A stretch of DNA of 64,000 nucleotides from an uncultured archaeon (lineage in GTDB: Archaea; Nanobdellota; Nanobdellia; Pacearchaeales; GW2011-AR1). The notes beneath the pieces were generated by a model that was not told where the DNA came from, made no database searches, and was given only the letters and a program-made list of their open reading frames with translations. Of this stretch, positions 1 to 64,000 are shown one piece after another (position 1 is the stretch's first letter; every line of letters begins with the position of its first letter). Location: positions 43,624 through 107,623 of the forward strand of contig CAIPOI010000006.1 in assembly GCA_903866625.1 (NCBI GenBank). The letters run 5' to 3'. The position numbers and the translations under genes were made by a program.

Positions 1-158
1 AGTTGTTTATTAGCTATTTCAATTGATTTTTCAACAGTAGTTTTAGAATAGCCTTGGCTCAATAAAGAAAATCTTAGAGCATCCATAGTGTACCCCTTAG
101 AAATATTCTTTTTTACATAATCTGCAAGTTTTTGATTTGTATTCTCTTGTGTTGGCAT
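1..158 (-). CDS. Hypothetical protein, 5' part (runs off the window start)
   Basis: ATG at 158 on the minus strand opens MPTQENTNQKLADYVKKNISKGYTMDALRFSLLSQGYSKTTVEKSIEIANKQ with no stop before base 1; TATA-like TTTTTAAA upstream. Confidence 0.7.
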   Translation of the reverse strand, partial: MPTQENTNQKLADYVKKNISKGYTMDALRFSLLSQGYSKTTVEKSIEIANKQ

Positions 159-235
159 GCTTATTTATAATAATTAGAGTTTAAAAAGTTTATCTTAAAA
201 TAGTTGAAAATTTAAGTGACAAAAATATCTCAAAT

Positions 236-727
236 TTATTCTAAAATTAACTCTTTACTCCCTGAACTTCCTTCTCGAGTTGTTCTATAAAATTTGGGAT
301 CATTCAGATAGTTATACCCTCTAAGACAAGGATAGAAATCTTCAGATTTTTCAGGTTTAGCAAAGTCAACTAAACCTTCTTTAACAAACCTTTTTAGATA
401 ATCTCCATAAATCTTTCTGGCTTCTAAAGAAAGAGGACTTAAAAATTGGTTTGCATGACTATTTCGAGGTATTTTTTCGTGACTTCCTACGGACTCCTGA
501 TAAGCTCGTTCTAATTCTTGCATTGCAGAAGAAGATTCTTGCAACAAAATTTGATAGATACAATGAATAACGTCTCCATAAAGAACTAAATTTGATTGAA
601 AATCTGCATGCTCACAAAAAAAAGAGTATATCTCCCTGTCTTTTTTCTTTGTTAATCCTGTTCTCTGACTCACCTTCAAGTCAATAGCCTTTTTAACTAG
701 CTCCTGGGTTTTCTTGGCTTTTCCCAT
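236..727 (-). CDS. Hypothetical protein
   Basis: 163-aa ORF with ATG start; no family recognised. Confidence 0.6.
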   Translation of the reverse strand: MGKAKKTQELVKKAIDLKVSQRTGLTKKKDREIYSFFCEHADFQSNLVLYGDVIHCIYQILLQESSSAMQELERAYQESVGSHEKIPRNSHANQFLSPLSLEARKIYGDYLKRFVKEGLVDFAKPEKSEDFYPCLRGYNYLNDPKFYRTTREGSSGSKELILE

Positions 728-807
728 TAATAATGGAGTAATTTAGAGTATATAATCATTTATTTAATAAAAAATATATTTAAAAAGTCCATTAGTTTAG
801 ATTAAAA

Positions 808-2514
808 ATGGTAGAGGTGTTAGTTGCAATTAGTTTTATTATAGGTATATCTGCTTTGTTAACAATTCTCGCGAGAGTCATAAAACAGCCCCCGATAATT
901 GCTTATTTAATTGCAGGAGTTGTTGTTGGTCCACTTTTTTTAAATCTCATTAATGGTTCAAGTGATACTAGTTTAATACAAACTCTATCTCGAATCGGCG
1001 TTGCTTTTTTATTATTTATAGTGGGATTAAGTTTGGATTTTAGAGTTTTAAAAGAAATAGGAAAAACTTCTATTTTTGTAGGTATAATTCAGATAGTTCT
1101 GGTAGGAACTTTTGGTTATTTCTTGGCTAATTGGATGGGATTTGGAATAACTGGATCAGTTTATCTTGCAGTGGGATTAGCTTTTTCTTCCACAGTAGTA
1201 GTTGTAAAAATTCTTTCAGATAAAAAAGAATTAGAAACCCTTCATGGAAGAATAGCTTTGGGTATACTTATTGTTCAAGATGTTGTAGCCGCTATTGCTT
1301 TGATGATTCTTCCGATGACACAAAATCTTTCAGAAAGTTCAAAACTATTATTCTTTAGAGAATTAGGAATCGCTATCGCTGTAATCTTCATGGTCTTCCT
1401 CTTATCTGCTTTTATATTTAATAAATTACTTGACTACCTTGCTAAAAGTCAAGAAGCCCTGTTTTTATTTGGGATTGCTTGGGCTTTAACTCTTGCAACA
1501 CTATTTAGCAAACTTGGGTTTTCTATGGAGATTGGAGCATTAATAGCGGGTATGTCTCTAGCTTCTGGAGGTTATTCTTTTGAATTAAGTGGGAAAATGA
1601 AACCCCTAAGAGATTTTTTTGTAGTATTATTCTTTGTATTTTTCGGAAGCCAACTAAGTTCCGTAAACTCCGAGTTAATAGTTCAAGCAGTTATCATTAG
1701 TGCTTTTGTTATAATTGTTAAACCACTTTTAACAATGATTGCGTTAAGAGTGTTTGGATATACAAAAAAGATAAATTTCTTAACTTCTATAAGTCTTGCT
1801 CAAATTAGTGAATTTTCTTTAATCATAGTTTTACTTGGATTTAATCTGGGGCAACTAACTCAAGAGGTGATGAATCTTTCAATTTTGGTTGCGTTAATAA
1901 CAATTGCTATAAGTACCTATTTGATTAACTATTCAGATAATCTGACTAAATATATCTTAAAATTTAAATTTATGAATATTTTTGATGGCGGAATAAAATG
2001 TGACGATAAACACTTAGACAAAAATTACGATATAATGCTTTTTGGATATCATCGAGTAGGTTATAAGTTGCTTCAAAGATTAAAAAAAATGCATGAAAAC
2101 TTTGTGGTAGTAGACTATAATCCTAATGTAGTAAAATCATTGAACAAGCAAGGAATTGATGCAATTTACGGAGATGCAGGTAATAAAAACTTTTTAGATG
2201 ATCTGCCATTAAGCCGAACTAAAATGGTCATCTCTACTATACCTGAAGAATCTTCAAATCTTTTAATAATCCAGACTTTAAAAGAACTTAAATCTGATGC
2301 CGTTCTTATTATGACTGCTGAACAACCCCGACAAGCATTAGATTTATACAAGATTGGTGCTGATTATGTTATTATACCACATCATCTTGGCGGATGGTAT
2401 GCTTCAGAAATTATAGAGAAATATAAAAAGGACAAAAAGAAATATATAGAAATAGGAAAAAATCATTTACATGAGCTAAACAAAGCAAAAAATAGTTCAA
2501 ATTTTAAAGAATAG
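808..2514 (+). CDS. CPA2-family cation:proton antiporter (Kef-type) with C-terminal TrkA-N/KTN domain
   Basis: Many TM helices, SSTVVVVK and GILIVQD motifs, QISEFS motif, C-terminal GYHRVG...YGDA Rossmann-like domain. Confidence 0.9.
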   Translation: MVEVLVAISFIIGISALLTILARVIKQPPIIAYLIAGVVVGPLFLNLINGSSDTSLIQTLSRIGVAFLLFIVGLSLDFRVLKEIGKTSIFVGIIQIVLVGTFGYFLANWMGFGITGSVYLAVGLAFSSTVVVVKILSDKKELETLHGRIALGILIVQDVVAAIALMILPMTQNLSESSKLLFFRELGIAIAVIFMVFLLSAFIFNKLLDYLAKSQEALFLFGIAWALTLATLFSKLGFSMEIGALIAGMSLASGGYSFELSGKMKPLRDFFVVLFFVFFGSQLSSVNSELIVQAVIISAFVIIVKPLLTMIALRVFGYTKKINFLTSISLAQISEFSLIIVLLGFNLGQLTQEVMNLSILVALITIAISTYLINYSDNLTKYILKFKFMNIFDGGIKCDDKHLDKNYDIMLFGYHRVGYKLLQRLKKMHENFVVVDYNPNVVKSLNKQGIDAIYGDAGNKNFLDDLPLSRTKMVISTIPEESSNLLIIQTLKELKSDAVLIMTAEQPRQALDLYKIGADYVIIPHHLGGWYASEIIEKYKKDKKKYIEIGKNHLHELNKAKNSSNFKE

Positions 2515-2529
2515 TTGAAGTTTAAAGAT

Positions 2530-4008
2530 TTAAATAAGGGGGTTAAACTTTTCATATAACTCTAAAGCATTCTCGAGACGAGTCTTAGAATCCGAATAAA
2601 TTGTTAGAATCTTATCTCCTTTCTTTACTTTATCACCGATACGATAATAAAGATATAATCCAGATCCTTTATCCATTGGGCTTCCTGCAACACTTGCTAA
2701 AAGATTAATTTTTTTATTGTCAATTTGAGAAATCTTAAAGTTTTTTTCTGCTAAAATATTTTTTTTATGACTGCCTAACTTTTTATCAATTTCAGCTATA
2801 GTTGGAACGCTACCCTTCTGAGCTTCAATAATCTCATAAAACTTTTTAGAGGCTTTTCCAGATTTTAATATTTCGCGAGCAAGTTCTAGTCCTTTCTCTT
2901 TCTTTGTTTTTCCACATAATTCTATTATTTGTCCTGCTAAGAAGAGTGCTTTTTCTTCTAAATCTTTTGGGGAATCTTTTTCCTGTTTTAAAACCTTTAT
3001 TACATCTCTTATTTCTAATAAGGGTCCTATTCCATTTCCTATAGGTTGTTCTCCGTTGGTTAAAACACACCTAAGATTCAAACCAAAACGTTTTCCAAAA
3101 TATTCAAACTTCTTTTTTAGTTCTTGAGCTTTTTCCTTACTTACTTTTGCACTTGTACCGAAGGGGATATCTATTAAAACATGTTTACTACCAACGGCAA
3201 TCTTCTTAGATAAAACGCTCGCAAGCAGCTGAGCTTCAGGGTCTAATGCAAGAATTCTTTCGGTTTGAATAAGTTTATCATCTGCAGGACTCAAACCCAA
3301 TATACCGTTCCAAGCCATACAGGCTCCTGTTTTTTTTACTATGGCTTTTAATTCTTCAGTATTAAACTCTACTTTAGATATAGACTCAATTACATCAGCA
3401 GTTCCAGCCGCACTAGTTATTGCCCTAGAAGAAGTCTTGGGCATAGTTAATCCTGCAGCAGCACATATAGAAACTACAATAGGGGTTGTTCTATTTGCAG
3501 CAATACCTCCGATAGAATGCTTATCTACTACAATTCCGTCAAAACTCAATCGTTTACCAACACTCACCATCGCAGAAATAAGGTTTTCAGTTTCAGTATT
3601 AGACATTTTATTCTTATATACTGCTGCAACAAAATAAGCAGTTTCTGCTTCAGTTAGAGCATTATCCACAATATCTTTTATTATTGAATAAATCTCTTCT
3701 TTAGTTAAAACTCCCCCATCCATCTTTTTCTTTATGTAAAAAGTGCTTTGGGGTTTTGTAGCAAGGCTTACCTCTACCTCGTCATCCTCTTTGATATTAA
3801 GTGCTTCTATAATCTCCTGAGAAACTGCAATCTCTTCCTTGCCAATTAAATCCTTAGAAACATCTACAATTGAAACCAAACTATCCGCATATTTGGAAAG
3901 AGTTATTCTCTCGCCAACATGAACATTTATATGATTTGCAGTAGAGTTATTTAAAACTGCAATTGGCCTTCCTGCTAAGAATTTTAATATTTTTACTTTT
4001 AATTTCAT
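2530..4008 (-). CDS. AMP phosphorylase (thymidine/pyrimidine-nucleoside phosphorylase family)
   Basis: DKHSIGG, PKTSSRAITSAAGTAD, LSPADD and QPIGNGIGP motifs plus the N-terminal extra domain of archaeal AMP phosphorylases. Confidence 0.9.
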   Translation of the reverse strand: MKLKVKILKFLAGRPIAVLNNSTANHINVHVGERITLSKYADSLVSIVDVSKDLIGKEEIAVSQEIIEALNIKEDDEVEVSLATKPQSTFYIKKKMDGGVLTKEEIYSIIKDIVDNALTEAETAYFVAAVYKNKMSNTETENLISAMVSVGKRLSFDGIVVDKHSIGGIAANRTTPIVVSICAAAGLTMPKTSSRAITSAAGTADVIESISKVEFNTEELKAIVKKTGACMAWNGILGLSPADDKLIQTERILALDPEAQLLASVLSKKIAVGSKHVLIDIPFGTSAKVSKEKAQELKKKFEYFGKRFGLNLRCVLTNGEQPIGNGIGPLLEIRDVIKVLKQEKDSPKDLEEKALFLAGQIIELCGKTKKEKGLELAREILKSGKASKKFYEIIEAQKGSVPTIAEIDKKLGSHKKNILAEKNFKISQIDNKKINLLASVAGSPMDKGSGLYLYYRIGDKVKKGDKILTIYSDSKTRLENALELYEKFNPLI

Positions 4009-4044
4009 CCTCTTTTTGTGATTATTTTTATTTTATTTTTAAGA

Positions 4045-5088
4045 CTAAGGTATTGGAACCTCTTTCTTGAAAACTATGCTTTCTTCTTTCTTATCTTTAT
4101 AGATTTCAACAAGAAGAATTAGGTAAGCAAGTATTAGCGGACCAAGTATAAATCCTATGGCTCCAAACGCTATTGTTCCTCCGATAAGACCGATTAAAAC
4201 TATGGCTGAATTCATCTCTGCTCGGCTGGACACTACAAAAGGTCTTAGAATAGTATCAATCCAGTTTATAACAAATAATCCGAATATCAATAATCCTATA
4301 GCTGGCTCTTTCATTCCATTAGCGAACAAGAAAATATCAGTTGGAATCCAAATAAGCCATGGACCTACAACTGGAATTACGGATATAAAGATTGTCAAAA
4401 AAGTAAGCAATAGAGCATTAGGAACCCCCAACAAGAAATAACCTACTCCTGAAATAATACCTGCAATAATACCGACGATAAAATGACCAAAAAGAACTGA
4501 GTTAGTTACTTTTTCAAATTTATCAAAGAACTTTTGTTCATGTTCTCTTGAAAAGGGGAAAACAACTGAAAAATAGCTTTTGAAATGATCGCTTTCGATT
4601 AAAGCAAAGAAATAAGTAAAGATGAATATCAATAATCCAAAAAGCATGCTTGGAACATTCATAATAGTAGATTTAAAGGTGTTAACAATTGCGTCAGAAA
4701 CAGCGGCTTTTAATGTGCTTGAAGCAGCGATTAATTCTGTAGAAATTTGAGGAGAACTTAATATGCTAGGAAATACAGCTTTTAAAATATTGTACATATC
4801 AAAATTCTTTATTGAAAGATAGATGTCAAAAATCTGCTTTGTAAGGGTCGGTAGAATAAATAAAAGCGGCACAACAAAAACTAACACTGTAAGTGCTACG
4901 ACAATGGTTGCAGAAAGATATTTGGAGTTTAGTTTAGTATTAAGATATTTGTAAAAAGAATTGAAAACATAGGCTAAACAAAGACCTACAACTATTGGCA
5001 AAAGTAATGGTTTTATTGTCAAAAATGAGAGAAATGCTAATACAAAAATAGTTGCAGGAACCATAAAACGTTTAAAATTTTCTTCCAT
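4045..5088 (-). CDS. AI-2E (PerM/UPF0118) family transporter
   Basis: Hydrophobic protein with IPVVGP, DTILRP and GLIGG..FGAIGFILGP motifs; ATG start chosen at 5088. Confidence 0.85.
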   Translation of the reverse strand: MEENFKRFMVPATIFVLAFLSFLTIKPLLLPIVVGLCLAYVFNSFYKYLNTKLNSKYLSATIVVALTVLVFVVPLLFILPTLTKQIFDIYLSIKNFDMYNILKAVFPSILSSPQISTELIAASSTLKAAVSDAIVNTFKSTIMNVPSMLFGLLIFIFTYFFALIESDHFKSYFSVVFPFSREHEQKFFDKFEKVTNSVLFGHFIVGIIAGIISGVGYFLLGVPNALLLTFLTIFISVIPVVGPWLIWIPTDIFLFANGMKEPAIGLLIFGLFVINWIDTILRPFVVSSRAEMNSAIVLIGLIGGTIAFGAIGFILGPLILAYLILLVEIYKDKKEESIVFKKEVPIP

Positions 5089-5204
5089 AAAAAAACATAG
5101 CAAATATTGTTTATAAATCTTGTTAATCTTCGAGAGAGAATGAGGTTTTGAGAAGTTTTGGGTGATTTCAAAATATTTATAAACTAAAGAACAAGAATTT
5201 ATTT

Positions 5205-5936
5205 ATGGAAAGTTTCATAAAAAAGATTTTTTCTGCTGGTGGAAAGCAAATCAATGAAGAAAATATACATTTTCAATTTATGAAGTTTTCTCGTGGAGAA
5301 TTTAAAGATAAAGCCATGCTTCGAATGAAAAATAGTGCTGGAAAATATACTCTTGATACAACTGCGGAATATGCTTATGATTTAATTAAAATGATGGCTG
5401 AAAAGCTTGGAAATAATAAAACTCTCGTAAGCGGCGCGGTTGTTTCAGCTTTAGACCTTACAGGATTTAAATATGAAGAGAAAAAAATGGCTATGGGCGT
5501 TAGAAAATATATGATTAATCGAGAGATGAGTGGTCAAGAAGTTTTAGATTTGATGAAAAGTGCTCCAAAAGCCTTCTTTGGATTGAGTTTTAATGTTGGA
5601 GAGAATGAACTAAAGGTCCAGCCAAAATCTCCTAAATCTGCTAAAGGCGCTAGTTCAAGTAAAAAAGAGGATGCTGATGCAAAGATAGATTTTTGCAAGC
5701 TGAAAACTTCTGATAAAACTCTTGTGGAGCCTTTTTTATTTGACGATGAACTTTCTGCAAAAAAAATAGAGATTAAACATGACTTCTTGATAAGCGAGAT
5801 AGTTATCTCTCCTGAACTAAAGAAAGAAAAGGACTTTGCAAAGATAAGAGAAATGGCATTGAGAAAAGGTAAGATAATAAGAAAATTAGATGTTGAAGAT
5901 GTTAAGAGCCAGAAGAGTGTTGAGTTTTTAGCATAA
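5205..5936 (+). CDS. Hypothetical protein
   Basis: 243-aa ORF, TTTATAAA box ~22 nt upstream; no family recognised. Confidence 0.75.
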   Translation: MESFIKKIFSAGGKQINEENIHFQFMKFSRGEFKDKAMLRMKNSAGKYTLDTTAEYAYDLIKMMAEKLGNNKTLVSGAVVSALDLTGFKYEEKKMAMGVRKYMINREMSGQEVLDLMKSAPKAFFGLSFNVGENELKVQPKSPKSAKGASSSKKEDADAKIDFCKLKTSDKTLVEPFLFDDELSAKKIEIKHDFLISEIVISPELKKEKDFAKIREMALRKGKIIRKLDVEDVKSQKSVEFLA

Positions 5937-5978
5937 AAACCTTTAAAAACCCTAATTTCTCATAAGAATTATATAAAA

Positions 5979-6104
5979 GCCAGTTAATAACCATAAAGGC
6001 TAATTGGCGACCACAAGAGTTTCTGAAAACGCTCCAGAAAAGGAGAGGCTCAGAAATCCGCAGCTGAACGCTACGAAGGGATTTCTTCGTCGGAGTTAAA
6101 GTTG
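5979..6104 (+). ncRNA. Putative structured RNA (r-protein leader or independent ncRNA) upstream of rpl3
   Basis: GC-richer island with three consecutive stem-loops (5979-6008, 6019-6057, 6061-6104) containing G-U pairs; TATA-like CTTTAAAAA at 5941-5949. Confidence 0.5.
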
Positions 6105-6157
6105 AAAGAGAATAAAAATAATACTTAAAAAGTATAATCAAAACTATAAAATAAAAC

Positions 6158-7147
6158 ATGGGTAGAAAAAACGGACCAAGACATGGAAGTATGCAAGTAT
6201 GGCCTAGAAAAAGGTCATATGATTTCTTGCCTAGAGTAAACTGGGCTCCAATAGTTGAGATTTCTACTAAATTTTCTAATTCTGCTCAAAAAACAAATAT
6301 TCTTGGTTTTATCGGCTACAAAGTCGGTATGGCTTCTGCTTATCTAAAAGATAATACTGCTGATTCTTTAATGAAAAATAAAAGAGTGATTATTCCTGTT
6401 ACAATTGTTGAATGTCCAACAATAAAAATATTTTCTGTTCGATTCTATAAAAATAATAAAGTTGCAACTGAGGTTCTTAACGATAATTTACCTAAAGAGC
6501 TTAAAAAAGTTGTAAAGATTTCTGCTAAAAAAATTAATGTGAAAGAAGCTATTGAAAAGAAAAAAGATGATGAATTCGACGATGTTAGAATTATAGTTTA
6601 TTCTGAAGTAAAAAAAGTTGGTTTAAAAAAGACACCCGATTTAGCTGAATTAGCAATTTCTGGAACAAAGCAAGAAAAATTAGAATTCGTAAAAGCTAAT
6701 CTTGCAAAAGAATTTTCGATTACTGATGCATTCCAAAAAGGAATTGTAGATATTCATGGTTTAACAAAAGGTAAAGGATTTCAAGGTCCAGTAAAAAGAT
6801 TTGGAATAGACCTTAGAAGCCATAAAGCAGAAAAAGGACAGAGAAGACCGGGTAGTATTGGTCCATGGCATCCCACAGGAGTTCCATTCACAGTTGCAAG
6901 AGCTGGAGGATTAGGAGGATTCAAAAGAATTACCTATAATCACCCAATAATTAGTGTTAAGAAATTTAGTGAGGCAGATAGTGTAGTAAAAAGAGTTTTT
7001 GATAATTATGGATTAGTAAAAACTGACTATATTATACTTGCAGGAAGCATTCAAGGTCCTCAAAAAAGACAGATGCTTCTAACTGCTCCACTTAGACCTA
7101 CAAAAAAACAATTAAAAAAACAATATGAACTTATTGAATTAAGATAA
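6158..7147 (+). CDS. rpl3: 50S ribosomal protein uL3
   Basis: PRHGS..WPRKR, GYKVGM, TKGKGFQGPVKRFG and GSIGPWHP motifs. Confidence 0.97.
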   Translation: MGRKNGPRHGSMQVWPRKRSYDFLPRVNWAPIVEISTKFSNSAQKTNILGFIGYKVGMASAYLKDNTADSLMKNKRVIIPVTIVECPTIKIFSVRFYKNNKVATEVLNDNLPKELKKVVKISAKKINVKEAIEKKKDDEFDDVRIIVYSEVKKVGLKKTPDLAELAISGTKQEKLEFVKANLAKEFSITDAFQKGIVDIHGLTKGKGFQGPVKRFGIDLRSHKAEKGQRRPGSIGPWHPTGVPFTVARAGGLGGFKRITYNHPIISVKKFSEADSVVKRVFDNYGLVKTDYIILAGSIQGPQKRQMLLTAPLRPTKKQLKKQYELIELR

Positions 7148-7151
7148 ACAA

Positions 7152-8009
7152 ATGGCAAAACTACAAATCCTTGACGTTAACGGAAAAAAATCAAAAGAAA
7201 TAACTTCAAATTTATTTGATTCAGAAATAAGAGCGGATTTAGTTCAAAAAGTAGCTGAAACTGAAAAAGAAAAACAACCATATGCACCTTTCTTATGGGC
7301 TGGTATGGAAACTTCTGCTTCCGGAAATGTAAAGCATAACAGACATGTATGGAAATCTGATAGAGGGAAAGGATTATCAAGATATCCTAAGAAAAGAATG
7401 TCCGACAAGGGAGAAAGATTTGTTTGGGTAGCAGCAGTTATTCCCGGAGTAAGAAAAGGTAGAAGAGCTCATCCTCCAAAAATATTAAGAGCAGATTTAA
7501 AAATCAATAAGAAAGAAAAAATATTAGCATTATTATCCTGCTTGGCTATGACATCTTCAAAAGAAGAAATAATAAAAAAATATTCAAGCTTAGCTAATAA
7601 AGAATTAAAATTATCCTTGCCAATTATATTTGATTCAAAAGTAATAAATGCAAAAACAAAAGATTTGTTTACTTCACTTAAAACTACTCTCGGTGAAGAT
7701 TTATGGAATATTGCTATACAAGAAAAAGAAATAAGAGCTGGAAAAGGTAAGAAAAGAAATAGAAGATATAAGAGCAATGCAGGAATGTTGTTAGTAATCG
7801 GAAATAAAGAAGAAAGAAAAATAACTGGAATAGATGTTGTTAAAGCTAATGAATTAAAAGTATTAGACATATTTTCTAATGGAGCAAGATTAACTGCTTT
7901 CACTGAAGAAGCTGTAAAAGATTTAGAAAATAAGATTAACGGCACTGGAAAGAAAGTGGAAAAGAAAGAAGAAGTAAATTCTAAAAAATCTAAGGAGATT
8001 AAAAAATGA
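7152..8009 (+). CDS. rpl4: 50S ribosomal protein uL4
   Basis: GRRAHPPK, KINKKEK and RAGKGK motifs; position after L3. Confidence 0.95.
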   Translation: MAKLQILDVNGKKSKEITSNLFDSEIRADLVQKVAETEKEKQPYAPFLWAGMETSASGNVKHNRHVWKSDRGKGLSRYPKKRMSDKGERFVWVAAVIPGVRKGRRAHPPKILRADLKINKKEKILALLSCLAMTSSKEEIIKKYSSLANKELKLSLPIIFDSKVINAKTKDLFTSLKTTLGEDLWNIAIQEKEIRAGKGKKRNRRYKSNAGMLLVIGNKEERKITGIDVVKANELKVLDIFSNGARLTAFTEEAVKDLENKINGTGKKVEKKEEVNSKKSKEIKK

Positions 8010-8248
8010 TCCACTCATTTAAAACAACAGAAAAAACAGTAAGACTAATAGAAACAGATAATACTTTAGTAATGCAAGTAGCAATTAAAGCTAAAAAAGA
8101 TCAAATAAAAAAAGAAGTTGAAGAAAATTTTAAAGTTAAAGTTGAAAAGATAAATACTTTAATTAAAGATAATAAAAAGTTCGCTTACGTTAAATTAAAT
8201 GAAAAGAATCCTGCAATTGACATTGCAACTAAATTTGGATTAATCTAA
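8006..8248 (+). CDS. rpl23: 50S ribosomal protein uL23
   Basis: TEK..NTL, VKVEKINTL, KKFAYVKL, AIDIATKFGLI; synteny. Confidence 0.95.
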   Translation: MIHSFKTTEKTVRLIETDNTLVMQVAIKAKKDQIKKEVEENFKVKVEKINTLIKDNKKFAYVKLNEKNPAIDIATKFGLI

Positions 8249-8252
8249 TAAA

Positions 8253-8954
8253 ATGGGTAAGACAATAATTCAACAAGCAAGAGGACATGGAAGTAAGACT
8301 TATCAAGTAAGACCAAATGCGTATAGATACAGAATACAATATCCAAAATTAAATGTTATTGGAAAAGCAAAAATTGTGAAGCTAATTAATTCAGCAGCTC
8401 ATTCATGCCCGCTTGCAAAAATTGTTATTGGAAAGGAAATATTCTATGTTCCTGCTGCAAATGGAGTATATGAAGGACAAGAAATTGAAATTGGAAGTGA
8501 TAAAGTTATAACTGGAAATATTGTTGCACTAAAACATATTCCTTTTGACGCTCATGTATTTGATATTGAAATAAGACCAGGAGATGGTGGAAAAATGGTA
8601 AGAACAAGTGGAAATTCTGCTTCAGTAATTAGAAAAGATGAAAAAACTGCAACAGTTTTAATGTCAAGCAAAAAAGAAGTAAAGCTTGATGCAAATTGTA
8701 GAGCAACAGTAGGAATAGTTGCCGGTGAAGGAAGATTATTAAAACCTGTTGTAAAAGCAGGAAAGAAACATCACATGATGAAGGCAAGAAACAAATTATG
8801 GCCTAGAACTTCAGCCATCAAATTCAATGCAGTTGACCATCCATTTGGAGGCGGTAGAGGTAAACGTATAAAAAGCAAAATAGCAAAGAATAATGCACCT
8901 GCTGGAGCTAAAGTTGGACACTTACATCCAAGAAGAACAGGAGTTAGAAAATAA
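8253..8954 (+). CDS. rpl2: 50S ribosomal protein uL2
   Basis: MGK..QQARG, PGDGGK, CRATVG and NAVDHPFGGG motifs. Confidence 0.97.
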   Translation: MGKTIIQQARGHGSKTYQVRPNAYRYRIQYPKLNVIGKAKIVKLINSAAHSCPLAKIVIGKEIFYVPAANGVYEGQEIEIGSDKVITGNIVALKHIPFDAHVFDIEIRPGDGGKMVRTSGNSASVIRKDEKTATVLMSSKKEVKLDANCRATVGIVAGEGRLLKPVVKAGKKHHMMKARNKLWPRTSAIKFNAVDHPFGGGRGKRIKSKIAKNNAPAGAKVGHLHPRRTGVRK

Positions 8955-8960
8955 TAGAAA

Positions 8961-9353
8961 ATGGCAAAAGAATTTACATACCGAGGAAAAACAATAGAAC
9001 AGCTTAAAGAATTAGATACTCGGGAGTTTGCAAAACTTACAAAATCAAGAACAAGAAGAGCAATCCTAAGACAGACTGCTGAAATAGATAGTTTTGTAGC
9101 AAAATGCCAAAAGAACAAGCAAAAAAACAAAGCTATTCGAACTCATATAAGAGAATTAGTAATAGTTCCAAAAATGGTAGATTATAATATACAGATTTAC
9201 AGTGGAAAAACATTTACTCCTGTTCAAATCATCCCTGAAATGCTTGGGCATAGATTCGGAGAATTTGTTGTTACAAGACAGAAGGTTAAACATGGAGCAG
9301 CAGGTATTGGTGCAACTAAATCAAGTCTTGCAAAAGCAAGTAAGAAAACATAA
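8961..9353 (+). CDS. rps19: 30S ribosomal protein uS19
   Basis: FTYRGKT, IRTH, PEMLGHRFGEF and VKHGAAGIGATKSS motifs. Confidence 0.96.
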   Translation: MAKEFTYRGKTIEQLKELDTREFAKLTKSRTRRAILRQTAEIDSFVAKCQKNKQKNKAIRTHIRELVIVPKMVDYNIQIYSGKTFTPVQIIPEMLGHRFGEFVVTRQKVKHGAAGIGATKSSLAKASKKT

Positions 9354-9355
9354 TC

Positions 9356-9598
9356 ATGGCAATTGAAACATTTTTTAAATTAGGATATGAGCATCTTAGA
9401 GAGTCTACACAACTTTATTGTCTAGACATAAGAAAGGCCATCAACAAAAGAGATTTTGCAAAAGCACAAGAAATAGCAGATAAAGCAGAATTTGATTTAG
9501 AATATTCAGATATGGGTGGAGTTGCAGGTGGGGCATCATTAAAAGAATTTTATGATTTAATAAAATATGAAAGAAAATTAATGGAAATGTTAAGATAA
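9356..9598 (+). CDS. Hypothetical 80-aa protein inside the ribosomal operon
   Basis: ATG ORF filling the S19-L22 gap with 2-nt and 1-nt spacing. Confidence 0.75.
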   Translation: MAIETFFKLGYEHLRESTQLYCLDIRKAINKRDFAKAQEIADKAEFDLEYSDMGGVAGGASLKEFYDLIKYERKLMEMLR

Positions 9599-9599
9599 T

Positions 9600-10154
9600 A
9601 TGGCAGAAGAAATAAAACAAACAAAAGTTGAAGAAAAAATGGAAAGCCAGAAAGAAGAGAATAAAACTGAGACAAAAAAACCAGTTGTAGAAGTCAAAAA
9701 AGTGAAGAAAGATTATGCTTTGGTAAACGGATTAAATCTTTCAATATCTCCAAAAGAAACAGGACATATCTGCGACATGATAAGATGGAAAAATGTCGAT
9801 GATGCAATAAAAATGGTAGAAGAAGTTATTGTTATGAAAAGACCAGTAAAAATGACTTCAAGAGAATATCCACACCAACATGGAAAGGGAGTTGCCGGAG
9901 CGAGTTATCCAATAAACGCTGCTAAGGAAGTTTTAAAAGAATTAAAACAACTAAGAGCAAACGCAATTTATAATGAGCTTGAATTAGAAAATTCAGTAAT
10001 TCAATGCAAAGCAGACAAAGCAAGCAGACCCTATAGAAGGGGCGGAGCAAGATTCAAAAGAACAAATTTGATGCTAAAGTTAGTAAAAAATGAAAAGCAG
10101 AATAAGAAAAAAACTAAAGATAACAAAAAAATAAAATCTGGAGGAAAAAAATAA
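9600..10154 (+). CDS. rpl22: 50S ribosomal protein uL22
   Basis: LSISPKE..HIC..IR and YPINAAK..LK..ANA motifs; synteny; Lys/Glu-rich termini. Confidence 0.92.
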   Translation: MAEEIKQTKVEEKMESQKEENKTETKKPVVEVKKVKKDYALVNGLNLSISPKETGHICDMIRWKNVDDAIKMVEEVIVMKRPVKMTSREYPHQHGKGVAGASYPINAAKEVLKELKQLRANAIYNELELENSVIQCKADKASRPYRRGGARFKRTNLMLKLVKNEKQNKKKTKDNKKIKSGGKK

Positions 10155-10459
10155 TGGAAATATGTCCAAAATGTGGATTGCCTATACAAGCCTGTATATG
10201 CCAAGAAATAGGAAAAAGCGAACAAAAGATAAAAGTTGAAACAATCAAAAGAAAATATGGGAAGGTTATAACACTTGTAAGTGGCTTTAAAAACATAGAT
10301 ACAAAGACCATATTAAAGGAACTAAAACAAGCACTTGCTTGTGGTGGAACAATGAAAAATGAAATAATTGAATTGCAAGGAGATCATTTGGGAAAAGTAA
10401 AACCTGTTTTAATTAAATTAGGATTCGCAGAAGAATCTATTGACGATATAAAAAACTAA
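10154..10459 (+). CDS. Translation initiation factor SUI1 (aIF1)
   Basis: CPKCGLP..C.C zinc motif, YGKVIT, LACGGT and IELQGDH. Confidence 0.95.
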   Translation: MEICPKCGLPIQACICQEIGKSEQKIKVETIKRKYGKVITLVSGFKNIDTKTILKELKQALACGGTMKNEIIELQGDHLGKVKPVLIKLGFAEESIDDIKN

Positions 10460-10460
10460 A

Positions 10461-10793
10461 ATGGCTGAGAAAAAAATAAAAACTGAAGTTAAAATAGAAA
10501 GCAAAAAAGTATGTTCAGATCCAAAATGTCCTACTCATGGTTCACTTAGAACTCGTGGAAGAATTTTTAGAGGAGCTGTAGTGAGAAAATTCCCAAAAAG
10601 AATAGCGATAGAATTTGAAAGAACATTATACATAAAAAAATATGAAAGATATGCAAAAACAAAGACAAGATTGCATGCTCGATTGCCGGACTGCATGGCT
10701 GATTCAATAAATGTTGGAGATTATATTGAGATAATGGAATGTAGACCCCTAAGCAAAATAATTAAATTTGTAGTGACGAAAAAAATAAGATAA
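10461..10793 (+). CDS. rps17: 30S ribosomal protein uS17
   Basis: C.DPKCP.HG, KKYERY and ECRPLSK motifs. Confidence 0.96.
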   Translation: MAEKKIKTEVKIESKKVCSDPKCPTHGSLRTRGRIFRGAVVRKFPKRIAIEFERTLYIKKYERYAKTKTRLHARLPDCMADSINVGDYIEIMECRPLSKIIKFVVTKKIR

Positions 10794-10800
10794 CAAAAAC

Positions 10801-11202
10801 ATGAAATCCTTACCAGCAAGATTAACACGTGGATTAAATATCGGTAGCGTTTTAGTAGCCGCCGATAATAGTGGAGCACTTTTAGTAAGGATAACTGGAG
10901 TTAAACATGGTAAGGTTGTAAGAGGAAGACAACAGTATGCAAAAATGGCAGATCATGTAAAAGTTTCAGTTGTTAAGGGCTTACCCGATATGAAAGGTAA
11001 GGTTTTTGACGCAGTTATTGTAAGACAAAAAAGACCCTATAGAAGATTTAATGGAGAGCATATTGCTTTTGTAGATAATGCAGCGGTTTTATTGAAAGAT
11101 GAAAAAGGAAATCCCAAGGGCACTCAAGTTAAAGGACCAGTCGCAAGGGAGGTACACGAACGCTGGCCTAATGTATCAAAAATAGCAAAATTCGTATTAT
11201 AA
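10801..11202 (+). CDS. rpl14: 50S ribosomal protein uL14
   Basis: ADNSGA, AVIVRQK, DNAAVL and KGT..KGPVARE motifs. Confidence 0.97.
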   Translation: MKSLPARLTRGLNIGSVLVAADNSGALLVRITGVKHGKVVRGRQQYAKMADHVKVSVVKGLPDMKGKVFDAVIVRQKRPYRRFNGEHIAFVDNAAVLLKDEKGNPKGTQVKGPVAREVHERWPNVSKIAKFVL

Positions 11203-11205
11203 AAA

Positions 11206-11610
11206 ATGAAAAAGGAATTTTCAAAAGCATGGATTGGAAGTAGACAAACAAGAAAACAAAGAAAGTATAGAGCTAATGCTGGAACTAATACAAAAAGAAA
11301 GCTCATGTCTGCAAATCTAAGTGAAGAATTAAAGAAAAAATATCAAAGAAAGAGTTTTACAGTTAGAACGGGAGATAAAGTTAAAGTTATGGCTGGAGAA
11401 TTTAAGGGTAAAGAAGGAAAGCTAAGTTTAGTAGATATGAGAAAGATGAAAGTTGCAATTGAGGGAATTCAATTAACAAAGAAAGATGGAACCAAGATAA
11501 ACTCCATGTTTGACAGTTCAAAACTTCAGATTCAAGAATTAAATTTAACAGATAAAAAAAGAGAAGAATCACTAAAAAATAAAAATAAAACTGCGGAGGT
11601 AAAAAAATAA
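11206..11610 (+). CDS. rpl24: 50S ribosomal protein uL24
   Basis: S.Q.RKQRK and VRTGDKVKVMAG (KOW) motifs. Confidence 0.95.
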   Translation: MKKEFSKAWIGSRQTRKQRKYRANAGTNTKRKLMSANLSEELKKKYQRKSFTVRTGDKVKVMAGEFKGKEGKLSLVDMRKMKVAIEGIQLTKKDGTKINSMFDSSKLQIQELNLTDKKREESLKNKNKTAEVKK

Positions 11611-11611
11611 T

Positions 11612-12262
11612 ATGCACGTAAAAAGAAAAACAATACCTACACTATGGCCTATTCAAAGAACAGGTAGTAAATGGATGGCAGTTGCCAGCCACAATAATAG
11701 CGATAGCATTCCGCTTATAATCGCAATGAGAGATGTTCTTAAAATTGTTAAGACAAAAAAAGAACTAAAGATGCTTACAAATAATAAACAAGTTGTAATA
11801 AACGACCGAGTTGTAAGGGAGATAAATTATCCTATAAGTCTATTCGACATCTTAAGTTTACCATCGATAAAAAAGTTTTATAAAGCAAATCTAATCAATA
11901 AAAAATTAAATTTTGAAGAAATATCTGAGAAAGAAAGTCACTCAAAAACCTACAAAGTTATAGGAAAGAAAAATCTCTTGAGAAAAAAACAGCAAATTAA
12001 TTTGAGTAATGGAAAAAATCTAATATCTAATGAAAAGATTAATGTGGGAGATTTCGTAGTTTTAAGTCATGATAATAAGCTTGGAAAAATAATTTCTCTA
12101 AAGAAAGATGTAGAAGTTATTGTAATCAAAGGAAAACATATTGGAAAAGAAGGAAAGATAAAAGAAATTTATGAAGAAGGAGAAAACACTCTTGCAGTAA
12201 TAATTATGCCTTCAAAAGAAGAAGTAAAAGTAAATATAAAAAACTTATATGTAAAAAACTAA
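11612..12262 (+). CDS. rps4e: 30S ribosomal protein eS4 (S4e)
   Basis: HVKR..P..WPI, SIPL..RD.L, YPISLFD and GKHIG KOW motifs. Confidence 0.93.
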   Translation: MHVKRKTIPTLWPIQRTGSKWMAVASHNNSDSIPLIIAMRDVLKIVKTKKELKMLTNNKQVVINDRVVREINYPISLFDILSLPSIKKFYKANLINKKLNFEEISEKESHSKTYKVIGKKNLLRKKQQINLSNGKNLISNEKINVGDFVVLSHDNKLGKIISLKKDVEVIVIKGKHIGKEGKIKEIYEEGENTLAVIIMPSKEEVKVNIKNLYVKN

Positions 12263-12263
12263 A

Positions 12264-12815
12264 ATGGCTGAGAAAAAAATAAAACCAACAAAAATAGAAG
12301 CAAAGAAAGCAAGCAATGCAGAAAATCCTATGAGAAAAATGAAGCTTGAAAAACTTGTAATTAGTTGTGGTGGCTCGGGAGAAAAGTTAGAAAAATCAGT
12401 AAAATTGCTGGAGTTAATCACAAAAAGAAAGGTTAAACAAGCAGAATCAAGCAAAAGAATTCCATCTTTCGGAGTTAGACCTGGATTAAAAACTGGAGCG
12501 TTAGTTACTATTAGAGATTCTGAAAAGGAAGCCATGCTAAAAAGATTATTTGTAGCTATCAACAATAAAATCAAAAAGAAACAGATTGAAACTAATCATT
12601 TTTCATTCGGAATTCAAGAATATTTAGAAATTCCAGATATGGAATACCAAAGAGATATTGGTATCATTGGACTAAATGTAACTGCGGTATTTTCGAGACC
12701 AGGTAAAAGAGTAAATATAAAGAAAATAAAGCAAGGAAAAACTCCTTTAAAACAAAATGTAACTATTGAGGAAATCGAGAATTATCTAACTAAATTAGGA
12801 ATAAGTGTTGAATAA
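12264..12815 (+). CDS. rpl5: 50S ribosomal protein uL5
   Basis: NPMR, IPSFGVRPG, FSFGI.EY and IGIIGL motifs. Confidence 0.96.
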   Translation: MAEKKIKPTKIEAKKASNAENPMRKMKLEKLVISCGGSGEKLEKSVKLLELITKRKVKQAESSKRIPSFGVRPGLKTGALVTIRDSEKEAMLKRLFVAINNKIKKKQIETNHFSFGIQEYLEIPDMEYQRDIGIIGLNVTAVFSRPGKRVNIKKIKQGKTPLKQNVTIEEIENYLTKLGISVE

Positions 12816-12827
12816 ACAAAGACTAAA

Positions 12828-13058
12828 ATGACAGCAAGTGATTGGAACAAGATATTGAAACAGCTTAAAGTTAAGCCTGCAGTTATGAATAAATTTTTGA
12901 AACATAACAAACCCCAAACAAGAAAGTTTGGAATTGCAGCTTACAAATGTGAAAATTGTGGCAGATTTGGAGCAAGAGTAAGTCAATATGGATTAAATTT
13001 ATGCAGACATTGTTTCCGAGAAATGGCGGTAGAACTCGGATTTAAAAAATATAGTTAA
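12828..13058 (+). CDS. rps14: 30S ribosomal protein uS14 (zinc type, N-terminally extended)
   Basis: CENCG...[17 protein letters not shown]. Confidence 0.95.
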
Positions 13059-13059
13059 A

Positions 13060-13431
13060 ATGAGCAGAGATATAATTTCAGACGTATTAAACGAAATAAT
13101 GAATGCTAAAAAAGCAAAAAAAGAATTCATAGTCCTAGACAAGTCAGCAAATCTTTTATTAAGAATTTTAGATTTAATGAAGCAATATGGCTATCTTGAT
13201 TATGAGATTTTAGATGAAAAAATTAAGATAAATATTAAACAACTAAATGAATGCAAGGCTATAAAACCAAGATATAGTGTAGGAAATAAAAATGTTGAGA
13301 AGTATGTTAGAAGATTCTTACCTGCAAGAAATTTTGGATATGTAATTATATCTACCAGTAAAGGATTGATGACTCATCAAGAAGCTCAAGAAAATAAAAT
13401 TGGAGGAAGCTTGATTGCTTATTTCTACTAA
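13060..13431 (+). CDS. rps8: 30S ribosomal protein uS8
   Basis: IKPR, FLPARNFG, STSKGLMTH and IGG motifs. Confidence 0.96.
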   Translation: MSRDIISDVLNEIMNAKKAKKEFIVLDKSANLLLRILDLMKQYGYLDYEILDEKIKINIKQLNECKAIKPRYSVGNKNVEKYVRRFLPARNFGYVIISTSKGLMTHQEAQENKIGGSLIAYFY

Positions 13432-14000
13432 TGGCTAAAAAAATGAAAAGATCTGGAGTTCAGAATGAAGTAGCAATTCCTCAAGGTATAGAAGTTACTT
13501 TTGGAGAACACGCACTTGTTGCTAAGAAAGATGGCAAAGAAATAACAAGAAAAGTTAATCCAAAAATAAAATTAGCGAAACAAGATGATAAAGTTATCTT
13601 ATCTGTAGAAAATGCTAGAAAAATGGAAAGAAGACTAATTGAAAGTGCAACAAGTCACATAAAAAATGTTTTTGATGGATTACTAACTGCTTGGGAATAT
13701 GAATTAGAAATCTGCAACGTGCATTTTCCAGTTACAGTTACATTTGATAAAGCAAAAGGAGAATTTATAGTAAAAAATCTATTAGGAGAAAGAGCACCAA
13801 GAGTTATAAAGGCAGAACAACCTGGAAAAATTGAAGTTGAAATAAAAGCCCCGCACATAAAAATAAAGTCCTATGACCTTGAAGCTGCCGGACAAAATGC
13901 AGCAAATCTTGAAAAAATCTCAAAAATAAAAAATAGGGATAGAAATAAATTTCAAGATGGAATATTTATAACTAAAAAACCTGGAAAAGTATACCTATAA
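13431..14000 (+). CDS. rpl6: 50S ribosomal protein uL6
   Basis: HFP, NLLGER, GQNAANLE and DR.KFQDGIFI motifs. Confidence 0.96.
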   Translation: MAKKMKRSGVQNEVAIPQGIEVTFGEHALVAKKDGKEITRKVNPKIKLAKQDDKVILSVENARKMERRLIESATSHIKNVFDGLLTAWEYELEICNVHFPVTVTFDKAKGEFIVKNLLGERAPRVIKAEQPGKIEVEIKAPHIKIKSYDLEAAGQNAANLEKISKIKNRDRNKFQDGIFITKKPGKVYL

Positions 14001-14001
14001 A

Positions 14002-14472
14002 ATGCAAACAAGAAAACCTAATTTCCAAAGAACAAAATACAGAGCTTATGTTAAGCTGGGCTCTGGACAAAAAAGTAAATTGAAATATAGAAGGGCAAAA
14101 GGAAGGCATAATAAGACAAGACAGAAGTGGAGAAGCCGACCACCAATGGTAGAAATTGGATACAAGAATCAAGCGAATCAAAGACATTTAATTGAAGGCA
14201 AAATGCCAATTAGAGTATTTAACTTAAATGATATGCAAAAAGTTAGCAAAAACAATGTGGTTATAATTGCAAACGTTGGAGAAAAGAAAAAGATAGAAAT
14301 GATAAACTTCGCACATAAAAATAAGATGGAAGTATTAAATGTGAATATTGCTCAATTCTTAAAAGATATGGAAAGAAAAGTCAAAATGAAGAAAGAGAAT
14401 AAAGAGAAGAGTAAAGAAAAAGTTGAAGAAGTTAAAGAATCAAAAAAAGTAAATGCGGAGGCAAAAAAATAA
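14002..14472 (+). CDS. rpl32e: 50S ribosomal protein eL32
   Basis: KPNFQR, RRAKGRHNK.R and P..IGY motifs; synteny. Confidence 0.92.
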   Translation: MQTRKPNFQRTKYRAYVKLGSGQKSKLKYRRAKGRHNKTRQKWRSRPPMVEIGYKNQANQRHLIEGKMPIRVFNLNDMQKVSKNNVVIIANVGEKKKIEMINFAHKNKMEVLNVNIAQFLKDMERKVKMKKENKEKSKEKVEEVKESKKVNAEAKK

Positions 14473-14473
14473 T

Positions 14474-14881
14474 ATGAAAGAATTAAGAAAAAGAAAAGTT
14501 TTAGCCGCAAAAGCACTTGGCGTTGGAAAAAATAAAATAGTATTTGACTCTTCAAAATTAGCAGAGATAAAAGAAGCAATAACAAAACAGGATATAAGAG
14601 ACTTATATGCTGAGGGAATAATTATGATTAAAGAAGCACGCGGAAGAAAGAAGAAAGAGAAAAGAAATACTAGAAGAGGACCTGGAAAAATTAAAATGAA
14701 GGTTAGAGATAGAAAAGGAGAATATGTTATAATCACTAGAAAATTAAGAGGATATTTAAAAGAACTTAAAATTCAAAATAAAGTAGACAGTGAAAAGTTT
14801 AAAGAAATAAGAAAGAAAATAAGAGCCAGAGTATTTAAAAATAAAGCGCATCTTAGAGAACATCTAGGAATAAAAACATAA
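14474..14881 (+). CDS. rpl19e: 50S ribosomal protein eL19
   Basis: LAAKALGVGK, AITKQDIR and RRGPG motifs; start moved to ATG 14474 behind a GGAGG site. Confidence 0.92.
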   Translation: MKELRKRKVLAAKALGVGKNKIVFDSSKLAEIKEAITKQDIRDLYAEGIIMIKEARGRKKKEKRNTRRGPGKIKMKVRDRKGEYVIITRKLRGYLKELKIQNKVDSEKFKEIRKKIRARVFKNKAHLREHLGIKT

Positions 14882-14888
14882 TAACAAA

Positions 14889-15356
14889 ATGAAAATAATA
14901 CCAAGAAAAAGAAGAATCCAAGGAAAAACAAATTATACTAAGAGAAGGAGATTGCTAGAGGCAAGAAAACCAAGAATAGCTATAAGAAAGAGCAATAAGT
15001 ATATTACGATACAATACATTGAAAGTAAACTCGCACAAGATAGTATCAAAGTAGGAGTAAACTCAAAAGAATTACTTGAATATGGATGGCCAAAAGAAAA
15101 GTCTGGAAGCTTAAAATCTATAACAGCAGCTTATCTTGCAGGATTATTATTCGGTAAGAAAATAAGCAAGTTGCCTCCAGCGATTGTTGATACGGGATTA
15201 ATAATCAGCACTAAAGGTTCAAAAGTATATGCTGCATTAAAGGGAATAGTTGATTCAGGATATAAAATTTCGCATAACACAGAAGTTTTCCCCGATGAAA
15301 AATCAATAAAATCAAAAGACTTTTTTGAAAAAGTAAAAAGCAATATAACCAAATGA
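14889..15356 (+). CDS. rpl18: 50S ribosomal protein uL18
   Basis: RR..GKTNY..RRRLL, S.EL..YGW and AAYLAG motifs. Confidence 0.95.
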   Translation: MKIIPRKRRIQGKTNYTKRRRLLEARKPRIAIRKSNKYITIQYIESKLAQDSIKVGVNSKELLEYGWPKEKSGSLKSITAAYLAGLLFGKKISKLPPAIVDTGLIISTKGSKVYAALKGIVDSGYKISHNTEVFPDEKSIKSKDFFEKVKSNITK

Positions 15357-16081
15357 AAGACGAACAAATAAAAGAAACAAATGAAGTAGTAGTTCCATTC
15401 AAGAGAAAATCTAGAGAAGAGATGGCAGAAGAAGAGAAGCAAAGAGCTCTTGATTCTTGGATTCCAAAAACTGCTTTAGGTAAGAAAGTAAGAGAAGGAA
15501 AAGTGAAAAATATAGATGAAATCATAAACGAAAAAATATTGGAAGATCAGGTTATTGATTTGCTTGTTCCAACTACTTCAGATTTGCTATTAATCGGACA
15601 ATCAAAAGGAAAATTTGGTGGTGGAAAAAGAAGAGCATGGAAACAAACACAAAAGAAAACTATTGACGGAAATGTTCCAAGCTTTACCTGTGGAGTAATT
15701 GTAGGAGATAAAAGCGGACATGTGGGAGTTGGTTTTGGAAAAGCTAAAGAGACCTTGCCTGCAAGAGAAAAAGCCATGAGATTAGCAAAATTGAACTTAA
15801 TAAAAATTACAAGAGGATGTGCAAGTTTTGACTGTTCTTGTTCAGAATTACATACAGTCCCATTTATTGTAGAAGGAAAATGTGGAAGCACAGTAGTAAG
15901 ATTAATGCCCGCCCCACAAGGTACTGGGTTAGTAATTGGAGATGAATGCAAAAAGATACTTAAGTTAGTAGGAATCAAGGATGTTTATAGTAAAACTTTT
16001 GGCCAAACAAGAAGTACAATAAATTTAGCAAAAGCTTGTATAGAAGCTCTTAAGAAAACAAATACTGGAGGAAAAAAATAA
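15353..16081 (+). CDS. rps5: 30S ribosomal protein uS5
   Basis: WIPKTALG, VGDKSGHVGVG, HTVPF and PAPQGTGLV motifs. Confidence 0.96.
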   Translation: MKDEQIKETNEVVVPFKRKSREEMAEEEKQRALDSWIPKTALGKKVREGKVKNIDEIINEKILEDQVIDLLVPTTSDLLLIGQSKGKFGGGKRRAWKQTQKKTIDGNVPSFTCGVIVGDKSGHVGVGFGKAKETLPAREKAMRLAKLNLIKITRGCASFDCSCSELHTVPFIVEGKCGSTVVRLMPAPQGTGLVIGDECKKILKLVGIKDVYSKTFGQTRSTINLAKACIEALKKTNTGGKK

Positions 16082-16082
16082 T

Positions 16083-16772
16083 ATGGATGAGAAAAAATTC
16101 GTGCAATTTAAGAAAAAAGAATATGAAATGAAGAGATATGTTTGGAATACCTTAGGTAAGGGAAAGGTTAGTTCAATAAAAGTTGAATATACTCCTATTG
16201 GAGAAAAAATAATTGTAGCTACAGATAAACCCGGATTGATCATTGGTTCAAGAGGCGAAAAAATCGATAATCTTACAAGAGTATTAAAACAAAAATTCAA
16301 ACTTGAAAATCCAAATATAGAAATCAGTGAGATAAAGGAGTCAAGTTTTGATGCTCAGTTAGTTGCAGATAGAATTGCGCTTGAACTTGAAAAACTGGGA
16401 AACCTTAAATTTAAAACAATTGCTTACAAAGAAATGACAAGAATAATGAGAGCAGGAGCATTAGGAGTAGAATTAAGATTAAGCGGTAAACTACCAAGCG
16501 ATAGAGCAAAATCTTGGAGATTTGCAGCAGGATATCTTAAAAAAGTTGGAGATAGTGCAAAAGTTGTTAATAGAGCACAATCTATTGCTTTAACAAAACT
16601 GGGGATAAGTGGAATAAAAGTTGCTATACTCCCTCCATACGCAAAAATACACGATAAGATTGAAATAAATGAAGAAATTAGAAGAATGATAAAACAAGAA
16701 CAAGAAAATGATGAAAAAGAAACTAAAAAGAAAAAATCTAAAAAAGCAGAAAATAGTGAGGTAAAAGCATAA
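16083..16772 (+). CDS. rps3: 30S ribosomal protein uS3
   Basis: KH domain TPIG..KPGLIIGSRG, GA.GVE..LSGKL and RAKS motifs. Confidence 0.96.
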   Translation: MDEKKFVQFKKKEYEMKRYVWNTLGKGKVSSIKVEYTPIGEKIIVATDKPGLIIGSRGEKIDNLTRVLKQKFKLENPNIEISEIKESSFDAQLVADRIALELEKLGNLKFKTIAYKEMTRIMRAGALGVELRLSGKLPSDRAKSWRFAAGYLKKVGDSAKVVNRAQSIALTKLGISGIKVAILPPYAKIHDKIEINEEIRRMIKQEQENDEKETKKKKSKKAENSEVKA

Positions 16773-17023
16773 TGGCAATATTAAAATCAAAAGAAGCTGC
16801 AAAGATGAGTTCTGCAGAAAGAAAAGACAAAATAAAAGAATTAAAAACAGAATTAATAAAAGCAAGACTTGCAAATAAAAAAACTACAAAATTAAATGCA
16901 CGTGAAATTAAAAGAACAATTGCAAGATTGCTTACATTTGAAAACATGAAAAAAGAAATCAAAGAAGAAAAGAAAGTTGAAATTAAAACTGATAAAAAAG
17001 TAAAGAAGGAGGCAAAAAAATAA
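16772..17023 (+). CDS. rpl29: 50S ribosomal protein uL29
   Basis: MAILK..E...MS..E and REIKRTIARLLT motifs. Confidence 0.92.
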   Translation: MAILKSKEAAKMSSAERKDKIKELKTELIKARLANKKTTKLNAREIKRTIARLLTFENMKKEIKEEKKVEIKTDKKVKKEAKK

Positions 17024-17024
17024 C

Positions 17025-17450
17025 ATGATAGTATTAATTAGAATAGCAGGATTAGTGAATATGAAACAGGAATTAGAAGAAACTTTATTTAGAATGAGAA
17101 TGAGAAAAAAATATACTTGTGTTATATTAAATGAAACTCCAGAAGTTATGGGTATGATTGCTAAAGTAAGAAACCTTGTTGCCTATGGAAAAATAAATGA
17201 AGAAACACTAGTAAGTCTAATAAAAGCAAGAGCTAAAAAAATTGGAGATTCAAAAGCTAAAATTGAAAATGCTGAAAAGATTGCTAAAGAAGTTCTTGCT
17301 GGAAAAAATCTTGAAGATTTGGGAATAAAACCTTTCTTTGGATTACATCCTGCTCGCGGAGGAATAAAGAACACAAAACTCCACTATCCTAAAGGAGTTC
17401 TTGGAGATAATAAAGAAGATATAAATAAATTAATAGGAAAAATGTTATAA
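17025..17450 (+). CDS. rpl30: 50S ribosomal protein uL30
   Basis: IRI.G, GM..KV...VAYG, FGLHPARGG and INKLI motifs. Confidence 0.95.
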   Translation: MIVLIRIAGLVNMKQELEETLFRMRMRKKYTCVILNETPEVMGMIAKVRNLVAYGKINEETLVSLIKARAKKIGDSKAKIENAEKIAKEVLAGKNLEDLGIKPFFGLHPARGGIKNTKLHYPKGVLGDNKEDINKLIGKML

Positions 17451-17457
17451 TAACAAA

Positions 17458-17919
17458 ATGAAAATTAAGAAAAGACGAAAATCATCAAGAATGCACGGAA
17501 GACATATGGGTACTCATGGTTGGGGTGCAAGAAAGAAACATATGGGTAGTGGTCACCGTGGCGGATGTGGTATGGGTGGAACAGGAAAGATGGGGGGAGC
17601 AAAGAAAACTCTGGTTCTTAAACTATATGGAGCAGATTATTTTGGTAAACAAGGAGTTACTAGCAGAGGTTCAAAAAGAAAGAAAAATCTTGTAATAAAT
17701 CTTGAAATGATTGAAAAGAATCTTGAATCTTTAAAAAAGAAATATATGAAAGATAATGTGTTGGATCTTAGCGAATATAAAATTTTGGGTCAAGGAGAAC
17801 TAAAATCTAAGATTACCATAAAGGCTAAAACTGCTTCTGAATCTGCTATAGCCAAAATAGAAAAAGCTGGAGCAAAAATTGTGCTTGAGGATAAAGAAGA
17901 AGTTGAGAAGAGCAAATAA
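17458..17919 (+). CDS. rpl15: 50S ribosomal protein uL15
   Basis: THGWG.RK, GHRGG.G, KILGQG and S.SA..KIEKAGAK motifs. Confidence 0.96.
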   Translation: MKIKKRRKSSRMHGRHMGTHGWGARKKHMGSGHRGGCGMGGTGKMGGAKKTLVLKLYGADYFGKQGVTSRGSKRKKNLVINLEMIEKNLESLKKKYMKDNVLDLSEYKILGQGELKSKITIKAKTASESAIAKIEKAGAKIVLEDKEEVEKSK

Positions 17920-17974
17920 AAAGACTTTATAAACCTCCACATACTTTAACCAATAATAAAAGAGCCAGAAAAAT

Positions 17975-19342
17975 ATGAACTTTAAAGATATATTACACAA
18001 TCTTCCGGAAGTAAGACCTCCGACAGAAAAGAAGCTTTCTTTTAGCGTTAAACTTAAATGGACAGTAATAATACTTGCGGCTTTCTTTATTCTTGCGAAT
18101 ATTTCTCTTTATGGTTTAAGACAAGAAGCTGTTATGAAGTTTGAGTACATTGCAATTTTGCTGGGAACTGATTTTGGTTCTATAATTAGCTTAGGTATTG
18201 GACCAATAGTTATGGCTTCCATCATATTGCAGTTGCTTGTTGGAAGCAAGATAATCAATATTGACACGACAAATCCTGAAGGGAAAAAATTCTTTCAAGG
18301 ATTGCAGAAGCTTACAGTTTTCTTCTTTATTGTCTTTGAATCAATAATCTATGTAGTTATGGGCGGAACTCCAGCATTACCGGGATATAATTTTATTGTA
18401 ATGATTCAGCTTATGCTTGGCGGATTCTTAATCATGCTTATGGATGAGGTTTGTTATAAGTATGGATTTGGCTCAGGGGTTTCATTGTTTATCGCAGCCG
18501 GAGTTGGTTGGAGGTTAATTACAGGATTATTTGGTTTTGTTGGAGCAGCCGGAACAATTGGGCCTGTTGGAGCAATACCTGTATTTTTTGATAGTTTGTT
18601 TAATACTGGAGATGCAATTGGTGCTATGAAAGCTGTTGCTACTGTTCTTTCAACAGTAATTATTTTTATGATAATTGTATGGGCTCAATCTCTAAAAATA
18701 GAAATTCCCCTGTCTTATGATAGACTAAGAGGATATAATGTTAAATGGCCTCTTGCATTTTTCTATGCCTCAAATATTCCAGTTATACTTACTGGCGCAT
18801 TTATAGCAAATCTTCAGTTGTTTGGAAGTTTGTTTCAAAATTGGATGGGTCATGCTACTTTCTTAGGAAGTTTCTCTAATGGGCAAGCAGTTTCAGGATT
18901 AGCTTATTGGGTTGGAAGCACAGATATTTTAAAAACTTTAATTGATAAAAGTTTTAGATGGATATTCTTAGGACAAGCAGTTACTCATATTATTGTTTTT
19001 ATTGTTTTTTCAGCAATATTCTCGGTTTTCTGGGTAAAGACTTCTGGAATGGATGCGCAAGCTCAAGCAAGAAATATAATTAAGTCAGGATTACAAGTCC
19101 CAGGATTCAGGAAAGATGAAAGAGTTTTAGAAACAATTCTTAATAGATATGTTATGCCACTTACCATTATGGGCGGAGTAGCAGTAGGACTACTTGCTTC
19201 AGTTTCAGATGTTCTTGGAACAATTACTGGAGGAACAGCACTATTACTTGGAACTATGATTATCTATCAGTTCTATCAAAACATTGCTCAACAGCATGCG
19301 ATGGATATGCATCCTGCTATGAGAAAAATGATGGGTAATTAA
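17975..19342 (+). CDS. secY: Preprotein translocase subunit SecY
   Basis: LGIGPIV.ASII.QLL, GSGVSLFIA, YASNIPVIL and IPGFR-like motifs; position after L15. Confidence 0.97.
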   Translation: MNFKDILHNLPEVRPPTEKKLSFSVKLKWTVIILAAFFILANISLYGLRQEAVMKFEYIAILLGTDFGSIISLGIGPIVMASIILQLLVGSKIINIDTTNPEGKKFFQGLQKLTVFFFIVFESIIYVVMGGTPALPGYNFIVMIQLMLGGFLIMLMDEVCYKYGFGSGVSLFIAAGVGWRLITGLFGFVGAAGTIGPVGAIPVFFDSLFNTGDAIGAMKAVATVLSTVIIFMIIVWAQSLKIEIPLSYDRLRGYNVKWPLAFFYASNIPVILTGAFIANLQLFGSLFQNWMGHATFLGSFSNGQAVSGLAYWVGSTDILKTLIDKSFRWIFLGQAVTHIIVFIVFSAIFSVFWVKTSGMDAQAQARNIIKSGLQVPGFRKDERVLETILNRYVMPLTIMGGVAVGLLASVSDVLGTITGGTALLLGTMIIYQFYQNIAQQHAMDMHPAMRKMMGN

Positions 19343-19343
19343 A

Positions 19344-19769
19344 ATGGATATTCAAGCACTTATACAAGCAAATCCCCGATTATGGATTGTAATTTTTGCA
19401 TTCTTTGTTTCAGTAGTTATAACTATTGCAAATTATTTTTTAACTGATAAAGAGCTTATGAAGAATATAAAAGAAAAGCAAAAAAGACTTCGAGAAGAAA
19501 TGAAGAAATACAGAAATGATTCTCAAAAAATGATGGAGCTAAATAAGCAAATGATGGAAGATTTTCCAAATCAAATGAAACAATCAATGAAAGTATCAGT
19601 TATAACTCTGATCCCTTTGCTTTTATTATTTAATTGGTTAAGAGTAAGCTTTGCTTCAACAACTTTGGCTGAACCAGGATTATTTGGTTGGCCAATTTGG
19701 ACTTGGTGGTATATTCTTTCTTCTTTAGTTTGGAGCATGATACTAAGAAAACTTTTTAAGTTGGATTAA
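19344..19769 (+). CDS. DUF106/EMC3-TMCO1 (Oxa1 superfamily) membrane insertase
   Basis: TM-coiled coil-TM layout, Met-rich segment, WWYILSS; usual position after secY. Confidence 0.85.
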   Translation: MDIQALIQANPRLWIVIFAFFVSVVITIANYFLTDKELMKNIKEKQKRLREEMKKYRNDSQKMMELNKQMMEDFPNQMKQSMKVSVITLIPLLLLFNWLRVSFASTTLAEPGLFGWPIWTWWYILSSLVWSMILRKLFKLD

Positions 19770-19815
19770 ATTTGATTAAAAAATTTTATTCTTATCAAAT
19801 CTATTATTCATAAAT

Positions 19816-20337
19816 TTATCTTCTTCTGACATAAAAGAAACCTGAAACTAAACCTACTAGAACTAAAGCAACTCCAAGAGTATTTGATGTTGAGCTAGCC
19901 ATATTTGCTATAACGTTTCCAGTTATGTTCGCTGAGAGAAAAAAGAGTCCACCTAAGACTCCAATAAGAGAAGAGAGAGCTAAGGGCAATCTAACTTTAG
20001 TCCCCTCTAGAGGCGCCTCGGAATCCAGTAAACTTTCTAATTGATCATTTTTCTTTATAGTTACACCATTTTTCTTTAAAGCAGTGTTCAAATCTTTTGC
20101 AAGTTTAAGAAGTCTCGCCTTCGCAGATTCGTAGTCTGCATAATTTAAATCTCCGCCACCCGCCGGCATATATCTTGGGAATTCTCCGGCTTGAAATTTT
20201 GAGCCGTTAGAAACTACTTCAACATATAATTTTCTTCCGAAAAAGCTTGGCCTTAGTCTTACTTCAGCAGAGTCATAACCCTGTTTAGCAACTAAAGAAG
20301 CGATTTGTTCGGGGTTCATGTAATTCTTTTTTGCCAT
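19816..20337 (-). CDS. Hypothetical membrane protein with two C-terminal TM helices
   Basis: 173-aa ORF; C-terminal FFLSANITGNVI...LVGLVSGFFYVRRR. Confidence 0.7.
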   Translation of the reverse strand: MAKKNYMNPEQIASLVAKQGYDSAEVRLRPSFFGRKLYVEVVSNGSKFQAGEFPRYMPAGGGDLNYADYESAKARLLKLAKDLNTALKKNGVTIKKNDQLESLLDSEAPLEGTKVRLPLALSSLIGVLGGLFFLSANITGNVIANMASSTSNTLGVALVLVGLVSGFFYVRRR

Positions 20338-20433
20338 ATTCTCTTAAGAATTATCAACTTTAAAAACCCTTCTAAAAAAACTTTAGAAGATGCTAACCAA
20401 AACCTATAAAAACCATCTATTTAGAATAGGTTT

Positions 20434-20892
20434 ATGGAAAAGAACTCAATGAGAATAAATATGCTTGGGCAAGAAGCTGAGAGATTAGAACAGCAAATGC
20501 AGGTTATGGAACAGCAGATTGGAGAGCTTAATCAGATTAAGCAAAGTATAGAAGAACTTGAAAAAGATAAATCAAAAGAAATACTTGCAAATCTTGGAAA
20601 AGGAATTTTTGCAGAAGCAAAAGTTAAGAATAATAGCCTTATCATAAATGTTGGTGCAAATGTTTTTCTTAAAAAAACACCAAAAGAAGCTCAAGAGATT
20701 ATTGAAAGTCAGTTAAAGCAGCTTTCTGAAGGAAAACAAAATCTTCTTTCGAGTATAGAACAACTTCAAACAGAAATGCAGAATCTTTTATTAAATTCTA
20801 ATTCCGAACATGAACATTCGCATTCTTGCGAAAACGAAGATTGTGAGTGTGAGGAAGAATGTGATGATTGCAAGTGTGGACATAAGCACTAA
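20434..20892 (+). CDS. pfdA: Prefoldin alpha subunit with a His/Cys-rich C-terminal tail
   Basis: Coiled coils flanking EILANLGKGIF...IINVGANVFLKK beta hairpins. Confidence 0.9.
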   Translation: MEKNSMRINMLGQEAERLEQQMQVMEQQIGELNQIKQSIEELEKDKSKEILANLGKGIFAEAKVKNNSLIINVGANVFLKKTPKEAQEIIESQLKQLSEGKQNLLSSIEQLQTEMQNLLLNSNSEHEHSHSCENEDCECEEECDDCKCGHKH

Positions 20893-20923
20893 TTAGGGAA
20901 AGAGTTCTGGTGTTGAAAATAAA

Positions 20924-21388
20924 ATGGAAGATATATTTAAAGACGAAAAATTTGAAAAGTTTCTTTATGGTGGAGTAAGAGATTTAGAAGAACCTGTTGG
21001 ACAATTAATATATAACTTATGGAAGGCAGGAATAACTACTGAATGGAGCTGCTCCGGACATATAGGCAAAACAATAGGACCCTCTGAAAAATTGGCTATA
21101 GACGGGCATTATGTCTATGATGCTGGAAGATTATATTATAAAACAACCCCTAATTCCGAACCCCTAAAATCAAAATTGATAGAAATTTGTACAAAACATA
21201 GTTTTGCTACACTAACTGAACGAGAAGGAGATAGTAAATTTATATTAGAGATGAAAGATATAGCTTTACATTGTTCCGAAAGAGGATACACAGAATTACA
21301 GGTTCCAATTCAACTTGCAGAGCGAAGATACGCTGAATTTTTAGAGATATGGAGAGAATTAACTGATTGGAGTAAAATTATAAAGTAA
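20924..21388 (+). CDS. Hypothetical protein with a TTEWSCSGH motif
   Basis: 154-aa ORF; motif resembles TTSSCSGR of Taw3/TYW3. Confidence 0.6.
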   Translation: MEDIFKDEKFEKFLYGGVRDLEEPVGQLIYNLWKAGITTEWSCSGHIGKTIGPSEKLAIDGHYVYDAGRLYYKTTPNSEPLKSKLIEICTKHSFATLTEREGDSKFILEMKDIALHCSERGYTELQVPIQLAERRYAEFLEIWRELTDWSKIIK

Positions 21389-21442
21389 AGCTCTATTTTT
21401 AATCACATAAATGCTTTTAAATTAAAAACTATAAAATAATTT

Positions 21443-21892
21443 ATGAGCTGGTTAAGAGCAAGAAAATCTGAACTTCCTAAAAGAAATCCTTATAGATTTA
21501 ATGTAATTAATGCTTATAGAATTGAAGAAGGCGAAAGAAGCAGATATGCTCATAAGGATATTCGATTAATTAAGGGTTCTGAATGGGCTTTTTCTTTTGA
21601 CGGAAATAGAAGATGGAGAGAACAGCACTATCAACTTGCGGTAAGCGTACTAACTTCTCGTATAAAACAGGAACAAACTAAAAAAGATAAACCCTACAAG
21701 TATATGTTTACTTTACAACATGATACTGAGAATGAATTAATAAGCTTAGAAAGACTTGAAAAAGATCCCAAAAATACTTTAGGAGAAGCACTTAATCATG
21801 CCAAAATAGATCCAAATTATCCGCATCGTATTTTAAGAAATCCAGCACTATTAGAATCTCAGAAGATGCCCGGATTTACTTATCCCTATTAA
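21443..21892 (+). CDS. Hypothetical protein
   Basis: 149-aa ATG ORF with TATA-like TTTTAAAT ~20 nt upstream. Confidence 0.6.
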   Translation: MSWLRARKSELPKRNPYRFNVINAYRIEEGERSRYAHKDIRLIKGSEWAFSFDGNRRWREQHYQLAVSVLTSRIKQEQTKKDKPYKYMFTLQHDTENELISLERLEKDPKNTLGEALNHAKIDPNYPHRILRNPALLESQKMPGFTYPY

Positions 21893-21907
21893 TTCTAAAA
21901 CTAAGAG

Positions 21908-22897
21908 CTATTCTATATAAGTAAATTTGTGCTCTTTTGAAATTGTTATAACTTCTACTTTCTTGATTATGTCTGAAAATTCATCTTTAATTCGTTTTAA
22001 GATAGAATTAAATTCTTCTTCAGAAAAAGTTTCAAATTCAGGCTCTAAATCCCAATTACTTAATACCTTAAGATTATGAACGACATTTTTATTTGAAGCT
22101 AAAAATAAGTTTAATTCTTTTAATCGCTTTTCTTTAGGGGAATCCAAATAAAAAAAAGTCTTGTAAAACTTTATTCCCAACTTTCCATAGTTAATTGCTA
22201 TTCTAAAACCTGTTATTATTCCTCGCTTAATTAAGGATTTTATTTTATAATCAACAATTCTTGGAGTTGTTCCAAGTTCTTCAGCAATCTCTACGATAGA
22301 ACTTCTGGCATTTTTTCCAAGCTCCTTTATTATCTTTAAATCCAAATCTTCTATTTCTTCCGAAGGACTAGAGGTTACAAGCTTTTTTGTTCTATCAAAA
22401 TTTGCTTTTTGTTCTAAGAGATAATCTCTTTGATAAACTTCGGCTTCGGTGCAGATAGAAATAGACTTTTTTTCAACATAACCCTCAAACAAACTGAGAA
22501 TATTATTTTTAAAAGCTTCAACTTCAGATAAAGATTTTACTTCGCCAGCAACCGAAAGATCCCAATCACCTTTACAAGAGATAACCCACAAAACCTTTTT
22601 ATCTTTTTTCATCTCTTCAATAATTTTATTAATATCTTCAGATTTTAAGTGCTGAAAAGAAAGTAAAATTTTAAATTGAGTTAAACCTAACTTAGATAAG
22701 TCTATACAAACCTGATATTGAGTTATTATTCCTTCATCTTCAAATCTTTTTATACGATAGTTTACGACTTCACTCGAAAGCTTAACTTTCTTTGCTATCT
22801 GGGGGCACGATTGTCTACAATTCTTGTCAAGCTCATAAAGTATTTTTCTATCTTTCAAATCAAGGCCAAAAAGCTTGCCCGAGTTATTTTCGTTCAT
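21908..22897 (-). CDS. Tandem (duplicated) Lrp/AsnC-family transcriptional regulator
   Basis: Two wHTH+RAM units: LDLKDRKILYELDKNCRQS..IAKKV..YRIKR and LDLKIIKELGKNARSS..IAEELG..YKIK. Confidence 0.9.
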   Translation of the reverse strand: MNENNSGKLFGLDLKDRKILYELDKNCRQSCPQIAKKVKLSSEVVNYRIKRFEDEGIITQYQVCIDLSKLGLTQFKILLSFQHLKSEDINKIIEEMKKDKKVLWVISCKGDWDLSVAGEVKSLSEVEAFKNNILSLFEGYVEKKSISICTEAEVYQRDYLLEQKANFDRTKKLVTSSPSEEIEDLDLKIIKELGKNARSSIVEIAEELGTTPRIVDYKIKSLIKRGIITGFRIAINYGKLGIKFYKTFFYLDSPKEKRLKELNLFLASNKNVVHNLKVLSNWDLEPEFETFSEEEFNSILKRIKDEFSDIIKKVEVITISKEHKFTYIE

Positions 22898-23006
22898 ATT
22901 TAAGATAATTACATTTAGTATATAAATATTGTTATTTTATTAAATAATCTTATGAAAACCTTTAATTATATTACTAACTTAGCAGTAGTATCAGATAAAT
23001 AAGAAA

Positions 23007-23393
23007 ATGATAAAACAAATAAAACAAAATATCAAAAACATTTGGTATGGAATAAAAATAGAAGAGCTTCCAGCAATAAATGGAATTCAAGCTGAAAGAA
23101 TATACAGAGGTTCTAGATATCAAGTAATAGCTGCAAAGCAAGTAAAACCTTCAGAAAGTTTTTGGAATGAAGAATATCAACCTTTTGATTTGTGCCTTAA
23201 TTCATGGGATTTAGCAAGGAATACAACTCATTATTTTTTTCATGGGTTAAATGTTAGAAATGAGGTTAGTAAACAACCATACAAACAAGAAATTTCTCCA
23301 AGCGACCTAAAAGAATTTATGCCTTTAGTTGAAGCTCTAGAAAATCGATTGGGATATACTCTAATTAAACAGGTTCCAAGAGAAAGAAAATGA
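23007..23393 (+). CDS. Hypothetical protein
   Basis: 128-aa ORF, first gene divergent from the Lrp gene. Confidence 0.6.
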   Translation: MIKQIKQNIKNIWYGIKIEELPAINGIQAERIYRGSRYQVIAAKQVKPSESFWNEEYQPFDLCLNSWDLARNTTHYFFHGLNVRNEVSKQPYKQEISPSDLKEFMPLVEALENRLGYTLIKQVPRERK

Positions 23394-24160
23394 TACCAAA
23401 ACAAAAAATAGAACAAATATGTACTGAAGCAGGATTATGTGTCCTTGACCAAATAGTTGAACCAGATTCTTTAAAATATTCTAAAACAATTATTAATAGT
23501 TCGGATTTAAATTCAACTCTTTTTAACCTAAGATATATCTTAGTTCCAAAAGTGGAAGTTCAAGTATTAGACTTTGGAGGTTTAGATAAATTAATGTCCC
23601 TTGCTCTAAATCTTAAGAGGAAGATAAAAATTAATAATGGAGAAATTACGCTTTATTATAAAAAAGAAGAGGAGCAAGATAGGATCAAAAGGAAAGGTAT
23701 ATCCTATCAAGATTTTGATGGTGCTCTTCACTATGATTTTCCAAGAATTCATATTAAAGAAAGTTTAGGAAAATACTTTGTTAGAGAAATTACTGATTTT
23801 GAAATTGATGAAGAGGCTAAGCTGATTTTAGAAACAGAATTAAAAATGGCAAAAATACCTTTCAGAAAAAGATATTCCTTTCATGAAGAAAAAGAAGAGA
23901 AATATATCGGGCCGTTTGTTGAATCTACATTTTTTATTTATCCATCTAGAGAGGTATGTCTCAGATTAAAGGCAGAGCCCGGAGAGACACATTGCCGACA
24001 TGGCTATACCCCCTTAAATCACCCAGTAATATCTCATGGATTCCTTGAAAATGGTTATTGTTCAAGTATTTGTCTTCCGATAGATGAAAAATTATTTCCA
24101 AATTGGAAGCAAACAGCTACACAATGTGGCTTTGAACATATAGAAAATTTCAGAGATTAA
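23390..24160 (+). CDS. Hypothetical protein
   Basis: 256-aa ORF with ATGA overlap; C-terminal His/Cys cluster. Confidence 0.65.
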   Translation: MIPKQKIEQICTEAGLCVLDQIVEPDSLKYSKTIINSSDLNSTLFNLRYILVPKVEVQVLDFGGLDKLMSLALNLKRKIKINNGEITLYYKKEEEQDRIKRKGISYQDFDGALHYDFPRIHIKESLGKYFVREITDFEIDEEAKLILETELKMAKIPFRKRYSFHEEKEEKYIGPFVESTFFIYPSREVCLRLKAEPGETHCRHGYTPLNHPVISHGFLENGYCSSICLPIDEKLFPNWKQTATQCGFEHIENFRD

Positions 24161-24168
24161 AAGATAAA

Positions 24169-24582
24169 ATGATAAACAAACAACAAATACAAAACGCACT
24201 AAGGGTCTATGGAAGTGAAGGAGTAAAAAATGATACTTTACAAACTGATTTTTATGTCTATGTAAATGAATTTGAAAATAATTATAAAAGTATATGGGGG
24301 GATTTTTCACAGAATCCTGAACTTAATCTAAGAGATTCAAGAAAAATTATAGTTCATTTTCCAATTAGATGCCCTAAAGGATGGTTAGACCAAAAAATTC
24401 AAGATTCTAAATTCATAGTAATGTTTCGTGGTGCAACAACACCTTTTGGCTATTATTCTACTCTAAAGGGCTTTCCCAATGTTGAGCGGGGAATTGATTT
24501 TATTGAAGAAGTAAGAACAGAATTAAAAGAACCATCTCAATATGGGATTCATGCATTATATCTTGGCAGGAGAGTAAAATAA
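24169..24582 (+). CDS. Hypothetical protein
   Basis: 137-aa ORF tightly coupled to its neighbours. Confidence 0.6.
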   Translation: MINKQQIQNALRVYGSEGVKNDTLQTDFYVYVNEFENNYKSIWGDFSQNPELNLRDSRKIIVHFPIRCPKGWLDQKIQDSKFIVMFRGATTPFGYYSTLKGFPNVERGIDFIEEVRTELKEPSQYGIHALYLGRRVK

Positions 24583-24583
24583 A

Positions 24584-24835
24584 ATGAAAAAGCAACTAAT
24601 TGATTTGGAAGGTAAGACTGAAGGAAATGAACCCCTCGGCAATCCTATTTTAGTAAGTTTTAGTGGTACTCCCGAACACTCCGATGATAACTTCTTCTTA
24701 GCTATGCCTGAAATAGGTAAACATGCACCGCCCCAAGCTACAGGATTTTGTCGAAGCAGACCAATTAGATATGAATTCTGGAGAACTCATTCAGAGTATT
24801 ATCTTGCAGTTCAGTATTATCAACTAAAGCACTAA
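24584..24835 (+). CDS. Hypothetical protein
   Basis: 83-aa ORF starting 1 nt after the previous stop. Confidence 0.55.
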   Translation: MKKQLIDLEGKTEGNEPLGNPILVSFSGTPEHSDDNFFLAMPEIGKHAPPQATGFCRSRPIRYEFWRTHSEYYLAVQYYQLKH

Positions 24836-25632
24836 TATTCTTTCTTAGAAACTTTCTTCAGAAAATCAGAATAACTATCAATACCCCTTTCTGTAACTAT
24901 CTTTGAAATGTTTTCTTTTTTTACAAATTCAAACGCAGGATTTTTGATGTGAACCTTATTTATCTTGGGATTCCAGATTTCCTTGAAATCTCTTTGCTCA
25001 AGCCTAATACTCTTATGAGAATATTTCCAAGAATCTGCGATGATTAAAACAGGAACTCCTCTGTTCTTTGCAATTTCTGAAAACATGCCACTTCCAACTT
25101 TATTAATAACCCCTGTATCTAAAAGTGCATCTGCACCAATAAATACAATATTAGAGGAGTTTATGGCTATTGCTGCCGCAGAGTCTACTACATTTACGAC
25201 TTCTATTCCAGCTCTACCAAGTTCTTTAGCGGTTTTTCTTCCTTGAAATAATGGCCTAGTCTCAGTGTTGTAAACTCTAAATTTTTTTCCGTGCTTCTTT
25301 GCATAAATCAAAGCGCTTACCACATTAGTAGAATGACAGTGAGTAAAAATAGTATAATTATTTTTTATTAAGCTAAAGACCAACTTGTTTATGTGATATT
25401 GTGCCGCAGAGAAATGCTGAAGAATTTCTTTTTTGGGCTTTTTTCCAGCTAAACTGAGAACATGACTAAGCAAAGGCTCAGTAGGTCTTAACTTTAAAAG
25501 AATTTTTTTTGTATCTGCACTAGGGAATAGATAGTATGCTTTTAATGCAGCTTTAGCGACATTTGAAGCTCCCTGAATATCAAGATTTTTTATTCTTTTG
25601 CAAATCCGATTAAATCTGTATTTCTTTAACAT
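24832..25632 (-). CDS. Ribose-1,5-bisphosphate isomerase (eIF2B-related family)
   Basis: IQGA, RPTEP, THCHS (catalytic Cys), ETRPLFQG, GADA (catalytic Asp), NKVGS and NPAF motifs. Confidence 0.85.
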   Translation of the reverse strand: MLKKYRFNRICKRIKNLDIQGASNVAKAALKAYYLFPSADTKKILLKLRPTEPLLSHVLSLAGKKPKKEILQHFSAAQYHINKLVFSLIKNNYTIFTHCHSTNVVSALIYAKKHGKKFRVYNTETRPLFQGRKTAKELGRAGIEVVNVVDSAAAIAINSSNIVFIGADALLDTGVINKVGSGMFSEIAKNRGVPVLIIADSWKYSHKSIRLEQRDFKEIWNPKINKVHIKNPAFEFVKKENISKIVTERGIDSYSDFLKKVSKKEY

Positions 25633-25731
25633 CTTTTACCCTCTTTTTAATCTTCTTTGATAAGTCCTTTTAAGTTTTTAAATCCTACTGGATTTGACAA
25701 TATTTAAAAACAACCGAGAATAAATAATAGA

Positions 25732-26592
25732 ATGTTAGAATTGTTTATTAATCCAAAAAGAGCTGAGAGACAACCTTGGCAGATGTTTTTTATCGGTCTT
25801 TTTTATGCAAGCCTTTCTATTGTTTTAGCGTATATTATGTTTGGCTCTGATCCGGTTTTATCCAAGGGAATGGGATTGTTAATAGTAATATTTTGCGTAA
25901 TATTTACTATGCCTTTTATCTATTATACTATCAAACTTGAAGAAAGAAAAAATATAGAATATGACGAACAAATAAAGTTGCTCAAAGAGCATTGGAATGC
26001 AATTAAGGTTTTTCTGTGGCTATTTTTAGGGTTTGTTGTAGCTTTTTCTTTTTGGCACATGGTGTTACCTCACGGGCAAAATATATTAAATTTCCAGATA
26101 CAAACCTATTGTTCTATAAATCAACATAGTAATTATGAAAATTGCCTTAAGCAGTATGGTTTACTTGAGACTTCTGGCATAACAGGCAAAGTTACCTCTA
26201 AAGAAAGATTTTTGTCAATTTTTGTGAATAATATAAAAGTTATGATGCTTACTCTTTTTTTATCATTAATATTTGGTGCGGGTGCTATCTTCATTCTGGC
26301 TTGGAACGCTTCAGTAATAGCTGCAGCCATAGGTATATTTACTAAATTTCAAGTTGCATCCATACCTATCGGGCTTGGGAGATATATGATTCATGGAATT
26401 CCCGAGATAGCTGCTTATTTTGTGGCTGCTCTTGCGGGCGGGATATTAAGTTTAGCAGTAATAAGAAAGGACCTTAATAAGGATAGATTTTGGAATATTC
26501 TTCAGGATTCTTTTAATCTATTGATCATAGCAATCATAATTATATTTGTGTCCGGCATAATAGAAGTATTTATAACCCCGAAATTATTCTAA
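25732..26592 (+). CDS. SpoIIM/DUF95-family membrane protein
   Basis: Multi-TM protein with IF.NN, HGIPEI and IEVFITP motifs. Confidence 0.85.
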   Translation: MLELFINPKRAERQPWQMFFIGLFYASLSIVLAYIMFGSDPVLSKGMGLLIVIFCVIFTMPFIYYTIKLEERKNIEYDEQIKLLKEHWNAIKVFLWLFLGFVVAFSFWHMVLPHGQNILNFQIQTYCSINQHSNYENCLKQYGLLETSGITGKVTSKERFLSIFVNNIKVMMLTLFLSLIFGAGAIFILAWNASVIAAAIGIFTKFQVASIPIGLGRYMIHGIPEIAAYFVAALAGGILSLAVIRKDLNKDRFWNILQDSFNLLIIAIIIIFVSGIIEVFITPKLF

Positions 26593-26618
26593 AAATAAGG
26601 TAAAAACCTTAAAAGAAG

Positions 26619-26768
26619 ATGGAAAATTTAATTTGCACAAACTGCAACTTTCGCTTTAAGAGGGATAAATTTACCCCCCTTTGCCCTTACTGCAATAAGA
26701 AAGCAGCAGAAATAGAGTCTTCTGCACAAGACATTGTTTGCGAAGTTGAAGATTTACTAAAAGAATAA
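26619..26768 (+). CDS. Small zinc-ribbon protein (49 aa), not in ORF track
   Basis: MENLICTNCNFRFKRDKFTPLCPYCNKKAAEIESSAQDIVCEVEDLLKE*; CxxC...CPxC; stop 2 nt before the aglB ATG. Confidence 0.8.
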   Translation: MENLICTNCNFRFKRDKFTPLCPYCNKKAAEIESSAQDIVCEVEDLLKE

Positions 26769-26770
26769 AA

Positions 26771-29449
26771 ATGACTAAAGAAACAAAAGAAATTTTAAGA
26801 ATAGTTAGAGAGAATTATATTTGGTTAGTTGTGCTTGGACTTATCCTAATTTTATTTCTTGGGATTTATATTAGAAGTGTAGATATCTCTTCTCTGAAAG
26901 ATATAACTACTGGAAACTATACCCTTGGACAAGATTTAGATCCATTTTTATATTTAAGAAATGCTCAGGCAATAATAAATAATAATCTTACTAATCCTGA
27001 TATGATGTGGGCTGCTCCACTTGGAAATCAGCCTTATGCTTACCATAGTTTAATGCCTTGGGTGATGGCAGGATTTTATAAACTATTAAATATTTTTGGA
27101 ACAATAAGCTTAGAATTATCTGCTTGTATACTTCCTATTTTTCTAACGGCTCTTGCGATTATATTCTTTTTCATGTTTGTTCAAAAATCTTTTTCTTATA
27201 TTATAAAAAAGCCTTATGATTCTATTGGCGCTTTAATTGCTGCCCTTTTATATGCAGTTGTCCCCCAGATGCTTCATAGAACTACTGGTGGGATTCCAGA
27301 AATTGAAAGTCTTGGTATGCCCTTTATGTGGCTTGCTTTTTATTTTTTTATTTTAGCTTGGGAAAATAAAAAACAAATTCAAAGTATTGTTCTTGCAGGA
27401 TTATCTGGAATTTTCACAGGCTTAATGGTTTGGAGTTGGGGTGGAAGCGAGTATATATTTTTAGCGCTTTCTCTAACAGTATTTATTTCTTTTTTCTTTA
27501 GTAAGCTTGAAAATAAAAATCTCACAGTTTATGCTATTTGGTGGTTCTTTTCTAATTTGGCTATTTACTTAAGATCCAATATGTCTTTAACAAGTACATT
27601 TAATCGCCTTCCAGATTTTATACTTTCAACAATAGTTTTGGTTATTATTCTGGTTCATTTTATCATGGAAAAGTTTGTTTACTCAAAACCAAATTATAAT
27701 TTTAAATTAGATAAAAAATTAACTTCAGTTATATGCGCCTTACTATTTTTGGTGCTTATTGCTTTAATCTTATTTGGACCAAGTTTTGTGGTAGATAAAG
27801 CTTCTTCGTTGGTAAATTACATTACCACTCCTTTTGAAGAGAGCAGAGTAGGATTAACTGTAGCAGAGAATAAGGTTCCTTACCTTACAGAAATTGATGG
27901 GGCTTTTGATGTTCACCTATTTAACATAACTATTTCTTTATTCTGGTTCTTCTTTTTTGGGAGCATGGTATTATTTTACTATGCAGTAAAGCATTTTAAC
28001 ATAAAAGATAGGTTAATATTAAATGCAGCATTCATAATCTTCTTAGTAGGATTGATGTTTAGTAGAATTTCTTCTTCAAATCTAATGAATGGAGATAATT
28101 TTGTTAGCAAATTTGCTTACTTTGGCAGCATTGTTCTACTATTTGCTGTAATAATAAGGATTTATTTTAAGGAACAAAAAAACAAAGAGGATTCTTTTTC
28201 AAAAATTAATTTTATCTATCTACTTTTAATTAGCTTAACATTTTTTTCTGCAATATCCATGCGTGGAGCAGTAAGACTTTTATTTATTATTTCACCATTT
28301 GTAGTTATTAGTACAAGTTATCTTCTTGCAAAGTTAATGGAGAAAACTGCAGAAAGAAAAAATGGTAAAAATTTCTTGCCGTATATTTTACTAAGCATTA
28401 TTTTAATTGCGTTGGTATTATTTGTAGCTAAAGGATATGCTCAACAAAGTTATTATGAAACCAAGTATACTACTGCTCCAGGACCTTACCAAATAGAATG
28501 GCAGAATGCTATGGCTTGGGTGAGAAATAATACTGCACAGAATGCTATATTTGTACACTGGTGGGATTATGGTTACTGGATTCAAACAATCGGTAAAAGA
28601 GCTACTGTAACAGATGGAGGACATTTAATTAATTACTGGGATCATACAACTGCAAGATATTTAATGACTGCAGAAAAAGAGCAAACCGCACTTCAACTGG
28701 CTAAAGCCCATAATGTATCCTATATTTTATTTGATTCTACAGATATAAGCAAATATGGGGCTTTTGCAAGCATTGGAAGTGATAAAGATTGTTCGAGTGG
28801 TGGAGATAGATGTGGTTATATAAACACTTTTATCGTCGATGAAAATCAAACCCAAGAATTAAAGAATGAAGTAGTTTTTGTTTATGTTTCTTATGGCGGC
28901 TTGCCTATTGATGAAGATATTGTTTGGAATGGGCAACTATTGCCTCAAAACAAAGCAGGAATTATAGGGTTTTTGGTTCATCAGTCCGGGAATCAAATAA
29001 AGGGTGTAGAAGCAGTAATCTATTACAAAAATCAAAGATATGATGTGCCTGTAAATTATGTTTATTTCAATAATAAAAAAGTAAAGGTTTCTAATAGTGG
29101 AATAGATGCTGTATTCTACTTTATACCTACTCTTAGTTCAAAATCAATAAATCCCATAGGTTCGGGCTTATATCTTTCTCCGAGAGTTGCAAGAAGCGAG
29201 TTTGCAAGAGTTTATCTTTTAGGAGAAACAAATCTCAAGTTAGTTCATGAAGAAAATTTTGAAGTAGTTAAACAGATTAATAGTGCTTATGGAACAAATT
29301 TCAGTTTTGTTTTAGCAAATCAGCTTTATGGTCCAATTAGAATTTACTCTGTGGGGGATCTAACTAATGTCCCATACTATTCACAGTATACTGAAAGAAA
29401 ATCTTTAGAAAATTCAGATTTTGCTAAACTCGATTACCTCGGAAAATAA
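26771..29449 (+). CDS. aglB: Oligosaccharyltransferase AglB/STT3
   Basis: DPF in loop 1, many TMs, TVAE motif, WWDYG motif and DK-like DISKYGAF. Confidence 0.95.
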   Translation: MTKETKEILRIVRENYIWLVVLGLILILFLGIYIRSVDISSLKDITTGNYTLGQDLDPFLYLRNAQAIINNNLTNPDMMWAAPLGNQPYAYHSLMPWVMAGFYKLLNIFGTISLELSACILPIFLTALAIIFFFMFVQKSFSYIIKKPYDSIGALIAALLYAVVPQMLHRTTGGIPEIESLGMPFMWLAFYFFILAWENKKQIQSIVLAGLSGIFTGLMVWSWGGSEYIFLALSLTVFISFFFSKLENKNLTVYAIWWFFSNLAIYLRSNMSLTSTFNRLPDFILSTIVLVIILVHFIMEKFVYSKPNYNFKLDKKLTSVICALLFLVLIALILFGPSFVVDKASSLVNYITTPFEESRVGLTVAENKVPYLTEIDGAFDVHLFNITISLFWFFFFGSMVLFYYAVKHFNIKDRLILNAAFIIFLVGLMFSRISSSNLMNGDNFVSKFAYFGSIVLLFAVIIRIYFKEQKNKEDSFSKINFIYLLLISLTFFSAISMRGAVRLLFIISPFVVISTSYLLAKLMEKTAERKNGKNFLPYILLSIILIALVLFVAKGYAQQSYYETKYTTAPGPYQIEWQNAMAWVRNNTAQNAIFVHWWDYGYWIQTIGKRATVTDGGHLINYWDHTTARYLMTAEKEQTALQLAKAHNVSYILFDSTDISKYGAFASIGSDKDCSSGGDRCGYINTFIVDENQTQELKNEVVFVYVSYGGLPIDEDIVWNGQLLPQNKAGIIGFLVHQSGNQIKGVEAVIYYKNQRYDVPVNYVYFNNKKVKVSNSGIDAVFYFIPTLSSKSINPIGSGLYLSPRVARSEFARVYLLGETNLKLVHEENFEVVKQINSAYGTNFSFVLANQLYGPIRIYSVGDLTNVPYYSQYTERKSLENSDFAKLDYLGK

Positions 29450-29450
29450 A

Positions 29451-30452
29451 ATGTTAACAGAAACAATCTTTGGTTATGAAATTCTTTTAATTAGCTTTTG
29501 CATCTCGGTTTTATTTACTTATGCTTGGATTAGAGTAGCAAAAAGAAGTAAGGGTATGATTGTTCCAGATATGAATAAACATAATAAACCAAAAATACCC
29601 AAAACAGGAGGGTTAGCAGTAGTTTTAGCAGTAATCCTTGCAATATTCTTTTACATTTTCGTAAAAACTTTTCTTATTCAATCACTTAGCCATCTTATTG
29701 AGATATTAACTTTTATGATAATTCTACTATTGGCTTGCTTTATTGGAACTATCGACGACATTTTCGGTTGGAAGAAATCTCTTAAGGGTTGGCATAAAAT
29801 CATCATGACTCTTCCGATTGCCTTACCATTAGTGGTTATAAACGCAGGACAGCATGTAATGGACGTTCCTTTTATGGGTGCGATTAATTTTGGCTTAATT
29901 TACCCTCTTTTGCTTATTCCCCTAGCAGTAATTGGAACAAGTAATGGATTTAATATGCTCGCGGGCTATAACGGATTAGAAGCAGGATTGGGTTTGGTTA
30001 TATTTTCCTTTCTTGGGACAAAAAGTTTGTTAACTGGCCAGATTTGGCTGGCTATACTTGCAGGAATAATTATTGCTGCGTTAATTGGTTTTTTAATATT
30101 CAATAAATGCCCTGCAAAAGTCTTTCCAGGGAATTCTTTAACCTATTCTCTTGGAGCAATGATTGCAGTATTTGCAATTCTTGGAAATATAGAAAAAACC
30201 GCTTTAATTTTATTTATACCTTTTATAATTGAGGGGGTATTAAAAGCAAGAAGTAAGTTTAAAGCACAAAATTTCGGAATACCGAATAAAGATAACAGCC
30301 TTGAACTTCCTTATCCAAAATACTATAGTCTAACCCATCTAAGCATTAAAATACTAAAAATAATCAAACCAAGTAAAAAAGTTTATGAAAAAGATGTTGT
30401 GCTGCTATTGGTTTTTGTAGAGATTCTCTTGGGTTTGATAGCCCTTGCTTAA
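29451..30452 (+). CDS. Polyprenyl-phosphate HexNAc-1-phosphate transferase (AglH/GPT/MraY-like family)
   Basis: DMNK, PKTGG, GTIDD, NGFNMLAGYNGLE and PAKVFPG motifs; ATG at 29451. Confidence 0.9.
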   Translation: MLTETIFGYEILLISFCISVLFTYAWIRVAKRSKGMIVPDMNKHNKPKIPKTGGLAVVLAVILAIFFYIFVKTFLIQSLSHLIEILTFMIILLLACFIGTIDDIFGWKKSLKGWHKIIMTLPIALPLVVINAGQHVMDVPFMGAINFGLIYPLLLIPLAVIGTSNGFNMLAGYNGLEAGLGLVIFSFLGTKSLLTGQIWLAILAGIIIAALIGFLIFNKCPAKVFPGNSLTYSLGAMIAVFAILGNIEKTALILFIPFIIEGVLKARSKFKAQNFGIPNKDNSLELPYPKYYSLTHLSIKILKIIKPSKKVYEKDVVLLLVFVEILLGLIALA

Positions 30453-30453
30453 A

Positions 30454-31560
30454 ATGATTGCAATTATCATCGGAACTCGGGCAGAATTAATAAAAAGTTT
30501 TCCAGTTATGCTCGAGCTTCAAAAAAGAAAATTGCCCTATTATTTTATTCATACTGGTCAGCATAATCTAAAGGATTTATGCAGGCTGTTTGGAGTAAAG
30601 AATCCAGATGTAGTTTTATCTAAAGAACCAGAAAAGAGTTCAAGATTTAATGAAAATGCCTTAAAGGGCATATTTTGGAACATTTCTTTAGTGTTTAAAA
30701 TAAAAAAAGAGCTTTCTAAAATAAAAGATCTAAAATATGTGATTTATCATGGAGATACTATGACTACCGCAACAGCTGCAATAGCTTCTTCAAAACTCTT
30801 GAATCCCTTTAAAAAATATAAAAATGTCCACCTTGAAGCAGGATTAAGAAGCGGGACTATATTTGAACCTATGCCTGAAGAGATTTCCAGAAAATTATGT
30901 GATAGATTTTCAGATATTTTACTTGCAGTTTCTAATCTGGCAGAAAATAATCTAAAAAAAGAAAAGCAAAAAGGAAAGATTATACTCTCAGGCAATACTA
31001 TAATTGATTCTGCTACAATTTGCCTAAAAAAAGCAGAACAAAAGAAAATGAGGGCTCTTTCAAAAGAAAAATTTGCATTAATAACTGTCCATAGACATGA
31101 AAACATAAAAAGTAAAGAACGAATGAAAAATATAATCCAAATTCTTTCTTATTTGCCTATTCCAAGTTATTTTGCACTTCATAGCAATACTTTGGCAAAA
31201 CTAAAAGAAATGGGTTTATATGAAGAACTTATAAAAAATCCAAATGTAAAAATAATAGAACCTATAGACTATATTTCTTTTATCTATCAGATGAAAAAAT
31301 GCTCTTTAATAGTATGTGATGGGGGCAGTATGCAAGAAGAAAGTTTATTATTTCAAAAACCGTGTATAATCCTTAGGAAAGCTACAGAAAGACAAGAAGG
31401 GCTTGAAAGTAATTTTCAGTTCTTAACAAAGCTTGATGTTGAAAAGACTAAAGCTAAAATAAAAGAGTATCTGGCAGAAGATTTTAAAGTAAAACCTATA
31501 AAAAATCCTTATGGGAAGCCTGGATTAAGCAGTAAAATCGTGGATATTTTAAAAAAATGA
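30454..31560 (+). CDS. wecB: UDP-N-acetylglucosamine 2-epimerase (non-hydrolysing)
   Basis: GTRAELIK, HTGQH, HGDT, HLEAGLRS, HRHEN, DGGSMQEE and NPYG motifs. Confidence 0.92.
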   Translation: MIAIIIGTRAELIKSFPVMLELQKRKLPYYFIHTGQHNLKDLCRLFGVKNPDVVLSKEPEKSSRFNENALKGIFWNISLVFKIKKELSKIKDLKYVIYHGDTMTTATAAIASSKLLNPFKKYKNVHLEAGLRSGTIFEPMPEEISRKLCDRFSDILLAVSNLAENNLKKEKQKGKIILSGNTIIDSATICLKKAEQKKMRALSKEKFALITVHRHENIKSKERMKNIIQILSYLPIPSYFALHSNTLAKLKEMGLYEELIKNPNVKIIEPIDYISFIYQMKKCSLIVCDGGSMQEESLLFQKPCIILRKATERQEGLESNFQFLTKLDVEKTKAKIKEYLAEDFKVKPIKNPYGKPGLSSKIVDILKK

Positions 31561-32561
31561 GGATATTAAATGCGATAAGAAGCAGTAAAACTGGATATAA
31601 ACTTAGTAGAAGATTGCTTCTTTCTCCCCTTCTTACAGAAAATAAAATTTATGATAGGATTTATACTAAAAAGATAAACAAGGCGATAAATAGCTTAGAA
31701 AACTCGCCACCGAGCACTGTTGAAATAGGTATAACCAATGCATGTAACTCAGATTGTATTATGTGTCCCCACTCTAAACTAAAAAACATTGGATTTATGA
31801 AATCTGAACTTTTTGAAAAAATAATAGACGATTGCGCCAAGAGTGGAATTAAATCAGTTACTCTTTCTTTTTTTGGAGAGGCTTTATTGGATAAAAAACT
31901 TATAGAAAAAATAAAATATGCAAAATCTAAGGGTCTTCGCGTAGGATTTTTTAGTAATGCCTCCCTTATGAACGAAATTTGGGCTCATAAGCTTATTGAA
32001 TCAGGATTAGATTACATAAATATTAGTTTTGATGCTTATAAAAAAGAAACTTATGAAAAGATTAGAAAAGGATTAAGCTTTGAAATCACTAGAGAGAATA
32101 TCAAAAGGCTTGTTGAACTTAAAAAACAGCTTAATAGTAAAACTCCTGCAATTAATCTTGCTTTTGTGGAATTAACAGAAAATCAGGGTGAAATCAAAGA
32201 TTTTTATAAAGATTGGAAAGGCAAGGTTCAAGACATAAACGTATTAAATATGAGAAATTGGGCTGGTCAAATAGGAAAAGAATCTAAAAGCAGTTTTCAT
32301 TTTAAGTCTAAGGACAAGAGAAGACCATGTTCTCTGATATGGCAAAAGATGATTGTGGATTGGAATGGAGAGGTTGTTCTATGTTGCGATGATTGGAATC
32401 ATTCAGTGGTTCTCGGAGATTTAAATAAGCAAACCCTAATGCATGTCTGGAATGGTGAAAAGTTAAGAAAAATAAGAGAACTGCATAAAAAAGGAGAATT
32501 TAACAAAATAGGAATTTGCTCGAACTGCAATAAAAAAACAGTTTGGTGGCTCATAGGTTAA
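31557..32561 (+). CDS. Radical SAM protein with SPASM/twitch domain
   Basis: CNSDCIMC; C-terminal PC..W..DWNG.V.LCC.D...C..C. Confidence 0.9.
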   Translation: MRILNAIRSSKTGYKLSRRLLLSPLLTENKIYDRIYTKKINKAINSLENSPPSTVEIGITNACNSDCIMCPHSKLKNIGFMKSELFEKIIDDCAKSGIKSVTLSFFGEALLDKKLIEKIKYAKSKGLRVGFFSNASLMNEIWAHKLIESGLDYINISFDAYKKETYEKIRKGLSFEITRENIKRLVELKKQLNSKTPAINLAFVELTENQGEIKDFYKDWKGKVQDINVLNMRNWAGQIGKESKSSFHFKSKDKRRPCSLIWQKMIVDWNGEVVLCCDDWNHSVVLGDLNKQTLMHVWNGEKLRKIRELHKKGEFNKIGICSNCNKKTVWWLIG

Positions 32562-32591
32562 TTATTTAAATAAAAAAATATTAAATTTATA

Positions 32592-32804
32592 ATGATTGCA
32601 TTAATCTTAACCCTTTTGGATTTATTTAGCACAATTATACTCGGAGCCATAATAGTTACTTCACCATGCTTATTTACACATCAACCCGTGCCGAAAATTA
32701 TATCTTATTCAATTGTTTTTTTTATAAATCTTGCAATTGGGATATTTATGGTTTATACTTATTGGTTTGATTCCAAGTATAGAAAAAATAAATTGCAGAA
32801 TTAA
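32592..32804 (+). CDS. Small two-TM membrane protein
   Basis: 70-aa ORF with two hydrophobic segments. Confidence 0.5.
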   Translation: MIALILTLLDLFSTIILGAIIVTSPCLFTHQPVPKIISYSIVFFINLAIGIFMVYTYWFDSKYRKNKLQN

Positions 32805-32850
32805 TAAAACAAATAGCAATATTTAAAACTTAACTAAAACTCATTCTATA

Positions 32851-33990
32851 ATGAAAAAGATCAGAGTTTATATCCAATATCCTTGGAAGACTTCAGATTC
32901 CCCATATTACAAGGCTCTTGTTGAAAATCCTCCAAAAAATGTAGAATATCTCAAGAGCGAACATAAATTAAATCTGATTATCTCTCCTAAATTCGGACTT
33001 TTTACAGCAGTGAAAAAACTCGTTAGACATCTCTTTGCAATAAGAAGAATGCCTAACATAAGAACACAAGAAAAAGTAAATTGTGATTTGTATCATAGTG
33101 CCCATTGTTTACTAGAAGGAGATAAGCCTTGGATAGTTGATATCGAAAACTACTGGAACTTTGCCCCCTCTTATTTTATTGCTCATTCGAAAAAGGGAAA
33201 AAGTTTAATATCTTCATACTTAAAAAGCAAGAACTGCAAAAAGATTGTTGCTTGGACTGAAGAAGCTAAAAAAACCGTTGTTGGAGCTTTAAAAGATAAC
33301 GAAATTGAAAATAAAATAGAGGTAGTTTACCCTGCAATACCTCTCCCAAAGTTTAATAAGATAAAAAAAGATAAGATTACCCTTTTATTTTTGGGAAGAT
33401 ATTTTTATTCAAAGGGAGGTTGGCATACATTAAAGATTTTTGATGCAATAACTAAGAAATTTGATAATGTAGAGTGTATATTTATTTCTCAAACACCCAA
33501 AAAGTTTATAAAAAAATATTCTAACAATAAGAAGATAAAATTTTACGAGCTTATGGATAAGAAAAAAATATTTGAAGAGATTTATCCCCAAGCAGACATA
33601 TTTGTATACCCTGGATTTAGTGATACTTTTGGTTTTGCAATGATTGAAGCAATGGGTTTTGGACTTCCAGTTTTAAGTGTAAATAGGTTTGCTAGAGAAG
33701 AGATTATAACAAATGAAAAAACAGGATTCATTATAAAAATTCCTCAAATAACATATGGTACTGCATTTCCAAATATACAAGATGGTGTACCTATAGTTCC
33801 AAATGAAGAAGCAATGATTGATGAGTTTATAAAAAGAATTTCAGACCTAATAGAGGATAAGAAAAAACTTGAAAAAATGAGTAAAAATTGTATAAGCGAG
33901 GTTAAGAGTGGAAAATTTTCATTAGAAAGAATGAATAAATCCTATGAAAAAATATACTCGCAAGCATTAAATAAAAATGAAAAAAATTGA
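32851..33990 (+). CDS. GT4 (GT-B) glycosyltransferase
   Basis: ADIFVYP..DTFG..MIEAMGFGLPV (D-x7-E variant of E-x7-E). Confidence 0.88.
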   Translation: MKKIRVYIQYPWKTSDSPYYKALVENPPKNVEYLKSEHKLNLIISPKFGLFTAVKKLVRHLFAIRRMPNIRTQEKVNCDLYHSAHCLLEGDKPWIVDIENYWNFAPSYFIAHSKKGKSLISSYLKSKNCKKIVAWTEEAKKTVVGALKDNEIENKIEVVYPAIPLPKFNKIKKDKITLLFLGRYFYSKGGWHTLKIFDAITKKFDNVECIFISQTPKKFIKKYSNNKKIKFYELMDKKKIFEEIYPQADIFVYPGFSDTFGFAMIEAMGFGLPVLSVNRFAREEIITNEKTGFIIKIPQITYGTAFPNIQDGVPIVPNEEAMIDEFIKRISDLIEDKKKLEKMSKNCISEVKSGKFSLERMNKSYEKIYSQALNKNEKN

Positions 33991-35101
33991 TGTAATTATA
34001 ACCGATTCTGAATTAAAACATAGCTTAGCTACGGTAAGAGCGCTTGGAAAAGAAAAGCTAAAGGTTGCTACTTGTTCTGAAAAATTTAGTGCAACAAAAC
34101 TTTCTAGATACTCTAAATATTCCTTTAAGTATAATAAGAATAATTTGATAACTAAAGTTCTGGAAAATGCAGGTGAAGATAAAACTTCAACTTTAATTCC
34201 TATAGGGTATAATTCTAATATTCTATGCTCTAAAAATAAAAAAATTCTTATGAAGAAATTTAATATGTTAATAGCAGACTATGATAAAATCACACTTGCC
34301 TCAGATAAAGAAAAGATTAATTCGATTTTAGATAAAATTAAATTTCCAAAACCAAAGACTTGGATTATAAAATCTATGGGTGACATAAAAAAGGTAGATT
34401 TTAATGGCCCGATGATAATTAAATCAAGTCAAGAGATGAGGGGCAAAAAAGTAGAGTATTTGAATAATCTTGAAGAATTAAAACAAAAAGCAAAGGAGAG
34501 ATTAAACTATGGAACTCAAATAGTTCAAGAAAGAGTTAGGGGTTTTGGGTGTGGATTTTTTGCTCTTTGTAAAAAAGGTAAGGTAAAAGTTAGCTTTCAA
34601 CATAGAAGAATAAGAGAGTATCCCTATTCGGGGGGGGTTAGCTCTTGTGCTGAAAGCTATTATGACCCGAAACTAGAATCGCTTGGGAAAAAAATAGTAA
34701 AAGCTTTGAATTGGGAGGGTATATGCATGATAGAGTTTATTTGTGAAGATAAAACTAAGAACTATAAATTAATTGAAATGAATGCAAAATTCTGGGGTTC
34801 TCTTGATTTAGCTATTGCCTCTGGAATTAATTTCCCATATCTACTCTATCTTGAAGCAAATAACAAACCCTACACTATTCCTAAATATAAAACCGGAGTA
34901 AGATTTCAGTGGATTCTTCCTGAAGATACTTTAAGAATAAAAACTTCTCCAAAAAAACTGGGGGCTATCAAAGAATATTTAACTGATTTGTTTAGTTTTA
35001 AAGTAAAAAAAGATATAGGATACATATTTATAGATCCGCTACCTACTTTGCTTAGAATTGGAGCAACTTTTATAAAATTATTCAAATGGAACTTAAATTA
35101 G
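33977..35101 (+). CDS. ATP-grasp domain protein (carboxylate-amine ligase-like)
   Basis: IVQERV.G, HRRIRE.P..GG.S and IEMNAKFWGS..LA...G.NFP motifs. Confidence 0.85.
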   Translation: MKKIDVIITDSELKHSLATVRALGKEKLKVATCSEKFSATKLSRYSKYSFKYNKNNLITKVLENAGEDKTSTLIPIGYNSNILCSKNKKILMKKFNMLIADYDKITLASDKEKINSILDKIKFPKPKTWIIKSMGDIKKVDFNGPMIIKSSQEMRGKKVEYLNNLEELKQKAKERLNYGTQIVQERVRGFGCGFFALCKKGKVKVSFQHRRIREYPYSGGVSSCAESYYDPKLESLGKKIVKALNWEGICMIEFICEDKTKNYKLIEMNAKFWGSLDLAIASGINFPYLLYLEANNKPYTIPKYKTGVRFQWILPEDTLRIKTSPKKLGAIKEYLTDLFSFKVKKDIGYIFIDPLPTLLRIGATFIKLFKWNLN

Positions 35102-35736
35102 ATTTGCATATGCATAGTTCATTTTCGTATGATTCGAAGATGAAAGTAGAAGAGATTATTAAACGGGCCATTAGAAAAGGACTTGATGGAATCGCTATAA
35201 CCGATCATGAAACTTTTAAAGGTGCGATTTTAGCTGAGAAAATTGCTAAGGAAATAGACTCTAAGTTTATAATTCTAAAGGGGGAAGAAATAGAAACGGA
35301 AATAGGCGACATTATAGGATTATTTTTGAAGAAAGAAGTGAAATCAAGAAAGTTTAAAGAAGTAGTAAGTGAAATCAAGAAACAGGGAGGGTTAGTGGTT
35401 TTACCTCATCCTGGAAAATATCATAAAATTAATAATGAGGTTATAAAAAATGTGGATTTGGTTGAGATTTTTAATTCTCAACTAACGGATTCTGCAAATA
35501 ATATTGCTAAAGAAATTGTTAAATCTAACAAAAAACCCTTTGTTGCAGGAAGCGACGCACATAATCTGTTTCAGATTGGAAGGGGAGTAACAAAAATTAA
35601 AAGCAAATCATTATCTGAGAAGGACTTAAAACTCGCATTATTAGAAAAAAATAAAGAAATCATCATAAATAAGCCAAATATTATTTTAAGATTTTGGATA
35701 ATTTTTTTAAAGGTTTGGAGGAAATATGTCAAATAG
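35086..35736 (+). CDS. PHP-domain metallo-phosphoesterase
   Basis: DLHMHS, AITDH, GEE, PHP and GSDAH motifs. Confidence 0.9.
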   Translation: MELKLDLHMHSSFSYDSKMKVEEIIKRAIRKGLDGIAITDHETFKGAILAEKIAKEIDSKFIILKGEEIETEIGDIIGLFLKKEVKSRKFKEVVSEIKKQGGLVVLPHPGKYHKINNEVIKNVDLVEIFNSQLTDSANNIAKEIVKSNKKPFVAGSDAHNLFQIGRGVTKIKSKSLSEKDLKLALLEKNKEIIINKPNIILRFWIIFLKVWRKYVK

Positions 35737-36502
35737 TGTATCGGTTCATGTAGATGGATACTATGGGCTAAAATATGGAGTAACTAATTTGTTAGAATTA
35801 TTTAAAAAGTACAATATCAAAGCAACTTTCTTTGTAAATATGGGTAGAGAAGCAGGAATATTTAAAATTCTAAAGTACAGAACAAAAGAACTAAAAAAAT
35901 CGGATAAAGAAATTGTAAATAGATATTCTAAAATTCAAATGTTAAGAATGTTGTTTTTTCCGAGAGCTTTAGGCTATAAAAATTGTAAAATATTAAAACA
36001 GATAAAAGATGCAGGGCATGAAGTAAATCCTCATTGTTGGAGTCATCTATTATGGTCTAAAAACTTTGATAAAATGGATATAGAAAATCAAATAAAAAAG
36101 ATGAAGGAGAGTTTTGTTAGATGTTTGAATCAAGAGCCTACGGGATTTGCTCCACCCACATGGAAATGGAACAGCAGAGTTATAGATTTCTTAAAAAAAG
36201 CAGGGTTTAGCTATATTTCTACAAACAATGCCAAATTTTCTAAGATTACTAAAAGTAATGGTATAACTCTAATTCCCCTAACTTATGATAAGACTCCGGA
36301 AGAGATGCTAAATGAGGGGATGAGTGAAAAAGAGGTTATTAAATACTATAAAGAAAAAGTCATAAAAAAAGAGTTTAATATTTACTTTCATGCAGATTAT
36401 GAAGGAATTCGGGGATTAAAATTAACAGAGGAAATATTAAAGTTAATAAATCCCAAAACCTTAAAGACTTATACAGAAATTGTTAGCGCTAATGAAAAAT
36501 AA
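35726..36502 (+). CDS. Polysaccharide deacetylase/ArnD-like deformylase (CE4/NodB fold)
   Basis: HVD, ATFF, GHEV..H.WSH, APP.W and HADYEG motifs. Confidence 0.82.
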   Translation: MSNSVSVHVDGYYGLKYGVTNLLELFKKYNIKATFFVNMGREAGIFKILKYRTKELKKSDKEIVNRYSKIQMLRMLFFPRALGYKNCKILKQIKDAGHEVNPHCWSHLLWSKNFDKMDIENQIKKMKESFVRCLNQEPTGFAPPTWKWNSRVIDFLKKAGFSYISTNNAKFSKITKSNGITLIPLTYDKTPEEMLNEGMSEKEVIKYYKEKVIKKEFNIYFHADYEGIRGLKLTEEILKLINPKTLKTYTEIVSANEK

Positions 36503-37469
36503 AACAATAACTTTTGGATGTACTCTTTTGAATGAAGAAGATAATATAGAAACCTTTCTTAATTCTATAACTGAACAATCAATAAAACCACAGGAAATTG
36601 TAATTGTGGATGGTGGTTCAACCGATAGGACTCTTGAAATAATAAAAAGGATTCAGAAAGAATCAAAAGTGCCTATCAAAGTTGTAGTAAGCAAGGGCGC
36701 GAATATAGCAAAAGGAAGAAATATTTATACACGCTTGGCAAAAAGTGATTTATTATTTTCTGGAGATGCAAGCACAAGATTTGAAAAAGATTGGATAAAA
36801 AAACTTCTTAAGGGTTTTGAGGCAGGCGGAGATGTAGTTTTCGGAACATATGTTCCAGAAGAGCCAAAAACTATATTTGATAAAGTAGTTAATACTCGCG
36901 TTAGAGACTATTCAAAGTATAGTGAAGAAGATTGGGCTAAGGAAGAACCTTCTAATCGTCAAGCAGCCTATAAAATGTCAAGTTGGAAAAAGGTTGGGAA
37001 GTTTCCTGAATGGATGAATCGAGCAGATGATGCTTGGATTTATGAAAAAGCCAAAAAGATGGGACTAAAATTTGTACCTGTAAAGGATGCAAAGGTTTAT
37101 TGGAAACCCAGAAAAAGTCTTAAAGAATATGTTAATCTTGCGTATCAAGATTCTTTGTCGGATGGAATAGCAGTCAATATAATTTTAAGAAGAAAGATTT
37201 ATTTTGCAGAAATATTTGTTGCTCTTTTTTTCGTTTTTTCAGTTATTTATAGTTTTTTTAATAGAATTTTTGGATTTATTGCTATGGGAATAGTCTTGGC
37301 AATCTTCTTAGCTTATGCTTTAAAAACTTCCCTAAAATCTAAAGAGATAATAGTTTGCATATATGCTGGGATTATATCTGTCTTGCTATTTTTTGCACAT
37401 TCTTTTGGAGCTATAATTGGATTGATTATAAAACTAATAAGGCTCATTAAAAGAGAAAAAAATCGATAA
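36492..37469 (+). CDS. GT2 glycosyltransferase with C-terminal TM helices
   Basis: NEE, VDGGSTD and GRN motifs; hydrophobic C-terminus; ATG at 36492. Confidence 0.88.
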   Translation: MKNKTITFGCTLLNEEDNIETFLNSITEQSIKPQEIVIVDGGSTDRTLEIIKRIQKESKVPIKVVVSKGANIAKGRNIYTRLAKSDLLFSGDASTRFEKDWIKKLLKGFEAGGDVVFGTYVPEEPKTIFDKVVNTRVRDYSKYSEEDWAKEEPSNRQAAYKMSSWKKVGKFPEWMNRADDAWIYEKAKKMGLKFVPVKDAKVYWKPRKSLKEYVNLAYQDSLSDGIAVNIILRRKIYFAEIFVALFFVFSVIYSFFNRIFGFIAMGIVLAIFLAYALKTSLKSKEIIVCIYAGIISVLLFFAHSFGAIIGLIIKLIRLIKREKNR

Positions 37470-37503
37470 AAAGGTTTATAAGTAAAAATAACCAAAGAGG
37501 TTT

Positions 37504-37944
37504 ATGAAAAAATTCGAGGGACAAGAGTTCTTTAATGAATTAGAAGCTTTTCTGAAAGTACTTGAAAAGAACAAGTTTACAGAATATGTTATTCTTAAGA
37601 TAGACTTTAAAAAACCAAAACATAGCGATATAGACATCCTTACAACTAAGTTTTCAAAATTACAAAATATACTTAAGAAAAACGGATATAAATGTGGCAA
37701 AGATTTAAGGTATTATAAGAAAAATAAAATCCCAATTGATTTGCATGATAAGGTTGGTTGGAATATAGCTCAGTATAGCACAAAAAAACTTATGGGCAGT
37801 AGAATAGAAAAGGAATTAAAGGGTCACAAATTTTATTATATTGGGAGATGGGATGATTTTAGAACAAAAATCGTTCATGATATTTATACTAAATTAGTGG
37901 AGATAAAATGGAGAATTGGCAAAAAGATAGGCTTAGGCGCATAG
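37504..37944 (+). CDS. Nucleotidyltransferase-like protein
   Basis: SDIDIL (DxD) and a downstream IDLH, typical of the pol-beta NTase fold. Confidence 0.55.
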   Translation: MKKFEGQEFFNELEAFLKVLEKNKFTEYVILKIDFKKPKHSDIDILTTKFSKLQNILKKNGYKCGKDLRYYKKNKIPIDLHDKVGWNIAQYSTKKLMGSRIEKELKGHKFYYIGRWDDFRTKIVHDIYTKLVEIKWRIGKKIGLGA

Positions 37945-38486
37945 CTTCAATTGCGAATGCACACATAAGTGCAGGTTCAAAAGTTTTAGATATTGGTTGT
38001 TATAATAGACATATACTACCTCTCTTGAAACCAGGCATAAAATATACTGGAGTAGATATCAACGGAGAGTGTGATGTTAGAGTAGATCTTAATCAAGGAA
38101 AATTGCCATTCAAAGACAATTCATTTGATTTTGTTATATGTGCAGAGATATTTGAGCATATTGTTAGACCTAAAGCATTATTAAAAGAAATAAGAAGGGT
38201 GTTAAAACCCGAGGGATATGCTGTATCTTCCATACCTAATGAAAATCATGTAATAATAAGACTGAGAAGACTCTTTAATATCCGATACAGCTCTTTAGTA
38301 TTTGATGAGAATCCCCAAAGGCATATGCACAGCCCCAGACTTTCAGAAGCAGCAGAGTTTGTAAAAAGTGAATTCGAAATAGTTAAAAAGGAGTATTACA
38401 CTCCTAAATTATGGTTGCAGTTTATTGCAAACCTATGGCCCTCTGCTTTTGCAAGAGGAACAATATTTGAGGTAAGAAAAAAATGA
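37908..38486 (+). CDS. Class I SAM-dependent methyltransferase
   Basis: VLDIGC, LPF.DNSFD, EIFEH and RVLKP.G motifs. Confidence 0.9.
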   Translation: MENWQKDRLRRIASIANAHISAGSKVLDIGCYNRHILPLLKPGIKYTGVDINGECDVRVDLNQGKLPFKDNSFDFVICAEIFEHIVRPKALLKEIRRVLKPEGYAVSSIPNENHVIIRLRRLFNIRYSSLVFDENPQRHMHSPRLSEAAEFVKSEFEIVKKEYYTPKLWLQFIANLWPSAFARGTIFEVRKK

Positions 38487-39145
38487 AAGACGAACAAAAT
38501 CAAACAATAAAGGATTTACATGTAGAAATAGAGAATATCTGCAAGGCAGGATTTCTAAGAACCTGGTATAAAGAAAAAAGATGGAAAATCGCATTAGATT
38601 GGATTGGGAGTGGAAAAAAAGTTTTAGATATTGGATGCAGATGGGGGCACATAACTTATGATATTGCTAAGAAAGGAAATGAAGTAATAGGTATTGACTT
38701 TGTACCAGAATTTATTGAAGAAGCAAAAAAGATTCATGGAGACAAAGTTAAGTTCATGGTAATGGATGCCTATGATCTAAAGTTTAAAGATAAGAGCTTT
38801 GATGCAGTTTTCCTTGGAGAAACATTTGAACATTTAATAGATCCACGAAAAGCCCTAAAGGAAATTAGAAGAGTTCTAAAAGATAATGGAGCCTTAATAA
38901 TTACTACGCCCAATTTTGCTTCTTTTAGAAATAGAATAAAGACTTTTTTAGGCTATCAAAATGATGATTTTTATCTGCACATAAAAGTATGTACAAAAGA
39001 AACTCTTGAAAATCTCTTAAAAGGTGCAGGGTTTAAAATTGAAAAAATTAAGGGCAACCAAATCTCTTTCTTTAATATAAAATTTCCTTGTCCAATAGTA
39101 AGTTTGTGCAATACTTTTATAGTAAAAGCCGTAAAGAAAAAATAA
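38483..39145 (+). CDS. Class I SAM-dependent methyltransferase
   Basis: VLDIGCRWG, F.DKSFD, ETFEH, RVLK and TTPN motifs. Confidence 0.9.
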   Translation: MKDEQNQTIKDLHVEIENICKAGFLRTWYKEKRWKIALDWIGSGKKVLDIGCRWGHITYDIAKKGNEVIGIDFVPEFIEEAKKIHGDKVKFMVMDAYDLKFKDKSFDAVFLGETFEHLIDPRKALKEIRRVLKDNGALIITTPNFASFRNRIKTFLGYQNDDFYLHIKVCTKETLENLLKGAGFKIEKIKGNQISFFNIKFPCPIVSLCNTFIVKAVKKK

Positions 39146-39146
39146 A

Positions 39147-40127
39147 ATGAAAAGTCCTATGACTTTATATAACAGAAGGGAGACTCGTTCTTCAGTATAT
39201 CCAAGAGAGATTAACTTAGAGACAACTAATTTTTGTAACCTTAGATGCATAAGCTGCCCGCAAAGAGGAGAAATGTCCAGAAAAAAAGGTTTTATGGAGT
39301 TTAATCTGTTCAAAAAAATAATAGATCAGGCAAGTGGAAATGTTAGAAATATTCAGCTCCATTTATTTGGAGAGCCATTATTACATCCAGACATAGTAAA
39401 ACAATTAAAATATGCTCATGAAAAAAAAGTAAATCTTGGAATATTTACTAATGCGGCTTTGCTTACTGATGAAAAAGCAGAAGCTCTTGCAGAATATGCA
39501 GATAGAGTAGTAATCTCTTTTAATGGAGCTACAAAAAAAGTTTATGAGAGTATTCAAGTAGGCTCTAATTTTGAAACTACAATGAGCAAAATAAAGAAAT
39601 TTTTAGAAATTGTTAATAAAAAAGGTAAATGTCTTGTTAAACTAAAATTCCTACAAATGAAAGAGAATGAAAGAGAAGCAAAGGATTTTGTGAGTCAGTG
39701 GGAAAAATATAAATCCAAAAAAGTTAATGTTAGTGTTGTAAAAGAGCATGATTGGGCAGGACAATTGGAAAATCTGCCCGAGTGGCAAGAGCAAAAAAGG
39801 GAAAGATATCCCTGTTTCTTACTTTGGAAAATGATGGCTATTGGTTGGGATGGAAGAGTTGGGGTTTGCTGTTATGATTTTAATTTCCCAATAATTCTTG
39901 GAGATCTAAATAAGCAAACCATAAAAGAAGTTTGGAATAGTGAAAAATATAAAAAAATAAGAGAAATGCAGATAAATAGGCAATTTGATAAACTTTCTTT
40001 GTGTAAAAATTGCACTTCTTGGACCCTTTATCCTAAAAAGTTCAGTAAATCCTACATCTTAAAGTCTTCTTTATATAGCAGTTTTTATAAACTATTAAAT
40101 AAATTTGGAAAGTATAGTGTAAAATGA
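39147..40127 (+). CDS. Radical SAM protein with SPASM/twitch domain
   Basis: CNLRCISC, GEPLLHP; C-terminal PC..W..WDG.V..CC.D...C..C. Confidence 0.9.
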   Translation: MKSPMTLYNRRETRSSVYPREINLETTNFCNLRCISCPQRGEMSRKKGFMEFNLFKKIIDQASGNVRNIQLHLFGEPLLHPDIVKQLKYAHEKKVNLGIFTNAALLTDEKAEALAEYADRVVISFNGATKKVYESIQVGSNFETTMSKIKKFLEIVNKKGKCLVKLKFLQMKENEREAKDFVSQWEKYKSKKVNVSVVKEHDWAGQLENLPEWQEQKRERYPCFLLWKMMAIGWDGRVGVCCYDFNFPIILGDLNKQTIKEVWNSEKYKKIREMQINRQFDKLSLCKNCTSWTLYPKKFSKSYILKSSLYSSFYKLLNKFGKYSVK

Positions 40128-41104
40128 AAGTTTTATTAAAATTCCCCGAATGTAACATGCAAGTTATTTCCAATAATGCTGGATTTCTTGAATTTGTTAG
40201 AAGCAACTATTATTTATTTTTAGCAGACAAGCTTGAAAAGATTGATTTGACATCCAAGATAAATTTTGGAGCAGATAAATTTAAAGAATTGCCCATAAGA
40301 ATCTCATCAAAGGCTACCCTATCTAAAGATGCTTTAGTCTATAATGATTCCCCCCTAAGCATACAAATAAAAGATAAACCACTTATATTTGAAGCAAATT
40401 TTAAGCCTACTTTGATAAAACATGTTGCAAGAGCGCTATTAAGAGGAACTACACGAAGGAGAAACGATTATTATGAGTATTTAATACAAAAAATGGTAAG
40501 ATATCCTTTGTTTTTTTATTGGGAAAGAAAGGGTTTTCAATTACATCATTCTGCATCTATAGAAAAAAACGGAAAAGTGTTCTTATTTTTAGGATTAGAT
40601 AAAATGGGTAAAAGTACTACTTCTCTAAAGATGTCTCTAAAGGGCTATAAAATTATGTCTGATAATTTTACACTAATAAAAGATGGAAAAGTATACCCTT
40701 ATCTGAGAGGAGTTCGTGCAACAGATTTTGTTAGAAAAAATTTACCTGAATTGAGATTTAAAAATCTAAAAATTGATGGAAATAAATATCAGATAGTCTT
40801 AGACAATAAAAATTTCTGCTTTAAGCCTACCAAGATAAAAAAATTATTTTTTATGAGAAGAGGCACAGGATTTAAATGTGAAAAAATAGATTCACAGCAA
40901 GCAGCAGAACAGCTTTTAAGCATATCCAATGCTTCTTTGGAGTATCCTCATCATCACTATACTTCACTGATACCTTTTGTAACAAGGGATAAAATAGCCA
41001 TAAGTAGATACAAAAAATATTTAGAATTAGCACAAATACCCGCATATAATTTAGAATATTCTAATTTCAAAGATGTGGAAGAAATAGAAAAAGAGCTTGA
41101 ATAA
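40124..41104 (+). CDS. HprK-related P-loop kinase
   Basis: LHHSASI...LFLGLDKMGKSTT Walker A, followed by SDN. Confidence 0.7.
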   Translation: MKVLLKFPECNMQVISNNAGFLEFVRSNYYLFLADKLEKIDLTSKINFGADKFKELPIRISSKATLSKDALVYNDSPLSIQIKDKPLIFEANFKPTLIKHVARALLRGTTRRRNDYYEYLIQKMVRYPLFFYWERKGFQLHHSASIEKNGKVFLFLGLDKMGKSTTSLKMSLKGYKIMSDNFTLIKDGKVYPYLRGVRATDFVRKNLPELRFKNLKIDGNKYQIVLDNKNFCFKPTKIKKLFFMRRGTGFKCEKIDSQQAAEQLLSISNASLEYPHHHYTSLIPFVTRDKIAISRYKKYLELAQIPAYNLEYSNFKDVEEIEKELE

Positions 41105-41105
41105 A

Positions 41106-41876
41106 ATGGAAGTTAGTGCGATAATACCTACTTATAATCGTAAGGAAATGTTGGAAAAGAATCTAAAGGTTCTTATAAATTTTAAGGAGATTAAGGAAGT
41201 AATTATAGTAGATGATGGTAGTACAGACAATACTTTTGAAATATTAAAAAAATTCTCAGATAAACTCAAAATCAAATATACAAAAAATAAAGTTACAATT
41301 GGTTCTGCTTACTCTTGGAACAAAGGCATATCTTTAGCTTCAAAAGATTATATTCTCTTATTGAATGACGATACTCGTATAATTGAGGATAATTTCTTTG
41401 AGATTCTTGCAGAAGATAAAGAAAAAGCAGACATAATTGGCCCTGCATTAAAGAACACTAAATATGAAAAAATAAATTTTTTATATAAAATAAGAAAAGT
41501 TTTACTCCATATTCTTATAGGGGATCCACTCAAGGCATTTTCTGCAAAGCCCAAATATGTAGATTTTGTTTCAGGAGTTATGTTTTCTTCAAAGAAAATA
41601 ATGGCAGAGATAGGTTTTGATGAAGGGTACGAGGGCAATTGTTTTAGAGAGGAATCAGATTTTCAAAAGAGAGCAAAGAATAGGGGGTATAAAATATTTT
41701 ATGATCCTCGAATAAGTGTTTTGCATGACCAAACTAATGAAGGTGGGCAGAGAAGATTCTCTAAAGAAGAGGATAAAAGGTGGAGAAAAGTAAATCACCA
41801 TAGATTTTTAGATAAAAATTATAAGATATTAAGAATTTTTTGGAAACCTCTTTTCTGGATTTTTACAAAGTTTTAA
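41106..41876 (+). CDS. GT2 glycosyltransferase
   Basis: IIPTYNR, VDDGSTD, LNDD and FDE...EESD motifs. Confidence 0.9.
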   Translation: MEVSAIIPTYNRKEMLEKNLKVLINFKEIKEVIIVDDGSTDNTFEILKKFSDKLKIKYTKNKVTIGSAYSWNKGISLASKDYILLLNDDTRIIEDNFFEILAEDKEKADIIGPALKNTKYEKINFLYKIRKVLLHILIGDPLKAFSAKPKYVDFVSGVMFSSKKIMAEIGFDEGYEGNCFREESDFQKRAKNRGYKIFYDPRISVLHDQTNEGGQRRFSKEEDKRWRKVNHHRFLDKNYKILRIFWKPLFWIFTKF

Positions 41877-43242
41877 TTCTTCTCTTATTGAAAAATAAAG
41901 AAGAAAGATAGAAAATTCTGCTGATGATTATTGCTATAGAAGCCCCGAAAACTGCAAAACTTTCAGAGTATCTTAAGAAATAGGTTACTAAGAAAACATT
42001 AAGCACAAGATTTAATAGAGTGGATAGTGCTAAAAATTTTGCTATTACTTTAGTTTTAGCCTGAGAAATAAAAAAACTTTCATATAGTGCAGATATTGGC
42101 AAGACGATTAGAAGAATTGCTAACAATCTAAAAATATTTATTGATTCAGTATAATTAATTCCGTAGATTATACCAATTATTAGTGGGGCAAAAGTAAGAG
42201 AAAGAATGAATCCGATAAGTGAAAGAATCACAACTAAATTTAAAACCTTTCTAAATCCTACCTGAAGTTGAGTTCCATTGAGCCTACTGAATATTGGCAA
42301 AAGAGAAGTTGAAAATGTAATTAATAATGCAATAGAACCTGCTAAATTAAGCGCTGCGCTGTAGTGTCCAATTATTGAAGCAGAAACAAAATGGCCCAAG
42401 ATAATCATATCAATATATCCAAAAATTAATCCGGATAAAGAAAGCAAAGACAAATTAAAAATAAATCCTCTTATTGAACTTTTTTCATCATGAGAGAGTT
42501 TTTTGGATTTTTTTGATAAGCTTAAAAGATTCTTTCTTACTATTCTTGCATAAAAAATTAGAATTAAAATGTAACAAATAGTGATTGATGCAATCAAATT
42601 AAGAGTTATAATATCTCTAGAATAAGCCATTTTTATAGAGAATAGTGCCAAGGCCGGAACTAAAACCAATCTTAATAGTTGAAAAACTATTTCTTTTACA
42701 AGGGGTTTCTTAAATTGATTCAATCCATTAAATATTCCATCTATAAAGTTTATCAGGTTATAAGCAAACAAATAAACAATTCCTGCAAGCAATGCAAAGA
42801 ATATTGGTTTATTATAGTAGTAATGAGAGATTGGCCAAGAGATTGCAAGAAGTATAAACCCTGCGATTATAATTAAAATAATTTTAAATTTGAATAAGTA
42901 CTGAATATATGCTCTTGCGGAAGAATTTTTATGTTTACCCATGGCGTTTGAAATAAATCTAATTGTTGCAGAAGTTATACCTAGGTCAGATAGACTGGTG
43001 AATATTACTATTGTTGCTAGAGCCAAACTGTATAATCCAAATAGTTCTGGCATCAATATTCTCGCTAATAATATTGTAAAAAATAGCGAACCTATTTTAC
43101 CAGTAAGAGAAGTGGAGAATTGAAAAATAGAATTCTTTATTGCTAAGCCAGTATAGCCCGAATAATCTCTTTTTATTATCCTCTTAAGAATACCCTTAAA
43201 ATCATTTCCAGCAGTATTTATTCTCTTGATTACCTCTTGCAT
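41863..43242 (-). CDS. Oligosaccharide flippase (Wzx/MOP superfamily)
   Basis: Many TMs; LARIL.PE.FG.Y, DLG, D..ILG and G.Y..A motifs. Confidence 0.88.
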   Translation of the reverse strand: MQEVIKRINTAGNDFKGILKRIIKRDYSGYTGLAIKNSIFQFSTSLTGKIGSLFFTILLARILMPELFGLYSLALATIVIFTSLSDLGITSATIRFISNAMGKHKNSSARAYIQYLFKFKIILIIIAGFILLAISWPISHYYYNKPIFFALLAGIVYLFAYNLINFIDGIFNGLNQFKKPLVKEIVFQLLRLVLVPALALFSIKMAYSRDIITLNLIASITICYILILIFYARIVRKNLLSLSKKSKKLSHDEKSSIRGFIFNLSLLSLSGLIFGYIDMIILGHFVSASIIGHYSAALNLAGSIALLITFSTSLLPIFSRLNGTQLQVGFRKVLNLVVILSLIGFILSLTFAPLIIGIIYGINYTESINIFRLLAILLIVLPISALYESFFISQAKTKVIAKFLALSTLLNLVLNVFLVTYFLRYSESFAVFGASIAIIISRIFYLSSLFFNKRRIKTL

Positions 43243-43244
43243 GA

Positions 43245-43703
43245 TTAATTTAGCTTCTTGCGCTTTTTATTCTTTATGAATAGGTGAATTTGAGAAGTTT
43301 TTGAATGTAAGGATTGCCCATGGTTAATTAGGTCAATATAGTCTAAAATTAGATGAAATAAAACTCCGATTAGTATGAACACTAAAACTGGAAAAGGCAA
43401 GGTTAGAATTATTAATATTAGAACAAATTCGACACCATGAAGTATAAAATGTGGATGAACTTTCTTTAAATTTTCTTTCTTAGAGGAATTATAAAATTTT
43501 TTGTGCTCGCAATAAAAGTAGTTATATGCCCTCTTTAAGCTCATATCTTTGTTTTGAAATACAAACAACAAATAGTGGTCTATATCCATAAGAACAGAGG
43601 ACAAAAATATTATTGAAGCAAAAAGTAAAGTTATGCTTGGAAATAAAATAAATAACAAAATTGAAAAAATAAACCCAAAAATAATATGTCTTGAGACTAA
43701 CAT
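43245..43703 (-). CDS. Membrane-bound metal-dependent hydrolase (YdjM/DUF457-like)
   Basis: N-terminal His, DIDH, LH..E and FHLILD motifs within TM segments; ATG at 43703. Confidence 0.7.
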   Translation of the reverse strand: MLVSRHIIFGFIFSILLFILFPSITLLFASIIFLSSVLMDIDHYLLFVFQNKDMSLKRAYNYFYCEHKKFYNSSKKENLKKVHPHFILHGVEFVLILIILTLPFPVLVFILIGVLFHLILDYIDLINHGQSLHSKTSQIHLFIKNKKRKKLN

Positions 43704-43713
43704 GTGAATATAA

Positions 43714-45261
43714 TTAGTTATGATCTTCAATTCTTTTGATAATATCTGCAAAAGCAGGACGTGTTATGAATACTCCTGCAGTTATACCTATAAGCGTTGT
43801 TATCGCGAAACCCTTTAGTAAACCTGCTCCTGCTGCACCTATGCCCATAAATTGGAATAAGCCTGTTAGAGGAACTAAGGAAACAAAAGCTGTAGCAAAA
43901 GAAGTGAATATTATAAATAAAGCTTTTTTTATTCTTTCTTTTAGAGAGTCTACTTTAAATCTGGACTCATCAAGAATAACTATCTGAGAATCAACTCCTG
44001 TACCAATTGTTGCAATAATACCTGCAATAGAAGGCAAATCAAGGTTCCATTTGATTAGTGCAGCGAATCCTAAGATGATAACCAGTTCAGAGAAAGAAGT
44101 GAAAAGTAAGGCTAAGGATATTTTTATGTTCCTATATCGCAGGAATATGATGATAGAAACTGCTAACATAGCAAATAATCCTCCAATTAATATTGCTTCT
44201 GTAAAACTTTTTCCTAAAACTGGAGAAATTGTATCAAGCTTTGAAATTTCTAATTGATAAGGAAGACTTCCTGTAATAAGAATAGTTTGAAGCTTTTTCA
44301 TATTTGTTTCTGCATCAACAACTGCGGAAGCTCTATCTTTTCCAGTTCCAGAACCTTGAATAGATATCTGAGTCGTAATTTGTCCTTTCAAATCCTTTGA
44401 AATATATAATGAATCTGCAAGCTTTCCGTCAATGTATAAATCTAATTTCTGGGAAAGATAACCTGGATCTTCTGTGCTTATTGAAAGATTTCCAGTTACT
44501 GCTGCTTGACGTTTTGCAGCTTCTTCTGTTAAAGAAATAGGAAATCTAAATCTGCATACTTCTCCGCTACTTGTTGAAGAACATCCTTCTATTCCAGATT
44601 GCTGGCCAGATCTTTCAACATGAGCAATATCTTTTCCGCCAGTAAAGATAGTTTCATTACCAATTTTTCCCTCAAATTTTCCTTGCTGTAAAATTAAATC
44701 TTCTAAATCTTTTGGAGTAGAACCTGCAATTTCTATAATCATAAAATTATTCCCCTGCATATCTGAAGCTTTCTTTATATTCAAATCGGATAAGCCCACA
44801 AGATTAAACCTTTCTTGAGAAATTGAGATTAAATCAGTCAATTCTGAGTCGGTTAGACTATGATTCTTTGCAGTTATTAGGGCTCTTGCTCCACCCTGAA
44901 TGTCTAATCCGGTTTTTATTCTTATTCCAGACCTCTCTGAAACAATTATCTGATTTTTTATAGAAGAATTAAACAGACCTATAATTTCTTGTTTATTTGT
45001 TTGAATATCTAATTTATTCATTTGTTTATCCGATAGTAAAGACATAGAATTTTGAAAATCACTAACGTTCTTGATGGTCTGACCATTTACAGTAAGGATT
45101 ATTTCACCAACAGTTAATCCTTGATCTGACAGAGAGGTATTTTTTTCAACAAATTTTACATAAACCCCTGAAGTTGTAAACAAATCCTTAAAAGAAAATA
45201 TAAAGTATAAAGAGAATACTAAAAAGATTATTAACACCCAAGTTTTTACACTTAATTTCAT
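43714..45261 (-). CDS. secD: Protein translocase subunit SecD (with a PDZ-like insert)
   Basis: GLDIQGG, TGSLP, ISPVLG, IGTGVDSQIVI and LKGFA motifs. Confidence 0.93.
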   Translation of the reverse strand: MKLSVKTWVLIIFLVFSLYFIFSFKDLFTTSGVYVKFVEKNTSLSDQGLTVGEIILTVNGQTIKNVSDFQNSMSLLSDKQMNKLDIQTNKQEIIGLFNSSIKNQIIVSERSGIRIKTGLDIQGGARALITAKNHSLTDSELTDLISISQERFNLVGLSDLNIKKASDMQGNNFMIIEIAGSTPKDLEDLILQQGKFEGKIGNETIFTGGKDIAHVERSGQQSGIEGCSSTSSGEVCRFRFPISLTEEAAKRQAAVTGNLSISTEDPGYLSQKLDLYIDGKLADSLYISKDLKGQITTQISIQGSGTGKDRASAVVDAETNMKKLQTILITGSLPYQLEISKLDTISPVLGKSFTEAILIGGLFAMLAVSIIIFLRYRNIKISLALLFTSFSELVIILGFAALIKWNLDLPSIAGIIATIGTGVDSQIVILDESRFKVDSLKERIKKALFIIFTSFATAFVSLVPLTGLFQFMGIGAAGAGLLKGFAITTLIGITAGVFITRPAFADIIKRIEDHN

Positions 45262-46283
45262 TGTTTTTTATGCTCCAGGAACCATTTAATTAAAGAAGTA
45301 TTAGTAATCCAGGTATTAAGCATATCAAATCCGAGGCCGATTAAAAGAATGACAAACATTTGATTTAAAACTGTTCCAAATGGATGAACAAACATTAAAG
45401 CTACTGCAATCGAAGCTATTGCAGTTAGTGTCATAGTCATTCCAGTCTTAAATGCTCCGAATATTTCGTGATTTATAGAAGTATCTTTCCTTTTTAGAAC
45501 TCTTGTCGTTAGAAGAATATCTGTATCCACAGAATAACCGATAAGCATAAGGAAAGCTACGATACCTGCACCAGAAATAGTCAAACCAATTAAGTCAATA
45601 ACTGCAAGAGTCATTACAATATCTGCAAAAGCACAAAACATTACTGCAAAACTTGGAATAGAATTTTTTATGTATAAAGAGACTAAAATTATTATAAAGA
45701 CTAAAAGAAATATGGAAGAAAGTAAGATGTTTAGTTTAAAGAATAGTTTTCCCATAAAAATTCCAAACAAAATATTTAAGAGTATTGCAAGAAGTTTTAT
45801 CTTCCATTTATCAGAGAATATTACGAAAACAACTGCAGCCATCCAAAAGAAAGCTATTAAGACAGTTACTCCTAATTGTTTATAGAAATTTTCACTTAAG
45901 CTTGAACCTATAAATTGAATGTTTGAATTTGAATCAGTAAGAGAGTAACCTAAATATTTTTCTAGAATTGGTTTTATTACTTCTGGTTTTTCAGAGGTCA
46001 TAATTATAACTTGATTTTGTTTTCCGTTCGAGTCCAATAAATATCTGGTTTCTATATCTACAACTTGTGATGAAAGAGTGGTTTGAATTTCATTTGAAGA
46101 AATATTAGTAAAAAGAGTTATAGTTGTTCCACCGGTTAAAGATAAATCTCTATGAACAAAGTCATGATTAGTCATATAAAAATTTGTGATGATTACAATT
46201 GAAAGAATCAAAATTAGTGCAGGTAAGATAAGTGCCTTCTTATAATGCTTGTTATATATTCCGCTTAGTTTTTCTGAAACCAT
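45258..46283 (-). CDS. secF: Protein translocase subunit SecF
   Basis: DLSLTGG, LMLIGYSVDTDILL and TG..MT motifs. Confidence 0.93.
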   Translation of the reverse strand: MVSEKLSGIYNKHYKKALILPALILILSIVIITNFYMTNHDFVHRDLSLTGGTTITLFTNISSNEIQTTLSSQVVDIETRYLLDSNGKQNQVIIMTSEKPEVIKPILEKYLGYSLTDSNSNIQFIGSSLSENFYKQLGVTVLIAFFWMAAVVFVIFSDKWKIKLLAILLNILFGIFMGKLFFKLNILLSSIFLLVFIIILVSLYIKNSIPSFAVMFCAFADIVMTLAVIDLIGLTISGAGIVAFLMLIGYSVDTDILLTTRVLKRKDTSINHEIFGAFKTGMTMTLTAIASIAVALMFVHPFGTVLNQMFVILLIGLGFDMLNTWITNTSLIKWFLEHKKQ

Positions 46284-46293
46284 TTTTGTTTTA

Positions 46294-46406
46294 TGCGCTA
46301 GCGGGGAATCGAACCCCGATCAATTGGTCATTTCACCTTGAGCCCATACTTATATAAGAGCTCGTGGTTTGGAAACCAATAGTACTAGCCGTTATACTAC
46401 CAGCGC
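46294..46406 (-). tRNA. tRNA-Gly(TCC) with a 41-nt canonical intron (46329-46369)
   Basis: Cloverleaf GCGCTGG/CTAGCGC, anticodon stem ATTGG/CCAAT, TTCGATT T-loop; bulge-helix-bulge TTTC/GAAA with CAA and TGA bulges at 37/38. Confidence 0.93.
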
Positions 46407-46434
46407 AGGTAATAATAATGGGTTTTATTGTCTT

Positions 46435-46776
46435 TTAAAGATTGCTATCCTTTAATTTATAGTGGAATTTTCTATGGCAGTTAGCACATAAGACTTCACA
46501 TTTCTTAATTTCTTTTTGGACTCTCTGGATAGAGTAACCTGCATGGACTTTTGTATTGATTCCAAAAAGTTTATCTCTCTTGTTTTTATGATGAAAGTCG
46601 AGGGTTGCTGGATGATTCTCTCCACATTTAATACATCTAAGGGTTTTCTTATATTCTTTAAACCATTTTTTAATTTCTTTTTTTCTTCGAGATATATGTG
46701 CTTTTTCAGATTCTCTGTTAAGAGAATACCAATTTCTCCTATAGGCTCTTCTTTTATCTAAATCTTTATAAGGCAT
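46435..46776 (-). CDS. Small HNH-type endonuclease with zinc knuckles
   Basis: CIKCG..LDFHH...KCEVLCANCH..H; basic N-terminus. Confidence 0.8.
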   Translation of the reverse strand: MPYKDLDKRRAYRRNWYSLNRESEKAHISRRKKEIKKWFKEYKKTLRCIKCGENHPATLDFHHKNKRDKLFGINTKVHAGYSIQRVQKEIKKCEVLCANCHRKFHYKLKDSNL

Positions 46777-46831
46777 AAACTTATAGGGTTTCCAACTATT
46801 AAAATTATTGTAATCCCTTAAGAATAACTAA

Positions 46832-46908
46832 CGCGCCCGAAAGGATTTGAACCTTTGACCCTCTCCTTAGGATGGAGATGCTCTGATTCCGGGCTGAGCT
46901 ACGGGCGC
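46832..46908 (-). tRNA. tRNA-Arg(CCT)
   Basis: GCGCCCG/CGGGCGC acceptor, TCTCC-ATCCTAA-GGAGA anticodon arm, AAAGG-TTCAAAT-CCTTT T arm. Confidence 0.92.
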
Positions 46909-46946
46909 AACAAAATATGCGAGTCTTACTTAGTCTCATGATTCTC

Positions 46947-47139
46947 ATGCGAGAGATAGCTCAGAAAATAAAATTTTCTGATACTTCAATTCTCTACTTT
47001 CGAATTGAAGTGATTCGAACCTATCGAATCCTATCTATGCGAGAGATAGCTCAGAAAATAAAATTTTCTGATACTTCAATTCTCTACTTTCGAATTGAAG
47101 TGATTCGAACCTATCGAATCCTATCTATGCGAGAGATAG
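46947..47139. repeat. Two identical 90-bp tandem repeats plus a 13-bp partial copy overlapping the tRNA-Leu 3' end
   Basis: 46947-47036 equals 47037-47126; 47127-47139 (ATGCGAGAGATAG) begins a third copy and is the tRNA 3' end. Confidence 0.95.
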
Positions 47140-47210
47140 GATTCGAACCTATGAAGGCATAAGCCAAGAGATTTTGAGTCTCTCCCGTTTGACCGCTTCG
47201 GTACCCTCGC
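47128..47210 (-). tRNA. tRNA-Leu(CAA)
   Basis: GCGAGGG/TCTCGC-A acceptor, AGAGA-CTCAAAA-TCTCT anticodon arm, long variable arm, ATAGG-TTCGAAT-CCTAT T arm. Confidence 0.94.
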
Positions 47211-47233
47211 ATAAAAAAACTAATAATAGAGTG

Positions 47234-47251
47234 TATAAAAAGCTTTATAAA
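47234..47251. promoter_or_regulatory. Back-to-back BRE/TATA promoters for tRNA-Leu (-) and the leader-leuA transcript (+)
   Basis: TATAAAAAGCTTTATAAA: TTTATAAA at 47244-47251 lies ~22 nt before ATG 47273; TTTTTATA on the minus strand lies ~24 nt before the tRNA 5' end. Confidence 0.65.
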
Positions 47252-47272
47252 TTTAAAATTCTCAGAGATATT

Positions 47273-47332
47273 ATGAAACCTGGAGTAGAAGCTAATTGTT
47301 CAAGAATTCTATTAGCTCTGCTTATTTTATAG
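47273..47332 (+). CDS. Putative Leu-rich leader peptide (19 aa) of leuA
   Basis: MKPGVEANCSRILLALLIL*; five Leu in the last seven codons (CTA, TTA, CTG, CTT, TTA); double stop TAG TAA. Confidence 0.7.
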   Translation: MKPGVEANCSRILLALLIL

Positions 47333-47365
47333 TAAGGTTTCTCTAAATTTATTTCTTGGAGAAAC
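47275..47365 (+). promoter_or_regulatory. Putative translational attenuator (SD-sequestering hairpin and competing stem)
   Basis: GTTTCTCTAA(47337-46)/TTGGAGAAAC(47356-65) covers the GGAG site; GAAACCT(47275-81) can instead pair with AGGTTTC(47335-41). Confidence 0.65.
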
Positions 47366-47366
47366 A

Positions 47367-48554
47367 ATGACAAACCCTAATTATAATTCTGCTTCTGAAA
47401 GGAAAATTATCATTCTAGACACGACTCTTAGAGATGGAGATCAAAGTGCTCTTGGAACAATGTATCCTAGTGAAAAAATGAAAGTTGCAAAACACCTTGA
47501 GAAAATGGGAGTTGAACGAATTGAAGCAGGTTTTGCTGCAGCAAAAGGTAATTATGAATTTATGTCCGGAGTTGCTCAAACATTAAAAAATTCGTGGCTT
47601 TCTGGTCTTTCTAGATGCGTAAATAGAGATACAGAAAGAACTTACGAAGCTTATAAGAACTATCAAAAAAGAATGATCCATCTTTTTTTGCCTACTTCTG
47701 AAATTCAAGTAAGTGCTAAAATGAAAAAAACTGATGACGAACTTATAAAAATAACTAGAAGTTCTGTGACTTATGCAAGGAGTTTCTTTGATAAAGTTGA
47801 GTTTACTGCAGAAGATGCTGTTAGAAGCAATTGGGATTTTTTGAAAAGAGTTTATTTTGAAGCCATAAATTCTGGAGCTACCATAATTAATGTAGCCGAT
47901 ACTGTTGGCTATGCTGAAACAGAAGAGTTTGGAAGGCTTGTCAAAAATGTTGCGGGTTATGTAAAAATAATAAACCCCAATGTAGAAATAAGTATTCACT
48001 GTCATAATGATTTAGGATTGGCTGTTGCAAATACCATTGCAGGAATTAAAAACGGAGCACAGCAAGTAGAGGTAACTATCAATGGTCTTGGCGAAAGAGC
48101 AGGTAATTGCAGCCTTGAACAGATAGTTGCTTTTAGTAAGGTTCATCCAGAATCTTTCTCAACCAATGTTTTATCAGGGGAAATTTACAAAGCTTCCAAA
48201 ATGGTTAGTAGATTTACTGGAGTAAGAAATGACTCTGCTCCTGTTGTTGGAAAATCTGCTTTTGCCCATAAATCTGGAATACATCAACATGGAGTCATAA
48301 ATAATAAAGAGTCTTATGAAGTTTTAAGAGCAGAAGATTTCGGAAGAAAAAGTGAAATAGTTATAGGCCCTCATTCAGGCTATCATGGAGTTATTGCAAA
48401 AGCAAGAGAGCTCGGATTTGAAATTAGTCAAGAACAAGCAGCACTAATTTTAGATGTAGTTTCAGAAAAAGTTCAAAGAGAAGAGCAAAAAAGATTTGAT
48501 GATGAAGATATCAGAAAAATACTTATGGAAAAGGTTTTAGCTCTAGCAGTTTAG
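47367..48554 (+). CDS. leuA: 2-isopropylmalate synthase, short form without the C-terminal regulatory domain (DRE-TIM family)
   Basis: DTTLRDG.Q, IEAGF, EDA.R, DTVG, HCHNDLGLAVAN, INGLGERAGN and AFAH.SGIHQ.G motifs; 395 aa. Confidence 0.8.
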   Translation: MTNPNYNSASERKIIILDTTLRDGDQSALGTMYPSEKMKVAKHLEKMGVERIEAGFAAAKGNYEFMSGVAQTLKNSWLSGLSRCVNRDTERTYEAYKNYQKRMIHLFLPTSEIQVSAKMKKTDDELIKITRSSVTYARSFFDKVEFTAEDAVRSNWDFLKRVYFEAINSGATIINVADTVGYAETEEFGRLVKNVAGYVKIINPNVEISIHCHNDLGLAVANTIAGIKNGAQQVEVTINGLGERAGNCSLEQIVAFSKVHPESFSTNVLSGEIYKASKMVSRFTGVRNDSAPVVGKSAFAHKSGIHQHGVINNKESYEVLRAEDFGRKSEIVIGPHSGYHGVIAKARELGFEISQEQAALILDVVSEKVQREEQKRFDDEDIRKILMEKVLALAV

Positions 48555-48593
48555 TGAGGAAAAGCTTTATAAATACACTAAAATAGGAATTAT

Positions 48594-48705
48594 TGAAACG
48601 GCCATAGTAAGCTGGTAATACCTGTTCCCATTCCGAACACAGAAGTCAAGCAGCCTACGTCATTGGTGGTAGTCTTGCAAAAGGTGAACCCAAGATGCTG
48701 TTTCG
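48594..48705 (+). rRNA. rrf: 5S rRNA (stand-alone)
   Basis: Terminal helix TGAAACGGC/GCTGTTTCG, conserved CCCATTCCGAACAC.GAAGT.AAG loop C; TTTATAAA promoter upstream and T-run downstream. Confidence 0.92.
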
Positions 48706-48768
48706 CTTATTTTTTAATAAGTTTTGAAGTGATGAGAGTCTCGAGCTTTTTTGGGTTTTTGAGAAGAT

Positions 48769-49131
48769 TTATCTCTTTTCTTCAACTAACATTAACCCAT
48801 TTGTTTTTACCCTATAAGAATTAGAATATAAAACTCTGTCAATAAGAGCTTCGAAAATTTTTGTTTCTCTTTCGTGTTTACATAACATGTACTCTCTGAG
48901 TCTCCTAGCATTACTTAAAGAAATAGCCAACCAAATTCCCCCATAATCTCCATTACCCGGAACAACTTGGTTCTCTGGAAGAAAAATCCATTCAGCAATA
49001 TTGAAAGTCATTATATGTGGATTTTTTCTTAGACCCAGAGATTTCATATCTTCGGTGACTACCTTATAGCCTACCCTATACAATTTGCCTTCGAGATTTA
49101 CTGTTAAAAGTCTTGGTATTTTTGTTGACAT
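48769..49131 (-). CDS. Hypothetical protein
   Basis: 120-aa ATG ORF with TATA-like element upstream. Confidence 0.65.
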   Translation of the reverse strand: MSTKIPRLLTVNLEGKLYRVGYKVVTEDMKSLGLRKNPHIMTFNIAEWIFLPENQVVPGNGDYGGIWLAISLSNARRLREYMLCKHERETKIFEALIDRVLYSNSYRVKTNGLMLVEEKR

Positions 49132-49188
49132 AGAAATCTAATAGACTAATGTTTTAAAAGAATTATGGTATTATGGAATAACCATGAA

Positions 49189-49812
49189 TTATAGCAGGTA
49201 ATTTTCAACAAAATCTTTAAGATTCCCACATTCCCAAGAAGCAATTTGATTTAGGTCTCGCAAGACTATTCCCTTAGCAGGACTATTGGGTTTCTTCTGA
49301 TGATCTAGAAGATAGTGTGGCCGAATTGAAACATAAGCCCTTAAAGCACCAGCATCCATATTTCCCTTGATATAAAAAGGCAACCCTTGATGAAAGGCGA
49401 GGATGGAATTAACTTTGTTTACTGAAAACACAACTCTAGGAATATTTAGTTTTACTAACTCTGATTTATAAAAATTAAGAAAATTGCCTTGGACATTATC
49501 ACCAGAATCAGCCCCAACAAGAGATGGCTCTATAAAAGATTCTCCTAAAGCTCTAAACTCTCTAAGTGTTCGTAGCACGAGTTCTTTATGTTCTCTATCA
49601 GCACAATCTGGGTAATCTCCGTCACTAATATAAAGATCGAATTCTCTCGAATTTGCTTGACTACTAGCTTCTTCTAAATCTAGGGCAAAAGTTACCCTTG
49701 ATAAAAGAGACTCTGTTGTTAAACCTAAACTTTTTCCTGCAATTAAAACACCATGAACAATTTCATGAGGATAATCTTCAGCCCATAATATTTTTTTATA
49801 TTTAAATTCCAT
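49189..49812 (-). CDS. Hypothetical protein with a receiver (CheY)-like N-terminus
   Basis: KILWAED and FDLYISDGDYP resemble receiver beta1 and beta3 motifs. Confidence 0.55.
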   Translation of the reverse strand: MEFKYKKILWAEDYPHEIVHGVLIAGKSLGLTTESLLSRVTFALDLEEASSQANSREFDLYISDGDYPDCADREHKELVLRTLREFRALGESFIEPSLVGADSGDNVQGNFLNFYKSELVKLNIPRVVFSVNKVNSILAFHQGLPFYIKGNMDAGALRAYVSIRPHYLLDHQKKPNSPAKGIVLRDLNQIASWECGNLKDFVENYLL

Positions 49813-49838
49813 AGATTAATATTAATAGAACAAACTAT

Positions 49839-50036
49839 TTAGAATTTCTTGAACTTATTAACTAATTCAAGAGTATCTTCTTGGCAAAGGAATACGGTTC
49901 TGCAGCAATATCTTTCTAATCCAAGCTCATCAAGAACTTTCTTAGCGTCTTCGCCCTTGGAAGTTCTTTTTTTAAAATCATCCCATAGGTGACCTATTGG
50001 TTTTCCGCAAGACATGCAACGAATTGGAATTATCAT
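49839..50036 (-). CDS. rpoN: DNA-directed RNA polymerase subunit N (Rpo10)
   Basis: MIIPIRCMSCGKP...LDELGLERYCCR. Confidence 0.97.
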   Translation of the reverse strand: MIIPIRCMSCGKPIGHLWDDFKKRTSKGEDAKKVLDELGLERYCCRTVFLCQEDTLELVNKFKKF

Positions 50037-50198
50037 AATATTAATGTCAAAACTAGGTTTTTAAAACTTACTATTTTGCTCCCATGGAGCTCTCCTTATC
50101 TTTGCTCTAAACTTTTTTATCCAGATTTTTAATATTGAAAAAAAGAATACAAATATTTATAAATAACATCTCAATAAAGAAAATATAAAAAAGAGAAA

Positions 50199-50369
50199 AT
50201 GGCAAACAAATGTGTTTATTGTAATAAAGAATTACCTGTTAATAAGGCGCTTTCGGTATGTAAACCTTGCGGAATAAAGGTTTGGGGCTTAAAGATGTAT
50301 GAAGCAATAGATTCTCAGATGAGTGATGCTAAAGAAACAGGTAATCTCGAACAAGGAAGCATCTGTTGA
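50199..50369 (+). CDS. Small zinc-finger protein (56 aa), not in ORF track
   Basis: MANKCVYCNKELPVNKALSVCKPCGIKVWGLKMYEAIDSQMSDAKETGNLEQGSIC*; two CxxC pairs; TTTATAAA upstream. Confidence 0.75.
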   Translation: MANKCVYCNKELPVNKALSVCKPCGIKVWGLKMYEAIDSQMSDAKETGNLEQGSIC

Positions 50370-50501
50370 CTTCTTAAAATAAAAAATTTTATCATTTTAT
50401 TGAAGAAAAAAGCAGGATTTTTAAGCTAAAAACCAAAAGAAAAGCTTTTTAAACAACCCCTTTCTAAGAAAATAATAAGGAAAATTAGCTGTTAATATAA
50501 A

Positions 50502-50753
50502 ATGATAAAACGAAAAAATGTTAAGAAAAAAGGAAAGTTAGAGCTTAGCAAATACTTCCAAGAGTTTAAGGTTGGAGAAAAAATTGCGATAGTAAAAGAA
50601 CATACATTAAATCCTGCTTTTCCGATACAAATCCAGGGTAGAACTGGGGTAGTTATTGGTGAAAGAGGAAATAGTTACTTAGTTAAACTAAACAACGGCG
50701 GAACTGAAAAAGTGTATATTATTGCACCTTCCTGCTTAAAAAAAATAAAATGA
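50502..50753 (+). CDS. rpl21e: 50S ribosomal protein eL21
   Basis: Q.FKVGE, P...QGRTG.V.G.RG..Y.V motifs; synteny with rpoF. Confidence 0.9.
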   Translation: MIKRKNVKKKGKLELSKYFQEFKVGEKIAIVKEHTLNPAFPIQIQGRTGVVIGERGNSYLVKLNNGGTEKVYIIAPSCLKKIK

Positions 50754-51061
50754 TAAAAGAAAGAACACCATTAACACTTTACGAAGCAAGAGAATTATTG
50801 GAAAGCTTAAAAGATAGCGATAGAAAAAAGGAAATAGTTGAATTTATATCTAAATTTGAAAAAATAGATGTTAAAAAAGCTAAAAAGATAAAAGAAGAAA
50901 TTGAAGCTTTGGATATAATCAAATTAAAAAATTCAGATATTATAAAAATTGTTGATGTTATGCCTGAAAATGCTATTGAATTAAATAAGGTTGTTATGGA
51001 AGCAAGCTTAGATTCAGATGAAACAAATAAAATTATTGAGACAATTAAAAAGAATAAATAA
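50750..51061 (+). CDS. rpoF: RNA polymerase subunit F (Rpo4)
   Basis: TLYEA..LL and KIVDVMP....EL motifs; L21e-rpoF-DUF655 synteny. Confidence 0.88.
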   Translation: MIKERTPLTLYEARELLESLKDSDRKKEIVEFISKFEKIDVKKAKKIKEEIEALDIIKLKNSDIIKIVDVMPENAIELNKVVMEASLDSDETNKIIETIKKNK

Positions 51062-51066
51062 TCAAA

Positions 51067-51606
51067 ATGAAAGAAAAGGAAGAACAAGCGATTGTAGTAG
51101 ATTATCTGCCTTACGGCTATCCACTCGAGAAGAAAATGATGCCAATAGCTCAGGCTATAGGTAAAAAAAATTTTACTCTTTTAGAATTAGTACCTAGGAG
51201 AGGAATCAAGTTAGAAATTGGAGAAGAAGTTTATATTGGAGAAGGAAAGAGAGACAAGGTATATTATATCTTGGGCAAACTTCCTTTTAACAAAATAAGC
51301 GAAAATGCAAAGAATTTTCTACAGACTTACATAGAAAAGCAAGTAAGTGAAAATGAAAAATCTTTTGTAGAATTTTTCAATAATTCACAACCGGTAAACA
51401 CAAGGCTTCATCAAATTGAGCTTCTTCCGGGATTTGGCAATAAACATACTCAAGCCATCCTAGACGAAAGAAATAAAAAGCCTTTTGAAAGCTTTGAAGA
51501 GTTGAAGAAAAGAATATCTAATCTTCCAGATCCAAAAAACGCAATAGTTAAAAGGATACTTGAAGAGATAAAGGGAGAGGAAAGACATTTCCTATTCGTT
51601 AATTAA
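51067..51606 (+). CDS. DUF655 family putative RNA-binding protein (HhH)
   Basis: DYLPYG, FTLLEL, RLHQIELLPG.G and PFESF motifs. Confidence 0.9.
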   Translation: MKEKEEQAIVVDYLPYGYPLEKKMMPIAQAIGKKNFTLLELVPRRGIKLEIGEEVYIGEGKRDKVYYILGKLPFNKISENAKNFLQTYIEKQVSENEKSFVEFFNNSQPVNTRLHQIELLPGFGNKHTQAILDERNKKPFESFEELKKRISNLPDPKNAIVKRILEEIKGEERHFLFVN

Positions 51607-51608
51607 AA

Positions 51609-52157
51609 ATGGCAGAAGAAAAGAAACAAGAAGTAAAGCAAAAACCTCAGACAGAGGAAAAAGTTGAGAAGAAAAGAAGTTCCATGATTAGCAAGGATGT
51701 TCCTACTGGAAGAATCATTAGAATTATGCAGACAGATGTTCCTGGAACAAAAACTCTTTATGCAGGATTAACCCGAATAAAAGGTATTTCTTGGGCAATT
51801 TCAAATGCGGTTTGTCTTTTAGCTAAAATTGAAAAAACAAAAAAAATTGAAAGTTTGACTAAAGAAGAAATTGCAAAAATTGAAGAAACAATAAAGCAAC
51901 ATAAATTTCCATACTACATGCTAAACAGAAGAAATGATTTCACCACAGGAGAATCTGGACACGTTACTGGTTCTACTATAGATGTAAATGAAGAATTAGA
52001 TGTTAAAAGATTAAAGAAAATCCGTTCATTCAGAGGATTAAGACATGCAACAGGTCAGCCTACAAGAGGTCAAAGCACAAGAAGTCACTTTAGAACAAAT
52101 CGTAAAAAAGGAGTTGGTATTAAAACTAAATCAGCACCAACTACTAAAGGAGAATAA
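51609..52157 (+). CDS. rps13: 30S ribosomal protein uS13
   Basis: IKGIS, NRRND..TG and SFRGLRH..GQPTRGQST motifs. Confidence 0.96.
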   Translation: MAEEKKQEVKQKPQTEEKVEKKRSSMISKDVPTGRIIRIMQTDVPGTKTLYAGLTRIKGISWAISNAVCLLAKIEKTKKIESLTKEEIAKIEETIKQHKFPYYMLNRRNDFTTGESGHVTGSTIDVNEELDVKRLKKIRSFRGLRHATGQPTRGQSTRSHFRTNRKKGVGIKTKSAPTTKGE

Positions 52158-52159
52158 AA

Positions 52160-52693
52160 ATGCCCGTAAGAAAACATAAAAGATATAGTCGACCGAGAAA
52201 GCTGTATGATATCAGCACAATGAAAGAAGAGCAGGGCTTAGTTAGCAAATATGGATTAAAAAACAGAAGAGAAGTATGGAAAGCAGATTTTCAAATTGCA
52301 AGAATAAGAAATATTGCTAAAGGGCTAATCACTGCAGAAGAAGCTAAGAAAGAAGAATTTGTCACTAAACAAAAAGCCAAGGGATTTAATGTTGAAAGCA
52401 TTGCAGATGTTCTTGGATTGAATAAGGAAGATTGGTTAAAAAGAAGACTACAAAGTATTGTAGTGAAAAAAGGTTTTGCAAAAACTCTAAAGGCTGCAAG
52501 GCAATTGATTAATCATAAACATGTTAAAATAGATGGTAAAATAATTGATTCTCCATCGCACTTGACTACACTTGAAGAAGAGAAAACTGTTTCAAGTGAT
52601 TTAGTTTTAATAGCAAAAAAAGAAATGAGTAATGAGGAAAAAGCATTTTTAAAACAAATAAAATCTAAAGAAAGTGAAGAGGAAAAAGCATAA
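52160..52693 (+). CDS. rps4: 30S ribosomal protein uS4
   Basis: YGLKNRREVW, RRLQSIV and ARQLI.H.H motifs. Confidence 0.96.
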   Translation: MPVRKHKRYSRPRKLYDISTMKEEQGLVSKYGLKNRREVWKADFQIARIRNIAKGLITAEEAKKEEFVTKQKAKGFNVESIADVLGLNKEDWLKRRLQSIVVKKGFAKTLKAARQLINHKHVKIDGKIIDSPSHLTTLEEEKTVSSDLVLIAKKEMSNEEKAFLKQIKSKESEEEKA

Positions 52694-53151
52694 TGGTAGA
52701 AGAAATAAAACAAATTGAAACCGAACAAGACATGCAAGAACAAGTTGAAGAAGTTAAAGAAGAAAAGAAACCTAAAAAAGAAAAAATTGGAATTCTTTAT
52801 ATTTATACCTCTAAGAACAATACTATCTTAAATCTTACAGATATGGTAGGAAATACTATCTCAAAAGCTACTGGCGGACAATCAACAAAACAGGATAGAC
52901 TTAAATCAAGCCCTACTGTTGCAATGTTTTCTTCAAAGAAAATAGCAGAAGACGCTAATGAAGCAGGAATAACTAGTTTTTATGTTAGAGTAAGAGCAGA
53001 AACAGGAGATACAAGTCCAAGTTCTGCAGCTCATGCAGTTATAAAATCTTTAAGCAGAGACGGCTTTAAGGTAATCAGCATAAGTGATATTACTCGAGTT
53101 CCAAGAGGCGGACCTAAGAAGGGTGGCGGAAGAAGAGGAAGAAGAGTATAA
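52693..53151 (+). CDS. rps11: 30S ribosomal protein uS11
   Basis: S.NNT, SSP..AM, DIT and GGRRGRRV motifs. Confidence 0.95.
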   Translation: MVEEIKQIETEQDMQEQVEEVKEEKKPKKEKIGILYIYTSKNNTILNLTDMVGNTISKATGGQSTKQDRLKSSPTVAMFSSKKIAEDANEAGITSFYVRVRAETGDTSPSSAAHAVIKSLSRDGFKVISISDITRVPRGGPKKGGGRRGRRV

Positions 53152-53187
53152 GCATAAATTTAAAAGTCAATTAAAATTGTTAATAAC

Positions 53188-53820
53188 ATGATAAAAATCA
53201 CAAATAAATCAAACGAAAAATTAAGCTTTAAAACAGATGTAAATACTAGCTTAATGAATGCCATAAGAAGAAGCGCAAATTATATTCCTTTGCTTGCAGT
53301 GGACTCTTTAGAAATAAGCAAAAATGATTCTGCATTATATGACGAAATAATCGCTCATCGTATGGGTTTACTTCCTTTAAAATATGAGGAATTAAAATTA
53401 CCAAGTGAATGTGACTGCGGCAAAGAAGAAGGTTGCGGAAAGTGTGCAATCAAGGTTAAACTAAGTGCAGTTGGACCTGGAATCATCTATTCAGATCAAT
53501 TGTCTCCTAAGGGAGTTTCTCTACTTAAGATGCCAATAACAATTTTAGATAAAGAACAAGAATTAGAATTTGTTGCAATAGCAAAAATGGGTAGGGGCAT
53601 AGAACATGCAAAGTTTAGTCCTGGATTAATACACTACAAGTACGAAGGAGATGCAAAAAATATTTCAGATGAAGATTTTAAAAAAATAACAGAAAAAGAT
53701 GCAAAAGAATTAGAAGTATCAATTGAGTCTTGGGGCCAATTGCCTGCAAAAGAAATTTTCTTAAAAGCCATAGATTCTCTAAATGGAGAATTGAAAGACC
53801 TCCTCAAACAGGTCAAGTAA
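53188..53820 (+). CDS. rpoD: RNA polymerase subunit D (Rpo3)
   Basis: NAIRR, NDSALYDEIIAHRMGLLPL, C.C....C..C zinc site and HAKFSP. Confidence 0.95.
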   Translation: MIKITNKSNEKLSFKTDVNTSLMNAIRRSANYIPLLAVDSLEISKNDSALYDEIIAHRMGLLPLKYEELKLPSECDCGKEEGCGKCAIKVKLSAVGPGIIYSDQLSPKGVSLLKMPITILDKEQELEFVAIAKMGRGIEHAKFSPGLIHYKYEGDAKNISDEDFKKITEKDAKELEVSIESWGQLPAKEIFLKAIDSLNGELKDLLKQVK

Positions 53821-53837
53821 TCTGGCTATTTATTCGC

Positions 53838-53920
53838 GCGGGGATGCCGGAGCGGTCAAACGGACGCGGCTAAGGACCGCGTGGCTAAAGCCTACGAAGG
53901 TTCGAACCCTTCTCCCCGCA
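53838..53920 (+). tRNA. tRNA-Leu(AAG)
   Basis: GCGGGGA/TCCCCGC-A acceptor, CGCGG-CTAAGGA-CCGCG anticodon arm (U33, AAG, G37), long variable arm, GAAGG-TTCGAAC-CCTTC T arm. Confidence 0.92.
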
Positions 53921-53927
53921 TAAATAA

Positions 53928-54185
53928 TTATTTTTTCTCAAGAAGTTTTATTCTCTGCTCAAGCTCTTCAATTTTAGAATCAAGCTGTTTCTTTGAATCA
54001 ATTATATCTTTATCCATGCCTTCTATAAACTCAGATAAGTAAAGATTAAAGAGAGTACTAAGCTTTCCACCGAAGAGATTTAGCTTCTTCTTTGCTCGTT
54101 CTAATTTATCAAAGTCTACAGTGATATTAACTCTAACTTTATTTTTTTCTGAATTTATTTTTTCCTTCTTAGATTTTTCTTGCAT
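53928..54185 (-). CDS. Small ribbon-helix-helix-like DNA-binding protein with C-terminal coiled coil
   Basis: KVRVNITVD beta strand, helix, then GGKLSTLF helix. Confidence 0.6.
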   Translation of the reverse strand: MQEKSKKEKINSEKNKVRVNITVDFDKLERAKKKLNLFGGKLSTLFNLYLSEFIEGMDKDIIDSKKQLDSKIEELEQRIKLLEKK

Positions 54186-54261
54186 ATATATTAGTGTGTA
54201 TTTAGGTATAAAAAGCTTTTGAAGGAGATAGGTTTAAATAGTCTGAAATTTCTGAGTCTTT

Positions 54262-54618
54262 ATGGCAAGCAAGACACAAATCAATGCAAATATGAAAAGA
54301 AAAACTAATACAGTATTAGCACAAGCAATTTTCATCGCTAAAAAGAATAATCTTTTAGATATTGCTGGAAAACTTTCTTTACCTACTAGAAAGCAAGCGG
54401 CTGTGAATTTAGATAAGATAAGCGGTTCAAAATCTGAAGTAGTTATTATTCCTGGAAAGGTTTTAAGTGGTGGAGAAATAACAAGAAAATGTAAGGTTTA
54501 CGCTATGAACTTTTCAAAAACAGCCGAAGAAAAATTAAAAAAAGCCGGTTGTGAAACAAAAAAATTAATTCAAGTTCTTAAAGAAAATAAAAAATTAACA
54601 GGAGAAATAATTGCTTAA
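54262..54618 (+). CDS. rpl18e: 50S ribosomal protein eL18
   Basis: KTN, P.R....VNL.KI, PGKVL..G and FS..A..K...AG motifs. Confidence 0.93.
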   Translation: MASKTQINANMKRKTNTVLAQAIFIAKKNNLLDIAGKLSLPTRKQAAVNLDKISGSKSEVVIIPGKVLSGGEITRKCKVYAMNFSKTAEEKLKKAGCETKKLIQVLKENKKLTGEIIA

Positions 54619-54619
54619 A

Positions 54620-55030
54620 ATGACAGAGAAAATATTTGTTGATGCTGAAAATTCTATTCTTGGAAGACTAAACAGCTTTGTAGCAAAACAGGCTTTGCTT
54701 GGAAAAGAAGTTGCAATTCTAAATGCTGAAAAAGCAATTATAAGTGGAAATAAAGAAACAAATATTGCTAAGATAAAATTGAGACGCTCTATAAATAGCA
54801 TGAAGCCAAGAAAAGGTCCTTTCTTTTCAAAAGATCCAGAAAAAATTATGAAGCGAGCAATTCGTGGAATGCTTCCTGATTGGAGAAATGGAAGAGGAAA
54901 AGAAGCATTAAAGAGAATAAAATGTTATGTAGGAATACCTGCAGAATTCGCAAAAGAAAAATTAATGAAAGTTAAAACAAATAAACCTGCAAAAACTATG
55001 ACAGTTCAACAATTAAGTGATACTGCTTAA
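54620..55030 (+). CDS. rpl13: 50S ribosomal protein uL13
   Basis: DA....LGRL, NAEKAIISG, GP and IRGMLP motifs; ATG at 54620. Confidence 0.95.
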   Translation: MTEKIFVDAENSILGRLNSFVAKQALLGKEVAILNAEKAIISGNKETNIAKIKLRRSINSMKPRKGPFFSKDPEKIMKRAIRGMLPDWRNGRGKEALKRIKCYVGIPAEFAKEKLMKVKTNKPAKTMTVQQLSDTA

Positions 55031-55034
55031 AAAA

Positions 55035-55460
55035 ATGGAAACTTTAAGATTAATCAAACCAACATTTATTGCTTCTGGAAAAAGAAAAACTGCAATAGCT
55101 AAAGCAACAATAAGAGAAGGTTCTGGAAAAGTTACAATAAATAAGATACCCTATGAGAATTTACCTTCAATGTTTCATAGATTAATGATAAAAGAACCAT
55201 TAGAAATTGCTAAAACTACTTTGGGTGAATTAAAGTTTGACATCTCTGTTACAGTTAGAGGAAGTGGAAATGAATCTCAAATTGAAGCTTCAAGGCTTGC
55301 TATTGCAAAAGCAATTATTCAATATACAAAATCTATAGAGCTAAAAAGAGCTTATGTAGAGTATGATAGAAACTTGCTTGTTGCGGATACAAGAAGAAAA
55401 GAACCTTACAAACCTGGAGATTCTAAAGCTAGAAGCAAGAGACAGAAATCTTATCGTTAA
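55035..55460 (+). CDS. rps9: 30S ribosomal protein uS9
   Basis: SGKRKTAIA, YDR.LLV.D.R.KE and QKSYR motifs; ATG at 55035. Confidence 0.96.
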   Translation: METLRLIKPTFIASGKRKTAIAKATIREGSGKVTINKIPYENLPSMFHRLMIKEPLEIAKTTLGELKFDISVTVRGSGNESQIEASRLAIAKAIIQYTKSIELKRAYVEYDRNLLVADTRRKEPYKPGDSKARSKRQKSYR

Positions 55461-55492
55461 TTTAATAAAGATAATTCTAATAGTTAATCTTG

Positions 55493-55861
55493 ATGAAAGT
55501 ACTCTCTTTAAAACAACCTTTTGCAGAATTAATTCTTGCAGGTAAAAAGAAGATTGAGCTACGCAAATGGAATACTAAATTTCGTGGCGAATTTTTAATT
55601 CACGCTTCTAAAACTCCAGATTCAAATGCTATGAAAAGATTTGGTTTTGATAATTTGCCCTGCGGTTTTATATTGGGTAAGGTAAATCTTGTGGAGGTGA
55701 AGCATTATGAAAATGCTGAAGAACACTCTAAAGATAAAGAATTACATCTTGCCAATGACTCTTGGGGAGATTATGGTTTTGTTTTAGAGAATCCTGTAAG
55801 AATAACACCGATTCCTGCACACGGTAAATTGGGCTTTTGGGAATTTAATCTGAAAATCTAA
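55493..55861 (+). CDS. ASCH-domain protein (ASC-1-like)
   Basis: LSLKQPFA..I..G.K..ELR.W, IHAS and G.LGFW motifs. Confidence 0.9.
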   Translation: MKVLSLKQPFAELILAGKKKIELRKWNTKFRGEFLIHASKTPDSNAMKRFGFDNLPCGFILGKVNLVEVKHYENAEEHSKDKELHLANDSWGDYGFVLENPVRITPIPAHGKLGFWEFNLKI

Positions 55862-56376
55862 GACTGACCAAATCCATTCATAATTCTTCTTAATTCTTGA
55901 TCTTGAAATCTTGTATCTAGACATTTAACCATAACTACGTCTTTTTTATTTGGATCGTAAAGGTTCTGAGAAAAGAGAGAAGTATACCCCAAAAAAGTCA
56001 TCAAATCTATTATCTCTGTCTGATCTTCTCGAGCATCGCACATTAATAGATCATAGTTTCCTGCTTGTTCAACTTCTGCCTGGCGCAACATAAAATGAGC
56101 AAAACGTCTTCCTCTTATATCGGGATGAACTCGAATATTCTTTATTTCTCTTACTCTTGATAGCTGTTTATGAGGTTGCCAGACTACATCTCCAACCACC
56201 CTCGAACCACTTGTAGCAATAATTCCCTGCTTATAACCTAAAGATAGTTCAGATTCTGCTCTTTGAACCCAATCGCCATAATTCGGATAACCTAAATCTT
56301 GCTTATGAAGAAAGTCTATTGCTGCACGAACATCACTCATACTCTCTATTGAATGAAAATTAAAATTAAAAGGCAT
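55858..56376 (-). CDS. GNAT-family acetyltransferase
   Basis: EIKNIRVHPDIRGRRFA (motif A); C-terminal LGY. Confidence 0.82.
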   Translation of the reverse strand: MPFNFNFHSIESMSDVRAAIDFLHKQDLGYPNYGDWVQRAESELSLGYKQGIIATSGSRVVGDVVWQPHKQLSRVREIKNIRVHPDIRGRRFAHFMLRQAEVEQAGNYDLLMCDAREDQTEIIDLMTFLGYTSLFSQNLYDPNKKDVVMVKCLDTRFQDQELRRIMNGFGQS

Positions 56377-56426
56377 AAAAAATTATTATTTTAAAACATT
56401 ATAAAGATTATTGTTATCTAAACTAA

Positions 56427-57026
56427 CTATTTCTCTTCAACAGCTTTCTTGCTCTTTAAAAATTCAAATCTCTTTTGAACATCATTGAATAATTCTATTG
56501 GAACTATTGCTTGATGAGAACCCTGAGAAATTTGGTTTGCAAACTTAATTTTACCAATATAGGTAAAATTATGCAATATCTTTTTTATTCCGTTCACCGA
56601 AATTCCATATATTTTAGAGATTTGATTCAAACTCTTGCCATCTAAGAACTCTTTAAAGATTAATCTAACATTTTCTGCTTCTTCATTAGGAATTAATTTT
56701 CCATCAACAACATTATAGCCATAAGCAGGTCTTGCCATAAGATTTCCCTGCTTGGCTTTGGTTATCATACCATGTTTATGAATATCATGAGAAGCCCTAT
56801 TAACATTATACTTCCTAAAAGTTTCGAGTTGTTGCCAAGAAACTTTTTCGCATATATAACTTTCAAATTCTTCGTTGTTTTCTGGAGCAAAAACATTGCA
56901 AACCTTGCATAAAACTTTTTTAAAATCTCTATTTATCTCAAGACCCTGACCAAGTGGAGAATAATACCCGCATTTTGCACATTTGAAACCTGCTTGCTCA
57001 AATAGTTGTTTTTGTTGTGGTTCCAT
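56427..57026 (-). CDS. Recombinase-domain (large serine recombinase DNA-binding) protein with N-terminal zinc finger, no catalytic domain
   Basis: PAYGY, VRLIF, ILHN..YIG and H.AIV..ELF..VQ motifs; N-terminal CAKCG...CKVC. Confidence 0.8.
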   Translation of the reverse strand: MEPQQKQLFEQAGFKCAKCGYYSPLGQGLEINRDFKKVLCKVCNVFAPENNEEFESYICEKVSWQQLETFRKYNVNRASHDIHKHGMITKAKQGNLMARPAYGYNVVDGKLIPNEEAENVRLIFKEFLDGKSLNQISKIYGISVNGIKKILHNFTYIGKIKFANQISQGSHQAIVPIELFNDVQKRFEFLKSKKAVEEK

Positions 57027-57027
57027 C

Positions 57028-57813
57028 TTACATCCCCCCTAATAATTTTTTCATTTTTATAGCGTCTTCTAATGGTTGAGGAGATTCATTTATTATTGAA
57101 ATCTCCATATTAAGCTCATTTAGATAACTAAATAGTTCTTTTATATCTTTTTCTTGAGTTATTAGGTGTTTTCTTTCACCTTTGCTTGTGTATTCTATTC
57201 CGGAAAAATGAGCGTGTATTTTCTTTAAACCAGAATCTTTTAATTTTTTAATTATAGAAGGATAGTCTATGTTTCCATTATATCTTGCCTTGAGATGAGC
57301 AAAATCTACACAAATACTACAACCTAACTCCTTGGAAAGTTTAAGGGTTTCATCTAAATCTCCAAATGCAGTCGCCTTGCCGGTTGTTTCTGGAGCTAAA
57401 ATATGAAAATCTAAATTTTTTTCTTGGGCTTCTTTCTTTAGCTTTCCAAGTTGTTCTTTAATCTTATTATAAGTATCTTCTTTGCTGGATTTTAGATAAA
57501 ATCCCGGGTGAAAAACTACAAAGTTTGCACCCACATATTTTGCAACTTCTAAGGATTTGAGTATTCTGGAACGAGAAGCTCCAACTTTTTTAGCATCTTC
57601 TGAGTTTAGGTTGATAAAATAAGGTGCGTGTATGCTTAATCTTAAACCAAGAGTTTTGTTTAGTTCCTTAATTTTCTCTGCTTGCTCCTTAGTTAACCAA
57701 ATACCATAAGTAAATTCTAGCTCAACTCCATCTACGCCTGCTTGTTTTAGTTTCTTAAAATTTTCAAGTTCTGCTCCGCCAGTTCCTGCTGGACCTATGA
57801 ATATTTTTGCCAT
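57028..57813 (-). CDS. nfo: Endonuclease IV (AP endonuclease family 2)
   Basis: HAPYFINL, FHPG, ETTGK, DFAH, HFSGI and ESP motifs. Confidence 0.92.
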   Translation of the reverse strand: MAKIFIGPAGTGGAELENFKKLKQAGVDGVELEFTYGIWLTKEQAEKIKELNKTLGLRLSIHAPYFINLNSEDAKKVGASRSRILKSLEVAKYVGANFVVFHPGFYLKSSKEDTYNKIKEQLGKLKKEAQEKNLDFHILAPETTGKATAFGDLDETLKLSKELGCSICVDFAHLKARYNGNIDYPSIIKKLKDSGLKKIHAHFSGIEYTSKGERKHLITQEKDIKELFSYLNELNMEISIINESPQPLEDAIKMKKLLGGM

Positions 57814-57880
57814 CTTTTTGTTTAGCTTATCTTTACTTATATTTCACAAGCTTTTTATATCCTGCGAATAATCACATAGT

Positions 57881-58243
57881 ATGACAAATCAAAAAGAAGT
57901 TTACAAATGTGAAATATGTGGAAATATCGTTGAAGTGGTTCATGAAGGCGGAGGAGAGCTTGTTTGTTGTGGTCAACCGATGAAGTTAATGAAAGAAAAC
58001 ACTATGGAAGCAAGTACTGAAAAACACATTCCAATAATAAAGGGTAAGAAAGTTATTGTAGGTTCTGTAGCCCATCCCATGGAAGAAAAACACTACATAG
58101 AATGGATAGAAGCAACAAGCGAGAGCGGAGAGGTTGCAAAAGTATTCTTAAAACCAAGAGACAAACCTGAAGCAACATTTAGTTTTAAGCCAATTCTTGC
58201 TCGAACTTATTGTAATCTTCATGGCTTATGGAAGAGTAATTAA
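57881..58243 (+). CDS. dfx: Desulfoferrodoxin (2Fe superoxide reductase)
   Basis: CEICGN...CCG, EKHIP, HPM...H.IEWI and CNLHGLW motifs. Confidence 0.95.
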
Positions 58244-58295
58244 TTGACTTAGTATCTCTAATAAAATTTATATACATCAATTTCTTAAGATTTCT

Positions 58296-58778
58296 ATGAA
58301 TAAAAAGAGGTTGGAAAGTTTAAGAAAGAGTGAAATACTTACCTGGTGCTTCTTATGGGTATTTTTAACTGCTGGAATTGGAATTATATTTACTTCTGTA
58401 AATTCAAGAAGTTTATGGTATTATGCAATTAAGCCGGCTATTGCTCCTCCCAATTGGGTTTTTGGAATAGTCTGGACAGTTTTATTTGCTTTGATTGCGG
58501 TTTCAATGTATAAATCTTGGATAAACTCTTCTGAAAAACAAAAGAGAAAAGTAGCTTGGTTATTTGGGATAAATCTTGTATTAAACATGGCTTGGCCTTT
58601 CTTTTTCTTTTTTTTACGAAATCCATTATGGGCTTTTTATGAGATTATTCTTGTTTGGATTTCAATTCTGATATTAATCATTGGAATTTGGAAAATAAGC
58701 AAAACTTCTGCGACATTATTAATACCTTATTTAGTTTGGGTAAGTTTTGCTGCTTTAATAAATCTTTTAGCAATTTAA
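58296..58778 (+). CDS. TspO/MBR family tryptophan-rich sensory protein
   Basis: WY..KP..PP.WVF..VW, LN.AW...FF and PYLVWVSFA motifs. Confidence 0.92.
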   Translation: MNKKRLESLRKSEILTWCFLWVFLTAGIGIIFTSVNSRSLWYYAIKPAIAPPNWVFGIVWTVLFALIAVSMYKSWINSSEKQKRKVAWLFGINLVLNMAWPFFFFFLRNPLWAFYEIILVWISILILIIGIWKISKTSATLLIPYLVWVSFAALINLLAI

Positions 58779-58803
58779 AAAATCTATAGTTATTATTCTA
58801 AAA

Positions 58804-60339
58804 CTATCGTATGGCTGTTGAAAGAAGTATATTTTCTCCGAGAGCAATTGAACTTGGATCATCATAGCCCAATCCATAAGGATTAGATGCAAGCTCCCAA
58901 CCACCTTGCAAACCATAGGGACTATAGATAACTGCAGGATGGTTTTTTATTATTACTTCTTCGATTTTAGGGTCAATCAGGGATTTTCCAAGCTGAGCTT
59001 CTAAGGCTTTAGTTATTCCTACTGCATTGATTTTATTTGGGAGTGTATAAAGTGGATCTGAAGATTTAACAGTATTAAAAGAAAATTCAGGTAAAACTTT
59101 TTGCATTTCTCTTCTAAATGCACCATCAAAAGCGGCTCTTCCGCAACAAGCTTCTGCAACTAAAGTTCCGCCATTAAGCAAATATTTTCTTAAATTTTCT
59201 ATTTCTTGCTTCTTTAAAACAAAATTTTCATGGCCAGTCATATATAAAACTGGAGAGTCAAAAATTCTCGAGTCTGCTAAGGTTCTTTCATTCAAGGAAT
59301 ATTTTACAGGTATATCTGTTTTTTGATTAAATTGATGAAGTAACATAGAAAGACCTTTATGTCTGGTTTTCCATTCTCCATCATAGACAATTTGAGTTAA
59401 ACCTATTTTTCCTGCAGTGATATTATTTGCATCGGTTAAAGAAAGTGCGTGCGCTACTCCTTTTTGCCAAGCTCTTTGTGCAGTAGAATAAGCCGTAATA
59501 TTAATTCCTAATTTTTGCGCAGATTCAGGCATAAAAACTCTGTCTATTTCTCGGATATTCTCATTAGCAAAACCCGCATCTAACCCTCTTTCAGGGATTA
59601 TAATTGCTGTCCTGCAATTTAAAGTAGCTCCTTGAACTTTTGGAGCTTCTGCAGCAGGCTTATAAGGATTTCCTATGCTTACTGCGACAGTTTCTAGATC
59701 ATAATAAGCGTGAAGCAAAGGATGATCTGGAGAAAGTCTTGAAACATTTACTTCTGGAAAGATTATTTTTGCTAACTGAACTGCAGAATCATAAGCAGGT
59801 TTTGAACCTCTCCCAGGATTCATAACCAAAGTTCCTCCATTGATTAAATATTCTCTAAGAATTTTTGTTTCTCTTTCGGTTAAATCAAATCTATAGTGCC
59901 TTGACCAAATTAATATTGGATTTTTTTCAGGATTAACATCTAACTCAGAAATGCTTTTAACTTCTGCAGAATAGTTTACATTCATCAAACTTTTCATGCC
60001 CTTTAATAACCCATTTACTGCATTTGGAGTTTCTAAATCTAAATTAGAGTCCTGATTTATTCGAGTCATGAGAACTGGAGGATTCGGAGGATTTTTTTTC
60101 TCGCTTCTTGCCATTGGTGCAGCAGGAGGACCGGGATAGGGGATATAGGTTTCTGCAGAAGCTATATGTGAAGGTGGTGGTGGAGGAGCATTTCTTGGAG
60201 GAGGAGGAATAAATCCTGGCTCATCCTGATTGGATCTCACAATATTTTCAAGGTTTCCTGCTTGGGAAAAGCTTGGAGAAAATAACAATCCTAAGGAAGC
60301 AGCTAAAGCTAATACTCCTCTTTTTAGGTGATTTTTCAT
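58804..60339 (-). CDS. Secreted protein with Pro-rich linker and two tandem DUF4159-like domains
   Basis: Signal peptide; two copies of P..Y/W..H..F.L...E...LR.YL.NGGTL....G...FD and a final A..LG.NI. Confidence 0.75.
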   Translation of the reverse strand: MKNHLKRGVLALAASLGLLFSPSFSQAGNLENIVRSNQDEPGFIPPPPRNAPPPPPSHIASAETYIPYPGPPAAPMARSEKKNPPNPPVLMTRINQDSNLDLETPNAVNGLLKGMKSLMNVNYSAEVKSISELDVNPEKNPILIWSRHYRFDLTERETKILREYLINGGTLVMNPGRGSKPAYDSAVQLAKIIFPEVNVSRLSPDHPLLHAYYDLETVAVSIGNPYKPAAEAPKVQGATLNCRTAIIIPERGLDAGFANENIREIDRVFMPESAQKLGINITAYSTAQRAWQKGVAHALSLTDANNITAGKIGLTQIVYDGEWKTRHKGLSMLLHQFNQKTDIPVKYSLNERTLADSRIFDSPVLYMTGHENFVLKKQEIENLRKYLLNGGTLVAEACCGRAAFDGAFRREMQKVLPEFSFNTVKSSDPLYTLPNKINAVGITKALEAQLGKSLIDPKIEEVIIKNHPAVIYSPYGLQGGWELASNPYGLGYDDPSSIALGENILLSTAIR

Positions 60340-60427
60340 ATTAATTAGAATAGTTAAGAATATATAAGTTTTTTCATTTGTAATAAAGTATAGAAAAGGT
60401 TTTATATTAAGAAAATAAATTCTAACT

Positions 60428-60703
60428 ATGCCAAATCAACCGCTCGAGAACAGAAGTGAAGCAGATAGATTATTTGAAAGGTTGGATAGTCTTGGGGAAG
60501 GTTATTTCTGGAAATCTATGATACCTGGATTTGCAAGTTATTTTGAGTATGCCCTAGATAGAGTTATGAAGAAGACTGGGCAAAAAAGACCGGGGGTAAT
60601 GGATTGGACTATCGCAGTTGGAGGAGATTTAATAAAGTTCGGAGTTTATTCTTGGGTAATTTCAAGTTTTGCAAAAAGCGTGGCTCAATCTTGGTATAAT
60701 TAA
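60428..60703 (+). CDS. Hypothetical protein
   Basis: 91-aa ATG ORF with TTTTATAT upstream. Confidence 0.6.
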   Translation: MPNQPLENRSEADRLFERLDSLGEGYFWKSMIPGFASYFEYALDRVMKKTGQKRPGVMDWTIAVGGDLIKFGVYSWVISSFAKSVAQSWYN

Positions 60704-60718
60704 GAGAAGAAAAAAAGA

Positions 60719-61339
60719 TTAATCGTATCTTAGTTGTTTAATACAGAATTCTTTAAGCTTTCTTGCTTCTTCGTTATGAGAATTTCTATCTAAAATCTTT
60801 GAAAGATATTTGTTGGCTTCTTCCCACTTTCTTAAACTTAAAGAGAGTTTAGCCTTAGTTAACCATAGATTCTCAATTCCTGGCGCAGTTTCAGGAGTAT
60901 TTACCAACATTCCAGAAAGTAAAGCATTTGCTTCAGGCATTCTCTTTTGCTTAATTAAAAATTCTATTTTGTTTGGCAAAAGCTTATTTCCTGCAGAATC
61001 ATAGACTCGATTAACTAAATCCATTCTTTGATTAGCCTCAAGAATTTTTATAAGTTCATACATTTCTTTAGGAGTATAATCAACCGGGTCGTGTTTTAAA
61101 GGCCAAAGTTCTATAACTTTTTCAAAATCTCCCATCTTCAAATAACAATCAATTATCTTCTTAGTTATATGTCTATAACTTTTTGCAGGTTTATTTGGAT
61201 AGATAACAGATATAACTTTTTCATATTCAGCAATAGCTCCTGCAAAATCTCCATTAGCTTCAAACTCTTGAGCCTTAGCAATATAATCTATGTCCCAAGG
61301 ATGTACTTCTTTTTTCTTGATTAAACCAAATAATGCCAT
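60719..61339 (-). CDS. Tetratricopeptide-repeat protein
   Basis: A......GDF..AI..YEK and A...L.LRKWEEA..YL.K.L...N.EA repeats. Confidence 0.75.
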   Translation of the reverse strand: MALFGLIKKKEVHPWDIDYIAKAQEFEANGDFAGAIAEYEKVISVIYPNKPAKSYRHITKKIIDCYLKMGDFEKVIELWPLKHDPVDYTPKEMYELIKILEANQRMDLVNRVYDSAGNKLLPNKIEFLIKQKRMPEANALLSGMLVNTPETAPGIENLWLTKAKLSLSLRKWEEANKYLSKILDRNSHNEEARKLKEFCIKQLRYD

Positions 61340-61443
61340 GATTTTTTATGCCTACTAGACTATAAAAACTTAATTTTAGTGCAAAATATAGATTGTTTAA
61401 CATTAGTTAGGTTTTTATAGCATTTTTTATTCTTAAAAATGAA

Positions 61444-61821
61444 ATGGAAATTAAAGATGAGAAAACTTATCTTAAAGAATTAATTGAAGAGCTTAAAGAA
61501 TTTTTAACTTCTGATGATGAAAGAAAGATAGAGTTAACTCAGAATCTTTCTAAGGAATTTTTAGTAGAAGAAGGTTTAGAATTTTCAGATAGAACTAAAG
61601 AAATTTCCACTAATCTTGAAACTTTAAAATACTATGAAGAAGATACAGAAGGCTATTATTATCTTGCTAAAACTTTGTTAGAGGAAGCTGAAGAACAGTT
61701 AAGCATATTAAGTCCGGAAGAAGAAAGAGAACAAGAGCAGATAGAAGAGCAGGATGAGGCTGAAAAAGAGTTGGAAGATGAGGAAGACAGTGATTATGAA
61801 GAAAAGTTTGTAGTTGGATAA
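61444..61821 (+). CDS. Highly acidic hypothetical protein
   Basis: 125-aa ORF, very Glu/Asp-rich. Confidence 0.65.
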   Translation: MEIKDEKTYLKELIEELKEFLTSDDERKIELTQNLSKEFLVEEGLEFSDRTKEISTNLETLKYYEEDTEGYYYLAKTLLEEAEEQLSILSPEEEREQEQIEEQDEAEKELEDEEDSDYEEKFVVG

Positions 61822-61888
61822 AAGTAAAATTCTTTAGCGGGTTTTTAGAATAGCATAGGTTTATAAGGCTACTTTAAGCACTATTAGT

Positions 61889-62284
61889 ATGGCAGATTTT
61901 AGAAGAGACAATAGAAGATTTGACAGAGGAGAAAGAAGAGGTTTTGATAGAGATAACTCTCGAGGCAGATTTGGAGATAGAAGAGGACCAAGAAGAGATA
62001 GAAATGGTAAACTCCCAATGGTAGATGCTGTTTGTGATAAATGTGGAAAAGATTGTCAGCTTCCATTTAAACCAACAGAAGGTAAGCCTGTTTTCTGTAG
62101 TGAATGTTTTGAGAAAAAAGGTAATTCTAGAGGAAGTTTTGGTGGAAGAAATAGTTCAAGTTCTGGCGGAATAAGCAAAGAACAATTTGATGAACTTAAT
62201 ATAAAACTTGATAAAATTCTTGGAATTTTAGAAATGATTGAGTTTGAAGACGAAGAAGAAGCTGAAGAAGAGAGTGAAGAGTAA
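61889..62284 (+). CDS. CxxC-x17-CxxC zinc-ribbon protein with RG-rich N-terminus
   Basis: CDKCG...LPFKPTEGKPVFCSECF; RG/FDR repeats and acidic tail. Confidence 0.88.
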   Translation: MADFRRDNRRFDRGERRGFDRDNSRGRFGDRRGPRRDRNGKLPMVDAVCDKCGKDCQLPFKPTEGKPVFCSECFEKKGNSRGSFGGRNSSSSGGISKEQFDELNIKLDKILGILEMIEFEDEEEAEEESEE

Positions 62285-62322
62285 AAGCTTAAATATCTCA
62301 AAATTCTATATAAACAGTTAAT

Positions 62323-62781
62323 ATGAAGAGGACTAGTAAAATAGAAACTCTAGTAAGAATAATTCTCAGTGCCTGCGCAGCAGCAGGAATATGGGCCTTA
62401 GTTAAGGCAGATGCAGCAGAACCAAAAAAGCTTGGAGTAGAAAAAACAGACATAACAGGAGAGTGGAATCTTCCAGGTTATTATTGTGAGAACCCAACAA
62501 ATAATGTTAGAGAATATTGGGGCTGGGGAACTTATAATATTACAAATAATCAAGGCAAAGTAAGTGGAAGTTTTAAGAGTGAAAGTTATGATCTTGGGTA
62601 TAAAGTTGAAGGAACTCAGGAAGGAAAAAAAGTTATTCTTAAGACAAGTAGAGCAGATGGAGTTAATTCAAACTCTTGGATTTATCGGGGAGTCTTAAGT
62701 GATGATAACACTATTTTTATTGGGCCCGGTGCGTTTCCTGAACTCAGAAAACTTCATAGAAAAAATAAGAAAGTATTATAA
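62323..62781 (+). CDS. Secreted/membrane-anchored hypothetical protein
   Basis: N-terminal hydrophobic segment; DITGEW start of a beta-rich domain. Confidence 0.6.
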   Translation: MKRTSKIETLVRIILSACAAAGIWALVKADAAEPKKLGVEKTDITGEWNLPGYYCENPTNNVREYWGWGTYNITNNQGKVSGSFKSESYDLGYKVEGTQEGKKVILKTSRADGVNSNSWIYRGVLSDDNTIFIGPGAFPELRKLHRKNKKVL

Positions 62782-62813
62782 ATTCAAGAAAACCTATTTA
62801 ATAGAGGTGTAAA

Positions 62814-63032
62814 ATGGCAAAAAACAAAAAAGAAAGTTGTGAATGTGAAAATGTATGCAGTTGTCACAAGTGGCATCATAAAGCTTGTGGTGGAAGTATC
62901 TATGGCTTAGGTTTTATTGGAGCTTTAGTTTTCTATATTCAGCAAGCAACAAGTTTTGGAACTGGTTTGTTAGGAATTTTAAAAGCTCTGGTTTGGCCTG
63001 CGATGTTAGTTTTCAAACTTCTTGGATTATAA
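62814..63032 (+). CDS. Small membrane protein with Cys/His-rich N-terminus
   Basis: CECENVCSCHKWHH followed by YGLGFIGA...LKALVWPA TM segments. Confidence 0.75.
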   Translation: MAKNKKESCECENVCSCHKWHHKACGGSIYGLGFIGALVFYIQQATSFGTGLLGILKALVWPAMLVFKLLGL

Positions 63033-63097
63033 TCCCTTTAGTTTTTATTATTTTATTTTTTAGTTAGGTTTTTAATCTTGCTTTGAAGTAAGAATTT

Positions 63098-63487
63098 ATG
63101 GAGTTTGATTCAGAAGGAAGAATAATTCTTCCAGCAGGAATGCAGGAAGAAAGAGAAAAAGAAAATAATTCTCTTATTCTAACAAAGATACAAGTTAACC
63201 TTACGAGCCCGGCTATTGCTCAGTTAAAAATTGAGATTGGTAGTAAAGTAAATACAGATAGAGTAAGTCTTATCAGAGAAATTGTGGCTTTTTCAGAGTT
63301 TTATGCAAAATCTAATTTTAGGGCAGTTGATTCAGAAGTAATTGCAGTTGATGGCAAGAGTGTTATTATTGAAGCAAAAAGCAGTTTACTAATGTATTCT
63401 ATGCTTAATCAGCTCACCGCAGATTTAAGAGATAGATATAGTTCAAAGGGTTTTAGAGTAGTTGTGAAGGGCGGGTTTGAAAGATAA
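63098..63487 (+). CDS. Hypothetical protein
   Basis: 129-aa ATG ORF with TATA-like TTTTTAAT upstream. Confidence 0.65.
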   Translation: MEFDSEGRIILPAGMQEEREKENNSLILTKIQVNLTSPAIAQLKIEIGSKVNTDRVSLIREIVAFSEFYAKSNFRAVDSEVIAVDGKSVIIEAKSSLLMYSMLNQLTADLRDRYSSKGFRVVVKGGFER

Positions 63488-63544
63488 TTTTTAGTAAAAA
63501 TCAACTATAATAATACTTATAAATCTGAATATTTTCAGATTTAT

Positions 63545-64000
63545 ATGGCAAGAAAAGATATGGCAAGTTTATATGCAAAGAGATTTTGTGAAGAGTTTCC
63601 TAATCCACGAATAGTAGAACCTAAAACAGATACTTTTGGACAAACTGTAAACTACTTGCTTGGACCTTCTCAAATTTGGCCTGCACAGTTAGATTCACTA
63701 ACTTTTAGAGTTTCTGAAAATCATGGAGAAAGAGAGATGGATTATGAAACTCAAAAATTAGTTTTAATGCTGGAAAGTCCTGAACTTACTAAGAGAAGTT
63801 ATGTTTCAAAAGAAGAATATCAAGTTACTATAGACTTCTGTTTTAGAGCAGTTCTTTCTGGAATGAAGAATGCAAAGCTAAGAATGGTTGTAGATAGTAA
63901 AAAGAGAGAGATTATTAGAAATGCTAATCCTGTAAGAAGACTTTTTTTAAGAGAAAAAACAGCAAGACAACAAGCACTTCAAGATCCATTAGTACAAAGA
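63545..64000 (+). CDS. Hypothetical protein, 5' part (runs off the window end)
   Basis: ATG 63545, MARKDMASLYAKRFCEEFP..., open to base 64000; CTTATAAA upstream. Confidence 0.65.
   Translation, partial: MARKDMASLYAKRFCEEFPNPRIVEPKTDTFGQTVNYLLGPSQIWPAQLDSLTFRVSENHGEREMDYETQKLVLMLESPELTKRSYVSKEEYQVTIDFCFRAVLSGMKNAKLRMVVDSKKREIIRNANPVRRLFLREKTARQQALQDPLVQR

Follow-up and report, generated by a model that had tools for sequence, protein, structure and literature searches.

REP/BIME repeats and the PATEs derived from IS200/IS605 elements, which are moved by Y1/HUH enzymes, are short, non-coding and multi-copy within one lineage; they carry a hairpin at each end and lie 3' of a short word without duplication of the target. 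Integrative elements of tRNA 3' ends and casposons leave the tRNA intact, with its 3' end on both sides of the insert, and accrete in tandem at one tRNA. The classic mark of tRNA-gene integration is a set of direct tRNA 3'-end repeats flanking the insert, with arrays growing tRNA-proximally; an integrase element carries one fixed tRNA copy, and the casposon repeat measures 14-15 bp. The double-hairpin elements and hairpin repeats of fungal, sponge and algal mitochondria are described, in the portions of that literature available to us, as two adjacent hairpins of tens of nucleotides in AT-rich compact genomes. To our knowledge, they are inferred to be mobile and no enzyme is known for them, and we know of no reported rule that ties them to tRNA T-loops. 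Archaeal bulge-helix-bulge (BHB) tRNA introns can lie inside T-arm sequence. Finally, the accessible part of a census of MITEs (PMC11602168) places a Woesearchaea genome among the archaea richest in these elements and detects them by terminal inverted repeats and target duplications.

The window analysed here, a stretch of 64,000 nucleotides, belongs to an archaeal genome of 725,599 bases in 8 contigs (89% complete, G+C ~32%), whose nearest named relatives are Woesearchaeota and Pacearchaeota MAGs (Woesearchaeota-type, 0.73 Mb). An earlier note made from the sequence had reported two identical 90-bp units directly 3' of the tRNA-Leu(CAA) gene. The unit sequence is exactly as first read, and Tandem Repeats Finder (TRF) returned a single array at 46947-47139 with a period of 90, 2.1 copies and 100% matches. 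The locus comprises the following features, listed in the direction of the tRNA strand:

47128-47210 (ARAGORN ends 47127-47211), minus strand: intact tRNA-Leu(CAA) (ARAGORN; Rfam tRNA, 56.1 bits)
47037-47126, minus strand: unit 1, adjoining tRNA-Leu(CAA) (sequence; TRF; fold; covariance model R1, 84.7 bits)
47126-47114, minus strand: unit 1, inverted copy of tRNA nt 55-67 (sequence)
47113-47102, minus strand: unit 1, direct copy of tRNA nt 50-61 (sequence)
47101-47050, minus strand: unit 1, double hairpin E, 52 nt (sequence)
47049-47037, minus strand: unit 1, copy of tRNA nt 62-73 plus one T (sequence)
46947-47036, minus strand: unit 2, identical to unit 1 (sequence; TRF; covariance model R1, 84.7 bits)
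47036-47024, minus strand: unit 2, inverted copy (sequence)
47023-47012, minus strand: unit 2, direct T-arm copy (sequence)
47011-46983, minus strand: unit 2, first hairpin of E, hp1 (sequence)
46981-46961, minus strand: unit 2, second hairpin of E, hp2 (sequence)
46959-46947, minus strand: unit 2, copy of the tRNA 3' end (sequence)
46917-46946, minus strand: 23-nt filler, then a 7-nt CTCGCAT copy of the tRNA-Leu 3' end (sequence)
46832-46908 (ARAGORN ends 46831-46909), minus strand: tRNA-Arg(CCT) (ARAGORN, Rfam)
46435-46776, minus strand: 113-aa open reading frame with a CxxC...HH...CxxCH pattern, HNH-like by eye (ORF list)
46294-46406, minus strand: tRNA-Trp with a 39-nt intron (ARAGORN, Rfam)

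The sequences copied in both units are the T-loop and 3' strand of tRNA-Leu(CAA). The anatomy given in the earlier note, in which the T-arm and 3' acceptor strand are split by a 52-nt double hairpin and preceded by an inverted copy, was correctly read, and the additional CTCGCAT remnant is found at 46917-46923, where it had been placed. By analogy with arrays in relatives, the filler and this remnant (46917-46946) look like an older, decayed third cassette. Folded as RNA, the 90-nt unit is predicted to form a closing stem plus three hairpins (-31.2 kcal/mol, z -5.3, 0/200 shuffles as good), and the same structure is predicted for DNA (-22.5 kcal/mol, z -7.8). The four-way junction proposed at first reading is thus predicted for both nucleic acids, with energies below those of the shuffled sequences.

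A thermodynamic fold of the whole trailer predicts competition with the T-arm of tRNA-Leu and contains the 13-bp fold-back on the real T-arm that had been suggested. At the RNA level such a modelled effect could be harmful or useful. The predicted competition is one argument for regarding the cassettes as functional parts of the tRNA primary transcript, that is, as trailer or spacer RNAs whose structure would guide or gate processing at the 3' end, shield the transcript, or control tRNA folding via T-arm competition. On the whole of the evidence, which is given below as it arises, we consider this reading unlikely. A further argument for it comes from the promoters. In the upstream regions of 35 tRNAs of this genome, the promoter reads CTTTAWAA and lies ~30 nt from the gene, and no box of this type was found within 60 nt upstream of tRNA-Arg(CCT), unlike most other tRNAs listed. 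tRNA-Arg(CCT) is therefore probably co-transcribed with tRNA-Leu, and both units between the two genes would probably be transcribed with them. Against it, an Rfam scan of 46200-47400 at E-value <=1 returned the three tRNAs only, plus two weak rows at chance level, and no family for E. We also considered hp2 as a promoter and dropped this idea given its poor match to the CTTTAWAA tRNA promoter of the genome. In the congeners (five genomes, G001-G005; the genome under study is G000 in locus labels, and all relatives are incomplete MAGs), the orthologues of tRNA-Arg(CCT) in G002 and G004 do have a CTTTAWAA box. In G002, G003 and G005, ~340-1000 nt of other DNA separates tRNA-Leu(CAA) from tRNA-Arg(CCT), while G000 has nothing but the cassettes in that interval.

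Since short reads assemble poorly across perfect 90-bp repeats and the genome was binned from a metagenome, the tandem duplication could be an assembly artefact that is absent from the organism. In two lake-water metagenome runs, possibly the samples behind the assembly of the genome, the depth of the repeat unitig (46947-47049) was 11.5 against flanks of 5.15 and 6.15 (run X1) and 26.9 against flanks of 11.8 and 12.4 (run X2), contig depth being a rough measure only. A unitig across the junction between the units (47020-47066) was present in both runs. Taken together, a repeat depth of ~2x the flanks and the junction unitig in two runs fit about two copies. Comparable tandem units also occur at other tRNAs and in other genomes, and an artefact is highly improbable.

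The insert is not confined to this locus. BLAST of one unit against the genome detected the 52-nt core at three further places, two of them directly behind tRNA-Cys and tRNA-Lys(TTT), where the flanks are those tRNAs' own T-arm and 3' end and not Leu sequence. Whether the insert accompanies other tRNA 3' ends was a question raised in the earlier note. E is a non-coding double hairpin of 52-57 nt in which hp1 is variable in sequence with a conserved stem and the arms of hp2 follow a conserved pattern, CAGAAAAT / ATTTTCTG. From four copies we built a covariance model, which found 10 copies in the genome itself (E-value <0.01) and matched 13/61 genomes, comprising this one, 11 of 36 others of the family and 1 of 24 from outside it. 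All five congeners carry E, with 5 to 25 matches each, and among the representatives of the family (one genome per genus) it is present in 26/151 at E-value <=1e-4. Many of the matches lie within 200 bases of a contig end. In a different lake study (run X3), a 53-nt contig has an identical hp1 and a different hp2, which means that variants of E circulate in other freshwater communities.

In an alignment of 45 matches, which was fitted to the model and thereby favours structure, 96% of stem cells are paired and 17/19 pairs change on both sides; none of 500 shuffles reaches this level, and controls slid along the sequence are 25-62% paired. Such compensatory changes keep the stems and would be expected of a functional trailer RNA. 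The same could be said of the mispairs on the modelled strand, G.T in 15 internal stem cells against A.C in 4, counted over 39 members of the family; the model's choice of strand itself favours G.U, so this ratio is biased. The first reading had described all stems as Watson-Crick, which is true of the copy in the window and not of the family, and its hint that a lack of G-U pairs points to function at the DNA level does not generalise, given those 15 G.T cells.

To assess the link with tRNA genes, we compared the flanks of E with the sequence around it. In 12 of the 39 testable matches, the 12-nt 3' flank is copied (<=1 mismatch) within 260 nt upstream, while the downstream control gave 2 matches, both tandem arrays. 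By eye, a tRNA link can be recognised in four more matches, which show 2-3 mismatches or an offset. Conversely, for 8 of the 35 tRNAs called by ARAGORN in the genome, the last 12 nt recur within 400 nt downstream (<=2 mismatches; 6 are exact), compared with 1 in the upstream control (<=2 mismatches; 0 exact). A ninth case lies behind the intron-bearing tRNA-Arg(TCG), which ARAGORN did not call; as the program misses some intron-bearing tRNAs, the count of 35 is a lower bound. Introns were seen in tRNA-Arg(TCG) (~45 nt; G000:C5:96650-97050, L120), in tRNA-Trp (39 nt) and in tRNA-Lys(TTT) of G004 (L092). The flanks of E match the particular tRNA concerned (Leu, Cys, Lys, Arg, His, Gln, Ile and Ser), and cassettes with the same hairpins stand behind at least 8 kinds of tRNA and about a dozen tRNA genes across genomes. 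A loose scan of the genome for the T-loop word returned noise only.

The tRNA-linked copies share one design. E lies at the T-loop end of a partial tRNA copy, and the 12-14 nt after it reproduce the 3' end of that tRNA. Behind tRNA genes it occurs only within such a partial copy of the 3' part of the neighbouring tRNA, which leaves the tRNA gene itself intact. Whatever the tRNA, the right-hand junction invariably falls at the T-loop end, at nt 60/61 or 61/62, and the word 5' of E is TTCRAAT(C) in the tRNA copies and CAGAAAT in a resident palindrome. The tail copy that ends the cassette corresponds to the tRNA's own nt 62-74 and measures 12-14 nt at most tRNA sites, compared with 25 nt at one locus (L136). 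The compact form of the cassette additionally contains the T-loop region in inverted orientation, which makes the unit a four-way junction; at one locus (L034) this inverted piece co-varies with the adjacent T-loop copy, which would again favour a functional trailer. Behind tRNA-Arg(TCG), on the other hand, the tail copy mismatches the 5' acceptor strand; the copies are therefore not used as acceptor strands, which counts against that reading. Among other known RNA architectures, a bulge-helix-bulge intron was rejected since perfect stems abut the junctions with 0-1 free nucleotides, and hammerhead and box C/D readings were likewise discarded once junctions and loops had been inspected.

A tRNA 3' end repeated directly at each border, together with the arrays, is also the picture left by integrases. 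The cassettes might accordingly be attL/attR and arm leftovers of integrase-type elements at tRNA 3' ends, deleted to ~100 bp, with the double hairpin as part of the attachment-site arm, and the genome does contain two tyrosine recombinase genes. Several observations oppose this reading. The same hairpins stand behind at least 8 kinds of tRNA, each with a copy of its own 3' end, and they separate the T-loop copy from the 3'-end copy, which an att site should have contiguous. E is also found in a non-tRNA palindrome without a repeat, and no integrase adjoins any cassette examined. We therefore judge an origin from attachment sites to be quite improbable.

A second type of cassette was identified in the genome behind tRNA-Gly(CCC), tRNA-Gln(CTG), tRNA-Glu(CTC) and tRNA-Glu(TTC). 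In order, its parts are a hairpin whose loop reads GA...GA, a conserved motif, a hairpin resembling hp2 and a copy of the tRNA end from nt 62. The motif also occurs behind tRNA-Gly(TCC) of another genus (G094), which indicates that it is part of the element rather than of the target. Its recurrence behind this unrelated tRNA ruled out our reading of the middle of the cassette as an inverted copy of the tRNA end. A hairpin directly behind tRNA-Glu, Gly, Gln and Lys has a loop that begins and ends with GA (GAGCAAAGCGAA, GAACAAAGTGAA) on a stem that changes. Between G000 and G005, the trailer hairpin of tRNA-Glu(CTC) keeps its GA...GA loop while the stem differs, another point in favour of function at the RNA level; the loop resembles RNA loops that bind proteins, such as the K-loop, and may be one of them.

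Arrays are found in other genomes as well. Behind tRNA-Gly(TCC) of G094 lie four cassettes of three kinds with five copies of the tRNA end, the largest array seen, and behind its tRNA-Arg(TCT) three 84-nt units, the third with a nested insert. In another MAG, tRNA-Ser(TGA) is followed by two 93-bp units whose repeat also includes 12 nt of trailer, and behind tRNA-Lys(TTT) of G001 two adjacent units carry different variants of the E hairpins.

We then compared orthologous loci, bearing in mind that the relatives are incomplete MAGs and absences of E in them are weak evidence. At tRNA-Leu(CAA), the double hairpin is present in 0/5 congeners, one of which carries another insert, 44 nt long, with a tail copy of 9 nt. 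At tRNA-Cys, E is absent from all three readable loci, and two further contigs break off 5 and 40 nt past the gene. By contrast, a cassette follows tRNA-Lys(TTT) in G000, G001, G003 and G005 but not in G004 (4/5 informative genomes), and tRNA-Gln(CTG) in 6/6 genomes. At the latter, E is inverted in four, direct in one and replaced by the second type in the genome under study; in the inverted copies, the hp1 loop is the reverse complement of the direct form, ruling out that E is always on the strand of the tRNA. The cassettes behind tRNA-Lys(TTT) and tRNA-Gln(CTG) across most of the genus speak for a functional trailer RNA. The lack of E behind the orthologous tRNA-Leu(CAA) and tRNA-Cys of the congeners, the different cassette types at orthologous loci, the two orientations of E relative to the tRNA and the copies at non-tRNA places speak against it. 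The earlier note had offered a tRNA-mimic RNA cut from the transcript as one of its three explanations, and this is weakened by the occurrence of E in both orientations and by its absence from most orthologous tRNAs. A miniature tRNA-targeting element fares best of the three, with a core that is multi-copy and patchy at orthologous loci. We infer that mobility causes this patchy distribution.

A further sign of mobility comes from one pair of loci. Upstream of a gene for a Toprim-domain protein, G005 has a plain hp2-type palindrome without E, whereas upstream of the orthologous gene in the genome under study E is nested right after the left arm of the palindrome, without a duplication. Palindromes of this kind are part of a recurring module that abuts the start codons of several opposite-strand genes and consists of a hairpin, an hp2-type palindrome (CAGAAAT..ATTTCTG) 26-28 nt from the ATG and a GTTGAACCCGAAGG-like motif. 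The module was seen in G000 at C6:12114-12169 (L010), C5:38953 (L012), C8:20779 (L014), C2:139482 (L015) and C2:70912 (L016) and in relatives at L026, L030, L040 and L042; this is the module that receives the double hairpin. What recurs here may be an operator or leader common to these genes, or else a larger repeat.

We lean, with some reserve, towards a non-autonomous mobile hairpin element aimed at T-loop DNA, combined with local tandem amplification. The 90-bp unit would then be a composite selfish DNA cassette in two layers. In the first layer, the mobile core E would insert just 3' of a T-loop-like word, which in T-arm DNA means nt 60/61 or 61/62. In the second, a process would leave a tail copy specific to the tRNA at the far end of each cassette. 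Arrays would grow as cassettes accumulate behind the tRNA, and the two identical Leu units may stem from a recent tandem duplication by slippage through the 13-nt repeats or from two successive insertions. Simple cut-and-paste of E cannot produce tRNA-specific direct and inverted copies, and at least one further step is therefore assumed. Furthermore, the inverted piece is not universal, being absent from the tRNA-Arg array of G094, and tRNA-Glu(TTC) of G005 has a partial copy with the inverted T-loop piece and without E, which suggests that the second layer may arise independently of E.

Candidate routes for the duplication of the tRNA end are a staggered cut of ~13 bp, template switching and recombination. 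A tail copy with a fixed structural start and a length of mostly 12-14 nt is the pattern expected from a staggered cut followed by gap filling. The direct and inverted T-arm pieces and the 25-nt repeat would need more than this, and the alternatives, which we do not rank, would be template switching on the T-arm palindrome and recombination involving a small excised copy. A further arrangement, which we consider unlikely, is an as yet unrecognised insertion system that uses T-loop DNA as a landmark: it would cut at nt 61/62 and ~13 bp downstream and add hairpin cassettes serially, rebuilding the tRNA 3' end. This would amount to an integron-like accretion array docked on a tRNA and run by a housekeeping or undescribed enzyme.

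It is also conceivable that no dedicated mobility is involved, and that template switching and slippage at the T-arm palindrome formed the units while the double hairpin spread only by ectopic recombination through the conserved T-loop. In quasi-palindrome mutagenesis, two template switches produce an arrangement of inverted plus direct copies, which is the arrangement in the units; several genomes have perfect tandem units, and no enzyme was found. The Leu unit nevertheless has no microhomology at the switch points, the junction is constant within one nucleotide across many tRNAs and the non-tRNA palindrome, and there are up to 25 copies of E per genome. We consider this reading quite improbable. 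The template-switch product proposed at first reading is retained in part, as it may account for the tRNA copies, inverted and direct, that surround the insert; the insert itself is beyond its reach.

To identify an enzyme that could act on such an element, we searched for families known to mobilise DNA. The genome (89% complete) yielded no Y1 transposase, Cas1 or serine recombinase, and searches for the TnpB and IS110 families gave no match in it or in the five congeners. In a scan of 41 genomes, a set to which this one belongs, Y1 transposase occurs in 11, and in only 2 of the 9 E-bearing ones, and serine recombinases are common in the order; neither tracks E. The searches with these five families in incomplete genomes thus yielded no candidate for a related autonomous element with a transposase. 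Of the two tyrosine recombinase genes, that with a 284-aa open frame is probably of the housekeeping Xer type, and the second lies on a 7-kb contig. With one strict pattern, no E was found on viral contigs. In G005 (C47, L077), a second tRNA-Arg/tRNA-Cys pair is immediately followed, behind tRNA-Cys, by a short stretch that resembles a serine recombinase and contains a stop codon, perhaps a leftover of an element with copies of tRNAs.

The 113-aa HNH-like open reading frame, which sits between tRNA-Arg(CCT) and tRNA-Trp, had been put forward as a protein that might bind or cut the unit. It has no Pfam match at E-value 0.01, and its relatives, in 8/61 genomes, do not track E (13/61). It was rejected as the mobilising enzyme on this distribution and is not part of the element. 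Its scattered relatives give it the look of a free-standing mobile nuclease gene.

Set against the described systems, the cassettes show a mixture of likenesses and differences. E resembles REP/BIME repeats and PATEs in being short, non-coding, multi-copy in one lineage and bounded by a hairpin at each end; at the Toprim-gene palindrome it likewise sits 3' of a short word without target duplication, and it is also positioned after TTCRAAT(C), with either orientation relative to the tRNA copy. It differs in its two mutually unlike hairpins, in the long tRNA-specific repeats of its tRNA-linked copies and in the distribution of Y1 transposases given above. Like tRNA-3'-end integrative elements and casposons, the cassettes leave the tRNA intact, with its 3' end on both sides of the insert, and accrete in tandem at one tRNA; their repeat of 12-14 nt is also close in length to that of casposons. 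In contrast to these elements, they measure 65-130 bp, have no genes and no terminal inverted repeats, use many different tRNAs in a genome in which no Cas1 was found, and have a repeat that starts at a fixed structural position, the T-loop end.

With the mitochondrial elements, as far as the available portions of the sources describe them, E shares the pair of adjacent hairpins, a size of tens of nucleotides and an AT-rich compact genome, and it differs from them in that they are organellar and unrelated in sequence. Similarly to an archaeal BHB intron, E is inserted inside the T-arm sequence of an archaeal tRNA-like stretch, but its host is a truncated copy and not a functional gene. Unlike MITEs, E in its simple form has neither terminal inverted repeats nor a target duplication: hp1 and hp2 are each self-complementary and are not inverted copies of each other. 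The cassettes thus lack defining features of each family compared. We found no description of them in the literature searched, in so far as its accessible parts extend; the supplements of PMC11602168 might list them as MITEs.

The cassettes have practical consequences. They break assemblies, as the many copies at contig ends indicate, and they create pseudo-tRNA fragments able to mislead annotation; they also mark strain-level variation that could serve for typing. For the organisms themselves, genomes of ~0.7 Mb have almost no spare DNA, yet about a quarter of the tRNA genes here trail one or more cassettes. If the cassettes are functional, they would represent a new class of tRNA trailer RNA. 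If they are mobile, they would point to an undescribed enzyme, and to selfish DNA that uses the most conserved word of a tRNA gene as a landing site without killing the gene.

Follow-up and report, generated by a model that had tools for sequence, protein, structure and literature searches.

A conserved leucine-tailed upstream reading frame before a LeuA-type gene of a very small archaeon: a candidate translational attenuator

Leader-peptide attenuation is a textbook bacterial mechanism. The leu-operon leaders of proteobacteria combine a terminator hairpin, followed by a U-run, with an antiterminator. In the translational attenuation of cat and erm, which is also bacterial, stalling is caused by a drug together with the nascent peptide. 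The locus described in this study resembles both types. As in the enterobacterial and proteobacterial leu leaders, a leader peptide containing a Leu run stands before a gene of the LeuA type, here with five Leu in the last seven codons. As in cat and erm, masking of the ribosome-binding site by a single hairpin is predicted, and this hairpin could melt when a ribosome stalls in the leader ORF beside the 5′ arm.

Short leaderless polycysteine ORFs of mycobacteria are reported to work through stalled ribosomes that block the duplex (Canestrari et al. 2020, bioRxiv 10.1101/834739). They share with our leader a short ORF that stands, in our case probably, right at the 5′ end of the transcript and that repeats codons for the amino acid to which the downstream genes are linked. 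In the actinobacterial LEU element, the Leu codons themselves and the Shine-Dalgarno box form the paired base of a conserved pseudoknot, and the authors doubted that the leader acts as the sensor (Seliverstov et al. 2005, PMC1262725). The element has a Leu-run upstream ORF before an isopropylmalate synthase gene, a Shine-Dalgarno box in a stem and no classical terminator (PMC1262725), and in this it is similar to our locus.

The leader and the gene behind it

We analysed a window of 64,000 nucleotides, by which we mean the whole stretch of DNA at its full length; all positions refer to it. The initial annotation had taken the host for a DPANN-like archaeon, and this was borne out by a genome of 0.73 Mb, archaeal SecD/SecF and nearest named homologues from Candidatus Pacearchaeota (kingdom Nanobdellati). 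The features of the locus were as follows.

47127-47211, minus strand: divergent tRNA-Leu(CAA) gene at a distance of 61 nt from the ATG of the uORF; the AT-rich promoter region is common to both
47244-47251, plus strand: TATA box TTTATAAA, a palindrome, read from the sequence
47273-47332, plus strand: leader uORF, 19 codons and TAG (MKPGVEANCSRILLALLIL), read from the sequence
47275-47281, plus strand: 5′ strand of P0, the alternative helix (start-codon G and codons 2-3), exact complement
47283-47323, plus strand: P1, stem within the uORF between early codons and the first Leu/Ala codons, from minimum-energy folds
47309-47329, plus strand: putative regulatory tail, the last seven sense codons of the uORF, read from the sequence
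47335-47341, plus strand: 3′ strand of P0, exact reverse complement of 47275-47281
47337-47365, plus strand: P2, predicted post-stop hairpin with arms 47337-47346 and 47356-47365, from folding
47358-47361, plus strand: GGAG resembling a Shine-Dalgarno motif, its first base 9 nt before the main ATG, read from the sequence
47367-48554, plus strand: putatively controlled gene, 395 aa, catalytic core of the LeuA/homocitrate/citramalate-synthase family, from profile and structure-relative matches

The uORF starts with the ATG at 47273 and ends with the TAG at 47330-47332, and an in-frame TAA follows directly. Its tail codons are CTA, TTA, GCT, CTG, CTT, ATT and TTA, which gives five Leu (four different codons), Ala and Ile. 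P2 starts 7 nt past the first base of the uORF stop, and its arms form 10 pairs, one of them G-U, around a loop of 9 nt. We found the uORF, its Leu codons, the hairpin arms, the GGAG and the complementarity exactly where they had been annotated initially. The leader was invariant among four DNA contig sets of the stretch, and a search for RNA runs that cover it gave none. A tRNA-Leu gene lies upstream on the opposite strand also in the homologous loci L002, L003 and L024.

The distance from the start of the TATA motif to the uORF ATG is exactly 29 nt. In 14 of 19 loci of the same order, TTTAWA starts precisely at -29 relative to the ATG of the uORF. In the host's own genome (n = 547 gene ATGs), the TATA motif was found at -29 in 84 cases, at -27 in 42 and at any other position in at most 11. 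In the same genome, SD-like 4-mers were enriched at -16 to -9 before gene starts. The -29 offset of the TATA motif is a genome-wide signature of leaderless gene starts in this archaeon. The uORF probably starts where the transcript starts, or no more than a base or two away. It had been proposed to be leaderless; the TATA spacing fits this proposal, and the start of transcription itself is what we infer.

The protein of 395 aa contains two Pfam domains only, PF00682 (HMGL-like, 243.6 bits) and PF22617 (HCS_D2, 75.7 bits). The C-terminal regulatory LeuA_dimer domain was absent from it in the Pfam search; full-length relatives carry PF08502. There were approximately 36 short homologues in the protein collection, and these entered the analysis as proteins. 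Every curated family scored below its own cut-off for this protein, and the best whole-protein score was 425.1 bits against a cut-off of 532 (NCBIfam PRK00915 / TIGR00973 tested). The best solved relative was the isopropylmalate synthase 3rmj (281 bits), with 186 bits for the best homocitrate synthase and 107 bits for the best citramalate synthase. The families of LeuB, LeuC and LeuD (Iso_dh, Aconitase and Aconitase_C) and those of IlvD and IlvE were not found in the host genome, which is 89.4% complete; controls were detected in 14 of 14 genomes. We observed an aconitase-family (LeuC-type) gene approximately 3 kb downstream of the leader-bearing gene, on the same strand, in 4 of 10 class-level genomes tested, and therefore the leader is tied to leucine synthesis. 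The gene had been named leuA. Its sequence points to a catalytic core of the LeuA type, and this part of the name stands; with no regulatory domain, scores below the cut-offs and no pathway partners found, identity with leuA is not proven.

Conservation of the Leu-tailed uORF

We searched for ATG uORFs of 12-30 codons that end 15-80 nt upstream of a gene and have at least four Leu in the last eight residues. Under this strict rule, only 1 of 546 ORFs of at least 150 aa in the host's own genome passed, namely the LeuA-type gene. Homologous loci of the same order passed in 13 of 22 cases. Under a relaxed rule, matches were obtained for 18 of 23 order-level loci (two of them judged false), including the metagenome locus L115, which is 74% identical, and for 16 of 23 class-level loci from other families (15 of 22 without L122, which comes from an unpublished genome). 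By comparison, the relaxed rule was matched by 6 of the 546 long ORFs of the host's own genome and by 2 of 35 further ORFs from these loci. The Leu-tailed uORF before the LeuA-type gene is far beyond chance. Its conservation in homologues had been set beforehand as a test that could refute the attenuator, and the uORF was present in most of them, at the level of both order and class. A looser rule gave Leu-run uORFs in 14 of 77 usable bacterial LeuA loci.

The other five relaxed-rule matches in the own genome appeared by eye to be ends of upstream coding sequences or unrelated short frames, and none of them precedes an obvious leucine-related gene (also by eye).

The position of the uORF and the composition of its tail were kept in homologous loci, while its N-terminal half and its length vary. 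Leu was the last codon in 28 of 34 loci, the second-last in 27 and position -12 in 6, counts which are partly forced by the selection rule. We also compared the Leu codons of the tails with those of the adjacent LeuA coding sequences (CTG 17% vs 9%, CTA 12% vs 7%; chi-square 31.0, for which the p-value is overstated because the loci are related). The tails use Leu codons more variedly than the coding sequences that they precede.

No such uORF was found in L135, L136, L137 and L139, which are paralogues that follow a lysW-like gene and form a separate clade. Inspection of L117-L121 gave no Leu-run uORF. Three matches were set aside and left out of the hairpin, codon and duplex counts: L022, in which the match is the tail of a 216-aa ORF; L005, in which a 45-codon frame is probably the end of the upstream gene; and L145, with a weak Leu tail. 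The uORF survey left out L008-L019, distant paralogues of 24-30% identity, among them two short fragments (L015 and L016) and L017, which is 30% identical, as well as L116, of which the 5′ end is missing, and L138, at a contig edge with no start found. The scan of genome contigs for loci covered those among the matches listed and represents a sample, no census. The protein tree was built with FastTree only and its backbone is unresolved, therefore we draw no conclusion on the origin or transfer of the leader.

Hairpins, alternative pairing and modelled ribosomes

P2 alone had a folding energy of -10.9 kcal/mol (z -3.12), and 2 of 200 dinucleotide shuffles were as good. For the whole leader the energy was -24.0 kcal/mol (z -2.17; 7 of 200 shuffles as good), and this fold holds the stem at 47283-47323 together with P2. 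P1-like stems of different sequence appeared in folds of other loci. Post-stop hairpins had a mean z of -2.10 in the 34 loci, 17 of which were below -2, compared with a mean z of 0.05 and 1 of 34 below -2 for control windows inside coding sequence. The first paired base was located 0-7 nt from the uORF stop in 32 of 34 loci. The hairpin keeps its place with respect to the uORF stop, and its sequence is wholly different between clades.

The GGAG pairs in the folds with 47341-47344, which is a post-stop segment, and not with the Leu codons. In the clade of the window, P2 always carries GGAG, GGGG or GAGG in its 3′ arm. The hairpin that had been proposed to bury the GGAG is predicted in the window and kept in its clade. 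Many relatives have 40-130 nt between the hairpin and the main start, which it cannot mask there. This means that clades differ in mechanism or that masking is no general principle.

The 5′ arm of P2 had also been suggested to pair with the start of the uORF instead. The two segments are exact complements, and the pairing is kept in the clade with changes at one position. P0 and P2 are mutually exclusive, because the 3′ strand of P0 and the 5′ arm of P2 share five bases. The P0 duplex has an energy of -9.5 kcal/mol here and of -8.1 to -10.5 in four clade relatives, and in constrained folds it forms whenever the ribosome-binding region is held open. Over all 34 loci, cognate strands paired weakly better than non-cognate ones (mean -4.9 vs -3.7 kcal/mol, p = 0.02). 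We judged P0 by duplex energies and constrained folds; MAFFT put the 5′ strands of L003 and L033 1-2 columns off register.

Covariation in the stems, which the initial annotation had named as a check, was present at one pair of P2 and one position of P0. The alignment fold of P2 for five clade sequences has 8 pairs, 1 of which changed on both sides, with 5 compatible changes on one side, 1 broken cell and 2 gaps. In P0, the position beside the CC/GG core is U-A, A-U or C-G across the clade, which is compensatory.

There were 0 intrinsic-terminator-like sites in 47100-47500, and no run of five T in the loop and tail of P2. This agrees with the earlier observation that no U-tailed terminator is visible. 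An Rfam scan of 46700-47500 (all 4227 families, E up to 10) gave nothing within 47230-47370, and its sole good matches were two tRNAs. T-box and riboswitch readings were rejected because the leader has no Rfam match.

Further, we modelled the occupancy of the leader by a ribosome. In silico, the probability that GGAG is unpaired was 0.00 in the free leader. With a ribosome on the leader it was 0.00-0.01 until the A site reached the last Leu codon (0.14) or the stop (0.34). Modelled stalls at four of the five Leu codons left P2 intact. A leucine-starved ribosome might therefore halt before P2 opens, which would reverse the regulation.

Proposed mechanism, alternatives and known systems

We consider it somewhat better than an even chance that the leader is a ribosome-mediated translational attenuator that depends on leucine codons and acts on a leaderless transcript. 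Transcription would start at or beside the uORF ATG, approximately 26 nt downstream of the TATA box centre, and ribosomes would load straight onto the 5′ end and translate the 19-codon leader. In the resting RNA, P2 would pair the GGAG, and the LeuA-type gene would be poorly translated. When charged tRNA-Leu is scarce, a ribosome would linger on the last Leu codon or codons, cover the 5′ arm of P2 and free the ribosome-binding motif. Leu codons at the very end of the leader and a hairpin just past its stop would provide the geometry for this opening. The freed 5′ arm may then pair with the first codons of the leader (P0), so that the motif stays exposed and further leader translation is shut off. 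We infer that the leader is translated, that it senses the supply of leucine and that stalling switches expression on and not off. The attenuator reading of the initial annotation gains support from conservation, TATA spacing, P2 and P0. Classic feedback logic is without obvious purpose here, because the genome shows no leucine pathway for the product.

We give a low, still appreciable probability to positive translational coupling, in which a ribosome finishing the uORF would open P2 or reinitiate 34 nt downstream, and leucine shortage would lower expression. In the model, the motif is most open when the A site holds the stop codon (0.34) and stays closed at Leu codons 13-17, and feedback derepression is of no obvious use in a host genome without a leucine pathway. 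Coupling requires no Leu codons, however, least of all Leu in the last place in 28 of 34 loci, and switching off in starvation would be harmful at loci of the same type with a LeuC-type gene downstream. L026, L028 and L029 have a second ORF of 9-11 codons, with its ATG inside the 3′ arm of the hairpin and its stop overlapping or abutting the main ATG. This second mini-ORF resembles a reinitiation relay, but only these three loci, which are close relatives, have it, and it may be a chance feature that was inherited. It is also unlikely that the stop-adjacent hairpin, with its T-runs, is a signal for pausing, termination or cleavage, possibly factor-dependent, which a ribosome at the uORF end blocks. 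Such control of elongation or stability would suit the many class-level hairpins that lie at too great a distance from the main start for masking and yet abut the uORF stop. By eye, the hairpin of L007 is followed directly by five T, and several others have five or six T in the loop (e.g. L115, L024, L025, L031, L126). T-runs are, however, often expected in DNA of 32% G+C; the window has no terminator-like site and no run of five T in the loop, and the 3′ arm in its clade always bears the ribosome-binding motif.

The short ORF could alternatively encode a small hydrophobic peptide that has a function in itself, its position reflecting only shared ancestry of the locus. The hydrophobic tail and the L-A-L-L motif, which recurs at the peptide level, would agree with this. 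We find it very improbable: the hydrophobic part has 7-10 residues, which is too few for a membrane span, and outside this part the sequence varies, as does the length of the peptide (14-29 codons, shorter readings), even in a pair that is 74% identical. Moreover, the uORF is tied to one enzyme family across distant clades, in short and long forms, and the peptide would give the stop-adjacent hairpin no role. Extremely improbable, in our opinion, is that a regulatory protein, e.g. of the Lrp/AsnC type, uses the inverted repeat as its DNA operator and that the uORF is incidental. Amino-acid-responsive regulators of this type are common in archaea, and a repeat of 10 bp is plausible as a dimer site. 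It lies, however, 64-93 nt downstream of the probable start of transcription and not over the TATA box or the start, differs completely in sequence between clades while its place relative to the uORF stop is fixed, and as an operator would leave the Leu codons unexplained.

Returning to the leucine-dependent attenuator, we also considered what it might serve in a genome of this kind. It is quite doubtful, though conceivable, that low tRNA-Leu in the symbiont switches on a lone enzyme without the leucine-inhibition domain, that 2-isopropylmalate then enters the host pathway past its feedback-controlled first step and that the host overproduces leucine for the symbiont, which would be unable to make its own. 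If this were true, the first ribosome-mediated amino-acid sensor known in Archaea would be part of a host-manipulation circuit.

In summary, these results suggest bacterial-style, ribosome-based sensing of an amino acid that is conserved in very small archaea and apparently new for archaea. No archaeal leader-peptide attenuator was found in a search of full-text literature, within the limits of the collection and the wording searched. The leader family would be one of small-genome (DPANN) archaea, built from archaeal parts: a TATA motif at fixed distance, a leaderless start and a stop-abutting hairpin. If the reading is true, Bacteria are not alone in having evolved or kept a way to sense tRNA charging with the ribosome. 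The leaders would then offer a natural system for testing how archaea couple transcription to translation and initiate on leaderless transcripts, and the retention of a lone gene of the isopropylmalate-synthase type in symbiont genomes without the pathway would become testable.

The archaeal leader differs from each of the known systems. The polycysteine ORFs of mycobacteria are bacterial, sense cysteine and were tested by mutation, whereas our leader is archaeal, has its TATA motif at -29 and is known from sequence alone. It has its Leu run at the extreme 3′ end of the ORF, a hairpin that abuts the stop and a second helix to the ORF start. In contrast to the LEU element, the Shine-Dalgarno box here is predicted to pair with a segment past the uORF stop and not with the Leu codons. 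Compared with classical leu leaders, there is no terminator-like site and no Rfam match here, and Leu is at the end of the peptide instead of the middle. From cat and erm the leader would differ in its trigger, which we propose to be a shortage of charged tRNA.

Leader elements and conservation of the uORF

The initial annotation had proposed a candidate leucine-sensing attenuator in front of leuA, and all of its listed elements were found in the window:

47244-47251, TATA box TTTATAAA, read from the sequence
47273-47332, uORF of 19 codons; five of the final seven encode Leu, using four different codons
47275-47281 with 47335-47341, strands of the alternative helix (P0), an exact 7-nt complement
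47337-47346 and 47356-47365, arms of the post-stop hairpin (P2), 10 pairs
47358-47361, GGAG within the hairpin 3' arm, 5 nt ahead of the ATG at 47367
47367-48554, LeuA-type ORF of 395 aa with an HMGL-like barrel and an HCS_D2 subdomain

Folding energy was -10.9 kcal/mol for the hairpin (z = -3.12) and -24.0 kcal/mol for the entire leader (z = -2.17). No terminator-like site was found within 47100-47500, which bears out the earlier statement that a U-tailed terminator is lacking. The leader did not match any Rfam family.

We searched for Leu-rich uORFs in front of homologous genes, as had been suggested, and found them conserved. Among 401 genomes of the same order, 21 carried a homologue at E ≤ 1e-40, and 22 loci were examined. 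The strict rule required an ATG uORF of 12-30 codons whose stop falls 15-80 nt ahead of the main ATG and whose last eight residues include four or more Leu; it selected 13 of the 22 loci. Among the 546 long ORFs of the own genome, the present LeuA-type gene was the single one selected. Under the relaxed rule (10-45 codons, stop no more than 160 nt upstream) 18 of 23 loci passed, including the metagenome locus L115. Two of these matches, L022 and L005, were judged false, being tails of longer upstream ORFs (a putative one in L005). There were three near-misses: a 14-codon uORF with three Leu among its final five residues (L024), a uORF tail rich in Ile (L002) and a Leu-rich frame without ATG (L021). 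Neither a Leu-tailed uORF nor a near-miss was detected upstream of L030 and L027.

A class-level sample of 401 genomes taken from the phylum gave 24 others with a homologue and 23 loci with a usable start. The relaxed rule selected 16 of 23 loci (15 of 22 without L122, which comes from an unpublished genome). A seventeenth case, L134, has a 35-codon uORF with six Leu among the last eight residues. Four loci without a relaxed-rule uORF (L135, L136, L137, L139) lie each directly 3' of a lysW-like gene and form a separate clade on the tree. Therefore we regard them as lysine-pathway paralogues and as a useful negative control. In further controls the relaxed rule selected 6 of 546 ORFs of the own genome and 2 of 35 other ORFs of the same loci, one of the two being a Leu leader before a 216-aa ORF of L022. 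This Leu-run leader has a TATA-like motif and a post-stop hairpin, and the 216-aa ORF is itself located ahead of a 510-aa LeuA.

Conservation of the peptide was restricted to its tail; even the L115 peptide, from a locus with a 74% identical enzyme, keeps the tail and differs in its first half. Leu was the last sense codon in 28 of 34 loci, the penultimate in 27 and the one twelve codons back in 6; the selection rule itself accounts in part for the enrichment over the last eight positions, but not for the bias to the very end. Rarer Leu codons were commoner in the tails than in the adjoining LeuA coding sequences (CTG 17.2% vs 9.1%, CTA 12.1% vs 6.7%, CTC 8.8% vs 5.0% of Leu codons). The own genome encodes at least four tRNA-Leu species.

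Several single loci deserve description. The 539-aa family member L143 is preceded by a pair of ORFs, one terminating 149 nt before the gene in a Leu-rich tail and then Lys, and one terminating 13 nt before it with three Ile and one Val among its last five residues. This locus may sense more than one branched-chain amino acid. In L036, on a contig labelled Candidatus Nanohalarchaeota, a 504-aa LeuA is preceded by an open frame that is truncated where the contig ends; this frame closes with a Leu-rich tail, and a hairpin follows. This leader type may thus extend to another DPANN lineage. Among the bacterial loci L035-L114, a loose rule detected a Leu-run upstream ORF in 14 of 77 usable ones (e.g. 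Campylobacter and Arcobacter records), as is expected for classical leaders.

Promoter position and tRNA neighbourhood

In the window's genome the motif TTTAWA preceded ATGs of long ORFs at -29 in 84 of 547 cases, at -27 in 42 and at any other offset in no more than 11. Such a sharp peak indicates that the spacing between promoter and start codon is constant for most promoters, a signature of leaderless mRNA, and a large share of the genes look leaderless. The uORF carries this signature and the main gene does not. TTTAWA started exactly 29 nt 5' of the uORF ATG in 14 of 19 rule-picked order-level loci, and at -29 to -34 in 10 of 18 class-level loci. The SD-like GGAG of the main gene begins at -9, inside the genome-wide SD-enriched zone (-16 to -9), where such motifs probably serve internal cistrons; its presence without a TATA signature is expected of a second cistron. 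These positions support a single transcript on which the uORF is leaderless and the gene behind it SD-led. The TATA box at the genome-wide offset of -29 thus favours the leaderless uORF that had been proposed, with its start site deduced from the promoter.

A divergent tRNA-Leu(CAA) gene is located 61 nt from the uORF ATG. In four loci a tRNA-Leu gene lies upstream of the leader-LeuA unit on the opposite strand (CAA in the window; TAA in L002, L003 and L024), which could reflect shared ancestry or a functional link. The window tRNA region spans 46831-47211; here, as in L024, tRNA-Leu has tRNA-Arg(CCT) as its neighbour. L002 has a second tRNA-Leu gene, with anticodon CAG, that overlaps the enzyme gene at the latter's 3' end. 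Between tRNA-Arg(CCT) and tRNA-Leu in the window there is a perfect tandem repeat (46947-47139; period 90, 2.1 copies, 100% matches), each unit of which starts with the 3'-terminal 13 bases of the minus-strand tRNA-Leu(CAA) gene. It resembles repeated attachment-site scars left by an element that had inserted into the tRNA gene.

Hairpin, alternative helix and ribosome position

The second conserved feature was a hairpin directly 3' of the uORF stop, wholly different in sequence between clades. The 42 nt from the stop codon had a mean folding z of -2.10 in 34 loci (17 of 34 below -2), compared with 0.05 (1 of 34) for control 42-nt windows inside LeuA coding sequences. In 32 of the 34, pairing set in 0-7 nt from the stop codon's first base. 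In the window's clade (the window, L115, L003, L033, L024) an alignment fold of P2 kept 8 pairs, with one changed on both sides and five changed on one side from U-A to U-G, and the 3' arm always contained GGAG, GGGG or GAGG just 5' of the ATG. In L026, L028 and L029 the 3' arm holds the ATG of a second ORF of 9-11 codons, and the stop of this ORF overlaps the main ATG or adjoins it. The arrangement is suggestive of a termination-reinitiation relay for that sub-clade.

P0, the annotated alternative pairing of the first uORF codons with the hairpin 5' arm, was kept in all five clade members (-8.1 to -10.5 kcal/mol). Compensatory changes were seen at one position, adjoining the conserved core, which is U-A, A-U or C-G depending on the member. 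Constrained folds of all five gave two competing states: 5' end paired with the ribosome-binding region open, or 5' end free with the region masked. The masked state was favoured by 5.1 kcal/mol in the window and by 1.5 in L115, and the P0-formed state was the minimum-energy fold in L003, L033 and L024. P0 was not general outside this clade (average -4.9 kcal/mol for cognate and -3.7 for non-cognate pairs, p = 0.02, a value that overstates significance because the loci are related).

Ribosome occupancy of the window uORF was modelled codon by codon: for each position, the nucleotides from 12 upstream to 15 downstream of the first P-site base were barred from pairing. The unpaired probability of the GGAG region was 0.00-0.01 for positions up to codon 18; it reached 0.14 when the A site stood on the last Leu codon and 0.34 when it stood on the stop codon. 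Therefore the geometry suits such a mechanism only when the ribosome is at the very end of the uORF, where the family concentrates Leu codons and places the hairpin.

On these comparative and thermodynamic grounds, a ribosome short of charged tRNA-Leu would dwell on the terminal Leu codons and hold the P2 5' arm, exposing the ribosome-binding motif; P0 could then capture the released arm, keeping the leader open and silencing the uORF. The main rival is the opposite logic, in which expression needs completed translation of the uORF and starvation lowers it. In clades in which a long distance separates the hairpin from the main start, elongation or RNA stability may be what is controlled instead.

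The target enzyme and known leader systems

The best-scoring models for the 395-aa protein were bacterial-type 2-isopropylmalate synthases (425 bits against a cut-off of 532), and it was under every curated cut-off. Its closest solved relative was isopropylmalate synthase 3rmj (281 bits; homocitrate synthase 186, citramalate synthase 107). The protein ends at the point at which full-length LeuA would go on into its regulatory domain. The leuA assignment is putative: it is the best match to models and structure, for a protein below curated cut-offs and without the regulatory domain. Public data contained approximately 36 short homologues (47-74% identity), two of them named Candidatus Pacearchaeota, a clade within the kingdom Nanobdellati. 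SecD and SecF of the window are of archaeal type; in the SecD homologue (43714-45261, minus strand) residues 31-70, close to the N-terminus, form a PDZ-like segment (PF00595, E 2e-5).

In the own genome (725,599 bases, 8 contigs, 89.4% complete) the Iso_dh, Aconitase, Aconitase_C, ILVD_EDD and class-IV aminotransferase families were not found; controls were positive in 13-14 of 14 reference genomes. Aconitase and isopropylmalate-dehydrogenase families accompanied the LeuA-type gene in 1 of 21 order-level genomes (G339). A LeuC-type gene lay approximately 3 kb downstream of the leader-bearing gene, on the same strand, in 4 of 10 class-level genomes, which ties the leader to real leu operons in some lineages; the other six, 92-100% complete, had none. 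In other lineages the leader is retained with the first enzyme alone, often as a version that lacks the regulatory domain. Short forms adjoin long forms in several places on the tree, whose backbone is weak.

The cat and erm genes are controlled by single-hairpin translational attenuators, and these are among the closest to the present element in apparent working. Also among the closest are the leaderless polycysteine short ORFs of mycobacteria. The actinobacterial LEU element shares a Leu-run uORF and a buried Shine-Dalgarno box with the present element, which lacks its defining stem between Leu codons and box. The terminator of classical leu leaders is absent as well. The initial annotation held that few such systems are characterised in Archaea; our full-text literature search found no leader-peptide attenuator described in Archaea or DPANN, and passages of a Haloferax ribosome-profiling study mention upstream ORFs and assign them no such role. 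In summary, the principle is bacterial and well known; the novelty lies in the domain of life, in how promoter and start are arranged, in the terminal position of the sensing codons and in the target being an orphan.
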